A DNA stretch of 64,000 bases from Dehalococcoidia bacterium (GTDB lineage: Bacteria > Chloroflexota > Dehalococcoidia > Lucifugimonadales > JAPUKM01). Where the stretch lies: assembly GCA_965248865.1 (NCBI GenBank), contig CBDFKP010000002.1, forward strand, positions 376,610-440,609, written 5' to 3'. Under the pieces are notes generated by a model. The model ran no database searches. It was not told where the DNA came from and was given only the letters and a program-made list of their open reading frames with translations. The position numbers were made by a program, and so were the translations under genes. Numbering within the stretch: position 1 is the stretch's first letter; each line of letters starts with the position of its first letter. Below, piece by piece: positions 1-64,000 of this stretch.

Positions 1-722
1 GGGACCCGGAGGTGGAGCCGGCCGGTGCGGTGGATGTGGTGGCGCAGGCTGCGGAGCTGCCCCTTCCGGAGAGCGCTGGCACCGTTCCCTACGAGCCGAG
101 CCTGGAGGCGCTTCTGCGCCGCTGCCAGGCGGACGTGGTGGTGGACTTTACCAGCGCCGCCGCATGCACGGAGATGGCTCCCGTGGCCGCCTCCAACGGT
201 CTGCACCTGGTCATAGGCTCCACCGGCCTGAGTGATGACGACCTGGCCACGCTGGCGGACCTGAGCCGGAAGAATAGGGTGGGCATCGTTGTCGCCCCCA
301 ACTTCGCGCTGGGTGCCGTGGTGCTCAACCATCTGGCCCGTATAGCCGCCCGCTACTTCGACTACGCGGACATCTTCGAGGCCCACCACGAGGCCAAGGT
401 GGACGCCCCATCCGGGACGGCCTTGAAGCTGGCCAGGGACATCGCCGCCGAGGGGCGGTTCACACGTCCCATGCCCCAGACCGAGCCCTTGCCCGGCACT
501 CGTGGCGGCGACTATAATGGCGTCTCCATCCATAGCAGCCGCATGCCTGGGCGACTGGCCCAGCATGAGCTGGTCTTTGGAGTGTCCGGTCAGACATTGA
601 CCCTACGCCATGACACCATCAACCGCGAGTGCTATATGCCCGGTGTGCTGCTGGCCATCAAAGAGGTGACCAGGAGGCGGGAGCTGGTTGTTGGGCTGGA
701 GAGCATCCTGGGGCTGGGCTAG
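1..722 (+). CDS. dapB: 4-hydroxy-tetrahydrodipicolinate reductase (5' end outside window)
   Basis: Frame is open from the window edge. Carries the DapB signature FEAHHEAKVDAPSGTALKLA. Followed by asd and dapA. Confidence 0.85.
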   Translation, partial: DPEVEPAGAVDVVAQAAELPLPESAGTVPYEPSLEALLRRCQADVVVDFTSAAACTEMAPVAASNGLHLVIGSTGLSDDDLATLADLSRKNRVGIVVAPNFALGAVVLNHLARIAARYFDYADIFEAHHEAKVDAPSGTALKLARDIAAEGRFTRPMPQTEPLPGTRGGDYNGVSIHSSRMPGRLAQHELVFGVSGQTLTLRHDTINRECYMPGVLLAIKEVTRRRELVVGLESILGLG

Positions 723-744
723 CCTTTCTACTAAGGAGACATCC

Positions 745-1776
745 GTGTCAGGGCTGAACGTAGCCGTTGTGGGTGCTACCGGCCTGGTTGGGGCCGAGTT
801 CCTCAGGATACTGGAGGGCTGGAGCGTCCCCGTCAGCTCCTTACGACTCTACGCCTCCGACCGCTCCGCGGGCCAGCGTCTCCCGTTCAGGGGCGATGAG
901 ATTGCGGTGGAGGAGACTACCGACGACTCTTTTCAGGGCATAGACGTAGCCCTCTTCTCCGCCGGAGCCGATGTGAGCAAGCGCTTCTCACCGGTCGCTG
1001 CCAGGTCGGGTGCGGTGGTGGTGGACAACAGCTCGGCGTTTCGAATGGACCCTCAGTCGCCCCTGGTGGTGCCTGAGGTCAACCCCGACGACCTGGAGGG
1101 GCATCGGGGTATCATCGCCAACCCCAACTGCTCCACTATCCAGATGGTGGTAGCCCTGAACCCGCTGCACCAGCTCAACCCCATCGTGCGTATCGTCGTC
1201 TCCACCTATCAGGCGGTGGCCGGTACGGGGACGGCTGCCGTGGATGAGCTCAACCGGCAGATACGCCAGGTTATGAAAGGTGAAGAGACCTCTCCCAACG
1301 TGTACCCCCATCAGATCGCCTTCAACGTCATACCCTTCGTGGACGACTTTCTGGACAACGGCTACACCGTTGAGGAGTGGAAGATGGTCACGGAGACCCG
1401 CAAAATAATGCATCTTCCGGACCTGCCCGTGAGCGCAACGTGTGTCCGTGTGCCCGTCTATCTGAGCCACAGCGAGGCAGTGAACGTGGAGTTCACCCAC
1501 CCAATGTCGCCTCAGGAGGCACGGGAGATACTGTCCCATGCTCCGGGGGTGGAGGTGGTGGACGACCCCTCTCGCCAGATGTATCCTCTGCCGCTGACCG
1601 CCACCGGCCGGGACGAGGTGCTTGTAGGCAGAATCCGAGAGGGCCTCTCCCATCCCAACTCCCTGGCCCTGTGGATAGTGGCCGACGACTTGCGGAAGGG
1701 CGCCGCCCTCAACGCTATACAGATCGCTGAAGAGATCGTCAGCCGGGATTTGCTCCCAAGCCGGAAAGTCGGGTAG
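745..1776 (+). CDS. asd: aspartate-semialdehyde dehydrogenase
   Basis: Active-site motif IANPNCSTIQMVVAL and N-terminal VAVVGATGLVG. GTG 745 is preceded by AAGGAG (733-738). The track ORF start at 688 would overlap dapB. Confidence 0.9.
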   Translation: MSGLNVAVVGATGLVGAEFLRILEGWSVPVSSLRLYASDRSAGQRLPFRGDEIAVEETTDDSFQGIDVALFSAGADVSKRFSPVAARSGAVVVDNSSAFRMDPQSPLVVPEVNPDDLEGHRGIIANPNCSTIQMVVALNPLHQLNPIVRIVVSTYQAVAGTGTAAVDELNRQIRQVMKGEETSPNVYPHQIAFNVIPFVDDFLDNGYTVEEWKMVTETRKIMHLPDLPVSATCVRVPVYLSHSEAVNVEFTHPMSPQEAREILSHAPGVEVVDDPSRQMYPLPLTATGRDEVLVGRIREGLSHPNSLALWIVADDLRKGAALNAIQIAEEIVSRDLLPSRKVG

Positions 1777-1811
1777 AGTAACCGGGCCCGTCTCCTCCAG
1801 GAGGTGCTAGG

Positions 1812-2714
1812 ATGGCTGAGATAGGAAGACTCCTCACTGCCATGGTCACGCCCTTCGACCAGCAGGGGCAGGTGGACTACGCTCAGGCCAAGCGGCTGGC
1901 CCAGGCCCTGGTGCAGTCCGGGAGCGACGGCGTGGTGGTGGCCGGCACTACCGGCGAATCGCCCACGCTCACCGGGAAGGAGCAGGCGCGCCTCTTCGCC
2001 GAAGTGCGGCAGGCCCTGGAGGGCAGCGGCAGCGTGGTGGCGGGGACGGGCAGCAACAGCACGGCGGAGGCCGTGGAGTATACACGGGATGCCCAGGAGG
2101 CCGGTGCCGATGGTGCGTTGCTGGTGGTCCCCTACTACAACAAGCCCACCCAGGAGGGACTCTACCGCCACTTCAAGGCCATAGCGGAGAGCGCGGACCT
2201 GCCGTGCATCCTCTACAACGTGCCCAGCCGGACGATCACGAACCTGTCGGCGGAGACCACCATCCGCCTGAGCCAGATACCCAACATCGTGGGCGTCAAG
2301 GAGGCCAGCGCCGACTTCGACCAGATAGCGACCATCATCTCCGGCGCTCGGGAGGGGTTCCGCGTATGGAGCGGCAACGACGCCGATACCTTCGGAGTCC
2401 TCTGCCTGGGGGGCTACGGCGTCATCAGCGTTGCCTCACACCTGGTGGGCCGTCAGATCAAGGGGATGATCCAGATGCTGCTGGACGGCAGCCTGGAGGG
2501 GGCGGCCAGGGAGCACCGACGGCTGCTTCCCATCTTCAAGGGCATCTTCGTTGTGGCCAACCCCATTCCCATCAAGTACGGGGTGAACAGGGCCGGCCTC
2601 AGCGTGGGCAGCCCCCGCCTTCCCCTGACGGAGCCTGACGATAAGATAGCGGCATTCCTGGACGACCTGTTCGCCCGGTATACCATAGACCTGCCGGTGG
2701 AAGTGGCGAGCTAG
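1812..2714 (+). CDS. dapA: 4-hydroxy-tetrahydrodipicolinate synthase
   Basis: GTTGESPTL, YNVPSRT and VGVKEAS (Schiff-base Lys) motifs, about 300 aa, in DAP operon context. Confidence 0.92.
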   Translation: MAEIGRLLTAMVTPFDQQGQVDYAQAKRLAQALVQSGSDGVVVAGTTGESPTLTGKEQARLFAEVRQALEGSGSVVAGTGSNSTAEAVEYTRDAQEAGADGALLVVPYYNKPTQEGLYRHFKAIAESADLPCILYNVPSRTITNLSAETTIRLSQIPNIVGVKEASADFDQIATIISGAREGFRVWSGNDADTFGVLCLGGYGVISVASHLVGRQIKGMIQMLLDGSLEGAAREHRRLLPIFKGIFVVANPIPIKYGVNRAGLSVGSPRLPLTEPDDKIAAFLDDLFARYTIDLPVEVAS

Positions 2715-2743
2715 CCGGTTCGCCTTCGCAGCGACAAAAGCCA

Positions 2744-2776
2744 GGGGGCGTCTCCTCAAGGAGACGCCCCCTTTTC
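2744..2776. terminator. bidirectional intrinsic terminator between convergent dapA and FAH gene
   Basis: Perfect 12-bp stem GGGGGCGTCTCC / GGAGACGCCCCC with loop TCAA. Followed by TTTTCG on the + strand and preceded by CAAAAG on the other side. Confidence 0.8.
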
Positions 2777-2802
2777 GTTCGTCTGATTGTACGGTTGCTA
2801 CA

Positions 2803-3729
2803 CTACGCGGGGGTGGCGGGCTCGCCAAAGCCCCCGGTTTGAGACCTGCCCGCGACGCGGTCTGCCGTGGCCTGGTCTATTCCCCTGGGCCACTGCCGCT
2901 TCAGGTCGTCCTTCACGGTGACGGTAAGCTTCCCGAAGTCGGCGATCTCAATCTCCAGCTTGTCGCCGTCCTGGATGGCGCTCAGCCCCTGGTGGTTGGT
3001 GCCGCAGGCGATGACATCGCCCGGGAGCAGTGTCGCGATGGAGCAGGCCCACTCGAAGGAGCGCGGGATGCTGTAGCCCATGTCGTTGGTGTTGTAGTTC
3101 TGGCGCAGGTCGCCGTTGGACCAGAGCTTTACCTGGAGGTTCTGAGGGTCCGGGACCTCGTCTGCGGTGACGATGTATGGCCCAATAGGGCCAAAGGTAT
3201 TCCACGACTTGCCCAGGAGGAAGCTGCTCCGGTGGAGACCCCGCGCCGACGCATCGATGAAGTTGGTGTATCCGAAGACGTGGTCGTACACGTTCTCCGC
3301 CTTCACGTCCGTGGCCTCTTTGCCAACGATCAGACCCAGCTCCGCCTCGTGGTGGAAGATGTTTGCCTTGTCGGGAGGCATCACTATCGTGTCCCCGTCG
3401 CCGATGATGGAGTTGGAGGACTTGAGGAATGCGTTGATGGGCCGTGGCTCCTTCAGCGCACCGTTCTCCAGGTAGTTGGCGGCCATGCAGACGATGTGCA
3501 CGGGTTTCGGCAACGGTGGCCGTAGCCGTACCTGGCCCACCGGTGTGCCGCTGGCGTGGCTGGCGTGCTCCTCGATGTTGCTGCGGTAGCGGTCGAAGTT
3601 CGCGATCAGCCCGCTCATCCAGTCGTGGGGCGTAACGTGGGGGATGTCCCGGATAGCGTCGGAGATGCCCACGACGTTGCCGTCCTTGAGCACCCCGGGA
3701 ATAAAGTCGTTGTAGAAAAGCAGTCTCAT
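2803..3729 (-). CDS. fumarylacetoacetate hydrolase (FAH) family protein
   Basis: FAH-family core (FHHEAELGLIVGK, GDVIACGT). ATG 3727-3729 is preceded by GGAGGGAA. The track ORF extends to 3810. Confidence 0.85.
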   Translation of the reverse strand: MRLLFYNDFIPGVLKDGNVVGISDAIRDIPHVTPHDWMSGLIANFDRYRSNIEEHASHASGTPVGQVRLRPPLPKPVHIVCMAANYLENGALKEPRPINAFLKSSNSIIGDGDTIVMPPDKANIFHHEAELGLIVGKEATDVKAENVYDHVFGYTNFIDASARGLHRSSFLLGKSWNTFGPIGPYIVTADEVPDPQNLQVKLWSNGDLRQNYNTNDMGYSIPRSFEWACSIATLLPGDVIACGTNHQGLSAIQDGDKLEIEIADFGKLTVTVKDDLKRQWPRGIDQATADRVAGRSQTGGFGEPATPA

Positions 3730-3760
3730 GGTTCCCTCCTCATGTTGAATGGACGGTAGC

Positions 3761-4672
3761 CTAGGAAGAGCTTCCGGCTCCTGCCGCCTCTCTGGCTTCC
3801 TTCTGATCATGGGTCTCTCTGCGCCACTCCCGTTTCAGGTCGTCTCTGACGCTGACCCGGAGCCTTCCCATCTCTGGGATCTCCATCTCTATGGCATCGC
3901 CATCCTGCATGGGCCCCAGGCCGCGGTGGTTGGTCCCGCAGGCGAAGATGTCCCCCGGGTCAAGGGTAAGGACGTGGCTGGCCCACGCAAGGCTTGCCGC
4001 AATCGAGTGTGCCATGTCGCTGGTGGGGTAGTCCTGGCGCAGCTCTCCGTTCACCCACAGCTTCACGGGCAGGCTCTGCGGGTCTGATATCTCATCGGCG
4101 GTGACCAGGTAGGGGCCTATGGGGGCGAAGGTGTGCCACGACTTGCCGGGGTAGAAAGAGTCCATGGGGGGAGCGCCCAGTCCCCGGGCCGATCCGTCCA
4201 GGAAGTTGAGGTAGCCGAAGACGTAGTCGTAGGCGTCGTTCTCCCGGATCTCACTGGTGGTCTTGCCAATGACGATCCCAAGCTCTGCCTCGTGCTCGAA
4301 GACGCTGGCCTCGGCGCTGGGGATGACAATGGTATCCCCCTGGCCGATGGTGGAGCTGGGCGACTTCAGGAAGGCGTTGAGGGGGTTCGGCTCCGAAAGG
4401 TGGCCAGATTCCATGTAGTTGCCGGCCATGCAGATCATTTTGCCGGGCCGGGGCACCGGCGCTCGTAGCCGCACCTGGCCCAGGGGCGTACCCTTGGACG
4501 AGCGCGCCGCCTCTTCCAGGCGTCCCTTGTACTGGTCCCACCTCGCTATCAACCCGCTCATCAGGTCGTGTGGGCCCAGGTGCGGTATATCCTGGACCGC
4601 GGCGGAGACATCCACCACGTTTCCATCCTTCACCACCCCCAGGACAAAGTCGTTGAAATAGACAAGCTTCAC
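3761..4672 (-). CDS. fumarylacetoacetate hydrolase (FAH) family protein, tandem paralog
   Basis: Collinear with the preceding protein (MKLVYFNDFVLGVVKDGNVVDV vs MRLLFYNDFIPGVLKDGNVVGI; FEHEAELGIVIGK). GTG start. Confidence 0.85.
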   Translation of the reverse strand: MKLVYFNDFVLGVVKDGNVVDVSAAVQDIPHLGPHDLMSGLIARWDQYKGRLEEAARSSKGTPLGQVRLRAPVPRPGKMICMAGNYMESGHLSEPNPLNAFLKSPSSTIGQGDTIVIPSAEASVFEHEAELGIVIGKTTSEIRENDAYDYVFGYLNFLDGSARGLGAPPMDSFYPGKSWHTFAPIGPYLVTADEISDPQSLPVKLWVNGELRQDYPTSDMAHSIAASLAWASHVLTLDPGDIFACGTNHRGLGPMQDGDAIEMEIPEMGRLRVSVRDDLKREWRRETHDQKEAREAAGAGSSS

Positions 4673-4744
4673 GGTATTCCCTCCTCCCGTCCACCCATGG
4701 TGGACGATGCCGGATTTCCCGGCCTTGTGGTTGTCGAGGCTATC

Positions 4745-6040
4745 CTATCGGAGAATCGGCCGTATTGCCACCGTCTCCTCCCGTTTGGGACCGGTGGAGA
4801 TGAGATCGACGGGCACGCCGATCAGCTCCCCCAGACGGTCGACGTACCGGCGGGCGCCCGCCGGTAGCCTATCCAGGTTTGTTGCGGATGCGGTGGGCTG
4901 GTCCCAGCCGGCGAACTCCTCATACACCGGCTGACACTGCTCCAGCACCTCGTTATTGGTGGGGAAGTGGGGGAGCACGTTGCCGTGGATGCTGTAGCCG
5001 GTGCATACCTTGATTGGGGAGATGCCGTCAAGCACGTCCAGGCGGGTCAGCACCACGGAGGTAAAGCCGTTGACCTGAGCGCTGTACCGCGCCGCCACCG
5101 CATCAAACCAGCCGATGCGCCGCGCACGTCCTGTAGTGGTCCCGTACTCCCACGCCAGCTCCCTGATTTTCTCGCCTACGTCGTCGGTGAGCTCCGTCAC
5201 CAGTGGGCCGGCGCCCACCCGCGTGGAGTAGGCCTTGAAGATGCCGGCCACCCCCTCGATTGCGTGAGGTGGAATGCCCGTGCCGGAGGAGGCTCCACCA
5301 ATGGATGGGGAGGAGGATGTGACGAATGGATAGGTGCCGTGGTCGATGTCCAGGAGAGTGCCCTGTGCCCCCTCCAACAGAACGGTCTTCCCGTTGGCCA
5401 GGGCATCATGGAGAACAACCTCGGTTGGACGGATGTAGGGAGCAAGCTGCTCGCCCCACTGGAGGCACTTCTCCAGCAGCTCCTCCACTGAAATCGGCTC
5501 GCCTCCGTAAACCTTGGTGATCAGTGCGTTCTTCTGCTCGACCACGTGCATCAGTCGGGGAAGGAATCGCTCCTCATCGTTGACCTCCAGCAGGTCCCCC
5601 ACGCGAATGCCCACGCGACCCACCTTGTCCATGTAGGCCGGGCCGACACCCTTGCCGGTGGTGCCGATGGCCTGGCCTCCCTTGGAGCGCTCCTCCAGGG
5701 CGTCCAGGGTAACGTGATAGGGCATGATCAGGTGGGCGCGGTCGCTGATGTAGAGCCGGCTGGTATCCACTCCCCGCTCCTGGAGCCCCTGGATCTCACC
5801 CAGCAGCACCTCCGGGTCCACCACAACGCCGTTAGCTATTACGCAGGTGACCTGGGGCCAGAAGATGCCTGAGGGGACTAGATGGAAAGCGAACTCTCCC
5901 ATCTCGTTGATGACGGTGTGTCCGGCGTTGTTTCCCCCGGAGAACCTGACCACGTAGTCGGCCCGCTCCGCAAGGAAGTCCACCACCTTCCCCTTCCCCT
6001 CATCGCCCCACTGAGCACCGATCACGGCATATGCTGGCAT
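4745..6040 (-). CDS. purA: adenylosuccinate synthetase
   Basis: GAQWGDEGKGK P-loop, GGNNAGHT and TTGKGVGPAY motifs. ATG at 6038-6040 gives the canonical MPAYAVIGAQWGDEGKGK N-terminus. Confidence 0.93.
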   Translation of the reverse strand: MPAYAVIGAQWGDEGKGKVVDFLAERADYVVRFSGGNNAGHTVINEMGEFAFHLVPSGIFWPQVTCVIANGVVVDPEVLLGEIQGLQERGVDTSRLYISDRAHLIMPYHVTLDALEERSKGGQAIGTTGKGVGPAYMDKVGRVGIRVGDLLEVNDEERFLPRLMHVVEQKNALITKVYGGEPISVEELLEKCLQWGEQLAPYIRPTEVVLHDALANGKTVLLEGAQGTLLDIDHGTYPFVTSSSPSIGGASSGTGIPPHAIEGVAGIFKAYSTRVGAGPLVTELTDDVGEKIRELAWEYGTTTGRARRIGWFDAVAARYSAQVNGFTSVVLTRLDVLDGISPIKVCTGYSIHGNVLPHFPTNNEVLEQCQPVYEEFAGWDQPTASATNLDRLPAGARRYVDRLGELIGVPVDLISTGPKREETVAIRPILR

Positions 6041-6252
6041 AGCTATCCCTGTGGAAGAATACACCCTGTTCGGGCCTACGGCGGGGCGAGTATACCAAAA
6101 GGCCATCGGTTTTGGAATGGGCTTGGCCCCAGGATAATCGCCTGCTACCTGACCGTCACTTCGCCGGGGATAGTAGGCCAAAATACTGAATACTTGACAT
6201 CGAACGCCGCCTCGTCTATATCTTGGGGGCGATATAGAGACAGGAGGTTGCT

Positions 6253-7011
6253 TTGAGCATACCGAAGATGAAGGATATGGTGGCCATCGTCAATGGAGCC
6301 AGCCGTGGCATCGGCGCTGGAATAGCCAGGGGATACGGCATAGAGGGTGCCAAGGTGGTGGTGGCGGCCCGAACGGAGGAGCCGCATCCCAGGCTGCCCG
6401 GCACCATCCACTCCGTTGTGGCGGAGATCAACGAGGCAGGCGGTGAGGCCACCGCCATCAGATGCGACATCTCTCAAGAGGAGGATGTTCAGAATCTAGT
6501 CGATCAGACCCTGGAGAAGTACGGCAAGATAGACGTGGTGGTGAACAATGCCGCCGTGATGATCACCGGCAACCCCGTGGTGGATACCCAGGCCCGCCAC
6601 TACCTGTTGGGTCTCAGGGTGAACCTGCTGGGGCCGTTCCTGCTGTGCAAGTATGCCCTTCCCTCCATGATGGAGCGGCGGTCCGGGAGCATCATCAACA
6701 TCGGCTCCGGTGCGGCGGAGAGCAGGAACCCTGGCGGAACAAACTATGCCACCACAAAGGCCGGCCTGGAGCGGTTCACCATAGTGCTGGCTGAGGAGGC
6801 ACGGGAGTACAACATCGCCGTGAACTGCCTTGATCCGGGGCCTATCAAGTCTGAGGCGGCGGAGATGCTTCAGCCGGCGGACCACAACTGGGCCTCCTAC
6901 GCACCGCCGAAGGCCGTGGCCCCCTCGGCGATATTCCTTGCGGTGCAGGACGCCAAGAGTTTCACCGGCCGGATAGTCCACCGCACCGAGTTTCGCCGCA
7001 CCTGGCCGTAG
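6253..7011 (+). CDS. SDR family oxidoreductase
   Basis: NGASRGIGAGIA cofactor motif and YATTK (YxxxK) catalytic motif. AGGAGG lies 5 nt upstream of TTG 6253. Confidence 0.85.
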   Translation: MSIPKMKDMVAIVNGASRGIGAGIARGYGIEGAKVVVAARTEEPHPRLPGTIHSVVAEINEAGGEATAIRCDISQEEDVQNLVDQTLEKYGKIDVVVNNAAVMITGNPVVDTQARHYLLGLRVNLLGPFLLCKYALPSMMERRSGSIINIGSGAAESRNPGGTNYATTKAGLERFTIVLAEEAREYNIAVNCLDPGPIKSEAAEMLQPADHNWASYAPPKAVAPSAIFLAVQDAKSFTGRIVHRTEFRRTWP

Positions 7012-7178
7012 ACCGGCCGGGGAGCAGCCTCTGCTCGATATGGGCGTACCCGCCGGGTACGCCCAACGTTTGTCCCAGCCCCTCCGCAAGTCACTGCCAG
7101 TTGGCGAGCCCCTCCTTTGCAGAGACAAAACTTCCCTATGCTATAATTCCTTTGGAGAGCGCCCTCAGCGAGGTACCG

Positions 7179-8000
7179 ATGCCCGACTACGAAGCCATCA
7201 TCCTGGACAAGGACGCCCAGGAGCATATCGCCAGAATTACGTTGAACCGCCCCGACCGGTTGAACGCCATCAGTGATCAGATGGGACGGGAGCTCGTTGA
7301 GGCAATTGAGGACGTGGCCGCGGATGATGAGGTGCGTGTGCTGGTGCTCACCGGCGCCGGCCGCGGCTTCTGCTCTGGGGCCGATACCGCTGGTATGGCC
7401 GGGGGGCAGTCCCAGGGTGGGCACTCTGGCGAGCGGGGAGCAGAGGAGATACGCCGGGGCTTCGGCACCGCGCAGCGGATGATCCTCGGGCTGCATCGCA
7501 TGGAGAAGCCGACGATAGCTATGGTCAACGGTGCCGCCGTGGGGGCCGGGCTGGACCTAGCGTGCGCCTGCGATATACGCATCGGCTCCTCCAACGCCCG
7601 GTTCATGGTGGCCTATATACGCATCGGGCTGTTCCCGGGCTATGGCGGTGCCTGGCTGTATCCCCGAGTGCTGGGGAGCGTGGCCAAGGCGGCGGAGCTG
7701 CTCTTCACCGGCGACTTCATGGAGGCAGCAGAGGCCTTGCAGCACGGGCTGCTGAACCGCCTGGCGACCCCCGAGGAGTTGGAGAGCACCACCATGGAGA
7801 TGGCGCGGAAGATAGCCCAGGGTCCGCCCATAGCCATGCGCCTTTCCAAGCTTATGCTCTACAAGGGATTGGAGTTTGACCTGGAGACGGCCATGCAGAT
7901 GGCGGCGGCGGCGGAGACCATTACACTCACCTCCCGCGACCATCAGGAGGGGCTTGCCGCCTTCCGAGAGAAGCGCGTGCCCCGCTTTACCGGCGAGTAG
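7179..8000 (+). CDS. enoyl-CoA hydratase/isomerase (crotonase) family protein
   Basis: VLTGAGRGFCSGAD oxyanion-hole motif. ATG 7179 gives the typical N-terminus; the track ORF starts at 7101. Confidence 0.85.
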   Translation: MPDYEAIILDKDAQEHIARITLNRPDRLNAISDQMGRELVEAIEDVAADDEVRVLVLTGAGRGFCSGADTAGMAGGQSQGGHSGERGAEEIRRGFGTAQRMILGLHRMEKPTIAMVNGAAVGAGLDLACACDIRIGSSNARFMVAYIRIGLFPGYGGAWLYPRVLGSVAKAAELLFTGDFMEAAEALQHGLLNRLATPEELESTTMEMARKIAQGPPIAMRLSKLMLYKGLEFDLETAMQMAAAAETITLTSRDHQEGLAAFREKRVPRFTGE

Positions 8001-8056
8001 GTGTACCGTAGGCTGTTCCAGCTTGTAGATATCGATGTAGCCAAGAAAGGGGTCCA

Positions 8057-9000
<944 letters not shown>

Positions 9001-9004
<4 letters not shown>

Positions 9005-9279
9005 AGGACGGTGATGGTATGGCGGAGAGAGCGACAAAGACCTATGCGATGCCGGTCCAGATCAGCAAGATTGAGGGCGTAGGCTACCGTGCTGAGTGCA
9101 CGATCCTCCAGGGATGCTTTGTGGATGGCGGCACCATGGAGGAGGTGCTGTCGGACATCCAAGAGGCGATTGCGCTTTACATTGAGGCCTCCCGTGAGCG
9201 AAATCTGCCGCTGCCGGAGATCGTGGAAGCGCCAGGTTCGGCGGTGCTGACCATTATCCCTGTGGCTGTGCATGCATGA
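9001..9279 (+). CDS. hicB: HicB-family antitoxin (UPF0150-like)
   Basis: HicB N-domain pattern: YAMPVQISKIEGVGYRAECTILQGCFVDGGTMEEVLSDIQEAIALYIEA...LPLPE. Alternative ATG at 9019. Stop overlaps the next gene's ATG (ATGA). Confidence 0.75.
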
Positions 9280-9469
9280 GGTATGGTGAACTGATTCGGC
9301 TTCTCAGTGATCATGGAGCAGAGATCTATGGCAGGGCCGCAGACATGAAATCTGGGGTGTTCCAGGGACACCGCTTCGGACGCTGGTGCCGAGACATCGG
9401 GGAGAAATAGCCGCCGGCACAGCACAGAGGATCTTGAAAGAGCTAGGAATACAGATGCCACGAGGTTGA
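9276..9469 (+). pseudogene. hicA: HicA-family toxin, apparently frameshifted
   Basis: ATG 9276 gives MRYGELIRLLSDHG and then runs to TAG 9408-9410. The HicA-like remainder (WSRDLWQGRRHEIWGVPGTPLRTLVPRHRGEIAAGTAQRILKELGI, stop 9467-9469) is in another frame. The frames switch near 9312-9325. Confidence 0.65.
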
Positions 9470-9488
9470 ACGCAGCTGTCCAGCCGGA

Positions 9489-9504
9489 GCAATGTTTGAA
9501 TGAA
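9489..9504 (+). repeat. 16-bp direct repeat copy 2, overlapping secA start
   Basis: Identical to 8990-9005. Confidence 0.9.
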
Positions 9505-12175
9505 TACAGGCTACAACATGCTCAAATCCCCCTTGCGGTTCATTACAGACTCAAGCGGGCGGGCCATCAAGAAGTTCCGCCCCATTGTTGAGCGTATCAA
9601 TGCCCTTGAGCCTTCCCTGGAGCGCCTCTCCGACGACGAGCTCAAGGCGAACACCGCGGAGTTCCGGGCCCGTCTTGAGCGGGACGCCGAGCTGGACGAC
9701 CTGCTGGTGGAGGCCTTCGCCCACGTCCGTGAGGCGGCCAAGCGCACCATCGGCCAGCGCCACTACGATGTCCAGCTCATAGGAGGCACCGCGCTTCACC
9801 AGGGGAAGATCGCCGAGATGCAGACGGGAGAGGGAAAGACCCTGGTGGCCACCCTTCCTCTCTACCTGAACGCGCTGGAGGGCAAGGGTGCCCACCTGAT
9901 CACGGTCAACGACTACCTGGCCAAGCGGGACACCCAGTGGATGGGCCCCATTTTTCACCTTCTGGGACTGAGCGTCGGCTGCCTCCAGCATGAGTCGTCG
10001 TATATCTACGATCCGGACACCGAAAACGACAGTCCGAACCTGGTCAACCTGCGACCGGCGACCCGCAGGGAGGCGTACCAGGCGGACGTTACCTATGGGA
10101 CCAACAACGAGTTCGGGTTCGATTACCTGCGGGACAACATGATCGCCGACCCCTCCCAGGTGGCGCAGCAGGAGCTCCACTACGCCATTGTGGATGAGGT
10201 GGACAACATCCTCATCGACGAGGCACGCACCCCGCTGATCATCAGCGGCCCGGCCCAGGAGCCCGCCAAGCTCTACCCCGCCACGGCCCGACTGGCGGCA
10301 CGGCTGGTGGCGGAGGTGGACTACACCGTCGATGAGAAGCTACGCTCCGTCACCCTCACGGAAGAGGGCATCTCCAAGGTAGAGCGGGGGCTCAACCTCG
10401 ATAACCTCTACGCACCGGAGAACGTGGCACTGACCCACTACGTGGACAATGGACTCAAGGCCTCGGTCATCTTCCAGCGGGATAGGGACTACGTGGTCCA
10501 GGACGGTGAGGTGATCATAGTAGACGAGTTCACCGGGCGTCTCATGCCCGGGCGGCGCTACTCTGAGGGGTTGCACCAGGCCATAGAGGCCAAGGAGGGG
10601 CTCCAGGTCCGTCGGGAGAGCATCACCTACGCCACCATTACCTTGCAGAACTACTTCCGCCTCTACCGGAAGCTCTCGGGCATGACCGGCACGGCCGCCA
10701 CCGAGTCAGACGAGTTTTTCAAGATATACAGGTTGGAGGTCGTCGTCATTCCCACCAACAAATCGATGATCCGGGTGAACACCCCTGACCTGGTGTATAA
10801 GAATGAGAGGGCCAAGTACAACGCGGCTGCGCAGGAGATAGCCGAGCTCCATAAGGAGGGTCGCCCCGTGCTGGTGGGCACCACCTCCATCGAGAAGTCC
10901 CAGGAGCTCAGCGACCTCCTCAAACGGCGTGGCATTCCCTGCCAGGTGCTGAACGCAAAGTTTCATGAGAAGGAGGCGTCCGTGGTGGCCCAAGCCGGAC
11001 GTCTGGGTGCGGTGACCGTGGCCACCAGTATGGCCGGTCGTGGTACCGATATCGTCCTGGGAGGGAACCCGGAGAGCCGTGCCCCGGAGGAGTGGCAGGA
11101 GGAGCACGACAAGGTGGTGGCGCTGGGGGGGCTCCACATCCTCGGCACGGAGCGCCACGACGCCCGGCGCATCGATAACCAGCTCCGCGGCAGGGCGGCG
11201 CGCCAGGGCGACCCCGGGAGCGCTCAGTTCTACGTCTCCCTGGAGGACGACCTGATGCGTCGCTTCGGCGGCGATAGGATCAAGAAGATTATGGGCTGGG
11301 CCGGACTGGAGGAGGAGGTTCCCATTCAATCGCGCCTGGTTACCAAGGCCATCGGAAGCTCTCAAGTGAAGGTGGAGGCGGCCAACTTCGACATCCGCAA
11401 GCACCTGGTGGACTACGACGACGTTATCAACGTCCACAGGGACCTGATCTACAGCGAGCGTCGTAAGATCGTGTCCGGAGCCGATCTGAGGTCGAACATT
11501 CAGGAGATGGTCCACCGGGAGATCGATGACCTGGTGGCCGCCCACACCTCCGACCGGGACCGGGACGAGTGGACCCTGGACAGCCTTGTAGCGGAGCTTC
11601 AGTCCATCATGCCCCTGCCCTCGGACCTGGCCGTGGACCGCCTCTACGACCTCACTCCGGAGGAGATGGGTGATGCCATCATCGCCCACGCCGACGCCGT
11701 GTACGAGGAGCGTGAAGGGCTGCTGGGGGCCGAGCAGATGCGGGCGATGGAGCGCGTGGTGATGCTCCGGGTCATGGACTCCCATTGGGTGGAGCACCTG
11801 ACGGCGATGCAGAACCTTCGGGAGGGCATAGGGCTACAGGCCTACGGCCAGCGGGACCCCCTTGTCATGTACCGAAAAGAGGCGCATGAGATGTTCGAGG
11901 AGCTTCTCAGAAGCGTCCAGCATGACATCGTTCACACCCTGTTCCATGTGGTGCCCGCGCCTGGCGGAGCGGCCTCAGCCGCGCCGGCCTCATCAAGTGG
12001 TGCATTGCAGACTGGAAGAGGCGCGGTGGTGGCGGCATCCCGGCCCAGCGTCATGGCGAATGCCGTTGGCAATCGTGGTGCGGCAACGCCTGGCGGTGCC
12101 AAGGTGGGCCGCAACGACCCGTGTCCCTGCGGCAGCGGCAAGAAGTACAAACGGTGCCACGGCGCCGCTGCATAG
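9500..12175 (+). CDS. secA: preprotein translocase ATPase SecA
   Basis: [13 protein letters not shown] and [19 protein letters not shown] motor motifs. C-terminal Zn finger [14 protein letters not shown]. The start could instead be Met7 (9518). Confidence 0.95.
12107..12170 (+). repeat. 64-bp direct repeat copy 1 (secA Zn-finger tail)
   Basis: Repeated at 12670-12733 with one substitution (TGC/TGT Cys codon). Confidence 0.92.
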
Positions 12176-12188
12176 GAGGTTTGTTGTA

Positions 12189-12422
12189 ATGCGATTGTTT
12201 CACCTAATACAGAAGGGCATTCTCCTGGAGTTTCAGGAGGAATCTGAGGGCGGTTACACGGTTACAGTACCATCACTGCCGGGATGCGTGTCGTATGGCG
12301 AAAGCTTCGAACAAGCGATTGAGATGATCAAGGATGCTATGGAAGGATGGCTTGCCGTGGCCGGCGAGGAGGGGGTAGCCATTCCGGAGCCCTTCCGGTC
12401 GGTCAAGATCGCCAGTTTGTGA
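12189..12422 (+). CDS. hicB: HicB-family antitoxin (UPF0150-like)
   Basis: MRLFHLIQKGILLEFQEESEGGYTVTVPSLPGCVSYGESFEQAIEMIKDAMEGWL is typical of the HicB N-domain. Stop overlaps GTG of the next gene. Confidence 0.75.
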   Translation: MRLFHLIQKGILLEFQEESEGGYTVTVPSLPGCVSYGESFEQAIEMIKDAMEGWLAVAGEEGVAIPEPFRSVKIASL

Positions 12423-12662
12423 GAGTTGCTGTGCGCGGCGATCTTCCGACTCTCAGGCCGCAAGCGGTTGCACGTGTTTTGGAACGAGCTGGCTTTACTA
12501 GTGAAGCGGCAAACAGGGGCACACCTTATTCTATTTAAAGAAGGATTGCGAAGGCCGGTTACCGTACCGTTGCATCGGGGAGACCTGCCAAGGGGAACTT
12601 TGAGAGCTATCATTCGGGAAGCTGGTTTAACTGTGGGGGAGTTTCTTGCCTTACTCACATAA
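12419..12662 (+). pseudogene. hicA: HicA-family toxin, apparently frameshifted
   Basis: From GTG 12419 the N-terminus reads VRGDLPTLRPQAVARVLERAGFT and then stops (12536-12538). The rest ([54 protein letters not shown]) is in the adjacent frame. A 1-nt indel near 12497-12501 would restore a canonical HicA. Confidence 0.7.
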
Positions 12663-12669
12663 TGGCCAT

Positions 12670-12733
12670 GGCCGCAACGACCCGTGTCCCTGTGGCAGCG
12701 GCAAGAAGTACAAACGGTGCCACGGCGCCGCTG
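12670..12733 (+). repeat. 64-bp direct repeat copy 2 (orphan secA tail relic)
   Basis: Reads [22 protein letters not shown] and then TGA (12736-12738), with no gene body upstream. Confidence 0.92.
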
Positions 12734-12794
12734 GGTGATGGCTCATGTATCTGACCCAGGGTGAGAACAGCTCTCCAGATGGTGCTCCAGTCGC

Positions 12795-14549
12795 ATGAAC
12801 AACCTCCAGATAGCGGACGTGTTTACCAAGATCGCCGCTCTCACGGACCTGAAGGGCGAGGGCGTCTTCGTTGTGCGCGCCTACCAGCGGGCGGCCCACA
12901 CCATCGAGCGGCTTCCCGTGGAGCTGGAGCAGTACGTGGCCGAGGGGAACAACCTCCGAGAGATCTCCGGCATAGGCGAGGCCATCTCCAAGAAGATTCG
13001 GGAGCTCCTGGAGACCGGGCGGTTGGAGTTCTACGAGAAGCTAAAGGCAGAGTTTCCGGAGGGGCTGCTCCAGCTTTTGGATGTCCCGGGTATAGGGCCC
13101 AAGACCGCCATGCTGGTCTGTACGGAGCTGGGCGTCTCCACCGTGGAGGAGCTTGAGGCCGCCATTGAGGACGGCCGGGTGGCGGCGCTGCCTCGCCTTG
13201 GGGAGAAGGCGGCGGAGAACATCCTGCGCCACATCCGTTCCCCCCGGACCAAGGAGCAGCGCACACCCCTGGGGCGGGCCCTGCCCGTGGCCGAGGCGGT
13301 GATAGAGCATCTGCGCCAGCGAGGTCCGGGGATCAGGCGACTGGAGCCCGCCGGGAGCCTGCGCCGCTACGAGGAGACCGTGGGGGACATCGACCTGGTC
13401 TGTACCGCCGACGACCCCAAGGGGGTCATAGATGCCTTCGTGGCCTTGCCGGAGGTGGCGGATGTCCTGGGCCACGGCTCCACCAAGGGCAGCGTGGTCA
13501 CCAAGGTGGGGCTCCAGGTAGACCTCCGCGTGGTGACGGACGAGGAGTACGGCTCCCTGCTCCAATACTTCACCGGCAGCAAGCAGCACAACGTCATCCT
13601 CAGGGAGTATGCCAATCGCATGGGCCTCTCCCTCAACGAGTACGGTATTACCGATACAAAGACGGGCGAGGTTCAGAAGTACACCGATGAGGAGCCCTTC
13701 TACGCCCGGCTTGGCCTTCCCTACTTCCCGCCGGAGCTGCGCCAGGGCACCACGGAGCTGGATGTGGCCCGCCGCGGCGCTCTCCCTAACCTGGTAGAGA
13801 TGAGCCACATCAACGGCGACCTCCACGTCCACACGGACTGGAGCGACGGTCGTGACGCCATGGAGGCCATGCTGGCCGCCGCCGCGGAGCGGGGCTACCA
13901 GTACCTCGCCATCACGGACCACTCCTCCGGCCGCGGCATCGCCAACGGACTGACCAGGGAGCGGTTGCTCCGCCAGATCGAGCTCGTCCGCTCCCTGGAT
14001 GGGCGGTTCGGCACCATGAAGCTCCTCACCGGCTCGGAGGTGGACATCCGGGCGGACGGCTCCCTGGACTATGCGGAAGAGTTGCTAAGGGAGCTGGATG
14101 TGGTGGTGGCCTCCGTCCACTCCGCCATGGGTCAGGATAGAGAGACAATGACGGAGCGTATCATAAGGGCTATGAGGAACCCCTATGTCACCGTCATCGG
14201 CCACCCCACCACTCGGCTGGTGGGCCAGCGCCCGCCCATTGAGGTGGATATGGAGGCGCTGTTCCAGGCTGCGGCGGAGACCGGCACGGCCATGGAGATC
14301 AACGCCTCACCGGACCGCATGGACCTGCGGGACGTCCACGTGCTGCGGGCCAAGGAGGTGGGCGTTCCCCTGATGATCAACACAGATGCCCACTGGACGG
14401 AGCATTTTGCTAATATGCGCTTCGGTGTGGCGGTGGCCCGCCGGGGCTGGTGTGAGGCCATTCACATTGTCAACACCCGTCCCCTGGACGAGTTTCTCGC
14501 CTTCATACGCCGCAAACGTACTCAACCGAAGGCCACGGTGGTACACTAG
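12795..14549 (+). CDS. polX: DNA polymerase X family protein with C-terminal PHP domain
   Basis: Pol-beta-like HhH N-terminus, nucleotidyltransferase motif GSLRRYEETVGDIDLV and PHP motif GDLHVHTDWSDG. 584 aa. Confidence 0.9.
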   Translation: MNNLQIADVFTKIAALTDLKGEGVFVVRAYQRAAHTIERLPVELEQYVAEGNNLREISGIGEAISKKIRELLETGRLEFYEKLKAEFPEGLLQLLDVPGIGPKTAMLVCTELGVSTVEELEAAIEDGRVAALPRLGEKAAENILRHIRSPRTKEQRTPLGRALPVAEAVIEHLRQRGPGIRRLEPAGSLRRYEETVGDIDLVCTADDPKGVIDAFVALPEVADVLGHGSTKGSVVTKVGLQVDLRVVTDEEYGSLLQYFTGSKQHNVILREYANRMGLSLNEYGITDTKTGEVQKYTDEEPFYARLGLPYFPPELRQGTTELDVARRGALPNLVEMSHINGDLHVHTDWSDGRDAMEAMLAAAAERGYQYLAITDHSSGRGIANGLTRERLLRQIELVRSLDGRFGTMKLLTGSEVDIRADGSLDYAEELLRELDVVVASVHSAMGQDRETMTERIIRAMRNPYVTVIGHPTTRLVGQRPPIEVDMEALFQAAAETGTAMEINASPDRMDLRDVHVLRAKEVGVPLMINTDAHWTEHFANMRFGVAVARRGWCEAIHIVNTRPLDEFLAFIRRKRTQPKATVVH

Positions 14550-14559
14550 CCAGGGAGCC

Positions 14560-15315
14560 ATGGTGAGTAGCGAGAAGAAGATTGAGGGTGGCCCGTCACG
14601 GCGGAGGCGGAAAGCCTCCGTGGGCACTGACGCCGTAGAGCACCTCCGCACCTCCATTGCGGAGGGAGGCTCGTGGTTTAGAGCACTCCTGACCGCCGTC
14701 GGCATGTGGAGCCTTGCGGAGGAGGAGGTGGATGGACGCCACTACCAGTACCTGTTGCAGGGAGAGGCCTTTGACTGGCTGGTGCTAGCGGAACGTCTTC
14801 TGGACGAGGTCGATGGTCTGGTGCCCTTGGAGGAGAAGGAGTCCCTGCTCTTCCTTAACAAGCTCCCCGACGACCTTTCCGAGACCGAGTTTCGCACCCT
14901 CATGGGGGACGATAAGTACCGGGCTCACTTGAACTTCTTCTACGGCGTTGTGGTGGAGGAGTCTCTTCTGCTGGCGGTGGAGGAGGAGGTGCGGAAACAG
15001 CGGATAGCCCAGAGCCTACCCGACAACGATGAGGTTGTGGAGCGGGCCTATCAACGCATCTACGGCGAAGGCCCTGAGCGCCTCCTCAAGGCCTTCCAGC
15101 GGAAGAGTGGACGGGCCACCAGCCGGTCACTATCCCTGACCGACCTCAAGGAGTTCACCTACTGGCTGTTCAAGCGCCGCATCAACGCCTCTGATAGCTC
15201 CAGAGTGGCCAGTGACACCAAGAAGGGGCTGGAGCGCCTCTTTCAGTTGCACGCCCCTCCGGTTCATGAGCCAGTGGTGGCACGCTCCACAGCGGGATGG
15301 ACTGTGGGGTCATAG
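14560..15315 (+). CDS. hypothetical protein
   Basis: ATG 14560 follows GGGAGCC. The 251-aa acidic, helical-looking ORF has no recognisable motif. The track ORF (14386) overlaps the polX end. Confidence 0.55.
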   Translation: MVSSEKKIEGGPSRRRRKASVGTDAVEHLRTSIAEGGSWFRALLTAVGMWSLAEEEVDGRHYQYLLQGEAFDWLVLAERLLDEVDGLVPLEEKESLLFLNKLPDDLSETEFRTLMGDDKYRAHLNFFYGVVVEESLLLAVEEEVRKQRIAQSLPDNDEVVERAYQRIYGEGPERLLKAFQRKSGRATSRSLSLTDLKEFTYWLFKRRINASDSSRVASDTKKGLERLFQLHAPPVHEPVVARSTAGWTVGS

Positions 15316-15425
15316 GCGTGGTTCAGGCTGCCACCTCAGAGCGCCTTGACAGTGCTGAACGGCTTTGCTGATTTTCACGAAATACGTAGGAACTTTCATG
15401 ACCGTGGAAGACTAAGGAGGGCGTT

Positions 15426-16364
15426 TTGAAGAAGATTTTCACCGAGCCGAGTGCGCCGTTCCAGGGTCTACCTTTTCTTGTGGCTATGGATAAGGGGTTC
15501 TTTGCCGAAGAGGGTATCCAGATCGAGTGGCCGGCGTCGTCAGACTATTGGAACAGGGGCTATCACACCGCCGGCGTTGGTGCCAACCCGGATGTCAAGA
15601 ATTGGAACCAGATAGCCTCTAACCGGGGCCACGCCTCCCAGCTAGACCAGCAGCAGGCAGACCTCTACTCGGGCTGCGAGTGGGGCAACTACCGCCGTTC
15701 CCAGGATACGACCCGCGGCGGCAAGCAGATAGGCCGGCGGTCCATCGTCGCCTGTGGCGCGGTGGTCGTGCCACCTTGGTCGGATGTGTACACACCCCAG
15801 CAGCTGGCAGATAAGCTGATCGCCGTCCCTTTCCACGCCGGTACCCACTACCTTACCATTCAGATGCTGGAGGGGTTCCTCCCGCGCGACCTCATCAAAG
15901 TGTGCGACGCCAGCGGCCTCTCTGCGGAGCGGTACCGTTCCATAATGCAGGGGGAGGTGGACGCCTGCAGCGTTACCGAGCCCTACATCACCGTGGCTGA
16001 GAAGGCCGGGTGTAGAGTAATCGTCCAGTCCTTCTATCACGGCACGGATGTGGCAACGGATGCTGTGGACGCCGAGACCTACGTGGCCATGAACCGGGCG
16101 GTCTCCAAGGCAGTCACGCTCCTGAATGCCGACAAGCGTTGGGCCGCACAGCTTTTTATCGACTTCCACAAAAGGGACCCGGACGTCGCAGCCCTCACAC
16201 ATGATGATTTCAATCTAAGCCGCCTGGTATTCGTAGACCCGTCGCCCATTCCTGAGGATGAGCTGCAGCGGACCTACGACTGGATGGTGAGCTGGGACAT
16301 GATAGATTCCGGGCACGCCGCTGATGACCTGGTGCATACCCAGGTGCAGAGCCAGGCCCACTAG
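15426..16364 (+). CDS. NMT1/THI5-like (NitT/TauT-type) substrate-binding-fold protein, no signal peptide seen
   Basis: LPFLVAMDKGFFAEEGIQIEW N-terminus is typical of the NMT1/SsuA-like fold. TTG start after AAGGAGG. Confidence 0.55.
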   Translation: MKKIFTEPSAPFQGLPFLVAMDKGFFAEEGIQIEWPASSDYWNRGYHTAGVGANPDVKNWNQIASNRGHASQLDQQQADLYSGCEWGNYRRSQDTTRGGKQIGRRSIVACGAVVVPPWSDVYTPQQLADKLIAVPFHAGTHYLTIQMLEGFLPRDLIKVCDASGLSAERYRSIMQGEVDACSVTEPYITVAEKAGCRVIVQSFYHGTDVATDAVDAETYVAMNRAVSKAVTLLNADKRWAAQLFIDFHKRDPDVAALTHDDFNLSRLVFVDPSPIPEDELQRTYDWMVSWDMIDSGHAADDLVHTQVQSQAH

Positions 16365-16481
16365 GCCCAGGCGGCAGCGGGCACCACTGGGGGCGTTCCG
16401 CTAAGGACTGCCTGGACTGGGCGGGGATATATCTTCCGCACCCTTTCTTCGTGCTGAGGAGTCACGGACTGTGCGACGGTC

Positions 16482-17774
16482 CTACGGCTCACCATCGCCG
16501 ATCTCTCGCCCGGATTCCGACCGGGGTATCGCTGGCCGCTGCTCATCTTCCTGTCGCAGTACCTCCTCCGGCGGCTTCAAATTGCGGAACATGGTGTAGA
16601 GCGCAAGGTCGTAGATCAACCGGAGTATACCGCTGCCCACCAGGGGCACGCCGGAGGAGACGGCACTCCAGAGGGCCGTAGCGACCGATGGGCTAATGGA
16701 CTGGGCCACACCCCGGCCGATGGTGTTCATGCTTGCCATCGCCGTCCTCTCGGCGGGGCTCACCAGGGCCATGGTGTAGGAGTCTCGGGCCGGTATGTCC
16801 ATCTGGCCAAAGAAGGCGCGTATTTGCCAGGCCGCCACCGCCATCCATGCCGTGGGGAATATCGGCACAAGGATGGTCACCAGGGCGGCCAGGCCGTGGG
16901 TATAGACCATGGTGTTGAGCAGCCCTATCCGGTGTGCCAGCTTGGCGGAGAGCCATAGTGACACCGCCGTGATAATGTTGGAGGCGGAGAAGATAAATCC
17001 CAGAGGAGCCAGCCCGATACCAAAGCGGGTGAAAAACCAGAGGGACATCAGGCTGTGCATCAGAAGACCGCTGGCGAAGTGGTCCACGCTGAACAGCCCG
17101 GACAGGGTAAAGATGACCCGTCGTGATGGCAGGCGTAGGGGGTTGTTCCAGCGGCCGGTGGTGGTGGCCACCTCCACCGCAGGCGAAAGCAGCAGGTAGA
17201 GCAGGGAGGCCGATGTCGTCAGGAAGGCATACCCCAGGAACATGACTTTCAGAGCGTCCACCTCGCTGAGGCCCAGGGGCGCTCGGTAGAGATCGGGAAG
17301 ACCGGATGTCAGCGCCCCCAGCGCTGTGCCCAGGGTACGGGAGATGTTGAAAACGGCGTAGAGGTCGGTGCGTCGCTCCGGGGCCGTGGTGTCCGCCAGA
17401 GAGGCTAGCTCCAGAGGGTGCGTAGCGCTGGCCCCCACGCCTTCGGCAACGAAGGCCCCTACAAAGGCGGCGACAACCAGCAGGGTATAGTTGTCCGTGA
17501 GCACCACGATCACAGCTACCACGGCGGACATCAACGGGAATAGCAGCAGCAGACGCCGCCGGCCCAGCCTGTCTCCCACGGTCCCCACAAGAATGGCCAG
17601 GAACGTCGCGCCCGCCAGACCCGCGGAGATAAAGAGTCCTATTTGGAGCACGCTGAAGCCCAGCTGGTTCAGGTAGATACCCAGGATCACCGCTATGGCC
17701 CCCTGGGCGAAGGTACGGACCCCGCGCGCCAGAACGATCAGCTTGCCATCGCGGTTGATCCAACGTAGTGGCAT
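16482..17774 (-). CDS. MFS transporter
   Basis: 430 aa, multi-TM, with the MFS loop motif GTVGDRLGRRRLLL. Confidence 0.85.
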   Translation of the reverse strand: MPLRWINRDGKLIVLARGVRTFAQGAIAVILGIYLNQLGFSVLQIGLFISAGLAGATFLAILVGTVGDRLGRRRLLLLFPLMSAVVAVIVVLTDNYTLLVVAAFVGAFVAEGVGASATHPLELASLADTTAPERRTDLYAVFNISRTLGTALGALTSGLPDLYRAPLGLSEVDALKVMFLGYAFLTTSASLLYLLLSPAVEVATTTGRWNNPLRLPSRRVIFTLSGLFSVDHFASGLLMHSLMSLWFFTRFGIGLAPLGFIFSASNIITAVSLWLSAKLAHRIGLLNTMVYTHGLAALVTILVPIFPTAWMAVAAWQIRAFFGQMDIPARDSYTMALVSPAERTAMASMNTIGRGVAQSISPSVATALWSAVSSGVPLVGSGILRLIYDLALYTMFRNLKPPEEVLRQEDEQRPAIPRSESGREIGDGEP

Positions 17775-17847
17775 ACGAGATACTCCATTCCATCCAGGTT
17801 ACGTATCCTGGAGTGGCAGCGGGGGCGATGCGGTCGTTCGGGACCGG

Positions 17848-18297
17848 CTACCCGAGGAGTTTCAGCAACCAGAAGGTGATACCAAGAGCCCCGCTGACTA
17901 TGCCCAGGAAGATGCCGGCCAAGCGGAGCCAGACCAGGAATCGCCACCGGGGGCTTGGGCCTTGCACCTGCCAGGGCATCAGCACCCCCCAGCGGCTTGT
18001 CGTATCGTCCGCTGCTATGGTGGCATCCTCCGAGTAGTAGGAGAGGACCACCTGGTTCCCTCCCAGCATGATGCGATCGCCGTTTCTCAGGAGCTGGCCC
18101 TCTCCCTCCAGTCGCTTGCTGTTCAGCCGGGTCCCGTTTCTGCTCCCCAGGTCCCTGACTCGGTGGCCGGACGGCTCCGGGGAGAGAAGGGCATGCTGAC
18201 GCGAAACAAGGGCGTCATCGATCACGATGGTGTTGTCCGCCGTCCGACCGATGGTGACCTCACCCTCGTCCGGCAAGATCACTTGCTGGTCGGCCAT
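17848..18297 (-). CDS. FHA domain protein with C-terminal TM anchor
   Basis: FHA core: VTIGRTADNTIVIDDALVSRQHALL...RDLGSRNGTRLN. C-terminal hydrophobic helix LAGIFLGIVSGALGITFWLL. Confidence 0.85.
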   Translation of the reverse strand: MADQQVILPDEGEVTIGRTADNTIVIDDALVSRQHALLSPEPSGHRVRDLGSRNGTRLNSKRLEGEGQLLRNGDRIMLGGNQVVLSYYSEDATIAADDTTSRWGVLMPWQVQGPSPRWRFLVWLRLAGIFLGIVSGALGITFWLLKLLG

Positions 18298-18330
18298 CCC
18301 TGGGCGTTTGATAACGAGCAGCGCTATGGG

Positions 18331-19618
18331 CTAACCCTCGCCATCTCCGGTTCCGTGCGTTACCTGGGATACTATAGCCGGTTCCATCTCTCTGGTCTCC
18401 TGGGGGGCCTCATCAGGTGGTTTTACCTTGCGAAACGTACGGTAGAGAAGGAGGTCGCCGCCTATCTGCATCGCCCCGCTACCTATGAAGGGCACCGCGG
18501 CCGCTATACCCAGGAGGAAGGCCGCCACTGGCGGTCCCACTATCATTGAGCTGCTGCCCCCCAGGGAGTTGGCCGTGGCCATGGCTACCCGCTCGTGAGG
18601 CTCCACAATGGCCATGGCGAACGACTGGCGCATAGGCATAGCCATCCGCCGGGTCAGGGAGTACGCGAGCCAGAGAGCGACCGCAATCCATGCGCTGGGG
18701 ACAAACGGAAGGGCCATTAGCAACAGGCCGGAGGGTAAGTGAGTAAGCACCATGGTGTTGATCAGGCCGAAGCGATTGGCCAGCTTGGCCCCTATCCAAA
18801 ACGAAGAGGCGACACCGATGTTTGAAGCAAAGAAGATGAGAGCCAGGGACTGAAGCTCAACGCCGAACCGGTCAACGAACCAGAAGGCAATCAGGCTCTG
18901 AATAACCAATGCACCCGCAGCATGGTCTATGGTGAACAGTCCGGCAACGGAAAAAATCTTACGGCGGGAAGGCAGCTTCAGTGGGTTGACCGGGCGTCGG
19001 TCCTTTCCGGACACCTCTGCCGCGGGTGAGAGCAGTATCGCCAGCACCGTTGCCACCAGGTTACCCAGGGCGTACCAGAGCATGATGACCTGATAGGACC
19101 CAAGCTCGCCCATTCCAAAGAGGCTCTGTAGCACGGGTGGCAACCCCACCAGGAGCGTTCCCACGGCGGTGCCCCCCTATGGCAAACATATTATAGACGG
19201 CATACAAGTCATTCCTCTTGTGGGCGGGAGCGCTATCCGCCAGGATTGCCTGTGCCAACGGCTGCAGGGCGCCCCCACCCCCTCCGACGCCGGTGAAGCC
19301 GGTGAGAAAGATGATGACTGCCAGGATAGGAAAGCTGGTTATGGTGGCCAGAGAGAGCCCCGTTATCACCCGGGCGGCGGTGAAAAAGGTCATCAGCCGT
19401 CTCCGACCGATATAGTTCGCGAAGAGGGCCGTGAGGATAGAGTAGCAGGCACCGCCCAGAAGACCGGCGGAGATGATAAGCCCCGACTGCACAATGCTTA
19501 TCCCCTGCAGGTCCAGATAGATGATCAGGAGCACCACCACGGGCCCCTGAGCGAACAGGCGACATGCCCGTGCCATGATGATCAGCTTGCCGTCTCGATT
19601 AATCCAGCTTAGCGGCAT
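18331..19618 (-). pseudogene. MFS transporter paralog, split by a frameshift in a C6 (G6) run
   Basis: The two ORFs (19061-19669 and 18331-19164) are together collinear with the 16482-17774 protein. Removing one C from 19172-19177 gives ...NMFAIGGTAVGTLLVGLPPVL. Confidence 0.75.
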
Positions 19619-19665
19619 AGTACGTAAGGGTTCATGCTTTCGGGCTGAGTCCTTGGGTGGCCGTA

Positions 19666-22332
19666 TCACTGCCCAAGCTGATGGAGCAGCTCCTGAATTA
19701 TATTGCGCCGCTCCTCCAGCGCCGTGAGGCGCTGACGCTCCCGCTCCACCACCTCTTCCGGCGCCTTGGCAGTGAACTGCTGGTCTGCCAGGCGCTGCCT
19801 CAGCCTATGGCCGTGCTCTTCGGCCTCCCGTAGCTCTCCCTGCAGCCGCCGGCGCTCCGCGTCCTGGTCAACCTGGTCGCTTAGCTGAAGGGAGACGGTT
19901 GCATCGCCCACCACCAGCGTGACCGCAGAGCCCTGCGCGAGGGTGTCCTGGGCGAGCCCCACGCTAGCCAGCTTCTCAATCGCCTTGCGCTCGTCCTCAA
20001 TGATGGAGGATATGCCAGGGCCTGCAATCCTAGCTTCCAGCCTTTTGCCTGGGTCAATATGAAACTCCGCGCGCACGTTTCTGATGGCCTGGACGATGCT
20101 GCTGACCAGCTCCATCCCCGCCTCCGCTGTCTCATCCAGGGCCGCGGCGTTGGGCTGTGGATAGGGAGCGATCATAATCGAGTCGGGTAGGGAGCCCTCC
20201 GTGGGCAGCACCGCCGTGAGCCGCTGCCACAGCTCCTCGGTGATGAAGGGCATGAAGGGGTGGAGCAGGCGGAGGGTGCCCTCCAACACGTGGGCCAGCA
20301 CCCGGCGGGGAGAGCCATCGCTCGCGGTCAGCCTTACCTTCGCCATCTCTATGTACCAGTCGCAGAACTCCCCCCAGAGGAAGTCGTACAGCTCCCGCTC
20401 GGCCTCCCCAAGCTGGAACTCCTCCAGACGCCGGTTCACCCGCTGGACCACGCGGTTGTAGCGGCTGAGTATCCACCGGTCCTCCCGGTGATCGGGTTTT
20501 GGTAGCTCGAACCACCCATCAAGGTCGTCGGCACCATCCAGCGTGGAGACCACGTAGCGGCTAGCGTTCCACAGCTTGTTCGCGAAGTTCCGTGCCGCCT
20601 CCAGCTTCGCATCGTCCAGGCGGCTGTCGTTGCCCGGCGTCGTGCCCGTGGTGACGGCGAACCGCAGGGCGTCCGCTCCGTAGGTGTCCATGGTCTGCAG
20701 CGGGTCTATGACGTTCCCCTTGCTCTTGCTCATCTTGGCGCCCGCCGCGTCTCGGATGAGGCCGTGCAGGTAGACGGTGTGGAAGGGGATACTGCCGGTA
20801 TTTTCCAGGCCCATCATGATCATGCGGGCCACCCAGAAGAAGAGGATGTCGTATGCCGTCTCCATCACCGTGGTGGGATAGAAGTAGCGCAGCTCCTCCG
20901 TCTCCTCCGGCCAGCCCAGCGTCGAGTGCGGCCACAGGGCGGAGCTGAACCAGGTGTCCAGGACATCTGGTTCCTGGGTAAGGCCCGTGCCGCCACACTG
21001 GCTGCAGGCGGTGGGGTCCGTCATGGCCACCGTCTGCCCGTTGCAAGAGTCGCAGTACCATACAGGGATACGGTGACCCCACCAGAGCTGACGGCTGATG
21101 CACCAGTCGCGGATGTTCTCCATCCAGTTGAGATAGACCCGCGCGAACCGCTCGGGGACGATGCGAATGCGGCCGTCCGTGACGGCGTCGATAGCCTCCT
21201 TGGCCAGCCCCTCCGACGGCGACATACGCACGAACCACTGCTCGCTCACCAGCGGCTCCACAACGGTATCGCAGCGGCCGCAGTGGCCGATGGTCATATG
21301 GTACGGCTCGACGTGGTCCAGGGAGCCCCCTCGCTCAAGCTGCTCCAGGACGGCCTTGCGGGCGTCGCTCCGCTCATACCCCTGGTAGGGCCCTGCCTCC
21401 TGGTTGAGAGTGCCGTCCAGGTCCATGATGTTGATGGTGGGCAGGCCATGTCGCTGGCCGATCTCGAAGTCGGTCGGGTCGTGGCCGGGGGTCACCTTCA
21501 GCGCACCCGTGCCGAAGTCGGCCTCCACGGTCTCGTCGGCGATGATGGTGAGGGGCCGTCCCAGGATGGGCAGGACCACCCGCTTCCCAATCAGGTGTCG
21601 GTAGCGGTCATCGTGAGGGTTCACGGCCACGGCGGTATCGCCCAGCAGCGTCTCTGGCCGGGTGGTGGCCACGGTGACGTAGCCGCCGTCCTCCTCGTAC
21701 GGGTAGCGTATGTAGTAGAGGCTGCCCTCCTGCTCGACGTGGACCACCTCCAGGTCTGAGAGGGCCGTGGCGCAGCGAGGGCACCAGTTGATGATGCGGT
21801 TGCCCCGGTAGATGAGGCCCTTGTGGAACAGGTTGACGAAGGTGGTGCGCACCGCCTGGCTGGGGCCCGGGTCCAGGGTGAACCGCTCCCGGCTCCAGTC
21901 GCAGGATGCGCCCAGTCGCTGCTGCTGCCTGTTGATAATGCCGCCGTATTTGCGCACCCACTCCCACACCCGCTCCACGAACTGCTCTCGGCCTAGCTCA
22001 TGGCGTGTGGTCCCCTCCTGGGCAAGCTCACGCTCCACCACCACCTGGGTGGCTATGCCTGCATGGTCGGTGCCCGGCAGCCAGAGAGCGGCATCGCCCA
22101 GCATGCGGTGCCACCGGATGAGTGTATCCTGGACAGTAGCGACAAGGGCGTGGCCCAGGTGCAGCTCGCCGGTGACGTTGGGCGGCGGCATGATGATAAC
22201 GAAGGGCCTCTTACCCGGCTCCGACCTGGGCGTAAAGTAGCCCCCGTCCATCCAGAATTTATAGAGCCGCGTCTCCACGGAGGCGGGGTCATAGGCCTTG
22301 GGGAAGTCTCTTATTGTTTGAGCGGACGCCAT
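19666..22332 (-). CDS. valS: valine--tRNA ligase
   Basis: PNVTGELHLGHA (HIGH) and KMSKSKGN (KMSKS) motifs plus a C-terminal coiled coil. 888 aa. Confidence 0.95.
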   Translation of the reverse strand: MASAQTIRDFPKAYDPASVETRLYKFWMDGGYFTPRSEPGKRPFVIIMPPPNVTGELHLGHALVATVQDTLIRWHRMLGDAALWLPGTDHAGIATQVVVERELAQEGTTRHELGREQFVERVWEWVRKYGGIINRQQQRLGASCDWSRERFTLDPGPSQAVRTTFVNLFHKGLIYRGNRIINWCPRCATALSDLEVVHVEQEGSLYYIRYPYEEDGGYVTVATTRPETLLGDTAVAVNPHDDRYRHLIGKRVVLPILGRPLTIIADETVEADFGTGALKVTPGHDPTDFEIGQRHGLPTINIMDLDGTLNQEAGPYQGYERSDARKAVLEQLERGGSLDHVEPYHMTIGHCGRCDTVVEPLVSEQWFVRMSPSEGLAKEAIDAVTDGRIRIVPERFARVYLNWMENIRDWCISRQLWWGHRIPVWYCDSCNGQTVAMTDPTACSQCGGTGLTQEPDVLDTWFSSALWPHSTLGWPEETEELRYFYPTTVMETAYDILFFWVARMIMMGLENTGSIPFHTVYLHGLIRDAAGAKMSKSKGNVIDPLQTMDTYGADALRFAVTTGTTPGNDSRLDDAKLEAARNFANKLWNASRYVVSTLDGADDLDGWFELPKPDHREDRWILSRYNRVVQRVNRRLEEFQLGEAERELYDFLWGEFCDWYIEMAKVRLTASDGSPRRVLAHVLEGTLRLLHPFMPFITEELWQRLTAVLPTEGSLPDSIMIAPYPQPNAAALDETAEAGMELVSSIVQAIRNVRAEFHIDPGKRLEARIAGPGISSIIEDERKAIEKLASVGLAQDTLAQGSAVTLVVGDATVSLQLSDQVDQDAERRRLQGELREAEEHGHRLRQRLADQQFTAKAPEEVVERERQRLTALEERRNIIQELLHQLGQ

Positions 22333-22473
22333 AGCTGAATGCCGTAGTCAAAGCTACCGGCCATTGTAGCATGGCGACGGAAGCCGTCAACGAGCAGGGG
22401 GAGTTGCGCGACCAGGGGTTTGGGGACAGCGCTGTCCAAATCAGTGAATAGGTACGATGTCCACAAAAATGTA

Positions 22474-23318
22474 GGGTAAAGTCCCGTTTTAGCCACCGGA
22501 TTAGCTTTGAAGCAGCTTGAACAATGTCTTAACCTGTTCTGGTCCCGACAGACGCCGATGATTGTAGCGCCAGACATACTCAGCAAGATAGAGGGGCAGC
22601 CGTTCTCGGCGGACTCCCCCTTTGGCTGCCAGACGCCGCTTGAGATAACCCCAGAAGCCCTCCAAGCCGTTGACGTGGCTCCCTTGCCGATCGCTGAACG
22701 CCTGGCTGTGGACCACAAGCCGGTGGACGTAGCCCCCCGCTGCGACGCCCGTGTAGCTGGTAAAGGTGTCCGAGCAGACGATGGAGCCACGTTGCACGCG
22801 TTGGTGCAGGAGCGGCAGCAGCGTCTTGGCTTCCACGTTAGGTACCACGTGCGCCCACACCAGGCCACCTCGACACAGGATCCCAAAGACAGCTTGCTTA
22901 GTGGTTCCACGGCCCCGCTTCGTGCCCTGAACACGCTTTGCCAGGCGCCTGTTGCGCCAGGAACCTCCCAGGTAGGTCTCGTCGACCTCCACCACGCCGG
23001 AGAAGACATGGGGAACGTCCCGGACCATGGCCTGGCGCACCACGATCAGGGCTCGCAGGACTCGCTTTCGCTCCAGGCGGGCCTCCTGGGCAATCACCTC
23101 GGCACTCTGCCCCAAGACGAACCAGCGCAACAGTCGCCGCCACTCCCCTGGCGACAACCGAAGCGGCAGCGCCCTGGGCACCCACTCGTAGTGGCAGGCT
23201 GCACAACGACTCTTACCTCGCCGAATGCTCCAGCTCTTGGCGTGTTGACATCGAGGGCACCCAATCTTCCGTCCCATGCCACCATTCTCTCACAGGTGGC
23301 TGTTTGGGGACTATACCC
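22474..23318 (-). mobile_element. IS1595-family insertion sequence, copy A
   Basis: Imperfect terminal IRs GGGTAAAGTCCCGTTTTAGCCACC / GGGTATAGTCCCCAAACAGCCACC. 7-bp TSD AAATGTA (22467-22473 and 23319-23325). A near-identical copy lies at 34332-35176. Confidence 0.9.
22501..23277 (-). CDS. IS1595-family (ISXO2-like DDE) transposase
   Basis: N-terminal Zn ribbon CPRC...CAAC and the VEVDETYLGG motif. 258 aa, identical to the 34359-35135 product. Confidence 0.9.
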   Translation of the reverse strand: MGRKIGCPRCQHAKSWSIRRGKSRCAACHYEWVPRALPLRLSPGEWRRLLRWFVLGQSAEVIAQEARLERKRVLRALIVVRQAMVRDVPHVFSGVVEVDETYLGGSWRNRRLAKRVQGTKRGRGTTKQAVFGILCRGGLVWAHVVPNVEAKTLLPLLHQRVQRGSIVCSDTFTSYTGVAAGGYVHRLVVHSQAFSDRQGSHVNGLEGFWGYLKRRLAAKGGVRRERLPLYLAEYVWRYNHRRLSGPEQVKTLFKLLQS

Positions 23319-23336
23319 AAATGTATAATCCGCATT

Positions 23337-23705
23337 ATGAATGCGCTTTGGAATAGGGCTAGGCAGGTCATCACGGTATCCTGGATTGGCGCAGTCCTTG
23401 GATCTGTGGGTGTTTGGGGAATTGCTACGCTCCGGGAAGTCCCTGAGTGGGTTGCGGGTGGTTTAGTTGGAGCGGCCTTAGGGGCATTCTGGGGACTGTC
23501 AGGCTGGCGCTGGAGTCGCCCTGCGAAAAGCCAACCTGACCGCGTTGCCGATAAACCCCGGAACGGTTCGCGGAGAAAGAGAGATCGCCTTGTGGCTGCC
23601 TGGAGGCGACTTCTCCACGCTCCCGCGGCCATCTGGACGCGGGCCAAAAGCTTTGTACGTTCAGCCGTAAGGGTTATCCTTCAAAAGCCTCCCACCGTCA
23701 GCTAG
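23337..23705 (+). CDS. hypothetical small membrane protein
   Basis: ATG 23337. Two hydrophobic helices (VSWIGAVLGSVGVWGIA, WVAGGLVGAALGAFWGL) followed by a basic tail. No homolog recognised. Confidence 0.3.
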   Translation: MNALWNRARQVITVSWIGAVLGSVGVWGIATLREVPEWVAGGLVGAALGAFWGLSGWRWSRPAKSQPDRVADKPRNGSRRKRDRLVAAWRRLLHAPAAIWTRAKSFVRSAVRVILQKPPTVS

Positions 23706-23805
23706 CCTAGTAGAGGCCGATGCCTGCGCTTGTTTCCATCCGTTGGTGGTAACATGGTTGGTCGGATGTGGGCTTTGGCGTCGGGTGGCCGGCTCATACT
23801 CTCTA

Positions 23806-25083
23806 ATGCAACAAATACGAAAACCTGCAATCTCCTGGAAGCGCAACCTGGTGGTCATGTGGCTGGCGCAGAGTTGCACCGTCATCGGTTTCACCTTCTC
23901 CTTTCCCTTCATGCCCCTCTTTATCCAGGACATGGGTATCTCAGACGGAGGCCAGGCCTCTCTCTGGGCCGGTATCATCCAGGCGTCCATGGGCATTGCC
24001 ATGGTCCTCACCAGCCCCATCTGGGGTTTGGCGTCTGACCGGTACGGGCGAAAAATGAACGTGCAGCGGGCCATTGTGGGCAGCGCCATCTTCCTGGGCC
24101 TCTCCGCCTTTGCCACCAATGTCTACCAGCTGATTGTCCTCCGGTTTCTGACCGGGCTCACTTCCGGCGTCCTGGGCCCCTCCATGGCGCTGGTGGCCTC
24201 CACCACCCCCAGGGAGCGGATACCCTTCAGCCTGGGGGTTCTGCAATCGGCCTTCTTTGTTGGCAACACCATAGGGCCTCTGCTGGGCGGACTTGTGGCC
24301 GATGCCTGGAGACTCAAGGGCGCCTTCCTGGTCACCGCGGCGATACAGGTTGTTGCGGGGCTCATCGTTCAGCTGTTTGCGCGGGAGGACTTCCACCGCT
24401 CGCCGGAGAGCCTCTCCATCTTCCAGCGCGAGGCCTATAGCAACATGCTCCGAACGCTCACCTCGCGGAGACTTCTCCCCGTGCTCGCGACGATCTTCTC
24501 GGTCCAGTTTTTCACCATCATGTCCCTCGCGGTGCTTCCGGTGATACTGGACGACCTTTCACCGGGCAGCGGCGGCTCCGTCACCGGCGTCGCCTTCGCC
24601 GTCATGGGTATCACGGGAGGGGTGGCATCTTATTCGACGGGCCTGTTGAGCAAGAATGTGAAACTGACGCGTATTCTCAGCGTGGCGGCGGTTGGAGCCG
24701 GCCTCTCCTTCGCCCCCCTCTTCGTGGCGGACTCCGTGCCGCAGTTTTACCTCTTGCTTGCCACTGCAGGAGCCTTCCAGGGGGCCATGGTGGCCATGAC
24801 CGGCGGCCTGGTGGGACTGGCGGTGTCGGGAGAGCACCAGGGGGTCGCCTTCGGTGGGTTGCAGGCCGTGCAGGTGACCGCCTTCAGCAGCGGCCCTCTG
24901 CTCGGGGGCATCCTCGCCGCGACCGTTGGCCTGCGGTGGGTGTTTCCGGTCCAGGCCGTCGGCCTGCTGGCCGTGCCGGTGCTGGTGGCGTGGCTGCTCC
25001 CCAGCTCTGGTGGCGGCGCGCAACCTGCCGGAGAGGCCGTCGCGGAGGCCCGGGCCGAGGGTGGCGGCGACCCTCCGGGCTAG
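23806..25083 (+). CDS. MFS transporter
   Basis: Multi-TM protein with the MFS motif GLASDRYGRK. ATG 23806 chosen; the track ORF starts at 23743. Confidence 0.85.
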   Translation: MQQIRKPAISWKRNLVVMWLAQSCTVIGFTFSFPFMPLFIQDMGISDGGQASLWAGIIQASMGIAMVLTSPIWGLASDRYGRKMNVQRAIVGSAIFLGLSAFATNVYQLIVLRFLTGLTSGVLGPSMALVASTTPRERIPFSLGVLQSAFFVGNTIGPLLGGLVADAWRLKGAFLVTAAIQVVAGLIVQLFAREDFHRSPESLSIFQREAYSNMLRTLTSRRLLPVLATIFSVQFFTIMSLAVLPVILDDLSPGSGGSVTGVAFAVMGITGGVASYSTGLLSKNVKLTRILSVAAVGAGLSFAPLFVADSVPQFYLLLATAGAFQGAMVAMTGGLVGLAVSGEHQGVAFGGLQAVQVTAFSSGPLLGGILAATVGLRWVFPVQAVGLLAVPVLVAWLLPSSGGGAQPAGEAVAEARAEGGGDPPG

Positions 25084-25089
25084 GGCCCT

Positions 25090-26298
25090 TTAGCTCCCGG
25101 CGTCCAGCAGCTTCACCACCCGGTCCAGGATGCGGTGTCCCACCGCGTACTTGCTGGAGAGGGGGACATCTTCGGTGCCGCCCTGGCTGTCCAGGATGGT
25201 AACCCTGTTGTCGTCCGTGGCGAAGCCGCTGTCGGTGGCCGTGATGTCGTTGGCGGCGATGACCGCCAGGCCCTTGCTGGCCAGCTTCTGGCGGGCGTTT
25301 TCCAGCAGGTTCTGACTCTCGGCGGCGAAGCCCACCTTCATCACGCGCTCGGGGACCTCCAGCAGGAAGTCGGCGTTCTCCGTTAGAGGGAGCACCAGGC
25401 CACCGCCGCCCTTCTCCTTTTTAATCTTGTGCCGGGCCGTCTCCGCGGGCCTGAAGTCACTGACCGCCGCGGCCATGATCAGGACGTCGGCCTGCTGGCA
25501 GGCGTCCAGCACCGCCTGGCGCATCTGGGCCACCGTCTCCACTCGGGTGACCTCTATGGCGGCGGGATCGGGCAGCGCCGTCGGGGCGGCGACCAGCGTC
25601 ACTCGTGCTCCCCGGTCCCTGGCGGCCTCAGCGATGGCGTAGCCCTGCTTGCCGGATGAGCGGTTGGTGATGACGCGAACAGGGTCTATAGGCTCGGAGG
25701 TGCCCCCGGCGCTCACGACGATTGTGCGGCCCGCCAGGTCGCCCCCTCGTCCCAGGACGGCGGCGATGTGCCCCATCAGCTCCGCCGGCTCCACCAGGCG
25801 GCCGCTCCCCCACAGGCCCGATGCCAGGCGTCCCTTCGCCGGCCCCACTATGGTGGTGCCGTGGCTACGCAGCGTAGCCAGGTTCTCCTGCACGGCTGCG
25901 TTCTGGTGCATATCGGCGTCCATGGCCGGCGCAACCAGCACTGGTGCCGACGTGGCCAGCAGGGTGGTGGTCAGCATATCGTCCGCCAGGCCGTGGGCGA
26001 TCTTGGCGATGGTGTGCGCCGTGGCGGGCGCCACCACCACGATGTCCGCTCGTCTGGCCAGGGCCACGTGCTCAACGCTCAGCTCTGAGTCCGGGTCGAA
26101 CACCTCGGTGACCACCGGCCGGTGGGTGATGCTTCGGAAGGTCAGCGGCATGACGAAGTTGACGGCTCCTCGCGTCAGGACCACGTCCACCTGCGCGCCC
26201 GCCTGCGCCAGCTTGCTGGCCAGGTCCACCGCCTTGTAGCAGGCGATGCTCCCGGTGACGCCCAGCACCACGGACCTGTTCTCAAAGGGACTATTCAT
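25090..26298 (-). CDS. coaBC: bifunctional phosphopantothenoylcysteine decarboxylase / phosphopantothenate-cysteine ligase
   Basis: Flavoprotein N-domain (VLGVTGSIACYKA) plus the CoaB motif ITNRSSGKQG. 402 aa. Confidence 0.93.
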   Translation of the reverse strand: MNSPFENRSVVLGVTGSIACYKAVDLASKLAQAGAQVDVVLTRGAVNFVMPLTFRSITHRPVVTEVFDPDSELSVEHVALARRADIVVVAPATAHTIAKIAHGLADDMLTTTLLATSAPVLVAPAMDADMHQNAAVQENLATLRSHGTTIVGPAKGRLASGLWGSGRLVEPAELMGHIAAVLGRGGDLAGRTIVVSAGGTSEPIDPVRVITNRSSGKQGYAIAEAARDRGARVTLVAAPTALPDPAAIEVTRVETVAQMRQAVLDACQQADVLIMAAAVSDFRPAETARHKIKKEKGGGGLVLPLTENADFLLEVPERVMKVGFAAESQNLLENARQKLASKGLAVIAANDITATDSGFATDDNRVTILDSQGGTEDVPLSSKYAVGHRILDRVVKLLDAGS

Positions 26299-26300
26299 AG

Positions 26301-27086
26301 CTAGTCCATCTCAGAGCCGTCACCGACGTTCATCTCGTGGATGAGCCGCAGGCCTATAAGGGTCAGCTCCTGGTTCACCACGCCGAAGACGGTGGTCTGG
26401 CTGGCTATCAACGGGGCAAGGCCGCCCGTGGCCACCACCGTGGCATCGGCGCCCATCTCATGCTTGAACCGTTTGACCATCCCCTCCACCATATCCACCT
26501 GGCCCAGCACCAGCCCGGACTGCATGGCGTGGGGCGTGTTCTTCCCTATGGGCGTCTTGGGGGCCACCAGCTCCACCCGACGAAGTATGGATGTGCCGGC
26601 GACCATGGTTTCGGCGCTCATGGTCAGGCCCGGCGCTATGGCTCCGCCAAGGTACTCCGCCTTCTCGGAGACGGCATCGAACACCGTGGCCGTGCCGAAG
26701 TCGACGATGATCGCCGGACCGCCGTACAGTCGGTAGGCCGCCGCCGCATCCACGATCCGATCGGCGCCCACATCCCGAGGGTTGTCGTACAGTATCTTGA
26801 TGCCCGTGCGCACGCCCGCTCCGACCACCATGGGCGCAAGGGAGAAGTGGCTCTGGCACAGCTCCTCAAAGATCTGGGTGAGAGGCGGGACCACGCTACA
26901 CAGGGAGACGGCTTCCACCTGAGCAGGGGAGATCCCCTTCAGGGAGAGCAGGTTCACCAACGTCAGGCCGTACTCGTCCGGCATCCGGCGAGAGTCGGTG
27001 GCCAGCCGCCAGGTGAACTGCAGATTATCGCCCTGGAAGACGGCCAGCGTGATATTGGTGTTGCCTATGTCTATAGCTAAGAGCAC
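26301..27086 (-). CDS. coaX: type III pantothenate kinase
   Basis: MLLAIDIGNTNITLAVF and IIVDFGTATVFD motifs. Adjacent to coaBC. Confidence 0.92.
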   Translation of the reverse strand: MLLAIDIGNTNITLAVFQGDNLQFTWRLATDSRRMPDEYGLTLVNLLSLKGISPAQVEAVSLCSVVPPLTQIFEELCQSHFSLAPMVVGAGVRTGIKILYDNPRDVGADRIVDAAAAYRLYGGPAIIVDFGTATVFDAVSEKAEYLGGAIAPGLTMSAETMVAGTSILRRVELVAPKTPIGKNTPHAMQSGLVLGQVDMVEGMVKRFKHEMGADATVVATGGLAPLIASQTTVFGVVNQELTLIGLRLIHEMNVGDGSEMD

Positions 27087-27136
27087 AGTGCCGTCGGAAA
27101 CCTTTCGCGTACGGATCGTGCGCGGGCATTATACCA

Positions 27137-27248
27137 CCTTTGGCTATCCCTGGGTTTGGAGGTCCCGTTCGCTAAGATTGAAGGGCCCGTTCGTGGTGAG
27201 CTCCGATTGCATCGAGAGTCTCGACAGAGTCGGACTTGCCGAACTATC
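27137..27248 (+). repeat. intergenic repeat element, copy 1
   Basis: Shares CCTTTGGCTAT.CCTGGGTT.GGA.GTCCC ... GGCCCGTTCGTGGTGAGC ... CTTGCCGAACT.TC with 27849-27941. Internal palindrome CGAGAGTCTCG. Confidence 0.75.
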
Positions 27249-27399
27249 TAAGGAACTCGCTTCTAAACCGTCGGAGTTACCAAAGCGGACAGGCTCTCCC
27301 TTACTCTTCCACCTCTAAGAATTCTCTTGATTCCTCTCATAGGGTGTGATATAAGCTCAAGGCCATCAATCCTCATATCTAGGAGGCGATGTAAAGACC

Positions 27400-27732
27400 A
27401 TGAAAAAGTTTGTCGTAATCTATCACGCACCAGCAGGTTGGGAAGCAACGGAAGGTGCTAGCCCAGAAGATATGAAGAAGGGTATGGATTTATGGATGGC
27501 ATGGGCGGCAAAGTGCGGCGATGGTCTAGTCGACTTTGGCACCCCGCTTAGTGGCGGCCAAAAACTGAGCAAGTCAGGTAGCTCGTCAAGCGATAGTGGG
27601 GTGGTCGGTTACTCGATCTTGCAAGTGGAGGATATGGAGGGAGCGAAAGCACTGCTCCAGGGGCATCCCCACCTTGAGTGGGGGGCCGGCTGCGAAATAG
27701 AAGTTCACGAATCTATGCCGCCGCCAATGTAA
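27400..27732 (+). CDS. hypothetical protein, possibly YCII-like dimeric alpha/beta-barrel family
   Basis: 110 aa, with GGAGG upstream of the ATG. The pattern VVIYHAP...VVGYSILQVEDMEGAKALLQGHPHL...CEIEVHE resembles YciI-like proteins. Visibly AT-richer than its flanks. Confidence 0.5.
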   Translation: MKKFVVIYHAPAGWEATEGASPEDMKKGMDLWMAWAAKCGDGLVDFGTPLSGGQKLSKSGSSSSDSGVVGYSILQVEDMEGAKALLQGHPHLEWGAGCEIEVHESMPPPM

Positions 27733-27848
27733 ATTTGGCCGTTGATTTCTTGCTTTCAATGGATGAGGTCACCGTTGGTCTTGGAAAAGCGAGGGGGTCT
27801 CCTCCACCGACCTCAGCCTGTCTGATATGGTAGGCTCCTAATTCATTA

Positions 27849-27941
27849 CCTTTGGCTATACCTGGGTTGGAAGTCCCTGCTCTCTAGGTTTATAGGCCCC
27901 GTTCGTGGTGAGCCTGCCTGTAGTGAGCTTGCCGAACTGTC
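27849..27941 (+). repeat. intergenic repeat element, copy 2
   Basis: See 27137-27248. Same orientation, with a different internal segment. Confidence 0.75.
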
Positions 27942-28087
27942 GGACCATGAGCGGGGCAAGCCGGACATACCACGCCCACCCTGGGCAAGCCTATGGAGGC
28001 TTGCTCACTCCGGTCAGAAGTCGTTTCGATGCCCGCTTGCAGGCCCGGCCTGCCATGTTTATCAAAGTATGGTATAATACTTATGAA

Positions 28088-28342
28088 ATGGCAACTCGAG
28101 AAATCAAGACAACAATTGGGGAGGGTGGCAGGCTCGTAATTCCTGCCGAGTACCGCAAGGCGCTGGGCCTCAAACCTGGCGATGATGTTGTCCTGGTCAT
28201 GGAGGAGGGAGAGGTCCGGCTGCTGACTCCCCAGCGGGCGGTGAAGCGAGCCCAGGCTTTGGTGCGCCGCTACGTCCCGCAGGGGCGATCCCTGGCCGAG
28301 GAGCTTCTGCGCGAGCGTCGTGAAGAGACGGACCGTGGTTGA
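28088..28342 (+). CDS. vapB: AbrB/MazE/SpoVT-family antitoxin (VapB-type)
   Basis: SpoVT/AbrB loop: IGEGGRLVIPAEYRKALGLKPGDDVVLVMEEGEVRL. Overlaps the downstream PIN gene. Confidence 0.8.
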   Translation: MATREIKTTIGEGGRLVIPAEYRKALGLKPGDDVVLVMEEGEVRLLTPQRAVKRAQALVRRYVPQGRSLAEELLRERREETDRG

Positions 28343-28718
28343 GGTCGTCCTGGATGCTTCGGCGCTGATGGCACTGCTGAACGCGGAGCCAGGCGCTGAG
28401 TTCGTGGCGGCGGCGCTTCCCGATGCGGCCATCAGCGCCCTCAACCTCTCCGAGGTGGTGGCCAAGCTGTCCGACGCCGGTATGCCGGACGCTGCTATCC
28501 GAGATGCCCTCCAGGGGTTGTCTCTCGATATCGTATCCTTTGACATCGAGCAGGCCTACGAGGCAGGGCTGCTCCACTCCGCTACCAGGGGTGCCGGGCT
28601 GTCGCTGGGCGACCGTGGCTGCCTGAGCCTGGCCCGCAGGCTGGACCTGCCTGCGCTTACCGCAGACCGCACGTGGGAGCAGCTAGCGGTGGGCGCGAAT
28701 GTGCGGGTGATACGGTGA
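28335..28718 (+). CDS. vapC: PIN-domain toxin VapC
   Basis: VVLDASALMALL (first acidic residue) and LSLGDRGCLSLA motifs. GTG 28335 overlaps the vapB stop. The track start is 28320. Confidence 0.8.
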   Translation: MVEVVLDASALMALLNAEPGAEFVAAALPDAAISALNLSEVVAKLSDAGMPDAAIRDALQGLSLDIVSFDIEQAYEAGLLHSATRGAGLSLGDRGCLSLARRLDLPALTADRTWEQLAVGANVRVIR

Positions 28719-28724
28719 TTGGCG

Positions 28725-28800
28725 AGGAATGCTGGGCTGCCTTTTGGTGGGCCTCTGTGGACAGTACTCGAATTTTCCGCGGCCCCACCTTGTGCGAAGG
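28725..28800 (-). other. relic of an LSR gene tail with att-like centre (site S0)
   Basis: The minus strand reads AENSSTVHRGPPKGSP, compared with Rec tails NRRVRSTVKSGGPDWT and LDFVQSGPPDFT. GTCCA-N4-GGCCCACCA has the same spacing as at 50568-50585. Centre TGGTGGGCCT at 28745-28754. Confidence 0.5.
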
Positions 28801-29028
28801 TTGAGGCTGCTCTTGGGCGAGCCCAACGCTAGTGGCTAGCAGGGGGCCCTCAGGTTAAGAGGAATTTGAGCCTAGTTCTGCCATACGCCACCACCTTCCG
28901 CCCACGCCACTGCATTGCTGTCCGCCCTCTGGCGCTGTTGGGTCTTAAATTGTACAGGGTCAAAGCCCCTGATAGTCATGATAAACACTCATTGGTGCCC
29001 AGGCTAATTATTATTCGCAGTCGGGGGC

Positions 29029-29464
29029 TCATGTCCCTCTAGCTTCAAGAAGGGACTTGAGCCTTCGAAAGTCCGCTTCGATCTGCTTGGGCAACTGCCA
29101 CTCAATCAGCCATTGAACAAGCTTCAGGAGACCACGGGGCTGGAACTCCACACTCACGATCACTCGCGTGCCACCCTCCTCAGGAGCAAAGGCCGTGCAG
29201 CCCTGGGAGTCCAGAGGCCCTAAAGGAGCGCGATAGCAGATCCTATGCGGCGGGTCTACAACGGTAAACTCGTGGGGATGATTGACCTTGCGGCCGAACA
29301 TCTTGCGTATGATGACTTGCGTGGAACCAACCGCGAGTGGTTCCCTCAGGCACAAGGTGGGCTGATACCACGCTGGCCTGCCAGTCGGGGATATTCTGCG
29401 AAGCGTACCTAAACACCTCTTCGATGGGCCGCCGGATCACGACTGATTTCTCCACCGAGAACAT
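29029..29464 (-). pseudogene. SRPBCC-superfamily protein, frameshifted
   Basis: The N-terminal part (MFSVEKSVVIRRPIEEVFRYASQNIPDWQ, ORF 29243-29464) and the C-terminal part (ORF 29029-29355) are in different frames that overlap near 29340. Confidence 0.6.
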
Positions 29465-29465
29465 G

Positions 29466-29790
29466 TCAACCCTCCATCAAGACTCCACCATCTTCATGTC
29501 CCAGCGCATCAATGAACTGTTCCATTCTACAGCCGCTGCAGCAGTCTACAGCCGCTGCAGCAGCAGCGGGTTGTCCATCTGGATTCCGGAAGTGGTGAGA
29601 AATTGGCAAACTTCTTGCCAATATGCCAGATGGTGGGCCTAGGTGTACTGAATTGCGAACTTTTAGGTTGGCCGTTACCTTGTGACCCACCCACGAGAGC
29701 TTTGTGGCGGCCCAAGTCTTCTGGCGGCGCGGCTTCCATTCGACATCAGATGGCCAGAGCATGAGCTCGACCTCACCGTCACAATGCGAT
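29466..29790 (-). pseudogene. possible decayed ArsR/SmtB-type regulator remnant
   Basis: Weak match only: LARSLPISHHFRNPDG resembles the wHTH recognition helix region (..VSHHLR.L..AG). Contains a perfect 19-bp tandem duplication (29526-29563). Lies upstream of the SRPBCC gene, as in common ArsR-SRPBCC pairs. Confidence 0.25.
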
Positions 29791-30137
29791 ACATCATTGT
29801 TTGGACCATCGTTCTACGGTCGTTAGAAGCTTAAGTGCTGCTTCCGTAACTCTTGGGTCTTGTTCTAGCCGCAGGGCAGCCGCCCTGCCTTCAGGAGAAT
29901 CCGGCGTTCGTTTGGCATACAGACCAATGCTAGCCTGACCATCGCTGCCTGTTCCGAGCCTGTTCCGAGTTCGTAGCTCCTGGATGCTCCAGTTGGCATA
30001 TCGTGGGCAACGGCGACCAACTCTCCTTCGAGGTCGTGAGCATCGCGAAGGACCAGGTACACAATGGTATCCTTGTCTATCCAGGTCTGTTGGCAATCAG
30101 CACAAGTGGGACAGATTAGGACCCGAGAAGATTATTA

Positions 30138-31121
30138 TTATGAAGAGCTGCGTGGGAGCTCCCTGAGGGTCTTGTTGTAGCGTCTTCGCCGTTCTAACGT
30201 CTGGACCTGCACCTCCTTTCTCCGTTGGAGGATCTGCTCCCGCCTTCCGTTGAGCATGTCTGCGGGCGTCACGTTGCCCAGCGCCTTGTGATAGCGTCGG
30301 TAGTTGTAGTAGGCCACGAAGGCGGCGATTGCTCCTTCCAGGGCAGAAGGCATCTCGTAGGGGACCTGTTTGACGTCCCGCTTGATACTCTGGTGATAGC
30401 GCTCGAGCTTGCCATTGGTCTGAGGGTGGAACGGCGCGGCCAGAATGTGCTTGATTCCCACCAGGTGCAGGTAGTCTCTGAAGCCACGGGAGACATAACC
30501 TGAGCCGTTATCGCTCAGCAGGCTGGTCCGGTCGGCCACTGGGACCTCAGTCATGCCGGTCTTGTCCACGGCCTCTTGGACCACCTCGATGAGAGAGTCG
30601 GTGGTCATGTCCCGCTGGAGCTTGTGGGCCAGTATGAAGCGGGAGTAGTCGTCCATCACGGTGACCAGGTAGTAGTAGCCCCAACCGATCACCTTGAAGT
30701 AGGAGGCGTCGGTAGCCCACATCTGGTGAGGGCCGCTGGTCTTGCGATGGTACTCTTTGCCGGCCTTGAGCTGCATCTCGGGTGACTTCACAAGACCTTC
30801 TCTGCACAGGATGCGATACACAGTGGACTCGGATACAGCGAAGGCCAGGTTGTCTGTAGACCACGCTGCCAACTGGCGGCTACTTAGCTCCGGCATCTCC
30901 CTGGCCGCTTCCAGGATCGACCGTTCCTCCTGAGGTCTAAGGCGGTTCCACGGTGGAGCGCTGGCTCCAGGTCGGTCCTCGAGACCTTGTTGATGTTGTT
31001 GTCGCATCAACCACCGATAGTAGGTGCTCTTGGGAACACCCAGGTCTCTGAGCACCCGACGCTTGGCCAGCGGTGATGCGGCTACACTGGCCAGGACCGT
31101 CGCCTTCTCAACGGCGCTCAT
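30138..31121 (-). CDS. IS3-family transposase OrfB (rve integrase core)
   Basis: DDE/rve motifs: WATDASYF...LLSDNGSGYVS...HPQTNGKLERYHQSIK. Lies in the -1 frame relative to orfA. Confidence 0.9.
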   Translation of the reverse strand: MSAVEKATVLASVAASPLAKRRVLRDLGVPKSTYYRWLMRQQHQQGLEDRPGASAPPWNRLRPQEERSILEAAREMPELSSRQLAAWSTDNLAFAVSESTVYRILCREGLVKSPEMQLKAGKEYHRKTSGPHQMWATDASYFKVIGWGYYYLVTVMDDYSRFILAHKLQRDMTTDSLIEVVQEAVDKTGMTEVPVADRTSLLSDNGSGYVSRGFRDYLHLVGIKHILAAPFHPQTNGKLERYHQSIKRDVKQVPYEMPSALEGAIAAFVAYYNYRRYHKALGNVTPADMLNGRREQILQRRKEVQVQTLERRRRYNKTLRELPRSSS

Positions 31122-31525
31122 CCGCTGGTACCGACGCCGTTCTGGGGCATTGGTATGGCCGTTTTTTTCAGACGGTAGACCTCGAGGGATAGCTCGGCTA
31201 CCAGCTGCTTGAGCTCGCCGTTCTCCCGCTTGAGATCCTGGATCTCCTGCCGGGTGGCATCGCGCACCGTGTCACGGGACAGCCGCTCCCTGCCCGCCTC
31301 CATGAACTCCTTGGTCCACGAGTAGTAGGAGTGGGGCTTGATACCCTCCCACCGGCACAGGTCGTTCACGGTGACCTCGCGGCGGAAGCCCTCCAGCACG
31401 ATACGGATCTTCTCTTCCGGGGTGTATTTGCGCCGGGTAGCCGCTCTAACTCGTCGAACGAAGGACCTAGTCTGCTCCGACCGCTGATCGGCGGCCTCGG
31501 CCTTGCTGACGTCTGACTGGGACAT
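31118..31525 (-). CDS. IS3-family transposase OrfA (HTH_Tnp_1)
   Basis: KYTPEEKIRIVLEGFRREVTVNDLCRWEGIKPHSYYSWTKEF plus a leucine zipper. The A7 run (T7 on the + strand, 31162-31168) in the orfA/orfB overlap is the likely -1 slippery site. Confidence 0.88.
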   Translation of the reverse strand: MSQSDVSKAEAADQRSEQTRSFVRRVRAATRRKYTPEEKIRIVLEGFRREVTVNDLCRWEGIKPHSYYSWTKEFMEAGRERLSRDTVRDATRQEIQDLKRENGELKQLVAELSLEVYRLKKTAIPMPQNGVGTSG

Positions 31526-31642
31526 CGCTGCTCCTTTCATGAGGTACTCTACCCTCACTTCAGGAGCTCACACCACTCTCAGATTCTCGGGTTTTCTACC
31601 CCTCTCACGTGTCCCATTATCGCTGACGGTCTACAGTCAGAC

Positions 31643-32701
31643 ATGGAGACGAAGAGCGAAGCCGGGACCGGCCGGTCGACCCCAGCTTCAACCGAGAGGC
31701 GGCGGGTCTTCAGCGGCATTCAGCCGTCGGGCGACCTACATATCGGCTCTTATCTTGGGGCCATCAAGGGCTGGGTCAAACAGCAATCGGAGAAAGAGAA
31801 CATCTTCTGCATTGTGGACCTGCACGCCATCACCGTCCCTCAAGACCCGGAGGACCTCCAGCGACGGACCCGGGCCGTCGCCGCCACCTATCTGGCCGCG
31901 GGCCTGGACCCCTCGCAGTGCACCATATTTGTCCAAAGCCACGTGACCGAGCACGCCGAGGGCTGCTGGGTCCTCAACTGCATAACGCCCGTGGGCTGGC
32001 TCGAGCGTATGACCCAGTACAAAGACAAAGCGTCCCGCCAGGAGAGCGTGGTGGCGGGCCTGCTCGACTATCCGGTGCTGATGGCGGCCGACATCATCCT
32101 GTACGACGCCCACGAGGTGCCGGTGGGCGACGACCAGAAACAGCACGTAGAGCTGGCGCGCGATATCGCCCAGCGGTTCAACAGGCTGTTCGGTGAGACC
32201 TTTGTGGTGTCCGAGCCTGTCATCCCCGAGGTGGGTGCCCGGATAATGGGTCTGGACGACCCTACGGTCAAAATGTCGAAGGAGTACTCGAACGTCCGCG
32301 GCCACCTGGTGGGCCTGCTGGACGACCCTAAGGAGATCGAGCGCTCGTTCAAGCGGGCCGTAACCGACTCCGGAAACGGCATAGCGTTCTCCGACGATCC
32401 GGCGAAGGCCGGCGTGAACAACCTGCTCGGTATCTATAGCGCCGTCACCGGGCGAAGCGGGGCGGACGTGGAGTCAGACTTTGCCGCCGCTCGCGACTAT
32501 GGGGACCTGAAGACGAGGGTCGCCGAGGTGAAAATCGAAGAGCTAAAGCCGCTCCGCGAGCGGTACGAGGAGCTGATGAAGGACGTGGGCGAGCTGGACC
32601 GTGTTCTGGCCGATGGCGCCGAACAAGCCAGGGCCATTAGCGCTCCCAAGCTCGACGAGGTCAAACGCCGCATGGGGCTCGTCTTGTCCGGCGGGCGATA
32701 G
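31643..32701 (+). CDS. trpS: tryptophan--tRNA ligase
   Basis: SGIQPSGDLHIGSYLG (HIGH-type) and VKMSKE (KMSKS-type) motifs. 352 aa. Confidence 0.92.
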   Translation: METKSEAGTGRSTPASTERRRVFSGIQPSGDLHIGSYLGAIKGWVKQQSEKENIFCIVDLHAITVPQDPEDLQRRTRAVAATYLAAGLDPSQCTIFVQSHVTEHAEGCWVLNCITPVGWLERMTQYKDKASRQESVVAGLLDYPVLMAADIILYDAHEVPVGDDQKQHVELARDIAQRFNRLFGETFVVSEPVIPEVGARIMGLDDPTVKMSKEYSNVRGHLVGLLDDPKEIERSFKRAVTDSGNGIAFSDDPAKAGVNNLLGIYSAVTGRSGADVESDFAAARDYGDLKTRVAEVKIEELKPLRERYEELMKDVGELDRVLADGAEQARAISAPKLDEVKRRMGLVLSGGR

Positions 32702-32938
32702 GAAAGCCATGTACAACCCAACGCTGGAAGAGGCAAAGATTGGCAGAGGCGGAAGGGCAATGAGCGTCGCGCAGCGCAGCCACTTTAGGGAACCGGGACT
32801 CTTCGGGCCAACCTGACTCGCGCACGTGACGGCGAGCTTCCACGGCGACGAAGAATACAGAGATTGCCAAGCGCAGGAGATGTGGACTCTGCTCAAAATC
32901 CTTCATTGACGCAATATGGGGGAATCGTGGTTACACTA

Positions 32939-33415
32939 TTAGACAAGTTGGCCTCGATTGACAGCAAGGTATCCTCCTACCAACGACCCTAAGAGTGCCC
33001 CTATCGCGGTTACAGCTGCAAATACAAGAAGATACAAACTCCGAAGGTCCAGACATTCGAGCCTGACGAATGAGCCTGGTTCAAAATCCCCGCAACCCAA
33101 GAAGAGAATTGCGTAAATCAGTCCATTCATTCCAGGCACCATGCCTGCCACGAGTCCTGCCGCCACTCTGTACCGCTTCCCGCTAGTTGTCGTTTCTCGT
33201 CTTCTTGCACGGATGAATGCAAATGATGTACTGGTCAGCGCACCCAGCGTGCCTCCTATAGCGGCAAAGATAAGTGATGGACCTACGACTTCAATTATGA
33301 ATTCATGGCGACCGATCTTTCCCAGACCTGTAAAGGCCACTCCCAAACTCAAACCGGCGATTCCAGGAACTGTCCCGGCCGCGAATCCCAAAACGACGCT
33401 CCGCACGTTGACCAT
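32939..33415 (-). CDS. hypothetical membrane protein
   Basis: 158 aa with about 4 predicted TM helices. AT-richer than the core. No motif recognised. Confidence 0.5.
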   Translation of the reverse strand: MVNVRSVVLGFAAGTVPGIAGLSLGVAFTGLGKIGRHEFIIEVVGPSLIFAAIGGTLGALTSTSFAFIRARRRETTTSGKRYRVAAGLVAGMVPGMNGLIYAILFLGCGDFEPGSFVRLECLDLRSLYLLVFAAVTAIGALLGSLVGGYLAVNRGQLV

Positions 33416-33677
33416 GATGTGACGCCTACATTACTCGCGATATGTAACTGCTACGACCTCCCCAGCGGTAGACTCTCTTATTTTAGCCTCACCGCTGTCC
33501 TGATGATGGGGTCCACTTGACAGGGATGGCGACCCAGGCTCCTGCCGCAGGTCTTTTCACCGTCAGCCCGAGGGCGAAAATTGACCCACGCAGACCAGGC
33601 CACTCGCCGGGCCATCCGCTCATTGGGCGACCTGTCAGAGCACCACAGAACCTTCGTGGCGACGGAAGGGGAGCTTC

Positions 33678-34130
33678 TTGGCCGGAGACCACAAGGGCGT
33701 CGTCTGGCAACAGTGCGGGAGCGGACTAGGCGATGACCCTCCCGTGCGAATCTCCCCGGACGCGAGTCTGCCCGGAATCCTGGCATGGGCGGAGCGCCTG
33801 CTGGGCTCGTCCTACTCCTTCCTACGCGACAGCCCGAAGCCGAATCCCGGCACGCTGTACCCCTCCGGCGTTCAGGCCGCCATGCCCGAACCGTCGCATC
33901 TGGCGTCGGCCCTTTCGGTGCAGCTGACCCGGGCCGACAAAGATGCCCTCGACTTGCTGGCCGCATGGCCACTGTGCACTCGTGAGCAGCTTGCGGGACT
34001 GATGGGAGGCGTCACCCAGCGCCGCGTCAACCAGGTGCTTCGCTCCTTGAGCCAACGCGGCCTCGTGCAGGCGGACGGCCCACTCCACGTGCTAACGGAC
34101 GAGGGGTTGACCTACCTGGCCCGCAGAGAC
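33678..34130 (+). pseudogene. fragment of a wHTH Replic_Relax-like protein (paralog of 44697-46406)
   Basis: LTRADKDALDLLAAWPLCTREQLAGLMGGVTQRRVNQVLRSLSQRGLVQADGPLHVLTDEGLTYLARRDRA aligns with ISPSEKRTLDLVTDHPMTPREHLARWLGVSEGRVSQMMHNLVDTWGLMERQGKRGDTRYTLSTEGIRYITHRDRA. The similarity ends abruptly at about 34130. Confidence 0.6.
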
Positions 34131-34247
34131 CGCGCCGTTCGGACCCACCATCCCCAGCACTTCTCCCGGCTCCACGGTGAAGCTCACGTCTTTCACCACG
34201 ACACGGTCCCCGTACTGCTTCCAGATTTGCTGTGCTTCTACAACCGT
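34128..34247 (-). pseudogene. N-terminal fragment of an ABC transporter ATP-binding protein
   Basis: MTVVEAQQIWKQYGDRVVVKDVSFTVEPGEVLGMVGPNGA stops inside the Walker A motif (GPNGAGKS expected). Confidence 0.6.
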
Positions 34248-34331
34248 CATGTGGTCACTCCCGATACCCACCATAGTGGATGGTCTTACATCGGCCCGAA
34301 ATTCCTTGGTCACCGTCATCCTAATCCGGAA

Positions 34332-35176
34332 GGGTAAAGTCCCGTGTTAGCCACCGGATTAGCTTTGAAGCAGCTTGAACAATGTCTTAACCTGTTCTGG
34401 TCCCGACAGACGCCGATGATTGTAGCGCCAGACATATTCAGCAAGATAGAGGGGCAGCCGTTCTCGGCGGACTCCCCCTTTGGCTGCCAGACGCCGCTTG
34501 AGATAACCCCAGAAGCCCTCCAAGCCGTTGACGTGGCTCCCTTGCCGATCGCTGAACGCCTGGCTGTGGACCACAAGCCGGTGGACGTAGCCCCCCGCTG
34601 CGACGCCCGTGTAGCTGGTAAAGGTGTCCGAGCAGACGATGGAGCCACGTTGCACGCGTTGGTGCAGGAGCGGCAGCAGCGTCTTGGCTTCCACGTTAGG
34701 TACCACGTGCGCCCACACCAGGCCACCTCGACACAGGATCCCAAAGACAGCTTGCTTAGTGGTTCCACGGCCCCGCTTCGTGCCCTGAACACGCTTTGCC
34801 AGGCGCCTGTTGCGCCAGGAACCTCCCAGGTAGGTCTCGTCGACCTCCACCACGCCGGAGAAGACATGGGGAACGTCCCGGACCATGGCCTGGCGCACCA
34901 CGATCAGGGCTCGCAGGACTCGCTTTCGCTCCAGGCGGGCCTCCTGGGCAATCACCTCGGCACTCTGCCCCAAGACGAACCAGCGCAACAGTCGCCGCCA
35001 CTCCCCTGGCGACAACCGAAGCGGCAGCGCCCTGGGCACCCACTCGTAGTGGCAGGCTGCACAACGACTCTTACCTCGCCGAATGCTCCAGCTCTTGGCG
35101 TGTTGACATCGAGGGCACCCAATCTTCCGTCCCATGCCACCATTCTCTCACAGGTGGCTGTTTGGGGACTATACCC
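34332..35176 (-). mobile_element. IS1595-family insertion sequence, copy B
   Basis: Same IRs as copy A. 7-bp TSD TCCGGAA (34325-34331 and 35177-35183). Only two substitutions versus copy A were seen by eye (22488/34346 and 22579/34437). Confidence 0.9.
34359..35135 (-). CDS. IS1595-family transposase
   Basis: Protein identical to the 22501-23277 product. Confidence 0.9.
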   Translation of the reverse strand: MGRKIGCPRCQHAKSWSIRRGKSRCAACHYEWVPRALPLRLSPGEWRRLLRWFVLGQSAEVIAQEARLERKRVLRALIVVRQAMVRDVPHVFSGVVEVDETYLGGSWRNRRLAKRVQGTKRGRGTTKQAVFGILCRGGLVWAHVVPNVEAKTLLPLLHQRVQRGSIVCSDTFTSYTGVAAGGYVHRLVVHSQAFSDRQGSHVNGLEGFWGYLKRRLAAKGGVRRERLPLYLAEYVWRYNHRRLSGPEQVKTLFKLLQS

Positions 35177-35535
35177 TCCGGAATTACCCATATCAAGCTG
35201 CCTGGGTCCAAGCAAGGTACCATCCTCGACGAGAGCCATCGTAGTATCACTCACGGATGCCGTCAACCATCCAATCAAGCTCACAAAACCATCTCTCGGC
35301 GTGGTGAGTTAGCGGCCCCAGGCAGCGGAGGTGGCTTTCACCACGTTTGCACTCCCTTCAAACTCCTCCGGGCACGCACCTCGCCCTTGGTTGCCTCTCT
35401 TCACCTCTGATGACCTCAAGGATAATCGCTACCCTGGTGCTGGATGGAGCCCGGCGATACGCTCCAACACTTGCCGGAATACCTCCCGGGACCCTGCCAC
35501 CTCAGCAAGCTGAAACACCAACCTCCTGGCATGCC
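35177..35535 (-). mobile_element. 3'-terminal fragment of the IS1380-family element (inverted relative to the full copy)
   Basis: Reverse complement matches 53275-53633, comprising the last transposase codons HARRLVFQLAEVA.SREVFRQVLERIAGLHPAPG and the about 250-bp end. Its tip CCGGAA is split by IS1595 copy B. Confidence 0.85.
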
Positions 35536-35788
35536 ACGAACCACTAAGACCATCACCTTCTCCTTGCCGCCAGAGATGGCCGACCGGGTGGACGAGGTGA
35601 TGAAGCAGCAAAGACGGTCCAGGAGCGAGTTCCTTCGGGATGCGGTGCTCCGCTACATCGAGGAGTGCGAGTGGAGACAGCTGCTCCAGTACGGAGAGGA
35701 GAGGGCCAGGAAGAAGGGTATCGGTCCTGAGGACGTGGCCGGTCTGGTGGAAGAGTACCGGGCCGAGGTCAACTCTTCCCGTACATGA
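35531..35788 (+). CDS. ribbon-helix-helix (CopG-type) antitoxin
   Basis: MPRTTKTITFSLPPEMADRVDEVMKQQRRSRSEFLRDAVLRYIEE is a typical RHH. Stop overlaps the PIN gene start (ATGA). Confidence 0.75.
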   Translation: MPRTTKTITFSLPPEMADRVDEVMKQQRRSRSEFLRDAVLRYIEECEWRQLLQYGEERARKKGIGPEDVAGLVEEYRAEVNSSRT

Positions 35789-36189
35789 GAGTCGTCCTCG
35801 ATACCAACGCCATCGTCTCCGGTCTGAACTTCCCTGGGAACGAACGTCTTGTCCTGGAGCTTGCTCTCAGGGGACGGTTCGAGCTGTTCCTGTCTCCCTT
35901 CATCCTGGAAGAGGTTACCGAGGTGCTTGGGCGCAAGTTCGCCTGGGCCGAGGAACGCTCGTCCCAGGCTCTCAGAGCGCTGGGAGGTGCTGCCACCGTC
36001 ATTGAACCCCGGCGGCTCGCGGAGACGATAGAGGGCGACCACGCCGGCAACCGCATCTTGGAGTGTGCGGTGGAGGCTTCCGCTGACTACCTGGTGACTG
36101 GCGACCGGAGGCATCTGCTGCTCATTGAGGGACATCAGGGTGCGAGAATCCTCAACGCCCCCCGGTTCCTGTTGGCGCTGGAAGGGTGA
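35785..36189 (+). CDS. PIN-domain toxin
   Basis: MRVVLDTNAIVSGL, EEVTEVL and DYLVTGDRRHLL give the acidic PIN residues in the expected order. Confidence 0.8.
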   Translation: MRVVLDTNAIVSGLNFPGNERLVLELALRGRFELFLSPFILEEVTEVLGRKFAWAEERSSQALRALGGAATVIEPRRLAETIEGDHAGNRILECAVEASADYLVTGDRRHLLLIEGHQGARILNAPRFLLALEG

Positions 36190-36232
36190 ACCGGCCGCGA
36201 CGTAACACGTCGTCTAACAAAGAGGGAAGGAT

Positions 36233-36514
36233 ATGGAACCTTTTGACCAGTGGATGAACCTCCACCAGATCGAGTGGCGCAAAGCTAATGTGGCATCCAC
36301 GGGACTTGGACGATGGCACGGCGATCAATATCCCTGGATCCTGCCCGAAGGTTCGTGGGAGGAAGGTCCCTGGCAAGGTATACGCACGGGGTCGGACAAC
36401 TCGCTGCCAGCGTACCTTGAGAGGACCGGGGTGCAGAAGCATGAGGGCGTGCACAATCTCAAGAGTTCGTGGAAGGTGAGGATGAGCCCCATCAAGGAAC
36501 TGTCTCCCAGATGA
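36233..36514 (+). pseudogene. possible N-terminal fragment of a restriction-endonuclease-like protein
   Basis: YPWILPEGSWEEG...SLPAYLERTGVQKHEGVHNLKSSW resembles, from memory, the N-termini of PD-(D/E)xK-like 'HNLxSSQ' proteins. The ORF ends 12 codons after the motif. Weak call. Confidence 0.25.
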
Positions 36515-36972
36515 AACGTTTGCGGTTGCCGCCTATGATAGCTCATGTATTGGCTTGGGCCGCGTTTTTCGGAGTGGTGTTTTGGCCCTTTGGATACTCC
36601 GTGACCACCACAACCGCGCTCCCGGGCGACGTTGTGAGGGTTGTATTCGCGCACTTCCCGGGGCCCTTCAAGGGATACTTGGGACCGGAAGAAGTAATGC
36701 TGCTGCTGATACCGGTGGCGCTAACTGGCCTGGCAGTCTGGCTGGCTTGGTCGCGGGGCATCTGGTCTGCGTGGGCTAAACTGGCGCAGTGGGGCTTGGG
36801 AGTGCTTTGCCTGGGGTATTGTTCGGTCCCAATCTGGTTCGTTGAAGAGGTGGACATCAGTTTCATTGGGGTGTTCTTTCTCCCCGCGGCGCTGGTATTA
36901 GTCGTCTCGGCGAGTATAGCGGCCCTATGGGCCAAACCCCGAAAGCAAACGGAACCAGCGGAGGTCCGGTAG
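36511..36972 (+). CDS. hypothetical membrane protein
   Basis: 153 aa with about 4 TM helices. No motif recognised. Confidence 0.5.
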   Translation: MKRLRLPPMIAHVLAWAAFFGVVFWPFGYSVTTTTALPGDVVRVVFAHFPGPFKGYLGPEEVMLLLIPVALTGLAVWLAWSRGIWSAWAKLAQWGLGVLCLGYCSVPIWFVEEVDISFIGVFFLPAALVLVVSASIAALWAKPRKQTEPAEVR

Positions 36973-37076
36973 GGATAGGGCAGTTGTGATGCCCGGACAC
37001 CGGGTAGCTACTCCTTGACAACGGCCTGTCAGATGTCTCAAGATATGGAGTAAGACTCGGTAACAGCATAGGCAGC

Positions 37077-38939
37077 ATGAAGAAGAACCTACAGCCGCTC
37101 ACACCGGCGGCGCTCTACGCCAGGGTCTCCAGCGAGCGGCAGGACGTGGACCTGTCCGTGTCCGCCCAGCTCAGGGCGCTCAAGGACTACGCCAAGGCCA
37201 ACGGCTACTCCGTAGCCCGCGAGTACGTGGACGAGGCCGAGAGCGGACGCGTCGCCGACAGGCCCCAGTTCAGGGAGATGATCGAGGAGGGGAGCAAGCC
37301 AAAGGCCCCGTTCCAGGTCATCTTGGTCTGGAAATTCTCCCGCTTCACCCGAAAGCGGGAGCACGCTGTGGCGTTCAAGTCGATGCTCCGGCGCAAAGGT
37401 GTGAGGGTCGTCTCCATCACCGAACACGCCGACGACTCCCCCACCGGCAAGCTCATGGAGGCCATCATCGAGAGCGTGGACGAGTTTTACAGCGAAAATC
37501 TTGCCGAAGACGTTACGAGGGGAATGAGGGAGGCGGCTTCGAGAGGCTTCTTCCTCGGCTCCAAGGCCCCCTTCGGCTACAAACGAGTCAAGGTCAGCGA
37601 CGGAGCCAAGGAGCGTCCCACCCTGGAGGTTGACCCTGCCACCGCTCCAATAGTGAAGGAAATCTTCGAGAGCTCGCTCAGCGGCTACGGCCTCAAGGAG
37701 ATATGCAGGACCCTGAACGACCGGGGCATCACCAACAGGGGCAAACGCTGGTACAAGGGAGGACTCCACTACCTGCTGACCAACGAAGCCTACACCGGAA
37801 CCGCCGTCTGGGGCAGGACGGCGAAGGTAGAGAAGGCCCAGGACCCGGTGCGAGTGGAGGGAGCATGGCCCGCGCTGGTGTCTAGGGAGCTGTTCGACGC
37901 CGTTCAGGAGGCAATGCGGGACCGAGCACCGAAGGTGCGAAGACCCGCGAGAGTGGGGAGCAGGTTCCTGCTGAGCGGTCTGCTGAAGTGTGGAGTGTGC
38001 GGCAGGCCCTACTCCGGCCAGGGGGCCAAGAGCGGGCAGTTCGCCTACTACATCTGCGGCACACTGTTCAGGGAAGGCGCGGGGACATGCAGCGCCCGCT
38101 ACCTGAACACTCCCAGGGTGGAGGAGTTCGTCGTCGAGAAGATCAGGGAGCGGATTCTGACCGAGGAGACCATCGTTGAGTTGGTGAAGCTGGTGGCCGA
38201 GGAGATCGACGCTATGGCCGGTGAGCTGTCCGGCAGGCTGGAGGTCATCGACGCCGAGCTAGGGGACGTGAGGAAGCGTCTTGAGCGGCTCTACGAGGCC
38301 CTTGAAACGAGCGAGTTGATGTTGGAGGTCCTGTCGCCCCGAATCTTCTCTCTGAGGCACCGTGAGGAGCAGCTTGAGGCTGCGCGTGACGACGCCGCAA
38401 CTCAGTTGGAGCAGCGAAGGGTGGAGTTGCCGACCACCGAGGAGATCAAGGGGTACGTGGCGGACTTCCGGGAGTTCTTGCAAGAAGGGACGTTCCCTGA
38501 GCGCAAGGCGCTCATCCGCAACTTCGTGGAGGGCATTGAGGTCACCGGAGACGAGGCCGTTCTGACGTACACCATCCCCATGCCCAGCGATGGAGTGACC
38601 TCGGAATCGGCCTCGGTTCTTGATTTCGTCCAGTCCGGCCCGCCAGGCGTCCCAGGTGGGCGGCCGTTTTCTCAGTTCTGGACTTGCGAGATGAGAGAGA
38701 GCATGGTGGCCAATGCTGAACGGATGACTCAGTGCTCACAGGGAGTATGGAGCAGCGGGATTGACCAGTCGACAAACAATCCTCTCCGTGAAGTCTTACT
38801 GCAAGATCGGAGGGGTAGCGGATGTCATTTCATTGAGTTTCAAGAAAGTGTGACCACCACCGCGGCTGAGACGCTGTATCAGGAGAGACAACGGCAATGC
38901 GATGGTCGGCGCAAGCTCTTTATCGCAAGCTCTTTATAG
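37077..38939 (+). CDS. large serine recombinase (Rec1); last ~98 codons look like read-through past the att-like site
   Basis: Resolvase catalytic domain (ALYARVSSERQD...VWKFSRFTR), recombinase domain and Zn ribbon (CGVCGRPY...YYICG). Collinear and mostly identical with the 49020-50678 product up to ...VLDFVQSGPP. Confidence 0.88.
   Translation: MKKNLQPLTPAALYARVSSERQDVDLSVSAQLRALKDYAKANGYSVAREYVDEAESGRVADRPQFREMIEEGSKPKAPFQVILVWKFSRFTRKREHAVAFKSMLRRKGVRVVSITEHADDSPTGKLMEAIIESVDEFYSENLAEDVTRGMREAASRGFFLGSKAPFGYKRVKVSDGAKERPTLEVDPATAPIVKEIFESSLSGYGLKEICRTLNDRGITNRGKRWYKGGLHYLLTNEAYTGTAVWGRTAKVEKAQDPVRVEGAWPALVSRELFDAVQEAMRDRAPKVRRPARVGSRFLLSGLLKCGVCGRPYSGQGAKSGQFAYYICGTLFREGAGTCSARYLNTPRVEEFVVEKIRERILTEETIVELVKLVAEEIDAMAGELSGRLEVIDAELGDVRKRLERLYEALETSELMLEVLSPRIFSLRHREEQLEAARDDAATQLEQRRVELPTTEEIKGYVADFREFLQEGTFPERKALIRNFVEGIEVTGDEAVLTYTIPMPSDGVTSESASVLDFVQSGPPGVPGGRPFSQFWTCEMRESMVANAERMTQCSQGVWSSGIDQSTNNPLREVLLQDRRGSGCHFIEFQESVTTTAAETLYQERQRQCDGRRKLFIASSL
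38616..38665 (+). other. att-like site S1 (hybrid: consensus left arm, divergent right arm)
   Basis: GTTC TTGATTTC GTCC AGTC | CGGCCCGCCA | GGCGTCCCAGGTGGGCGGCC. Homology to Rec2 ends at 38646. Confidence 0.55.
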
Positions 38940-39005
38940 TGGTGGTAGGCTATTCTTTGGTGCTGTGGCTGCTACGGTAGTAGTTAGCCTGAAAGGAGGT
39001 ACCCT

Positions 39006-40019
39006 ATGAGATGGATCGGAACCATAGCAACCTCTCTGGTCGTGATAATTATGGCCGTTCCCACCCTGGGGATCGTGCTTTTCTTTGTCCCCGTAGGGTT
39101 GTGGCTAAGTGCGTTGTTCGCCGGTGTCCCGGTGAGCCTGAGCACCTTGATGGGGATGCGTATGCGTAAAGTAAGCCCCAACGCCATCGTCCCGTCCCTG
39201 ATTTCTGCCACCAAGGCAGGTCTAGAGCTCGACATCAACGAGATGGAGGCTCATCACTTGTCCGGTGGATCCGTAGGACGAGTAGTCGCCGCCATGATTT
39301 CTGCCGAAAAGGCGACCATAGAGTTGCCTTGGCGACAAGCCACTGCCATTGACCTAGCCGGGCGTGACGTATTGGAGGCGGTTCAGACCAGCGTCAATCC
39401 CAAGGTCATCAATACACCCAATGTTTCAGCCGTGGCTAAGGACGGCATTCAGCTCATCGCCATTGCCCGGGTAACGGTCCGGGCCAACCTGGACCGGCTT
39501 GTGGGCGGTGCAGGCGAGGAGACCATTCTAGCGCGTGTGGGGGAGGGTACTGTGTCTGCCATCGGCTCGGCTGGCAGTCACAAAGAGGTATTGGAGAATC
39601 CGGATCAGATATCGAAACGGGTGCTGGCGGGTGGGTTGGACCAAGGCACGGCTTTTGAGATACTGTCTATCGATATCGCCGACGTGGACGTTGGAAAGAA
39701 CATCGGTGCTCAGCTTCAGATAGACCAGGCAGAGGCTGACAAGCAGATCGCCCAGGCCCAGGCTGAGCAACGCAGGGCCGCCGCAGTGGCTGCAGAGCAG
39801 GAAATGGTGGCCAAGACTCAGGAGATGCGCGCCCTGGTCGTAGAGGCTGAAGCTGAAGTGCCCAGGGCTATGGCAGAGGCCTTCCGATCGGGTAACCTGG
39901 GAATCATGGACTATCACCGAATGCGCAATATTCAGGCCGATACCCAAATGAGGGAGAGTCTAGGGCAAGATCGGGAACAGGGGCTAGGGGGCCAATCTCC
40001 CGGTGGAAGTGCTTCATAG
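39006..40019 (+). CDS. floA: flotillin-like protein FloA (SPFH domain, UPF0365/YqfA family)
   Basis: Near-collinear with FloA hallmark stretches: [77 protein letters not shown]. Confidence 0.9.
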
Positions 40020-40082
40020 CAGCCGTTTCTAGTACAGTGCAGGCGGTTGTAGTTGAAGCAAAACGAGCGGTAAGGACTTGAT

Positions 40083-40343
40083 ATGGAAAGTAAGGAGGGC
40101 ATGAAAGAACTGCTGAGCCCGCAAGAAGAGAATCTAGAAACGCATCTCAGCGATGAGCCTGAAGGCCAGATACCATCAACTGTTCATCCTACCCCGACCT
40201 TGGGAACTGATGCCGACCTTGGACTCGCTTTTCGCAAGAGAGGGAGCGCTGCGCAGAGGCTGTTGAACCGTGGCAATTTGAGGCGAGCAATCCTGGTGAC
40301 AGAGATACTTTCTCCGCCTTTGACCTTTCGGCCTGGGAGTTAG
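40083..40343 (+). CDS. hypothetical small protein
   Basis: 86-aa ORF downstream of floA with no motif recognised. Coding status uncertain. Confidence 0.3.
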   Translation: MESKEGMKELLSPQEENLETHLSDEPEGQIPSTVHPTPTLGTDADLGLAFRKRGSAAQRLLNRGNLRRAILVTEILSPPLTFRPGS

Positions 40344-40663
40344 ACAGGGGTTCCGGAAATACGTGCTAGAGCAGGTACGAGATTGCACTCTACCGTGGTG
40401 GGAGACCTCGTCCGAGCTTGGTTGGGACCGCGACCGAATCGACGAAAGATGGGAAGGGTAGTCAGATGAGAAGGGAAATAGAAACCCGGTCAAGAGGAGG
40501 AACTATGGCGTCGCAAGAAAAAATAGACCGGATTGAAGCGAAGTGGCGGGAACTTTACGGCAAGGGTCCTGGGAATCTATAGTTTCATCGAGGCTGGCAA
40601 GGAGCGGCTTACTCGGGAGACCGAAGTGCTCCGCGACCTCTCACGTCTCGGTGAGGCCAGTCA

Positions 40664-40957
40664 TCAGCCTCCGTTCGATCCGACCGCTGAGACTGCTGTG
40701 TAGCCGACGAACATCTTCCACTGTTTGCCGTACAATCTAACCACCAACTCAAAGACGGTTCTGCCTACCGTCAACTTAGGCCCACCAGACTTGACAAAAT
40801 CAAGAACTTTCAGCTTGAGATTCAAGCTGGCGGTATAGTAGGTGCTCGGCCTCCAGCAGCAGTAGTGCTCCGGGGCCACGTCCCCAACCAACCTTCCAGT
40901 CGGGCACGGATCTTGCCATTGACTTCGGTCGGTAGTATGTGTAACGATATTACACAC
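40664..40957 (-). pseudogene. LSR gene 3'-tail relic (probably the detached tail of Rec3)
   Basis: The minus strand reads ...LKVLDFVKSGGPKLTVGRTVFEL..., matching the conserved Rec tail VLDFVQSGPP / STVKSGGPDWTKSRT. Confidence 0.55.
40758..40807 (+). other. att-like site S4 (both arms near consensus)
   Basis: GTTC TGCCTACC GTCA ACTT | AGGCCCACCA | GACT TGAC AAAATCAA GAAC. The 14-mer GGCCCACCAGACTT (40779-40792) is identical to 50577-50590. Confidence 0.6.
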
Positions 40958-40983
40958 TCACCTTAGCCCGGTTGGAGGTCGAT

Positions 40984-41259
40984 ATGGCCAGAGTGCAGTT
41001 GGTAATGGCGGACAATGACCGAGACCGCTTTGTTCACCAGGCGCGGCAGTAGGGCATGTCCCTCAGCGCCTGGCTGCGTGAAGCTGCGCACGAGCGCCTC
41101 GAAAAGCGCCAGATCGTCAAGCTATTCCAGTCACCTGAGGACGTTGAGGAGTTTTTCAGGTCATGCGCTACGCTGGAAGGCCCAGAGACGGAGCCGGACT
41201 GGGATGAACACTTGCGCGTCATGAGCGAGTCGCGCGGCCGAGGAGTTGCCAGAACGTGA
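40984..41259 (+). pseudogene. vapB: RHH-type VapB antitoxin with in-frame TAG at codon 23
   Basis: MARVQLVMADNDRDRFVHQARQ*GMSLSAWLREAAHERL, with TAG at 41050-41052. Its stop overlaps the vapC start. Confidence 0.65.
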
Positions 41260-41651
41260 TTTTCGTCGACACCAACGTCTTCATGTACGCCGTAGGACGC
41301 CCCCACGTTCTCCAGACAAATGCCCAAGGATTCTTCGTCGAAGCTAACCGAAGTGGCACACCGCTGTGCACTTCAGCAGAGGTCATGCAGGAACTGGCCC
41401 ATGCGTACTTGCCCATCGGAAGGCTGCAAACCTTCGATGCAACGCTGGACTTGATAGCAAGCGCCGGAGTTGAGGTTTGGCCGCTGGAGGAGGCGGACGT
41501 GGCTCTGGCCCGTCAACTCCATGAGCAATATCCCGCGTTACAAGCCCGAGACCTCTGCCACCTAGCCAGTTGTCGAAGGCGTGGAGTCCGAGAGGTCAAG
41601 ACCTTTGACCAAACATTCGCGGCCGTATCCAGCAATCCATCAATCCCATAG
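41256..41651 (+). CDS. vapC: PIN-domain toxin VapC
   Basis: MIFVDTNVFMYAV, SAEVMQEL and ARDLCHLA give the PIN acidic residues in order. 131 aa. Confidence 0.82.
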   Translation: MIFVDTNVFMYAVGRPHVLQTNAQGFFVEANRSGTPLCTSAEVMQELAHAYLPIGRLQTFDATLDLIASAGVEVWPLEEADVALARQLHEQYPALQARDLCHLASCRRRGVREVKTFDQTFAAVSSNPSIP

Positions 41652-41699
41652 AGGAGAGAGAAACAGGGTTGGCCGCAAGCTAACTGCCTGAATGTAAGT

Positions 41700-44597
41700 A
41701 TGCCACGCCAGACCGAGCCGAACGCGAACAACGCACTGGGCGACCTGCTGCGAGGCATGATGCCGGGCTGTGAAGTCCGCTCCGAGAACACCCAGACCTT
41801 CACCGACCATCCGGGCCGCCACGCCGATGTGCTGATAGCCGCGCCGGGGCGCTCGCCAGTAGTCGTCGAAGCCGAATATGCGCCGGCCTCTGAGGTCGAA
41901 AAGGACGCCTCCGAAAGGCTGGGGCTTCACGTGCAGGGACAACCCCGAACTGTCGAGGCTGCTATCGCAGTTCGCTACCCGCAGGTTGTAGAGGACGCCT
42001 ATGACTTGCGCCCGGTCCTCGCCGAATCCCGTCTTTCCTACTATGTCCTGCACCAAGACGGCAGCCGCTTCCCTGAATCGGGATGGCTTGAGGGTTCGGC
42101 AACCGATCTGGCTGACCTTGGACGACTGGTATCCATACCACAGAAAGCCGTGGAACAGGCGGCCGATACCCTCGAGCAAGGCATTGGGCAGGCCGCCAAC
42201 CTGTTGGAGGACATGGCCAAGCTCCGCCCCAATGTCACTCCTGTCATCGCTCGGTTGCTGGGAATGAGCGACGTTTCCCAGACCCGCCGCATGGCCTGCG
42301 CCATCATCGCTAACGCCATGATCTTCCACCAACGCATCGCAGGGATGCACCAGGAGGTGAAACCTCTGCGGCTGGTGTGCGGCCCCAATGTTGCAGACCC
42401 CCAGGGTGAGGTACTGGCGGCCTGGGAAGATATCCTGAAGATCAACTACTGGCCCATCTTTGCCATAGCCAAGGACATCTTGGAGCAGCTTCCCGGAGAC
42501 GTTGCCACTAGCATCTTGCGGGAACTGTTGGAGACTGCCCAGGAAGTTGAAGCAACCGGCGTCGACAACGCCCACGACCTGACAGGCCGCATATTTCAAC
42601 GGCTTATCGCTGATCGGAAGTATCTGGCTACCTTCTACACGCTTCCAGCCTCGGCCGCGCTGTTGGCCCGGCTCGCCGTGGCCAAGATGGATTCCGTGGA
42701 CTGGTCCGACGCCGGGGCCATCGGCAGGCTGCGCATCGGAGATTTTGCCTGTGGCACCGGTGCCCTGCTGTCGGCGGTGTACGAGCAGGTTGCATCCCGC
42801 CATGAACGCGCTGGTGGCGACTCCACATCGCTGCATCCCGTGATGATGGAGGAGGTCCTATATGGCTGCGACGTCATGCCCTCGGCCATTCACATCACCG
42901 GCTCCACCCTGTCCGGTATGCGGCCCAACGTGGGATTCAATCAGTCCCGTCTCTACACCATGCCCTACGGAAAGCAGAAGGACAGCACGGTGAAGATAGG
43001 TTCCCTGGAGTTACTCCAAGCCTCCACAGCCTTGACCTTGTTCAATACCAGCGACCCAGCTCTGCGCACTGGCAGCGTGGGAGAGGAGACTGCTGCCCAG
43101 ATCAACGTGGACATCCCGGACGCGAACTTTGACCTGGTGATAATGAATCCACCCTTCACCAGGGCAACCAACCATGAAGGTGCCCATGCGGATATCACCA
43201 ACCCCGCCTTCGCCGCATTTGACGCCACGCCCGCTGACCAAACGGAGATGGGACACCGGATCAACCAGTTGGGGAAGGACTCCTGCTACCACGGCAACGC
43301 TGGAATCGCTTCAGCATTCGCTGCGCTGGCCCACAAGAAGCTCAGGTTCGGTGGAGTCCTTGCCCTGGTATTGCCACTGTCGGCAGCCGCTGGTCTTTCA
43401 TGGCAGGGGTTCAGGGAAACGTTGGCCAAGAACTATACCGACCTTACCGTGTTGAGCATCGCGGCTTCGGACAACGATCACCTGTCGTTCTCAGCCGATA
43501 CTGGCATGGCCGAGTGCCTGGTCATAGCTCGCAAGGTCAAGCAAGCTGAGGCACCAACGGGACGAGGGCACTTCATATCCCTGGGCCGCCGTGCCCAAGG
43601 GTTTGCCCATGCAACTTCACTGGCGATGAACGTCTCCAGTCCTCAAAAGGCGAGACGGGTTGAGGATGGGCCTTATGGCGGCACCGCTTTAATGATCGGT
43701 GACGAGCTGGCCGGCGACAGCATGACCGTCCCGGTGCAGACGGACGGGGCATCATGGGGTGCGGTCCGTCTGTCCGACTTATCGCTGGCTCAGGCAGCTT
43801 TCGCATTGGCTAAATCCAAGCTATGGCTTCCCGGCAGCCACTCGGCGTTGGACGTGAAAGTGGCTCCGTTGAACAAGACATCTAAACTCGGCTTGGTTGA
43901 TCGAGACATCACGGGACCACGACCTCGCGGCCCATTCGACAAGATGGCCCCAACTCCTACAGCTACTTATCCGTCTCTGTGGAATCACGATGCTAAGAAC
44001 GAGACTCGGATGGCCTGCCAGCCAGACTCCCAGCTCCGGGTCAGGTCGGGAATGGAGGAGAAAGCCGCAATTGCCTGGGCTACGGCCAGCCGCGCTCACG
44101 TCAATCGCGATTTCAGGTTCAACTCGCAGCCGTTGACCGCAGCGTTCACTGAGCAGGAAAGCATGGGTGGCAGAGCGTGGCCCAACGTAAGGTTTCCAGA
44201 CAGCCGGTTCGATTACGCGTTCACGCTGTGGTCTAACTCTACGCTCGGGCTGCTGCTGTATTGGTGGCACTCAAACCGGCAGCACAGTGGTCGAGGCACC
44301 ACTACTATCAGAAACGTTGAATCACTGCCCGTCCTGGACCTCCACGCCCTCAGCGACGAGCAGCAGCGCACCTCTGAGGCCATCTTCAACGAACTGAGAG
44401 ACATGGAGTTGAAGCCCGCCTATCTTGCCGACGCCGATCCCAACCGGGCGCTGCTGGACCGCAGGATCGTCTGCGATCTTCTGGGCTTCGACGAGGATGT
44501 GTACGAGGGAGTTCGGAGGCTGTCGGCCAAATGGTGCGCCGAGCCGTCGGTGCACGGCGGGAAGGCGCGGCCAAAGGCTGCCCAGCTCGTGATCTAG
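41700..44597 (+). CDS. fused N6-adenine DNA methyltransferase with nuclease-like N-terminus and TaqI_C-like C-terminal domain (type IIG restriction-modification-like)
   Basis: SAM motif I DFACGTGALL (42741-42770) and motif IV NPPF (43146-43157). The C-terminal pattern FTLWSNSTLGLLLYWWH...IRNVESLPVLDL is typical of MTase target-recognition domains. The N-terminal HADVLIAAPGRSPVVVEAEY could be a PD-(D/E)xK-like core. Confidence 0.75.
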   Translation: MPRQTEPNANNALGDLLRGMMPGCEVRSENTQTFTDHPGRHADVLIAAPGRSPVVVEAEYAPASEVEKDASERLGLHVQGQPRTVEAAIAVRYPQVVEDAYDLRPVLAESRLSYYVLHQDGSRFPESGWLEGSATDLADLGRLVSIPQKAVEQAADTLEQGIGQAANLLEDMAKLRPNVTPVIARLLGMSDVSQTRRMACAIIANAMIFHQRIAGMHQEVKPLRLVCGPNVADPQGEVLAAWEDILKINYWPIFAIAKDILEQLPGDVATSILRELLETAQEVEATGVDNAHDLTGRIFQRLIADRKYLATFYTLPASAALLARLAVAKMDSVDWSDAGAIGRLRIGDFACGTGALLSAVYEQVASRHERAGGDSTSLHPVMMEEVLYGCDVMPSAIHITGSTLSGMRPNVGFNQSRLYTMPYGKQKDSTVKIGSLELLQASTALTLFNTSDPALRTGSVGEETAAQINVDIPDANFDLVIMNPPFTRATNHEGAHADITNPAFAAFDATPADQTEMGHRINQLGKDSCYHGNAGIASAFAALAHKKLRFGGVLALVLPLSAAAGLSWQGFRETLAKNYTDLTVLSIAASDNDHLSFSADTGMAECLVIARKVKQAEAPTGRGHFISLGRRAQGFAHATSLAMNVSSPQKARRVEDGPYGGTALMIGDELAGDSMTVPVQTDGASWGAVRLSDLSLAQAAFALAKSKLWLPGSHSALDVKVAPLNKTSKLGLVDRDITGPRPRGPFDKMAPTPTATYPSLWNHDAKNETRMACQPDSQLRVRSGMEEKAAIAWATASRAHVNRDFRFNSQPLTAAFTEQESMGGRAWPNVRFPDSRFDYAFTLWSNSTLGLLLYWWHSNRQHSGRGTTTIRNVESLPVLDLHALSDEQQRTSEAIFNELRDMELKPAYLADADPNRALLDRRIVCDLLGFDEDVYEGVRRLSAKWCAEPSVHGGKARPKAAQLVI

Positions 44598-44696
44598 TGT
44601 CGGTGATCCCGCCGAAGCCAGAGAAGGCGCTTTCCATTCACCGGTGCTGACATGTAGTGGCTGCGCACCGTATATGCACGTTGCTACTATTGATGC

Positions 44697-46406
44697 ATGG
44701 CTCTCACCGAACGACAGCTTCTCGACTCCCTCAGCAGGATGCCTTTCATCGACTCAGCAGAGTTGGCAGGCATCCTGGGGGAGCCTCACACGACCATCCA
44801 CCGCGCCCTAACCGGCCTGCTGGCCGCCGGCGTGGTCGGCCGAGTGAGTCACGGGACTGCCCACCTGCCGTCGAGCCAGAGGTACTACCTGACGGCCAAC
44901 GGCATCGGGGAGGCCGCCGGGATACTCGGCTTCGACACCCCATCGGACTTCGTGCGAATCTACCCGGTGTCCAGGGAGTGGCTGGCGCTGCTCATCCGCC
45001 GGATGGACGCGGTGGCCGCCGTCTATCGTCTCGCCGCCTCACTCTCCCCCGGCATCGACGGCCTACGGTCGCACGTGGAGTTCCACCGCCGGGGCCGCTT
45101 CGACGCCACGATCACCCTCCACGACGGGCGCAGCTTCGGAATGGTACGCCAGAGCCTGGCTCTTCGTCGGCGCTCGCTCTACGACCGGCTGAGGGCCATA
45201 GCGGAGTACGACTACACGCGCCGCCCTGACACGATCCTGGTCCTGACCCCCAGCGTCTGGGAGCAGAGACTGACAACGAGGTTCTGCATGGAGCTGAACC
45301 TTGAAGGCTCTTACGTCGGCGAGGAGTCTCGGGACGTACTCGAAAGACGGGACTCCCACGTCTGGCAGAAGACCTCAGGCCTGTTCAGTGGCTCGTACTA
45401 CACCCTCGATTTCGTGAGCTCACAGGGCGACGCCAGCGGAAGACTCTGCACCGAGTCCCCGAATCGGAAGCGGGCATCGATACCCCATCCTGAGCGGATG
45501 GTGCGGGCTGCGCCGACCTTCGGCATCAGCCCATCGGAGAAGCGGACCCTCGACCTAGTTACCGACCACCCTATGACCCCCCGTGAGCACCTGGCTCGCT
45601 GGCTCGGCGTTTCGGAGGGACGGGTTAGCCAGATGATGCATAACCTCGTCGATACGTGGGGCTTGATGGAGCGACAGGGAAAACGTGGAGACACGCGCTA
45701 CACCCTGTCCACCGAGGGCATCCGCTACATCACCCACCGGGACCGCGCCCAGCTCCCCACCACGCAGGGCATCTGGAGCACGGCCCTCACGACCGACCGG
45801 CAGGACCGGAGACGACACGTAGGCCATCGGATCGACACGTGGGCGCGTCAGACGAAGCACGCCGACGGCATCACATGGTTCCTCTCAAAGTTTGAGGCGG
45901 AGACCCGGGCCGATTCCGACAGCGAGCTGCTCTGGTCTGTCCCCACCGCGAGGTCCGACCGGGCCTACAACTGGGGCGATTCCGCTATTGCTCCCGACGC
46001 CGTGGGGAAGGTGATTGCACAGGGCCTCGACGTACCGTTCTACCTCGAGTACGAGCTGCGGGCCAGGCATCCCCAGGGAGTCATTGCCCGCCTGAGTCCC
46101 TACACGAGCTACTACTGGTCCACCGAACCAGGGGAAGACCAGCCCCCGTTCCCCACCACCCTGTTCGTCGTGGACACAGAGGAGGTCGAGGCCACCTACG
46201 TGCGCACGGCGGCCAGGATGAGTCTGATGTCGCTGCCCATACTCGTGTCCTGCATGCCCGTCTTGTCCACAACAGGGATACTGGGGCGGTCATGGCATCC
46301 CCTCTGGGAGCCGGAATCCCCGCGACTGGCCCTGTCAGGGCTGAGCGCCTACCAGTGGGACCCACTCTACCACCGGATGCGTCAGCGTCCTGTAGGGGGG
46401 GAATAG
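44697..46406 (+). CDS. duplicated wHTH / Replic_Relax-like protein
   Basis: Two wHTH modules (LSRMPFIDSAELAGILGEPHTTIHRALTGLLAAGVV and DHPMTPREHLARWLGVSEGRVSQMMHNLVDTWGLM). Each is followed by a PDA...FYLEYE-type segment as in replication-relaxation family proteins. Confidence 0.6.
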   Translation: MALTERQLLDSLSRMPFIDSAELAGILGEPHTTIHRALTGLLAAGVVGRVSHGTAHLPSSQRYYLTANGIGEAAGILGFDTPSDFVRIYPVSREWLALLIRRMDAVAAVYRLAASLSPGIDGLRSHVEFHRRGRFDATITLHDGRSFGMVRQSLALRRRSLYDRLRAIAEYDYTRRPDTILVLTPSVWEQRLTTRFCMELNLEGSYVGEESRDVLERRDSHVWQKTSGLFSGSYYTLDFVSSQGDASGRLCTESPNRKRASIPHPERMVRAAPTFGISPSEKRTLDLVTDHPMTPREHLARWLGVSEGRVSQMMHNLVDTWGLMERQGKRGDTRYTLSTEGIRYITHRDRAQLPTTQGIWSTALTTDRQDRRRHVGHRIDTWARQTKHADGITWFLSKFEAETRADSDSELLWSVPTARSDRAYNWGDSAIAPDAVGKVIAQGLDVPFYLEYELRARHPQGVIARLSPYTSYYWSTEPGEDQPPFPTTLFVVDTEEVEATYVRTAARMSLMSLPILVSCMPVLSTTGILGRSWHPLWEPESPRLALSGLSAYQWDPLYHRMRQRPVGGE

Positions 46407-46527
46407 ATAGGGCCGATGTGTCCCTATCTCCCCGGTATGCTGTCTGGGGCTGGAAGTTGGGATAACCGGAGCGATTTCTGAGGTCTGTCGACGCCCAAAC
46501 TGCCCTGTTTTAGCTATGAACCGGGGT

Positions 46528-46630
46528 TGACGTGTCGCCTGACGTGTCATGGAGCAAATTGGGATTCTGCGCTAAAATACAGGGGCCGAAGAATTGTAGT
46601 TTTGCAACCCATGACGAGGGCTGACGTGTC
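46528..46630 (+). promoter_or_regulatory. three direct copies of TGACGTGTC around the start of the excisionase-like gene
   Basis: Copies at 46528-46536, 46540-46548 and 46622-46630. A TAAAAT -10-like hexamer lies at 46573-46578. Confidence 0.4.
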
Positions 46631-47117
46631 AACCGATAGAGAAGAAAAAGCTAGGCATGAGCCTGTCCGCTGGGTCTCGAAAACAGAGGCGGCGGAGGAG
46701 CTGGAGATATCCCTTTCAACTCTCGATCGGAAGATCAGGAAGGGAGAGGTCGAGGTTGTCCGTGAGGGCCGCCGGGTCTATGTGCGGATGCACGGGTCGG
46801 AGTATCTGAGCGACCACGAGCTGCTGCGCCGGGCCATCGCCAGGGAGGATGAGCTTCAGCGGACAGTGCGGGAGTTGGAGCGGAGCGTGTCGGACTTGGA
46901 TCTTAGAGCATCCGAGTTGGAGCGGGAGCGGGACGAGGCCAGGGAGTCCGCATCCGCCAGCAGACGGCCTTACGAGGAGCTGGAGAAGGCGTACCGGAAG
47001 GAGATCGCCGAGCATAAGGAGACGAAGGAAGTGGTCATCGCAGTACGCGTGACCGCCATCGTGCTGTTGGTGCTTCTGGTCGCCAGCGTTCTCGTGTGGT
47101 GGTTTGTGCTGAGGTAG
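46611..47117 (+). CDS. excisionase-family HTH protein with coiled coil and C-terminal TM helix
   Basis: VSKTEAAEELEISLSTLDRKIRKGEVEVVREGRRVYV (HTH_17-like), then a heptad-rich acidic/basic segment, then VIAVRVTAIVLLVLLVASVLVWWFVL. Confidence 0.65.
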   Translation: MTRADVSTDREEKARHEPVRWVSKTEAAEELEISLSTLDRKIRKGEVEVVREGRRVYVRMHGSEYLSDHELLRRAIAREDELQRTVRELERSVSDLDLRASELERERDEARESASASRRPYEELEKAYRKEIAEHKETKEVVIAVRVTAIVLLVLLVASVLVWWFVLR

Positions 47118-47574
47118 GGCGTCCACGCGTTGTGCTGTGCCTGGACCACCTGCAGAGGCAACGGACGGGGAGCACGGCTCACGGAACCCGGTTCGGGGCC
47201 TATCCCCAGTTCCCGTCACTTTGTACAGCGGCATTTTGTCCACTTTTGTAGGTAGCATTGTCCTCTGCCGCCCGATTTGCCAACCGGCGTTTTGTTCACT
47301 CTCGTAGCTAAGACTGTTCTGTGGCCGTGGAAGGAGCACCAGAATCAAATTGCTTGCTCCGATGTCGCAGACTGCTTGGTTTCCCCTCGATTTCAGCTAG
47401 GAAATCACCAAACCTACAACTCGTCCACAAACTCAAACTCCTGTACACGTGTATGACACCACCATAGGCTCCGCGATTCTCCTGCCCTGTGAGGGGGGCT
47501 GCGTGCGAGCCCTGCCAGACCCGTCGTTGCATCCGCAACAACTTCGTCTATCCACTGGGAACCAGTGTTTAGCC

Positions 47575-47603
47575 TTGACATGATTAACGGCACACGTTAA
47601 TAT
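47575..47603 (+). promoter_or_regulatory. sigma70-type promoter with embedded palindromic operator upstream of higB
   Basis: TTGACA (47575-47580), 17-nt spacer, TAATAT (47598-47603). Inverted repeat ATTAACG-N5-CGTTAAT (47583-47601). Confidence 0.6.
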
Positions 47604-47605
47604 CA

Positions 47606-47890
47606 TTGGCGGTGGATAGATTTCGAGATGGCGACGCTCAACGCCTCTTCGCCGGACAAACGGTTCGGCGCTTACCGCCTGACATTCAACGCAGGGCGAG
47701 GATGCGGTTACAACGGGTGATTGCAGCTACGGCGTTGACCGACCTTCGGGTGCCACCATCCCATCGGCTGGAAGCATTGCGGGGAGACCGGGCTGGGCAG
47801 TTCAGCATCCGCATAAACGACCAGTGGCGGGTGTGCTTCATCTGGACAGACCAGGGCGCGATGGAGATAGAAATCACTGACTACCACTGA
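47606..47890 (+). CDS. higB: HigB-type (RelE/ParE superfamily) toxin
   Basis: RFRDGDAQRLF...LRVPPSHRLEALRGDRAGQFSIRINDQWRVCFIW...EIEITDYH is the canonical HigB pattern. The start may be a leaderless GTG at 47612. Confidence 0.85.
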   Translation: MAVDRFRDGDAQRLFAGQTVRRLPPDIQRRARMRLQRVIAATALTDLRVPPSHRLEALRGDRAGQFSIRINDQWRVCFIWTDQGAMEIEITDYH

Positions 47891-47901
47891 GGAGGACATC
47901 A

Positions 47902-48195
47902 ATGACTAATACGGTCGAACCGATTCACCCTGGAGAGCATCTGTCAGAGATCATGGAGGAGCTGGGCATCACCCAGTATCGCCTGGCAAAGACCATAGGA
48001 GCGCCGCCTATACGCATCCATGACATCGTGCATTGTCGGAGGTCCATCACTGTGGACACTGCGCTGAAGATCGGAAAGGCTCTGGGAACAACTCCGGAGT
48101 TCTGGTTGAATCTTCAGCGGATGTACGACCTGGACGTAGCCCGGGCCACTACCGACGTAAGTGGGATTGAGCCTCTGGTCAAGGCGTCTGCATGA
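47902..48195 (+). CDS. higA: HigA-type antitoxin (XRE HTH)
   Basis: IHPGEHLSEIMEELGITQYRLAKTIGAPPIRIHDIVHCRRSITVDTALKIGKALGTTPEFWLNLQ is the canonical HigA pattern. Confidence 0.88.
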   Translation: MTNTVEPIHPGEHLSEIMEELGITQYRLAKTIGAPPIRIHDIVHCRRSITVDTALKIGKALGTTPEFWLNLQRMYDLDVARATTDVSGIEPLVKASA

Positions 48196-48956
48196 TGCAG
48201 GAATCGCGGTTGCCCCCGAACCTGCGAGGTGGCGCAAGTTTCAGCCACTTTAATCCCCAATCCAGTCTGCTGGCCAATGGCCTAGACTTTCTAGTCAGCG
48301 CCGCGGAGTTTGCATCACGTGATGACGAACGAAGTTGGAAATATGCCGTCTTGCATCTGTGGTACGGGCTGGAATTGCTCCTAAAGGCGAGGTTAGAGCG
48401 TGAGCACTGGTCGCTGCTATTTTCCAACATTGACCACGCAGATCGGCTGAAGCTCATCAGCGGCGACTTCTTATCAGTAGATTCTAACCAAGCCTATAAA
48501 CGTCTCAAGCAGATTTGCGACATCGAGATAGACCCTTCGGACTGGAAACACTTGATTGCACTGCGGAATCGAAGCAACCGCATCAGGCATCATGTTGCTG
48601 AATACAACTCCATACAGGTCAAGTCAATGGTGTGGAGGTGTATGAACATCGGTCTTGCATTTTGTGAATCACAACAGATGCAAGAGGACAGTAGAACAAT
48701 TCAAAGGCAGTTCTATAAAGTTGGCTCGCTTTTGAAGGGGTTTGACGATTTTGTCAATGACCGGTTGAAAGTCATTTCGTTGCACCCTGATTTCGACCCC
48801 GATGTAAAATGCATGGAGTGTTGGCAAACTACTTGTGTCATTGATGCCAACGGAATCCTGTGTCAGTTTTGTGGGGTAGAGATTGATGCTGAAACCCTAA
48901 ACCAGTGGATGGCGGAGATAGAATTAGACGCCTCGGACAGTGCAGAACACCAATAG
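48192..48956 (+). CDS. hypothetical protein with HEPN-like Rx4-6H motif and C-terminal CxxC...CxxC Zn ribbon
   Basis: ATG overlaps the higA stop (ATGA). LIALRNRSNRIRHH (48564-48593) fits the HEPN RNxxxH-type motif. CMEC...CQFC lies at 48810-48872. AT-richer than neighbours. Confidence 0.6.
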   Translation: MMQESRLPPNLRGGASFSHFNPQSSLLANGLDFLVSAAEFASRDDERSWKYAVLHLWYGLELLLKARLEREHWSLLFSNIDHADRLKLISGDFLSVDSNQAYKRLKQICDIEIDPSDWKHLIALRNRSNRIRHHVAEYNSIQVKSMVWRCMNIGLAFCESQQMQEDSRTIQRQFYKVGSLLKGFDDFVNDRLKVISLHPDFDPDVKCMECWQTTCVIDANGILCQFCGVEIDAETLNQWMAEIELDASDSAEHQ

Positions 48957-49019
48957 GCGAATGCCGCAGATCAGGACCAATGTGACTAGAAAGGGATGAC
49001 AAATAGGGAGGAAGACTAA

Positions 49020-50678
49020 ATGAAACATAAGCAACCCCTAACACCCGCGGCCCTCTACGCCAGGGTGTCCAGCGACCGTCAGGACGTGGACCTGTCCGTG
49101 TCCGCCCAGCTCAGAGCGCTCAAGGACTACGCCAGAGCCAACGGCTACTCCGTGGCCCGCGAGTACGTGGACGAGGCCGAGAGCGGCCGCGTGGCCGACA
49201 GGCCCCAGTTCCGGGAGATGATTGAGGAGGGCGGCAAGCCCAACGCTCCCTTTGAGGTCATCTTGGTATGGAAATTCTCCCGCTTCACCCGCAAGCGGGA
49301 GCACGCCGTCGCTTTCAAGTCCATGCTGCGGCGCAAGGGCATCCGCGTCGTGTCCATCACCGAGCACGCCGACGACTCCCCGACCGGCAAGCTCATGGAG
49401 GCCATCATCGAGAGCGTGGACGAATTTTACTCAGAGAATCTTGCGCAGGAGGTCGTCCGTGGTATGCGGGAAGCCGCATCACGAGGCTTCTTCCTCGGCT
49501 CCAAGGCCCCCTTCGGCTACAGGCGGGTCAAGGTCAGCGACGGAGCCAAGGAGCGTCCCACCCTGGAGGTTGACCCTGCCACCGCTCCGGTGGTGAAGGA
49601 GATATTCGAGAGTTCGCTCAGCGGCTACGGCCTCAAGGAAATATGCAGGACCCTGAACGACCGGGGCATCACCAACAGGGGAAAGCGCTGGTACAAGGGA
49701 GGACTCCACTACCTGCTGACCAACGAAGCCTACACCGGAACCGCCGTCTGGGGCAGAACCACCAAGGTAGAGAAGGCCCAGGACCCGGTGCGAGTGGAGG
49801 GAGCATGGCCCGCCCTGGTGTCTAGGGAGCTGTTCGATGCCGTGCAGCAGGCGATGCGGGACCGTGCCCCGAAGGTGCAGAGGCCCGGTAGAGTGGGGAG
49901 CAAGTTCCTGCTGAGCGGTCTGCTCAAGTGCGGGGTGTGCGGCAGGCCCTACAGTGGCCAGGGGGCCAAGAGCGGCCAGTTCGCCTACTACGTCTGCGGG
50001 ACATTGTTCCGGGAGGGAGCGGGGACGTGCAGCGCACGCTACCTGAACGCCCCCAGGGTGGAGGACTTCATTGTTGAGAAGATACGGGAGCGAATTCTCA
50101 CCGAGGAGACCATCGTGGAGCTGGTGACCCTGGTGGCGGAAGAGATCGACGCAATGGCCGGTGAGCTGTCCGGCAGGCTGGAGGTCATCGAGGCCGAGCT
50201 AGGGGACGTGAGGAAGCGTCTTGAGCGGCTCTACGAGGCCCTTGAAACGAGCGAGTTGACGTTGGAGGTCCTGTCGCCCCGAATCTTCTCGCTGAGGCAC
50301 CGTGAGGAGCAACTGGAGGCTGCGAGAGAGGACGCCGAGACCCAGCTTGAGCAGCGGAGGGTTGAGCTTCCGACCACCGAGGAGATCAAGGGGTACGTGG
50401 CGGACTTCCGGGAGTTCTTGCAAGAGGGGACGTTCCCCGAGCGCAAGGCCCTCATCCGCAACTTCGTGGAGGGCATCGAGGTGGTGGGAGACGAGGCGAC
50501 GCTGACGTACACCGTTCCCATGCCAAAGGACGGTGTGAAGCGGGAATCGGCCTCGGTTCTCGATTTCGTCCAGTCCGGCCCACCAGACTTTACTGTACTG
50601 CGAACTCGCCTGTTTAGGGCGACCTCTGCGGTGTCCGCTCCCCCTATTGGCGAGTCCTCCGGCGTGGGTATGGAGTAG
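49020..50678 (+). CDS. large serine recombinase (Rec2)
   Basis: Same domain set as Rec1. Its tail VLDFVQSGPPDFTVLRT runs through the att-like site, and the last about 30 codons are antisense to Rec3. Confidence 0.88.
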   Translation: MKHKQPLTPAALYARVSSDRQDVDLSVSAQLRALKDYARANGYSVAREYVDEAESGRVADRPQFREMIEEGGKPNAPFEVILVWKFSRFTRKREHAVAFKSMLRRKGIRVVSITEHADDSPTGKLMEAIIESVDEFYSENLAQEVVRGMREAASRGFFLGSKAPFGYRRVKVSDGAKERPTLEVDPATAPVVKEIFESSLSGYGLKEICRTLNDRGITNRGKRWYKGGLHYLLTNEAYTGTAVWGRTTKVEKAQDPVRVEGAWPALVSRELFDAVQQAMRDRAPKVQRPGRVGSKFLLSGLLKCGVCGRPYSGQGAKSGQFAYYVCGTLFREGAGTCSARYLNAPRVEDFIVEKIRERILTEETIVELVTLVAEEIDAMAGELSGRLEVIEAELGDVRKRLERLYEALETSELTLEVLSPRIFSLRHREEQLEAAREDAETQLEQRRVELPTTEEIKGYVADFREFLQEGTFPERKALIRNFVEGIEVVGDEATLTYTVPMPKDGVKRESASVLDFVQSGPPDFTVLRTRLFRATSAVSAPPIGESSGVGME

Positions 50679-51733
50679 ACGATGGCGGCCTTGCCGGGCT
50701 TGACCTCGATCTCCTTGACGAAGGAGTGGACGAAGGCCCTGGTCTCGGTAAGCTCGCTGGTTTTCAGGAAGTCGCTCATCTCGGCGGCGAAGGTGGCGAC
50801 AGTGTCGGCGCTGTCCAGGAACTGCCGCCGTTCCGAGAACAGCCCTCTGGCCTCCTCCGCGGCGACCTCCAGCTTCTCCTTGCGCTCCCGGAGTTCCACG
50901 ATGAGGTCCGAAGCCTCGGCCACGTCGACGCTGTCGCTTTTCGCTACGAAGTTCCAGACGCGGCCCAGTTGCTTCTTCACGTCCTCAAGCTCTTCGTCGA
51001 TGGTCTGAAGCCGCTGCCGCTGCTCGTGGGCCACCCCGTCCATCTCCTCGTCCAGCAGCTTCACCAGGTCGCGGATGTTGGACTCGGTGAGGATGTTGGC
51101 CCGAATCTCATCGACGATGAGCTTCTCGAAGGACTTGGCGTTGAGCCTGGGGGTCTCGCAGGCGCCGCTGCCCCGCTTGAGGAGGGAGTGGCAGACGTAG
51201 TAGGTGTACTTACCGCCCTTGGCCTCGGCCGCGGTCATGGCCTTGCCGCAGGTCTCGCACCTGAGCAGACCGCTGAGCAGGTAGGGGCTGGCGGAGCGCC
51301 GTGGGTGGACCTTCTTCGGAGCGCGGGACCCCAGCAGCTTGGTGACCCTTTGGAACTGCCGCCTGGAGACGATGGCGGGGTGTGCGCCCTCGACGCGCAC
51401 GGGCGGCGCGCCGTCCTTCGCGGTTGTTCCCCAGACCAACGTGCCTGTGTAGGCTTCGTTGAGCAGCACGTTGTGGACGGAGGTCTTGGACCACTGCTTT
51501 CCCCTGGGGCTGGCCACGCCCTCGGCGTTGAGGGCCTTGGTCACGTCGAGGGTGCTGCTGCCCTGGAGCACCATGTCGAAGATGCGGCGGGCCACGGCAT
51601 CGGCGGGCGGGTCAAGCTCCAGCTTGGGGCGCTTCTTCGGCCCGTCCTGGACGTAGACCTTCCGGTAGCCGTAGGGGGCGTAGGTGGTGACCCAGAATCC
51701 GCGAGAAGCGGCTTCCCGCATCCCCCGCGCCAC
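50231..51733 (-). pseudogene. large serine recombinase (Rec3), 5'-truncated (catalytic resolvase domain missing)
   Basis: Starts at the equivalent of Rec1/2 residue about 145 (ILAQEVARGMREAASRGFW vs NLAQEVVRGMREAASRGFF), with homology lost at about 51750. Recombinase domain and Zn ribbon (CETCGKAM...YYVCH) are present. Codons beyond ...STVKSGGPDWT are antisense to Rec2. Confidence 0.75.
50556..50605 (+). other. att-like site S2/3, fully symmetric arms
   Basis: GTTC TCGATTTC GTCC AGTC | CGGCCCACCA | GACT TTAC TGTACTGC GAAC. The left arm ends Rec2 (+) and the right arm ends Rec3 (-). Confidence 0.65.
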
Positions 51734-51931
51734 CTCTTGGGCGAGGATATCGGTTATTCAATCGAAACAAAAAGATCAGGTATACATGGGCGGTTGGACT
51801 TGAAGCCAGTTGACAGCGACGATTGCTCACGAAACCTGCGTGGTTCGAACCCCCGTTACCGGGGGCCTAGGATAGAAACGAGAAGAATTAAGCCCACATT
51901 TCCCAGATCAGCCGCGTGGGTGCGTCGTAAT

Positions 51932-53633
51932 CCGGTAAGATTGCTGCCTATTTGAGCCGCATACCTGGGCATTATGGGCAGTGTGGGTGCTAGACTGGCC
52001 GAGCTAGCGGGATCTAGTTCTGGATACCGCAATCTCGCTGGAGGCACCCAATGGGTGAAAGCTCCGACACCCTTTTGAAGCTCCAATTCGACCGCAGAGT
52101 CCGCCTGGATTTTCGTGGCGCTACCATCACCTCGGACGCCGGACTCCTGGCATGCCGCGAGCTTGATGCCGCTCTGGGGCTCACAGAGACAGCCAACGAT
52201 TATATCCATGAAAGCCGCACCGGCCGCAACGTGCAACACCCGCTGTTGCCCTTGCTCAGACAATCGGTGTATAGCCGTCTCGCTGGCTATGAGGACACCA
52301 ACGACGCTGAACGGCTTGCCCAAGACCCGGCTATGCGGGTCATCGTCGGGTGGCAAGGTACTGATAAGCAGGCAGCCAGCACCAACACTATGAGCCGATT
52401 TGAGACTGAGGTGTTAACCGAAGAGGAGAACCTGGATGGGCTTGCGCGCCTGAATGTTGAGTGGGTGGCCAGGGCCATGGCCCAGACATCTCACCAGCGA
52501 GTTATCCTAGACATGGACAGATCTGAAAGCCCGGTGCATGGGCAGCAAGAGGGAGTCGCCTACAACGGCCACTTCGAGTCCGTATGTTATCACCCGCTCT
52601 TCCTGTTCAACCATTTCGGAGATTGCGAAGGTGCAATGCTTCGACAGGGCAACGTCCACAGCGCTGAGCGGTGGCGGGAGGTTCTGGAGCCAGTCGTGAA
52701 GCGATACCAGGAGAAAGGAGTCCGGCTGCTGTTCCGGGCCGATGCTGCCTTTGCCAAGCCCGAGGTGTACGAGTACCTGGGGTCAAGGGACACTGGCTAC
52801 GCTATGCGGCTTCCGGCCAACGAGGTATTACAACGAAACATCCGCCACCTACTGAAGCGGCCCGTGGGCAGGCCGCCTAAGAAGCCCGTAGTCCGGTATC
52901 ACGACTTCGTTTACCAGGCCCAGAGCTGGGACATTCCCCGGCGTGTGGTCGCCAAGGTGGAGTGGCACCAGGGTGAGCTATTCCCGAGGGTCGGGTTCGT
53001 CGTCACCAACCTCAACCTACCGCCGGCAGGCGTAACCCACTTCTACAACGGGCGGGGCACGGCCGAGCAGTGGATCAAGGAAGGTAAATACGCCCTGAAC
53101 TGGACGCGGCTCTCGTGTCACAGGTTCGTTGCTAACCAGGTGAGGCTGTGGCTGTTTGTACTGGCCTACAACCTGGGCAACTTCATGAGAAGGCTGACTT
53201 TGCCAGAGTCAGTGAAACACTGGTCACTGCGAAGTGTTCAGACCAAGCTCATCAAGATGGGTGGACGTCTGGTGCGGCATGCCAGGAGGTTGGTGTTTCA
53301 GCTTGCTGAGGTGGCAGTGTCCCGGGAGGTATTCCGGCAAGTGTTGGAGCGTATCGCCGGGCTCCATCCAGCACCAGGGTAGCGATTATCCTTGAGGTCA
53401 TCAGAGGTGAAGAGAGGCAACCAAGGGCGAGGTGCGTGCCCGGAGGAGTTTGAAGGGAGTGCAAACGTGGTGAAAGCCACCTCCGCTGCCTGGGGCCGCT
53501 AACTCACCACGCCGAGAGATGGTTTTGTGAGCTTGATTGGATGGTTGACGGCATCCGTGAGTGATACTAAGATGGCTCTCGTCGAGGATGGTACCTTGCT
53601 TGGACCCAGGCGGTTTGATATGGGTAATTCCGG
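51932..53633 (+). mobile_element. IS1380-family insertion sequence (left boundary tentative)
   Basis: The right end is fixed by comparison with the 35177-35535 fragment (...TTGATATGGGTAATTCCGG). The left end is proposed at CCGGTAAGATTGC (weak IR). No TSD seen. Confidence 0.6.
52051..53382 (+). CDS. IS1380-family DDE transposase
   Basis: Hallmarks ILDMDRSESPVHGQQEGVAYNGHFESVCYHPLF and FYNGRGTAEQWIKEGKYALNWTRLSCHRFVANQVRLWLFVLAYNL. Confidence 0.88.
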   Translation: MGESSDTLLKLQFDRRVRLDFRGATITSDAGLLACRELDAALGLTETANDYIHESRTGRNVQHPLLPLLRQSVYSRLAGYEDTNDAERLAQDPAMRVIVGWQGTDKQAASTNTMSRFETEVLTEEENLDGLARLNVEWVARAMAQTSHQRVILDMDRSESPVHGQQEGVAYNGHFESVCYHPLFLFNHFGDCEGAMLRQGNVHSAERWREVLEPVVKRYQEKGVRLLFRADAAFAKPEVYEYLGSRDTGYAMRLPANEVLQRNIRHLLKRPVGRPPKKPVVRYHDFVYQAQSWDIPRRVVAKVEWHQGELFPRVGFVVTNLNLPPAGVTHFYNGRGTAEQWIKEGKYALNWTRLSCHRFVANQVRLWLFVLAYNLGNFMRRLTLPESVKHWSLRSVQTKLIKMGGRLVRHARRLVFQLAEVAVSREVFRQVLERIAGLHPAPG

Positions 53634-53761
53634 CTAGGAGTTTGTGCAGGTCAGCAAGCGACCAGGGCGGCTGGGACCGGTGCAAGAAGGGCAGGGCGCG
53701 GGTGAATAGCCGGTCCATGCAGCCCGCTTGCGGTGCGCTGCAGCTGCGCTCCGGGGAAACG

Positions 53762-54007
53762 ATGATGTGTCCATTGAAACGGCCCTGGCACGAGATGCCG
53801 GAGTTCGTCGAGAACGCGCTGAGGGAGCACGGGCTCATGGAGGCGAACCGCAGCCGCCCTCCCTACCAGCGGAACGACTACGTGGGGTGGATAACGGGGG
53901 CCAAGCGCTGGGAGACGCAGCAGAAGCGGTTGGCTCAGATGATCAGTGAGCTGCAGTGCGGCGACCGCTACATGAACATGGTCTATCGGCCCAGATCCAA
54001 GGGCTAG
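53762..54007 (+). pseudogene. C-terminal fragment of a YdeI/OmpD-associated (OmdA) family protein
   Basis: PEFVENAL...PPYQRNDYVGWITGAKRWETQQKRLAQMISEL matches the family's C-terminal domain. It begins immediately after the IS1380 end. Confidence 0.5.
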
Positions 54008-54417
54008 CATTCCTGGGCCGGAACGCATGCAGATGGGCCTGTCCGGGGGAGCGGCCGGAAGGGTCTGCGCGGACCGGGAAGTGCGGCCGCGTTGGCTCTC
54101 GCCGGTCTACGGCCAGATGGTCCCCGCAACGAAAACCGAAGCGGAGGTTGGAGCGTGCCCCCTCGCGTCTCCAACCTCCGCAGTATGGAGCCGGCGGGCG
54201 TGGGCGGTACCCGGCCGGCCTTAACCACATTTGTTGTAGCCGCATTCGCGGCACATGAGACAGCCCTCCTGAAAGACTAGGGGACCCGAACACTCGGGGC
54301 AGGAGCCCCACCCGCTGCGGCCGTTGCCATTGCCGTTGGCCTTGGCAGCGGCAGGCTGTAAGTAATGTTGTAGAGATCAACCGCTAGACGCCAGCAGACC
54401 ACACTTGAGGGGGATAT

Positions 54418-54789
54418 ATGGAACTCGGTGCATTCTCAATTAGCCTGGCCGTAAACGACCTAGAAGCTTCCAAGGCATTCTATGAGAAGCTCGGCTTCGA
54501 GGTCGTCGGAGGTGACCCTTCAGAGAACTGGCAGATTCTCAGGAACGGCATTCACACCATAGGCCTCTTCCATGGTATGTTCAAGGGGAACATACTAACC
54601 TTCAACCCAGGTTGGGACGCTGGAGGTAGGCCAATTGATTCCTTTATGGACGTGCGCGAGCTGCAGAGGCGGTTCAAGGCCCAGGGGGTGAGCCTAACGA
54701 GTGAAGCGGATGAGAATTCTACAGGGCCAGCCAGCTTCATGACCTTGGACCCGGACGGCAATCCGATCCTTGTAGATCAGCATGTCTAA
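54418..54789 (+). CDS. VOC (glyoxalase/bleomycin-resistance) family protein
   Basis: [24 protein letters not shown]... and [12 protein letters not shown] are typical VOC beta-alpha-beta modules. Confidence 0.8.
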
Positions 54790-54983
54790 CGAATAGGGAC
54801 AAGGGGTTGTCACCCGCCCTAGTATGCTGGGCCACCGCCCTCTCTCGACCTTCTTTCGTAGCAGCCACGGCCTCCTTCAGCCATTTAGGGAAGATAAAAC
54901 GGGTTTCTAAGTCGATACGCGAGAGCTCTGCGCCCTTAGCCATCGGATAGTCCTGCTCGGGTTCTTGCGGGTGGCGCGGCTTT

Positions 54984-55283
54984 TCAGAGCAGCCAGGGCG
55001 AGCCCGACACTGACGACGCCCACATCTGAGACGGCCCCCACCAGAATCCCATGCCGGCGACAAAGGACATGATGATCTCCGGCACCTTGAGGCCGACTAC
55101 CAGGGCGAAGTCGGCAACCACTAGTCCCAACAGTAACACCAGCCCGTCTGCCGGTCTGACCACCAAGCGGTTGAAGTGGCCATTCTGGATATCGGTGACC
55201 ACCACCAGGGCGCGGTATATGCCGGTCACCGCAAACAATACCGCCAGGATCAAGACCAGGAACGTCGACGACGTTGGGGCCAC
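54984..55283 (-). CDS. hypothetical membrane protein (possibly a frameshifted fragment)
   Basis: A 99-aa hydrophobic ORF. A further TM-like segment continues in another frame (track ORF 54907-55353). Confidence 0.3.
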   Translation of the reverse strand: MAPTSSTFLVLILAVLFAVTGIYRALVVVTDIQNGHFNRLVVRPADGLVLLLGLVVADFALVVGLKVPEIIMSFVAGMGFWWGPSQMWASSVSGSPWLL

Positions 55284-55440
55284 AAGTTATGGCTACGAGA
55301 CATTCTGCAAAAGCGTGATATTCTAGAAAGAGTAGTCGTTCGAGAGATGCCACCCGTCAAGGGGGGCGCTACTGCGCCCTCAAGTTGGCCTCATTAGGAT
55401 GAATTGGCAATGGAGGAGAAATACTAATTCGGAGGTAGGC

Positions 55441-55500
55441 ATGGCGAGCCCAATCGTCCATTTCGAGATAGCATCCAGGGAGACTAGGAAGGTCCAGACC
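55441..55500 (+). pseudogene. 5' relic of a VOC-family paralog
   Basis: RBS plus MASPIVHFEIASRETRKVQ parallels 56998-57070 (MSNPVVHFEIASKDTGKVR). Similarity is then lost. Confidence 0.5.
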
Positions 55501-55568
55501 GGTCTGCATTTGGGCGATGGCTGCCACAAGTCGAATTCCTCGTCGTGCGATCGAAGGGGCCCAACTCT

Positions 55569-56042
55569 ATGAAATGGGCTCAGTTCCAAAGCGAGCGTCC
55601 AGAGCTAGCAGTTCTGGGTGAGGAGCTATTTGACAAGCCGGGCCTGGTGCTCGTCGGCACGATCAGGGGCGACGGTTGGCCGCGAATCAGCCCGGTCGAA
55701 CACGTCATCACAGACGGGCATCTCTACCTTGGCATGATGTGGCGATCCAGGAAGGCCCTCGACCTGCTTCGCGATATGAGGTGCACGATCCATAACGCGG
55801 TGTCAGACCGGCACGGCACCGAAGGCGAGTTCAAGGTCTATGGTAGGGCGATGGAGGTAACCGACACTGAAGTGCGTCATCGCTACGAGGTCGCCCTATA
55901 CGAGAAGATAGGCTGGAGTCCAGGCAGGGATGAAGGACAAAGCCATGCCCAATACCACCTCTTTTTCGTCGATGTGGAGAGCGTTGCCTACGCTGCCATC
56001 CGGGACGGACAATGGTTGCGCGAACTTTGGAAGGCAGCGTAG
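55569..56042 (+). CDS. pyridoxamine 5'-phosphate oxidase family protein
   Basis: LVLVGTIRGDGWPRISPVEHVITDGHLYLGMMWRSRKALDL is the PNPOx-like split-barrel pattern. Confidence 0.75.
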   Translation: MKWAQFQSERPELAVLGEELFDKPGLVLVGTIRGDGWPRISPVEHVITDGHLYLGMMWRSRKALDLLRDMRCTIHNAVSDRHGTEGEFKVYGRAMEVTDTEVRHRYEVALYEKIGWSPGRDEGQSHAQYHLFFVDVESVAYAAIRDGQWLRELWKAA

Positions 56043-56085
56043 CTGGATGGGCCGGATGTGACCGTAACATAAGGAGGAGACGGTA

Positions 56086-56964
56086 GTGACAGATGGGCTT
56101 ACCATCCTCGTAATAGGGGCGACAGGACAGCAGGGCGGCGCTGTCACGCGGGTGCTGTTGAGCAAGGGGCATCGGGTTCGGGCCTTCACGCGCAACGCGG
56201 ACTCTCCTGCCGCTCAAGAGCTGGCAAGACTGGGTGCAGATCTGGCGGTAGGCCACGCCGAGGATCGTGAGTCGGTGGTGCGGGCCTGTCGGGGCATGGA
56301 CTCCGTGTACGCCATGTCCACCTTCTTCGAGTCGGGAACCGAGGGGGAGGTCGAGCAGGGGAAGAACATCGCGGAAGCCGTAAGTGCCGCCGGGACCGCA
56401 CACCTCGTCTTCTCCTCCGTCGCCAGTGCAAATCTGTCGACGAGGGTTCCCCACTTTGAAAGCAAGTACGAGATTGAGCGGCACATAGAGTCGCTCAGCA
56501 TACCGAGCACCATAGTCGCTCCGGTATACTTCTGCGAAAACCTGCTCAGCCCGTGGACGCTGCCGGGATTGGCCGAGGGTAGCCTCTCCATGTCGATGCC
56601 GCCGGACCGTCCATTGCAGCAGATACCGGTCGGCGACATTGCGTCTTTCGTGCTTATGGCGCTAGAAGACCCTTCGAGGTTCACCGGCAAGCGATTCGAC
56701 ATAGCGTCGGACGAGTTAACGGGCAAACGGGCGGCGGAGGTCCTCTCAGGTGTCATTGGGCATCCCATCGACTTCGTTCAGACGCCAATTGCAGGGGCCC
56801 GCGCGATGAGCGAGGACGTGGCCCTCATGTACGAGTGGTTCGATGAAGTCGGATACAGCGCCGACATCCCCAGCCTGCGACGGGAATACCCAGAGGTGGG
56901 ATGGCGGACCTTCGAGCAGTGGGCAGAGGAACAGGACTGGGGGAAACTAGACGCCCAGGGATGA
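56086..56964 (+). CDS. NmrA-family NAD(P)-binding protein
   Basis: ILVIGATGQQGGAVTRVLLSKGHRVRAFTRN Rossmann motif. 292 aa. Confidence 0.85.
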   Translation: MTDGLTILVIGATGQQGGAVTRVLLSKGHRVRAFTRNADSPAAQELARLGADLAVGHAEDRESVVRACRGMDSVYAMSTFFESGTEGEVEQGKNIAEAVSAAGTAHLVFSSVASANLSTRVPHFESKYEIERHIESLSIPSTIVAPVYFCENLLSPWTLPGLAEGSLSMSMPPDRPLQQIPVGDIASFVLMALEDPSRFTGKRFDIASDELTGKRAAEVLSGVIGHPIDFVQTPIAGARAMSEDVALMYEWFDEVGYSADIPSLRREYPEVGWRTFEQWAEEQDWGKLDAQG

Positions 56965-57012
56965 TCCCCCCTACAGGGCGGAAGACAGAACATTACCAAT
57001 TAGGAGGTTTAC

Positions 57013-57381
57013 ATGTCGAATCCAGTTGTTCATTTTGAGATAGCATCCAAGGACACCGGCAAGGTCCGGGACTTCTATTCCAAGCTCTTCGGCTGGTCCA
57101 TCGACGCCGACAATCCCATGAACTATGGTGTGGCCAGCACCAAAGAAGGCGAGCTCGGCATTGACGGCGGTTTGTACCAAACTGAGGACGCTAACGACCA
57201 GCCAGGTGTGCGCCTGTACGCCCAGGTTGACGATGCTCAAGCCTTTCTTGAGATGGCCGCGTCCTTGGGCGGCACTGTAGTAGGAGAGGCCCAGGAGGTG
57301 CCCGGCCAAGGCATCAAAGTGGGTCAGTTCCTCGATCCGGAGGGTAATATCTTCGGCGTCATCCAAACGTTGCAAGGCTAG
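57013..57381 (+). CDS. VOC (glyoxalase) family protein
   Basis: VVHFEIASKDTGKVRDFYSKLFGW... and LDPEGNIFGVIQ. Confidence 0.8.
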   Translation: MSNPVVHFEIASKDTGKVRDFYSKLFGWSIDADNPMNYGVASTKEGELGIDGGLYQTEDANDQPGVRLYAQVDDAQAFLEMAASLGGTVVGEAQEVPGQGIKVGQFLDPEGNIFGVIQTLQG

Positions 57382-57433
57382 GCCATCAAAGGGGGCTCGA
57401 TATCCTATCGAACCGCCTTGGGAAAGGTGAATC

Positions 57434-57904
57434 GTGAAGAGCAGCGCAGAGACGGTCGAACAGTATCTAGAAGAATTGACACCGGGGCGGCGTGAGGCCG
57501 TCTCCGCAGTCCGTGACGTCATCCTCGCCAACCTCCCGGATGGGTACGAGGAGAGGATGGATTTCGGGATGATCGCCTACGTAGTGCCGCTCGCCCGATA
57601 CCCCGAGACGTATAACGGCCATCCCCTGAGCTATGCAGGGATATCGTCGGAGAAGAACCATGTCTCGGTCCACCTCATGAACATCTATGCAGACGCCGAA
57701 AGCGAGCGGTGGTTCGTCGACAACTACAAGGCCACCGGGAAGAAGCTGGACATGGGCAAGTCGTGTGTGCGGTTCAGGAGGCTCGAAGATCTGCCGTTGA
57801 GCCTGATAGGAGAGGCGGTCAGCCGGTCCCCGATGGAAGAGTGGATTCGGTGCTACGAATCCTTGCGTCCAGTCAAGAGGTCTGCTGGATCGAAACGGGA
57901 CTAG
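57434..57904 (+). CDS. DUF1801 (YdhG-like) domain protein
   Basis: VEQYLEELTPGRREAVSAVRDVILANLP...KSCVRFRRLEDLPL matches the DUF1801 pattern. Confidence 0.7.
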   Translation: MKSSAETVEQYLEELTPGRREAVSAVRDVILANLPDGYEERMDFGMIAYVVPLARYPETYNGHPLSYAGISSEKNHVSVHLMNIYADAESERWFVDNYKATGKKLDMGKSCVRFRRLEDLPLSLIGEAVSRSPMEEWIRCYESLRPVKRSAGSKRD

Positions 57905-57914
57905 GCACGACCTG

Positions 57915-58118
57915 GTGCCCAGACCCCTCTGGTTGGACCACGACATCCAGGACCCTGCCCTTGCAGGAGTCCTGACTCCCTACACCACCGACGAGATGGA
58001 GGCATACGAAGTCTCCTCCCTGGTTGACAGCCCCGCTAACGATGGGGCGGAACTGGTCGTTCCAGTGCGGGAGGCTGGCCCGGATAGCGAGGGTTCTGCT
58101 CTGAAGTTGCCGCTATGA
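57915..58118 (+). pseudogene. C-terminal fragment of an SOS-response-associated peptidase (SRAP/YedK family)
   Basis: WLDHDIQDPALAGVLTPYTTDEMEAYEVSSLVDSPANDGAELVVP matches the SRAP C-terminus. The N-terminal catalytic Cys region is absent. Confidence 0.6.
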
Positions 58119-58469
58119 GGGAGACGCCGTGACGATTGTCGAGGGGGACTTGAGAGATATAGCGGGGCGTGTCGGCGGCGACTAAAGGATGCGATAATGG
58201 CTGTAGAAGGTCCCATAGTCGCTACAACGAAAACACAAGGTCAAACCTGGTACTGCGTACAGTCCCCCCAAGCCCACCATATGCTACGCCCACATGCAAG
58301 CGGTAGGCATGGCCAACGACCACATCACAGGATGCTTCCGGGCTAATGTCCCAGAGTCACCGTAACCGGGCCGCGAGCACGTTACCCATGATCGAACCGG
58401 CGAGTCCGGTCCCCCTTACACTGGAATCGCCAAGTCCAAACGGACCTGTTGTCTTGCTCGGCCGGTTTA

Positions 58470-59394
58470 CTATCGAGCCGTGAAGGTCTCACTAAATTGA
58501 TCGTTGACAGTCACCGTGTACTCCTCTCCGGAGACTAGATTGGCGCCGAGCGGTATCTCCGTCTCCACGACGGGCAGGTCACGCGTACAGGGCACGTTAT
58601 TCTCTGCCACCTCTAGGTGCGTAACGCCTACTTCAATGGTGTTGGCGAACTGGCGGACGATGTCGTAGCCGTTGAACGCCGAGCAGCAGCTGCCGCGCGG
58701 AAGCCTCGACACAACATTCAGCGAGTACTGAGCAGGTTCTGCGTCGGACACCACCACCTCGACCGTCTCGATGGGCGAGGCCTGCACGACCCACCCCGTC
58801 GTCCACTCGTCGCGCGCGAGGAATGAGTTGGTCACCTCGCCGTTGACGGCCACCGTGTAGGTCTCACCGGCCGTAAGGTCGCTGCCGAGGGCTATCTCCG
58901 TCTCGGTATAGCCGAAGTCAGCAGTGCAGGGGACGAGTTGCCCCGGCGCGACTTCGAGGTTGGTGACCGTCACGGAAAATGTTGTCTGGCCTCCGTCCAC
59001 TTCGTAGCCATCGAAACTCGAACACGACGTGCCCTGTGGCAAAGTCGACAGGACAGTCAGCGAATAGTCGGGCGGGGCCGACTCAGAGACCTTCACCTCC
59101 ACGCTTTGGACCGGCGCCAGGACGCTGACCATGGTCGGCCCTTCCGGCTGCTCGGGCTGGGCCCCTGTCCCCTGGGCGACGAAGGTCTCGGTCACGTCGT
59201 TGACGTACACCGTGTAGGTCTTCCCTCCGTCGAAGTCGATGCCCAGGGCGATGTTACTCTCCACGGTCCCGTAGATCTCCGCGCACATCATCGGCTCTTC
59301 AGGCTTCAGGTTCGTAACTGTGATCCGGACCGTTTCGCCGTCCCGATCGACCTCGTACCTGTCGAACTCGTAGCACGCGTTGGGCAGCCCAGAC
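58470..59394 (-). pseudogene. tandem-repeat (about 90-aa units, conserved Cys pair) protein, 5'-truncated by IS3 copy 2
   Basis: Four units follow the pattern LP.G.sC..F.GYEV......v.VTNLEV....VPCT......ETEI.LG..L..GE.YTV.VN. The frame stays open up to the IS boundary at 59394. Confidence 0.65.
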
Positions 59395-59504
59395 TGTAGA
59401 CCGTCAGCGATAATGGGACACGTGAGAGGGGTAGAAAACCCGAGAGTCTGAGAGTGGTGTGAGCTCCTGAAGTGAGGGTAGAGTACCTCATGAAAGGAGC
59501 AGCG

Positions 59505-59912
59505 ATGTCCCAGTCAGACGTCAGCAAGGCCGAGGCCGCCGATCAGCGGTCGGAGCAGACTAGGTCCTTCGTTCGACGAGTTAGAGCGGCTACCCGGCGC
59601 AAATACACCCCGGAAGAGAAGATCCGTATCGTGCTGGAGGGCTTCCGCCGCGAGGTCACCGTGAACGACCTGTGCCGGTGGGAGGGTATCAAGCCCCACT
59701 CCTACTACTCGTGGACCAAGGAGTTCATGGAGGCGGGCAGGGAGCGGCTGTCCCGTGACACGGTGCGCGATGCCACCCGGCAGGAGATCCAGGATCTCAA
59801 GCGGGAGAACGGCGAGCTCAAGCAGCTGGTAGCCGAGCTATCCCTCGAGGTCTACCGTCTGAAAAAAACGGCCATACCAATGCCCCAGAATGGCGTCGGT
59901 ACCAGCGGATGA
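59505..59912 (+). CDS. IS3-family transposase OrfA
   Basis: Identical to the 31118-31525 product. A7 run at 59862-59868. Confidence 0.88.
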   Translation: MSQSDVSKAEAADQRSEQTRSFVRRVRAATRRKYTPEEKIRIVLEGFRREVTVNDLCRWEGIKPHSYYSWTKEFMEAGRERLSRDTVRDATRQEIQDLKRENGELKQLVAELSLEVYRLKKTAIPMPQNGVGTSG

Positions 59913-60892
59913 GCGCCGTTGAGAAGGCGACGGTCCTGGCCAGTGTAGCCGCATCACCGCTGGCCAAGCGTCGGGTGCTCAGAGACCTGGGTGTTCCCAA
60001 GAGCACCTACTATCGGTGGTTGATGCGACAACAACATCAACAAGGTCTCGAGGACCGACCTGGAGCCAGCGCTCCACCGTGGAACCGCCTTAGACCTCAG
60101 GAGGAACGGTCGATCCTGGAAGCGGCCAGGGAGATGCCGGAGCTAAGTAGCCGCCAGTTGGCAGCGTGGTCTACAGACAACCTGGCCTTCGCTGTATCCG
60201 AGTCCACTGTGTATCGCATCCTGTGCAGAGAAGGTCTTGTGAAGTCACCCGAGATGCAGCTCAAGGCCGGCAAAGAGTACCATCGCAAGACCAGCGGCCC
60301 TCACCAGATGTGGGCTACCGACGCCTCCTACTTCAAGGTGATCGGTTGGGGCTACTACTACCTGGTCACCGTGATGGACGACTACTCCCGCTTCATACTG
60401 GCCCACAAGCTCCAGCGGGACATGACCACCGACTCTCTCATCGAGGTGGTCCAAGAGGCCGTGGACAAGACCGGCATGACTGAGGTCCCAGTGGCCGACC
60501 GGACCAGCCTGCTGAGCGATAACGGCTCAGGTTATGTCTCCCGTGGCTTCAGAGACTACCTGCACCTGGTGGGAATCAAGCACATTCTGGCCGCGCCGTT
60601 CCACCCTCAGACCAATGGCAAGCTCGAGCGCTATCACCAGAGTATCAAGCGGGACGTCAAACAGGTCCCCTACGAGATGCCTTCTGCCCTGGAAGGAGCA
60701 ATCGCCGCCTTCGTGGCCTACTACAACTACCGACGCTATCACAAGGCGCTGGGCAACGTGACGCCCGCAGACATGCTCAACGGAAGGCGGGAGCAGATCC
60801 TCCAACGGAGAAAGGAGGTGCAGGTCCAGACGTTAGAACGGCGAAGACGCTACAACAAGACCCTCAGGGAGCTCCCACGCAGCTCTTCATAA
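59909..60892 (+). CDS. IS3-family transposase OrfB
   Basis: Identical to the 30138-31121 product. The -1 frame stays open back to the A7 run, giving OrfAB ...VYRLKK/NGHTNAPEWRRYQRMSAVEK. Confidence 0.9.
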   Translation: MSAVEKATVLASVAASPLAKRRVLRDLGVPKSTYYRWLMRQQHQQGLEDRPGASAPPWNRLRPQEERSILEAAREMPELSSRQLAAWSTDNLAFAVSESTVYRILCREGLVKSPEMQLKAGKEYHRKTSGPHQMWATDASYFKVIGWGYYYLVTVMDDYSRFILAHKLQRDMTTDSLIEVVQEAVDKTGMTEVPVADRTSLLSDNGSGYVSRGFRDYLHLVGIKHILAAPFHPQTNGKLERYHQSIKRDVKQVPYEMPSALEGAIAAFVAYYNYRRYHKALGNVTPADMLNGRREQILQRRKEVQVQTLERRRRYNKTLRELPRSSS

Positions 60893-61043
60893 TAATAATC
60901 TTCTCGGGTCTCAGTGTCCCACTTGTGCTGATTGCCAACACCTGGCTCCCTTCACTTCCGTGAATCTACTCTCCTGCCTGATCCAGGACAATCGCTTTAA
61001 CTGACGCTTCTCAACTACACAACAGCTGTCCCAAATGTGCTGA

Positions 61044-61316
61044 CTATACACACGTCTGGACCAGTGGGCGTACCTGAACGGTGTGGAGCTAGACTTCAGT
61101 CGGCCAGGCAAGCCTACAGACAACGCTATGATCGAGGCCTTCAACGCCAGGCTTCGGGCTGAATGCCTCAACGAAAGTTGGTTCTTGTCTTTGGAGGACG
61201 CTCGGGAGAAAATAGAGGGGTGGCGCTGGCACTACAACGGCGAACGTCCCCACAGTGCCCTGGGGAACCTCGCCCCGGAGACTTTTGCCCTGGTGGCCAC
61301 AGCAGGGGTTCAATGA
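61044..61316 (+). pseudogene. C-terminal fragment of a different IS3-family transposase
   Basis: LDQWAYLNGVELDFSRPGKPTDNAMIEAFNARLRAECLNESWFLSLEDAREKIEGWRWHYNGERPHSALG is the rve C-terminus typical of the IS2/IS407-type group. Confidence 0.8.
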
Positions 61317-61439
61317 CCCACGAAGACCCACGAAACTAACATTACGACTGGTACAAAGAATGGGGCAAGACCACTTACGCCCGCAGTCGGAAGGCAAACT
61401 GGGCTGCACCACGGGCAGACCACTGAACCATAACCGAGG

Positions 61440-62231
61440 ATGGTGCGAGGGCTGAATTTGCTAAAGTCGCTGTCTAGCCTGGCATTCCTTGTATTGCTGA
61501 CCGCTTGTAGTGGAAACGCCGTCACTGAAGTGCCCTCGACAGCCGACGCCGAAACTGTCTCTACACAAGTAATTCTCGAAAGGGCTTTGGCTTCCACGAA
61601 AGAACAACTCTCATACTGCTTCACATATGAGTACAAAGCTGAAGTATTGAACGCGACACGAAGCCATGACACCACTGGACAACGGCTCAGGACCACTCAA
61701 GAAGGTATAAGGGAAGATATCGAGTCAGTCACTTTTGGCAAATATCAGGCACCTAGTCTATTCGAGACGACAGGGAGTACGACCTTCGCAACGGATAATG
61801 AAACCATTACAATCAGTGGTGACGCGATCACTATAGGCGTTACGGTGTACACGAAAATCCCTCCAACGGGAGAGTGGAAGGTGGAAACCCTCGATTCGGT
61901 CCCTGAAACTCCCTTAGACAAAATGGCTATAGATCCATCACTCTTAAGCAATTTGGTAATCAAGGCAGAAGAACAGCTAGGTGGAGTTGATGTGCTCCAT
62001 TTGGTTGCGTTGGTGCCACCAGGAGTGGATATTGGCGTTGCCGACCCTGCACTCGACCGTCGCGTGGAATACTGGATCGGGAGAGACGACCATCTTGTCA
62101 GACGGTATGTTTTTGCGGGCACAACTCCAGGTGAGGGTGGATTTACGAACACAATAACGCTGTCCGATTTCGGCAAACTCGTTGAAATAAGTGCTCCAGA
62201 AGTCCCTTCCAAGGTGATGTCTAGCCCCTAG
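61440..62231 (+). CDS. putative lipoprotein
   Basis: Signal peptide plus lipobox LLTAC-SG. 263 aa, AT-richer than flanks, no other motif. Confidence 0.6.
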   Translation: MVRGLNLLKSLSSLAFLVLLTACSGNAVTEVPSTADAETVSTQVILERALASTKEQLSYCFTYEYKAEVLNATRSHDTTGQRLRTTQEGIREDIESVTFGKYQAPSLFETTGSTTFATDNETITISGDAITIGVTVYTKIPPTGEWKVETLDSVPETPLDKMAIDPSLLSNLVIKAEEQLGGVDVLHLVALVPPGVDIGVADPALDRRVEYWIGRDDHLVRRYVFAGTTPGEGGFTNTITLSDFGKLVEISAPEVPSKVMSSP

Positions 62232-62399
62232 AAGTTACTCATGGCGGTGACCACCCACAACAGCGGCACGACCTGGTGTTCAGACCCACCTGTCGAGACG
62301 CCGGCCAGTTATCCAGCCATTCGGCGTTAGCTCATTGGTCTGGCGTTCCGGACCAGTTAGGAGATACGACTGTTCCCGCTTGACGCATCGAACCCCACC

Positions 62400-62621
62400 G
62401 CCCACGAGTAGCGCAGTTTCTTGTGTCGTTGCCCTCAACACCGGGTACCGGGTGAGCGGCGACACCGAGTGGCCACGCTTACCAGCGCTACCCACACCGT
62501 AGACGAACTGGTGTGCCACACGTCTTATAAGTTCCGCGTGAGCACATACGCGGATGGCGAGACCTACAAAGCCGAGTGGGGTGGCGCAGAGGTACCCGCA
62601 ACGACCGGAGTCTGTAGCTAA
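62400..62621 (+). pseudogene. possible fibronectin type III domain fragment (frameshifted)
   Basis: ...YRVSGDTEW... in one frame and ...HTVDELVCHTSYKFRVSTYADGETY... in another. Weak call. Confidence 0.25.
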
Positions 62622-62649
62622 GCCCTAGAGAAGCGACTCTGCCCATTCA

Positions 62650-62862
62650 GGGGATTAGCCGCCAACTCCAGTTCCACCACTCCCAGCGGCATCCAAGTCC
62701 ACCCCCCACGAGAACCGCAGTTTTTGGTGTCGATTGAGAAATGGGGATGGTGTAGTGGATCGTGGCCTTGCCGGGCCTGACTTCGATCTCCTTGACAAAG
62801 GAGTGGATGAAGGCCCGCGACTCGGTTAGCTCGCTGGTCTTCAGGTACTCGCTCCATCTCCG
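62650..62862 (-). pseudogene. LSR gene 3' fragment (Rec3-like) with diverged att-like end (site S5)
   Basis: SEYLKTSELTESRAFIHSFVKEIEVRPGKATIHYTIP compares with Rec3 SDFLKTSELTETRAFVHSFVKEIEVKPGKAAIVYSIP. The 5' break abuts the stop of the next gene. Confidence 0.7.
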
Positions 62863-62884
62863 TAGGCCGGCAGCCCATAGCATA

Positions 62885-63946
62885 CTACGGTTCGACGACG
62901 TGCACCCTGCCGGCGAACTCCTCGCTGACGTAGATGCGGCCCCGCACCACCGCCACGGCCGTGGGGGAAACAAGGCCATCGGCCACCACCGACATGACAC
63001 CGTCGCGCCACCGGACCAGCCTGCCTGGGAACAGGTGGGACTCCTTGAAGCCAACCTCGGCCAGGGAGCGCATGTCGCCGCTGTACTCCGTGACCAGCAT
63101 GGCGCCGTCGGCCTCAAAAGCCACGTCCGTCGCGGCGGTGAACCCGTCAGCATAGACGGTGGTCTCGCCGATGTCCAGAGCGTCGCCGTCGCCGTTGTCG
63201 TCCTGCAAACGCAGGACCCGGGCACCGCCGGTGGGGAAGGGAAACCCCGTGAGGGTGGCGACGTAGGCCGCGCCGTCCGGTCCCAAGGCAATGCCGGTGG
63301 GCACGGCCTCCACCTGCGCCGAGCCGTCAGCCGTGGCGTGGGTCTGAGGGTCCAGTCGAGCGTAGGGGTGGATCTCGCCAGCGAGGGTGACGCGCCAGAC
63401 CGCGTTGGCTCCAGCGTCGCTGACGAGCAGTCCGCCAGAGGGGGCGGGCAGCAGGTCGTAGGGATTGGTGATGGGATTGAGGGGGGCTAGCCCCAGGGGA
63501 TCCTGGCCGGTCAGACCGACGGGGTGCGATCCCGGCGCCAGTGCGTAGACCTCGCGGAACTCCTTGGCCCGGGCCTCCCCCACCACGTAGTAGGTTATGC
63601 CGCCCAACTGCACGGCGGCAGAGACCCCGGCGGGCGCTCCTTCCGGCCCGTCTTTCAGCCGTGGCAGGCCCTCGTGGAGCACGGCGAGTCGGTTTTGGTG
63701 GTCCAAGATCAGGAGTCGCCCGCCGCCCACCTCGGCGATGAGCAATCGACCGTCGTCCAGGGCCGTCAGCCCGCGGGGCGACGCCAACCCCTCCAGTGCG
63801 CTATCGGTGGGCTGCGCCTCCGATGGTCCGCTGCAGCCCGCCGCCATCGCGGCGACGGCTGCGGTCAACGCGGTCAGCCGGGCCACGCCGGCCAAAACGG
63901 CGGCGAGGGTTGGGGACCGCGGGTGATGCAGTTTCATACGCCCCAT
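62885..63946 (-). CDS. ScyD/ScyE-family beta-propeller lipoprotein
   Basis: Lipobox AAMAAGC-SG. Repeated ...G.LLI.E.GGGR..., NPYDLLPAP.GGLLVSDAGANAVWRV and GIALGPDGAAYVA blades. Confidence 0.7.
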   Translation of the reverse strand: MGRMKLHHPRSPTLAAVLAGVARLTALTAAVAAMAAGCSGPSEAQPTDSALEGLASPRGLTALDDGRLLIAEVGGGRLLILDHQNRLAVLHEGLPRLKDGPEGAPAGVSAAVQLGGITYYVVGEARAKEFREVYALAPGSHPVGLTGQDPLGLAPLNPITNPYDLLPAPSGGLLVSDAGANAVWRVTLAGEIHPYARLDPQTHATADGSAQVEAVPTGIALGPDGAAYVATLTGFPFPTGGARVLRLQDDNGDGDALDIGETTVYADGFTAATDVAFEADGAMLVTEYSGDMRSLAEVGFKESHLFPGRLVRWRDGVMSVVADGLVSPTAVAVVRGRIYVSEEFAGRVHVVEP

Positions 63947-64000
63947 ACAATGAACCGACCACGCCCTACAAGCATAGGGCGGGGTCGGTCTGGCGTCGAC

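Follow-up and report, generated by a model that had tools for sequence, protein, structure and literature searches.

A higBA operon of Dehalococcoidia with a putative HEC-08-type HEPN/zinc-ribbon gene as its third cistron, carried by a serine-recombinase element

Single-gene phage defense has been demonstrated by experiment for HEC-08, a protein composed of a DUF3644 HEPN domain and a Zn-finger, and mutation of its motif histidine led to the loss of this defense (Payne et al. 2024, bioRxiv 10.1101/2024.01.29.577857). DUF3644/EC042_2821 was described as one of the HEPN families (Anantharaman et al. 2013), and HEPN folds are also found in the HEPN-MNT type VII toxin-antitoxin (TA) systems and in Abi proteins, e.g., AbiV and AbiD/F. 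In the TAC system of Mycobacterium tuberculosis (HigB1-HigA1-SecB-like), the third gene encodes a SecB-like chaperone, which is required for the function of the antitoxin (PMC9098466). In this study, we analyzed a locus within a 64-kb stretch of DNA (hereafter the window, i.e., the whole sequence under analysis), which resembles each of these systems in part.

The locus comprises higB (47612..47890, plus strand; 92 aa, GTG start), higA (47902..48195, plus strand; 97 aa, with an Xre-type HTH) and ORF3 (48192..48956, plus strand; 254 aa, assigned to the HEC-08 family), whose ATG overlaps the TGA stop codon of higA (ATGA at 48192). The three-gene operon and the 254-aa frame beginning over the higA stop, both proposed in a preliminary description of this DNA, were thus found as described, and the arrangement is conserved in a clade of relatives, in which the higA-ORF3 spacing varies between -4 and 18 nt (a 4-nt overlap in the window, gaps of 12-18 nt in the relatives). 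The three genes are presumably co-transcribed. As in the TAC system, a conserved third gene is placed directly downstream of a HigBA-type pair; however, ORF3 encodes a HEPN/zinc-ribbon protein with no SecB match, and the HigBA pairs of the window's lineage mostly occur without a third gene. With the HEPN-MNT and Abi systems the locus shares the HEPN fold and a defense/toxin theme, but ORF3 comes from another HEPN family and carries a fused zinc ribbon, and no MNT nucleotidyltransferase was found beside it (it is flanked by higA and the gene of a serine recombinase) or elsewhere in the carrier element.

The identities of higB and higA given earlier were supported by profile searches. HigB matched Pfam PF05015 (HigB-like; 56.8 bits versus a cut-off of 27; 3e-15), PHROG 3066 (8e-28), and PDB 6f8s_B (1e-23). 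Its C-terminus (...ITDYH), kept in all relatives, aligns with the DYH end of the P. vulgaris HigB (4mct_B), whose C-terminal Asp-Tyr-His is catalytic. HigA matched TIGR02607 (95.8 bits versus a cut-off of 47.7; 1e-27), contains an HTH_3 domain, and was similar to PDB 3trb, 6f8s_A, and 4mcx (1e-14 to 1e-17); its gene is preceded by a Shine-Dalgarno sequence, GGAGGA (47891-47896), 5 nt before the ATG. The two proteins can be classified, on the basis of these matches, as an ordinary GraT/HigB-type type II pair, sharing with HigBA/GraTA (PDB 6f8s, 4mct/4mcx) the toxin-first order, a RelE-fold HigB ending with DYH, an Xre-HTH HigA, and a putative palindromic operator over the promoter. The differences are the extra downstream cistron and an apparently leaderless transcript with a GTG start. 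In the related locus L006, for which only a 62-aa ORF was listed, a higB pseudogene was considered and rejected, as all 92 codons are intact and the start position is occupied by CTG.

A sigma-70-type promoter is present directly upstream of higB (47575..47603, plus strand), where the preliminary description had placed it. It consists of the -35 box TTGACA (47575-47580), a 17-nt spacer, and the -10 box TAATAT (47598-47603), and agrees with the consensus at 10 of 12 positions, although the scan alone was not above chance (2 sites in 2.2 kb against an expectation of 1.5). A perfect palindrome, ATTAACG-N5-CGTTAAT (47583..47601), overlaps the spacer and the -10 box and occurs once in the 64-kb window (0.04 expected). 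Both elements rise above chance because they are conserved between loci. The promoter is kept across eight trio loci with unrelated upstream flanks, and in such loci the similarity begins some 10 nt before the -35 box. Among the fetched loci, 23, some with ORF3 and some without it, contain the palindrome core TAACG-N5-CGTTA exactly once and at a constant distance before higB, and the core was absent from every fetched locus lacking this higBA. This constant position makes the palindrome very probably the HigA operator, and its conservation is consistent with the classic HigA autorepression suggested earlier; the distribution of the core indicates that the palindrome belongs with higBA and travels with it. 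The predicted GTG start of higB, whose position is common to the relatives, is located 8 nt past the -10 box, with no space for a Shine-Dalgarno sequence, and the transcript is probably leaderless.

At the domain level, ORF3 is a member of the known HEC-08/DUF3644 family. In PADLOC searches it matched DUF3644 (2.6e-21), HEC-08 (7.3e-19, residues 24-135), and PDC-S64 (3e-17), and relatives retaining an arginine at position 128 (see below) matched the HEC-08 model along a longer stretch, at 1e-24 to 8e-27. The whole family of DUF3644 HEPN and zinc-ribbon proteins counts 1,473 cluster representatives. The predicted architecture is an N-terminal DUF3644-type HEPN domain (about residues 23-160) followed by a single C-terminal zinc ribbon. 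Structure prediction, suggested in the preliminary description, yielded an AF2 model with a pLDDT of 90.5, whose top-probability Foldseek matches are HEPN proteins (1ufb with a probability of 0.99 and TM 0.66, 2hsb with 0.92 and TM 0.67, and AbiV with 0.75; AbiV, TT1696, and AF_0298 are among the best-probability matches), with E-values of only 0.2-1. As nothing was found at E <0.1 in the PDB and BFVD, the HEPN fold is indicated among the structural matches by the probability/TM ranking only; the DUF3644 profile match also favors this fold. Sequence searches of the PDB with ORF3 and the family profile gave generic zinc-finger matches only, and a metagenome scan with the single ORF3 protein gave no matches; the related loci were retrieved by a search of genome contigs with a narrower alignment. 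The earlier interpretation of the third protein as a HEPN protein with a zinc ribbon is therefore upheld by the PADLOC and fold matches, whereas the remark that no described system was recognized has to be corrected, since the family of this protein includes the experimentally validated HEC-08. ORF3 itself may have a defense activity.

The comparison with HEC-08 (PADLOC PDLC04162) and PDC-S64 reveals the same order of a DUF3644-type N-terminal HEPN domain and a predicted Cys4 zinc ribbon, and both the motif histidine and the asparagine following the arginine position are kept in ORF3. Moreover, relatives of ORF3 (L008/L009 and L022) are embedded, as HEC-08 is, in Hma-type helicase-DUF1156-DUF499 (helicase-methylase-ATPase) loci. 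In contrast, the HMM match of ORF3 covers the HEPN domain only, the motif arginine is replaced by serine, the protein has one ribbon instead of three and 254 aa instead of about 300-360, and the gene follows higA and precedes the serine recombinase gene instead of being part of an Hma locus.

The substitution concerns LIALRNRSNRIRHH (residues 121-134 of ORF3), which had been considered as fitting the HEPN Rx4-6H RNase motif. This fit turned out to be formal. The family consensus is R128-N129-x3-H133, and 242 of the 256 aligned sequences carry R128. Within the motif region of ORF3, L124-H134 (LRNRSNRIRHH; 48561..48593, plus strand), position 128 is a serine (codon AGC, 48573-48575), while N129 and H133 (48588-48590) are kept. 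S128 was found in 13 of the 256 sequences, which are exactly the window's clade, and each of the 11 clade genes inspected encodes it by AGC, so that neither ORF3 nor any other member of this clade has the Rx4-6H motif at the family-aligned arginine position. R127, from which the apparent fit arose, was also considered as a catalytic arginine shifted by one residue (Rx5H) and rejected, as it is replaced by L or S in four clade members. The R..H pair, whose conservation had been named as a check, is thus conserved in the family (R128/H133), but its arginine is lost in the clade of the window.

The zinc ribbon of ORF3, C207-x2-C210-x13-C224-x2-C227 (48810..48872, plus strand), has cysteine columns conserved in 246-249 of 256 family sequences. 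Its presence had been noticed correctly but its spacing had not: 13 residues separate the two pairs, and the reported 17 is obtained by counting from the first Cys of one pair to that of the other. The HEC-08 model gives no alignment over this part of ORF3, in which one Cys4 ribbon is present. Members of the clade have two CxxC motifs, i.e., one ribbon, versus six (three ribbons) in 157 of 242 relatives. Because R128 is changed to serine and one of three ribbons is left, a standard second RNase is doubtful; an RNase of attenuated or non-canonical activity, or else a protein that binds RNA, is a likelier identity for ORF3 than a HEPN RNase of the standard type.

The promoter and the three genes form a 1.35-kb cassette, which is present in at least six Dehalococcoidia lineages and in two genomic settings; higB, higA, and ORF3 are all intact in the window and in L001, L002-4, L006, L017, and L074-76. 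Between the window and the loci in the chromosomal context, the similarity is limited to 47570-48916. The genes of the cassette are under purifying selection, with dN/dS values of 0.18 for ORF3 (11 genes), 0.085 for higB, and 0.052 for higA, at a dS of about 1.2. The third gene is AT-richer than higBA, as had been stated (GC content of 48.4% versus 59.1% for higB and 55.4% for higA; 61% in the window). Low GC as a mark of recent acquisition was rejected, as it is common to the whole family.

In the window, the cassette is located within an integrative element of roughly 9.8 kb (40779..50590), bounded by a 14-bp direct repeat, GGCCCACCAGACTT, at 40779 and 50577 (0.03 expected). Its cargo includes PIN/VapC, an Eco57I-like methyltransferase fusion, Replic_Relax, HTH_17, the trio, and the large serine recombinase of the element (49020..50678, plus strand; Resolvase, Recombinase, and Zn_ribbon_recom domains), whose gene starts 63 nt past the ORF3 stop codon. 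The same recombinase gene follows ORF3 in L001, L005, and L017, and directly follows higA in L086, where the element carries higBA and exactly 48196-49023 is missing. Reciprocally, ORF3 is present in L005, in which exactly 47120-48252 is missing. An HI1420-type antitoxin upstream of the L005 ORF3 was considered as a stable alternative partner and rejected, as the sister protein P0007 stands alone behind an IS fragment.

The linkage of ORF3 with higBA is facultative in both directions. ORF3 is absent at 28 of the 30 closest HigA loci, higBA is absent at all of about 60 loci of Arg128 homologs, and even within the window's clade at least two sub-lineages have lost higBA, one of them represented by an identical Ser128 protein on six contigs beside an IS fragment. 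Ser128 genes stand alone in L077 and L078-82. The preliminary description had made its hypothesis dependent on homologs of the third protein co-occurring with higBA: homologs are abundant, and the co-occurrence is confined to one clade. As the linkage is limited in this way and facultative from both sides, the proposed tripartite system is not supported in its obligate form. The locus is not a new kind of system, since both of its parts are known.

In our opinion, it is fairly probable that a HEC-08-type gene was put under the HigA-controlled promoter as the third cistron of a normal, autoregulated higBA operon. HigB would act as a ribosome-dependent mRNA nuclease of the RelE fold, while HigA, an Xre-HTH antitoxin, would repress the promoter via TAACG-N5-CGTTA over the -10 box. 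The member of the HEC-08/DUF3644 family would have been appended to higBA, the promoter and three genes would have been inherited and moved as one unit, and this unit would have become the cargo of the serine-recombinase element together with the PIN toxin and the methyltransferase fusion. As the overlap and short gaps described above suggest that ORF3 has no promoter of its own, it would be produced only when the HigA-controlled promoter fires, and its dose would therefore follow that of the TA module's own regulation; degradation of HigA in stress or infection, for instance, might cause de-repression. Both higBA and ORF3 can persist without each other. Three observations run against this reading: in two contexts and at least six lineages the arrangement outlasted a long divergence, at which synonymous sites are nearly saturated; the trio-linked HigBA pairs cluster on their own tree; and the linkage, the arginine loss, and the ribbon loss all fall on one long stem branch. 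Such patterns would be expected if ORF3 were functionally integrated with HigBA.

That integration is the essence of a genuine tripartite system, in which the HEPN/zinc-ribbon protein of the clade, having lost the arginine and two ribbons, was re-purposed to work with HigBA. It could be an infection sensor or RNA-binding adaptor releasing or directing HigB, or a second effector checked by HigA. We consider this possible, though rather doubtful. The Ser128 clade is monophyletic (100/100), its stem is long (1.12 changes per column), and its earliest branches all carry higBA, so that the linkage seems to date back to the ancestor of the clade and falls together with the losses of R128 and two ribbons on this stem; the cistrons overlap or are tightly spaced, the cassette is kept in two unrelated genomic settings, position 132 is always Arg/Lys in the clade and mostly Gln/Glu in the family, and on the HigBA tree the trio-linked pairs cluster (3 label changes versus 6.7 with shuffled labels, and none of 500 shuffles as low). 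However, all the correlated changes constitute one evolutionary event, intact Ser128 genes exist without higBA, the same HigBA lineage usually forms a plain pair, and no obvious trio-specific feature was found in HigA or HigB, with the non-trio pair L091 nesting among the trio pairs. A particular form of this idea, according to which the Ser128 single-ribbon clade represents a neofunctionalized HEPN protein that has given up canonical RNA cleavage and joined HigBA as the third part of an abortive-infection module, seems unlikely to us and is put forward tentatively; for instance, ORF3 could bind phage or cellular RNA via the ribbon and what is left of the HEPN pocket, and this binding could trigger or direct HigB, while HigA would set the dose. 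If true, it would mean that a TA pair domesticated a defense effector as a sensor.

The loss of the canonical HEPN arginine in every clade member, together with the dispensability of ORF3 in L086, could also suggest a catalytically dead, functionless passenger that hitch-hikes on mobile DNA alongside an addictive TA pair, and a survey of HEPN proteins indicates that motif loss can mean inactivity. This is improbable given the dN/dS of ORF3, the lack of stops and frameshifts among the 11 clade genes, the retention in the clade of K65, W73, R104, N129, H133, and all four cysteines, and the spread of the ORF3 gene without the TA pair as well. The same survey includes families without the motif arginine, which may use other conserved basic residues, and ORF3 might accordingly be a fully active HEPN RNase using R125, R130, or R/K132, the operon then encoding two independent RNase toxins. 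Within the clade, R125 never varies, nor does the basic character of position 132, and the motif histidine, whose equivalent in HEC-08 is essential for defense, is kept; yet R130 is not invariant (Q in P0009, L in P0013), R127 is not conserved, and cells would not tolerate an unneutralized, constitutively active RNase by itself, as in L077 and L078-82, unless its activity were restrained otherwise, which makes this reading very improbable.

If the recruitment of a HEC-08-type gene to the higBA operon is the right reading, the locus is a natural example of defense genes wired into existing regulatory circuits, with a single-gene HEPN defense protein placed under a TA promoter in a cassette of 1.35 kb on a serine-recombinase element. 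Versions of the same element with and without the gene are available for comparison, and the clade-wide change of arginine to serine in a protein kept by purifying selection makes it possible to ask whether HEC-08-type proteins still act when the canonical HEPN arginine is missing.

A variable third "cargo" gene as a general trait of this HigBA lineage was also considered and rejected, as most of the downstream frames are spurious high-GC ORFs. Other third genes occur in the lineage as single cases, namely a methylase (L102) and a 301-aa gene (L103).

The promoter, the palindrome, the GTG codon, higB, higA and the 254-aa open reading frame (ORF3) of the preliminary description were each located in the sequence where it had placed them. 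The -35 element TTGACA (47575-47580) is separated by a 17-nt spacer from the -10 element TAATAT (47598-47603), and higB (47612-47890) begins with a GTG 8 nt past the latter, its start being presumably leaderless. The promoter scan by itself did not exceed chance (2 sites vs 1.5 expected), in contrast to the perfect palindrome ATTAACG-N5-CGTTAAT (47583-47601), seen once in the scanned 64 kb (0.04 expected). In eight loci sharing the whole trio (higB, higA and ORF3) but not its flanks, nucleotide similarity starts about 10 nt 5' of the -35 element, and the start codon lies about 8 nt past the -10 element in all of them (GTG, with ATG in L017 and CTG in L006). The palindrome core TAACG-N5-CGTTA occurs singly in 23 of 112 fetched loci, always immediately 5' of higB, with or without ORF3, and is absent from every fetched locus lacking this higBA. 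This distribution makes it a component of the higBA module and very probably the operator bound by HigA. In L006 (about 4402), where CTG occupies the start-codon position, the 92-codon frame is intact; CTG is either a rare start codon or toxin expression has been lost.

The toxin of the pair, HigB, matches the Pfam HigB-like_toxin model (56.8 bits, cut-off 27) and PHROG 3066; its best match among solved structures is 6f8s_B (1e-23), and the DYH that closes the protein lines up with the end of Proteus vulgaris HigB. HigA (47902-48195, preceded by GGAGGA) scores above the TIGR02607 equivalog cut-off (95.8 vs 47.7); it also matches HigA and GraA-type chains of known structure.

For the third protein (48192-48956, its ATG overlapping the higA stop), Pfam and NCBIfam searches gave no match; PADLOC, on the other hand, matched residues about 23-149 to DUF3644 (2.6e-21), HEC-08 (7e-19) and PDC-S64 (3e-17). 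Anantharaman et al. 2013 (PMC3710099) defined DUF3644 as a family of HEPN proteins, and HEC-08, a single-gene defence protein, protected E. coli from phages, the protection being abolished by mutating the His of the Rx4-6H motif (bioRxiv 10.1101/2024.01.29.577857). The family comprises 1473 cluster representatives (50% identity, E no higher than 1e-3), which mostly match ORF3 residues about 25-235. The structure that AlphaFold2 predicts from a 72-sequence alignment has high confidence (pLDDT 90.5, pTM 0.86) and comprises a helical N-terminal domain, a long helix, a small beta ribbon and a terminal helix. In Foldseek the E-values were weak (0.2-1), the high-probability matches being HEPN proteins (TT1696, 0.99; AF_0298, 0.92; AbiV, 0.75).

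Relatives from the same bacterial class that bear Arg at motif position 128 have largely defence or mobile contexts: they lie within helicase-DUF1156(-DUF499) loci (L008/L009, L022), beside a GmrSD enzyme (L024), between a Replic_Relax gene and an AAA_21/AAA_15 ATPase (L020), or next to a transposase (L025). L022, from a Dehalococcoidia MAG, and L008/L009, metagenome contigs of unassigned origin, show the textbook Hma-embedded arrangement of HEC-08. At these loci, a SNF2/NOV_C helicase and a DUF1156 methylase flank the relative with overlapping stop and start codons, and DUF499 follows the methylase in L008. Given the PADLOC matches, the literature and these neighbourhoods, ORF3 belongs to a defence family that has been described before, rather than being an unrecognised protein.

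The family motif, derived from 256 sequences, is R128-N129-x3-H133, with K65 (256), H133 (255), W73 (255), R104 (253) and N129 (249) near-invariant and R128 present in 242. Ser occupies position 128 in 13 sequences, those of the window protein and its close relatives and no others; this clade is monophyletic (100/100) with a long stem. The string cited previously as an Rx4-6H motif does fit through Arg127, but this residue is not conserved in the clade (L or S in four members), and the family Arg position is Ser. Likewise, both CxxC pairs proposed earlier are present, but separated by 13 residues rather than 17; they form the single Cys4 ribbon of the Ser128 clade, as against three in most relatives. 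Residue 132 is invariably Arg or Lys in this clade (mostly Gln or Glu across the family). All 11 clade genes examined use AGC at codon 128, though synonymous sites are near saturation. The genes carry intact frames and evolve under purifying selection (median dN/dS 0.18, maximum 0.27). ORF3 is thus a functional protein whose HEPN site is non-canonical, and any RNA cleavage by it is putative.

All three genes are intact in the window, L001, L002-L004, L006, L017 and L074-L076, which represent six distinct ORF3 proteins (59-69% identity to that of the window) with higA-ORF3 spacings of -4, 12 or 18 nt. The cassette lies either directly 5' of the recombinase gene of a serine-recombinase element (window, L001, L017) or in the chromosome between oligopeptide permease and ABC-2 transporter genes, with the recombinase absent (L002-L004, L006, L074-L076); similarity between the two settings is limited to window 47570-48916. 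The earliest branches of the ORF3 tree carry higBA, and trio-linked HigBA pairs group together on their own tree. Three Ser128 lineages are devoid of higBA: L077, with a PIG-L gene upstream; L005, where an orphan antitoxin gene of HI1420 type and a gap of 200 nt are found instead; and P0007, a 247-aa protein found identical on six contigs from several samples, behind an IS-transposase fragment. The P0007 gene (L078-L082) always lies about 40 nt 3' of the end of an IS5-type DDE transposase fragment, with IS21 genes nearby, which suggests its recent spread by IS.

Among the 30 closest HigA loci (73-88% identity; 401 genomes of the class surveyed), only the window and L085, from the same MAG as L017, contain ORF3. 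In L086, the same recombinase element, higBA is directly followed by the recombinase gene and exactly window 48196-49023 is missing, while L005 lacks exactly 47120-48252; the element family is thus a mosaic of interchangeable modules, ORF3 among them. L086 (G287:C7, reverse strand) is a natural empty-site form of the element, the recombinase, 87% identical at the nucleotide level, starting within about 40 nt of the higA stop. The HI1420-type (PF21716) gene of L005 (4479-4796) has no adjacent toxin gene, and the locus is otherwise collinear (Replic_Relax, HTH_17, ORF3 homolog, serine recombinase).

We consider it probable that HigBA acts as a usual toxin-antitoxin pair and that a HEC-08-type gene was brought under the HigA-repressed promoter, so that ORF3 would be made when the module is de-repressed, the functions being otherwise independent; the Ser128, single-ribbon protein would be an RNA-directed effector that is attenuated or non-canonical. 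The main rival, to which we give clearly less credence, is that ORF3 has truly become integrated in function with HigBA. The persistence of the cassette in at least six lineages and two settings, the close higA-ORF3 spacing, the early higBA-bearing branches and the clustering of trio-linked HigBA speak for it, and the single event that joined ORF3 to higBA also altered the active site and removed two ribbons, which keeps this reading plausible; all these correlated changes map to one clade, i.e., one evolutionary event. Obligate coupling is argued against by the absence of higB and higA within 3-5 kb of all approximately 60 Arg128 homolog loci, by the three solo Ser128 lineages, by 28 of the 30 closest HigA loci lacking ORF3, and by the exact gaps of L086 and L005.

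That ORF3 is a dead passenger is unlikely in view of the evidence for selection. That it is still a fully active RNase, with another basic residue standing in for the Arg, is unsupported, and we regard it as very improbable. The component parts are already known; no paper in the literature searched describes a higBA-HEPN operon. The nearest tripartite precedent built on HigBA is the TAC system of mycobacteria, in which the third gene encodes a chaperone (PMC9098466).

A 14-bp direct repeat, GGCCCACCAGACTT, at 40779 and 50577 (0.03 expected) bounds an element of about 9.8 kb (40779-50590) carrying a PIN/VapC toxin gene (41256-41651), a 965-aa Eco57I-like methyltransferase fusion (41700-44597; weak PADLOC mad2 and MTase matches), Replic_Relax, an HTH_17 protein, the trio and the recombinase. 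For its small size, it is rich in addiction and defence genes. Upstream lie a near-duplicate serine recombinase (37077-38939) and, between it and the left end, a flotillin-like FloA gene (39006-40019; Pfam 1e-155). At the right-hand repeat, the end of the element recombinase gene is overlapped by the 3' end of a convergent recombinase ORF (50231-51733, reverse strand); its listed frame has Recombinase and Zn_ribbon_recom domains but lacks a Resolvase catalytic domain.

ORF3 is indeed AT-richer than its neighbours (48% GC vs 55-59% for higBA and 61% for the window). In a comparison that took in the relatives L018-L025, L007 and L010, family genes showed no GC gap in a low-GC genome (L021), L008 and Streptomyces (L011), and lay 9-18 GC points below their flanks in nine of the ten high-GC loci examined, some of them Dehalococcoidia MAG contigs and others metagenome contigs of unassigned origin. 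Each of the 11 Ser128-clade genes shows the offset as well, although they have long been resident (dS about 1.2), and simple amelioration would not lead one to expect such persistence.
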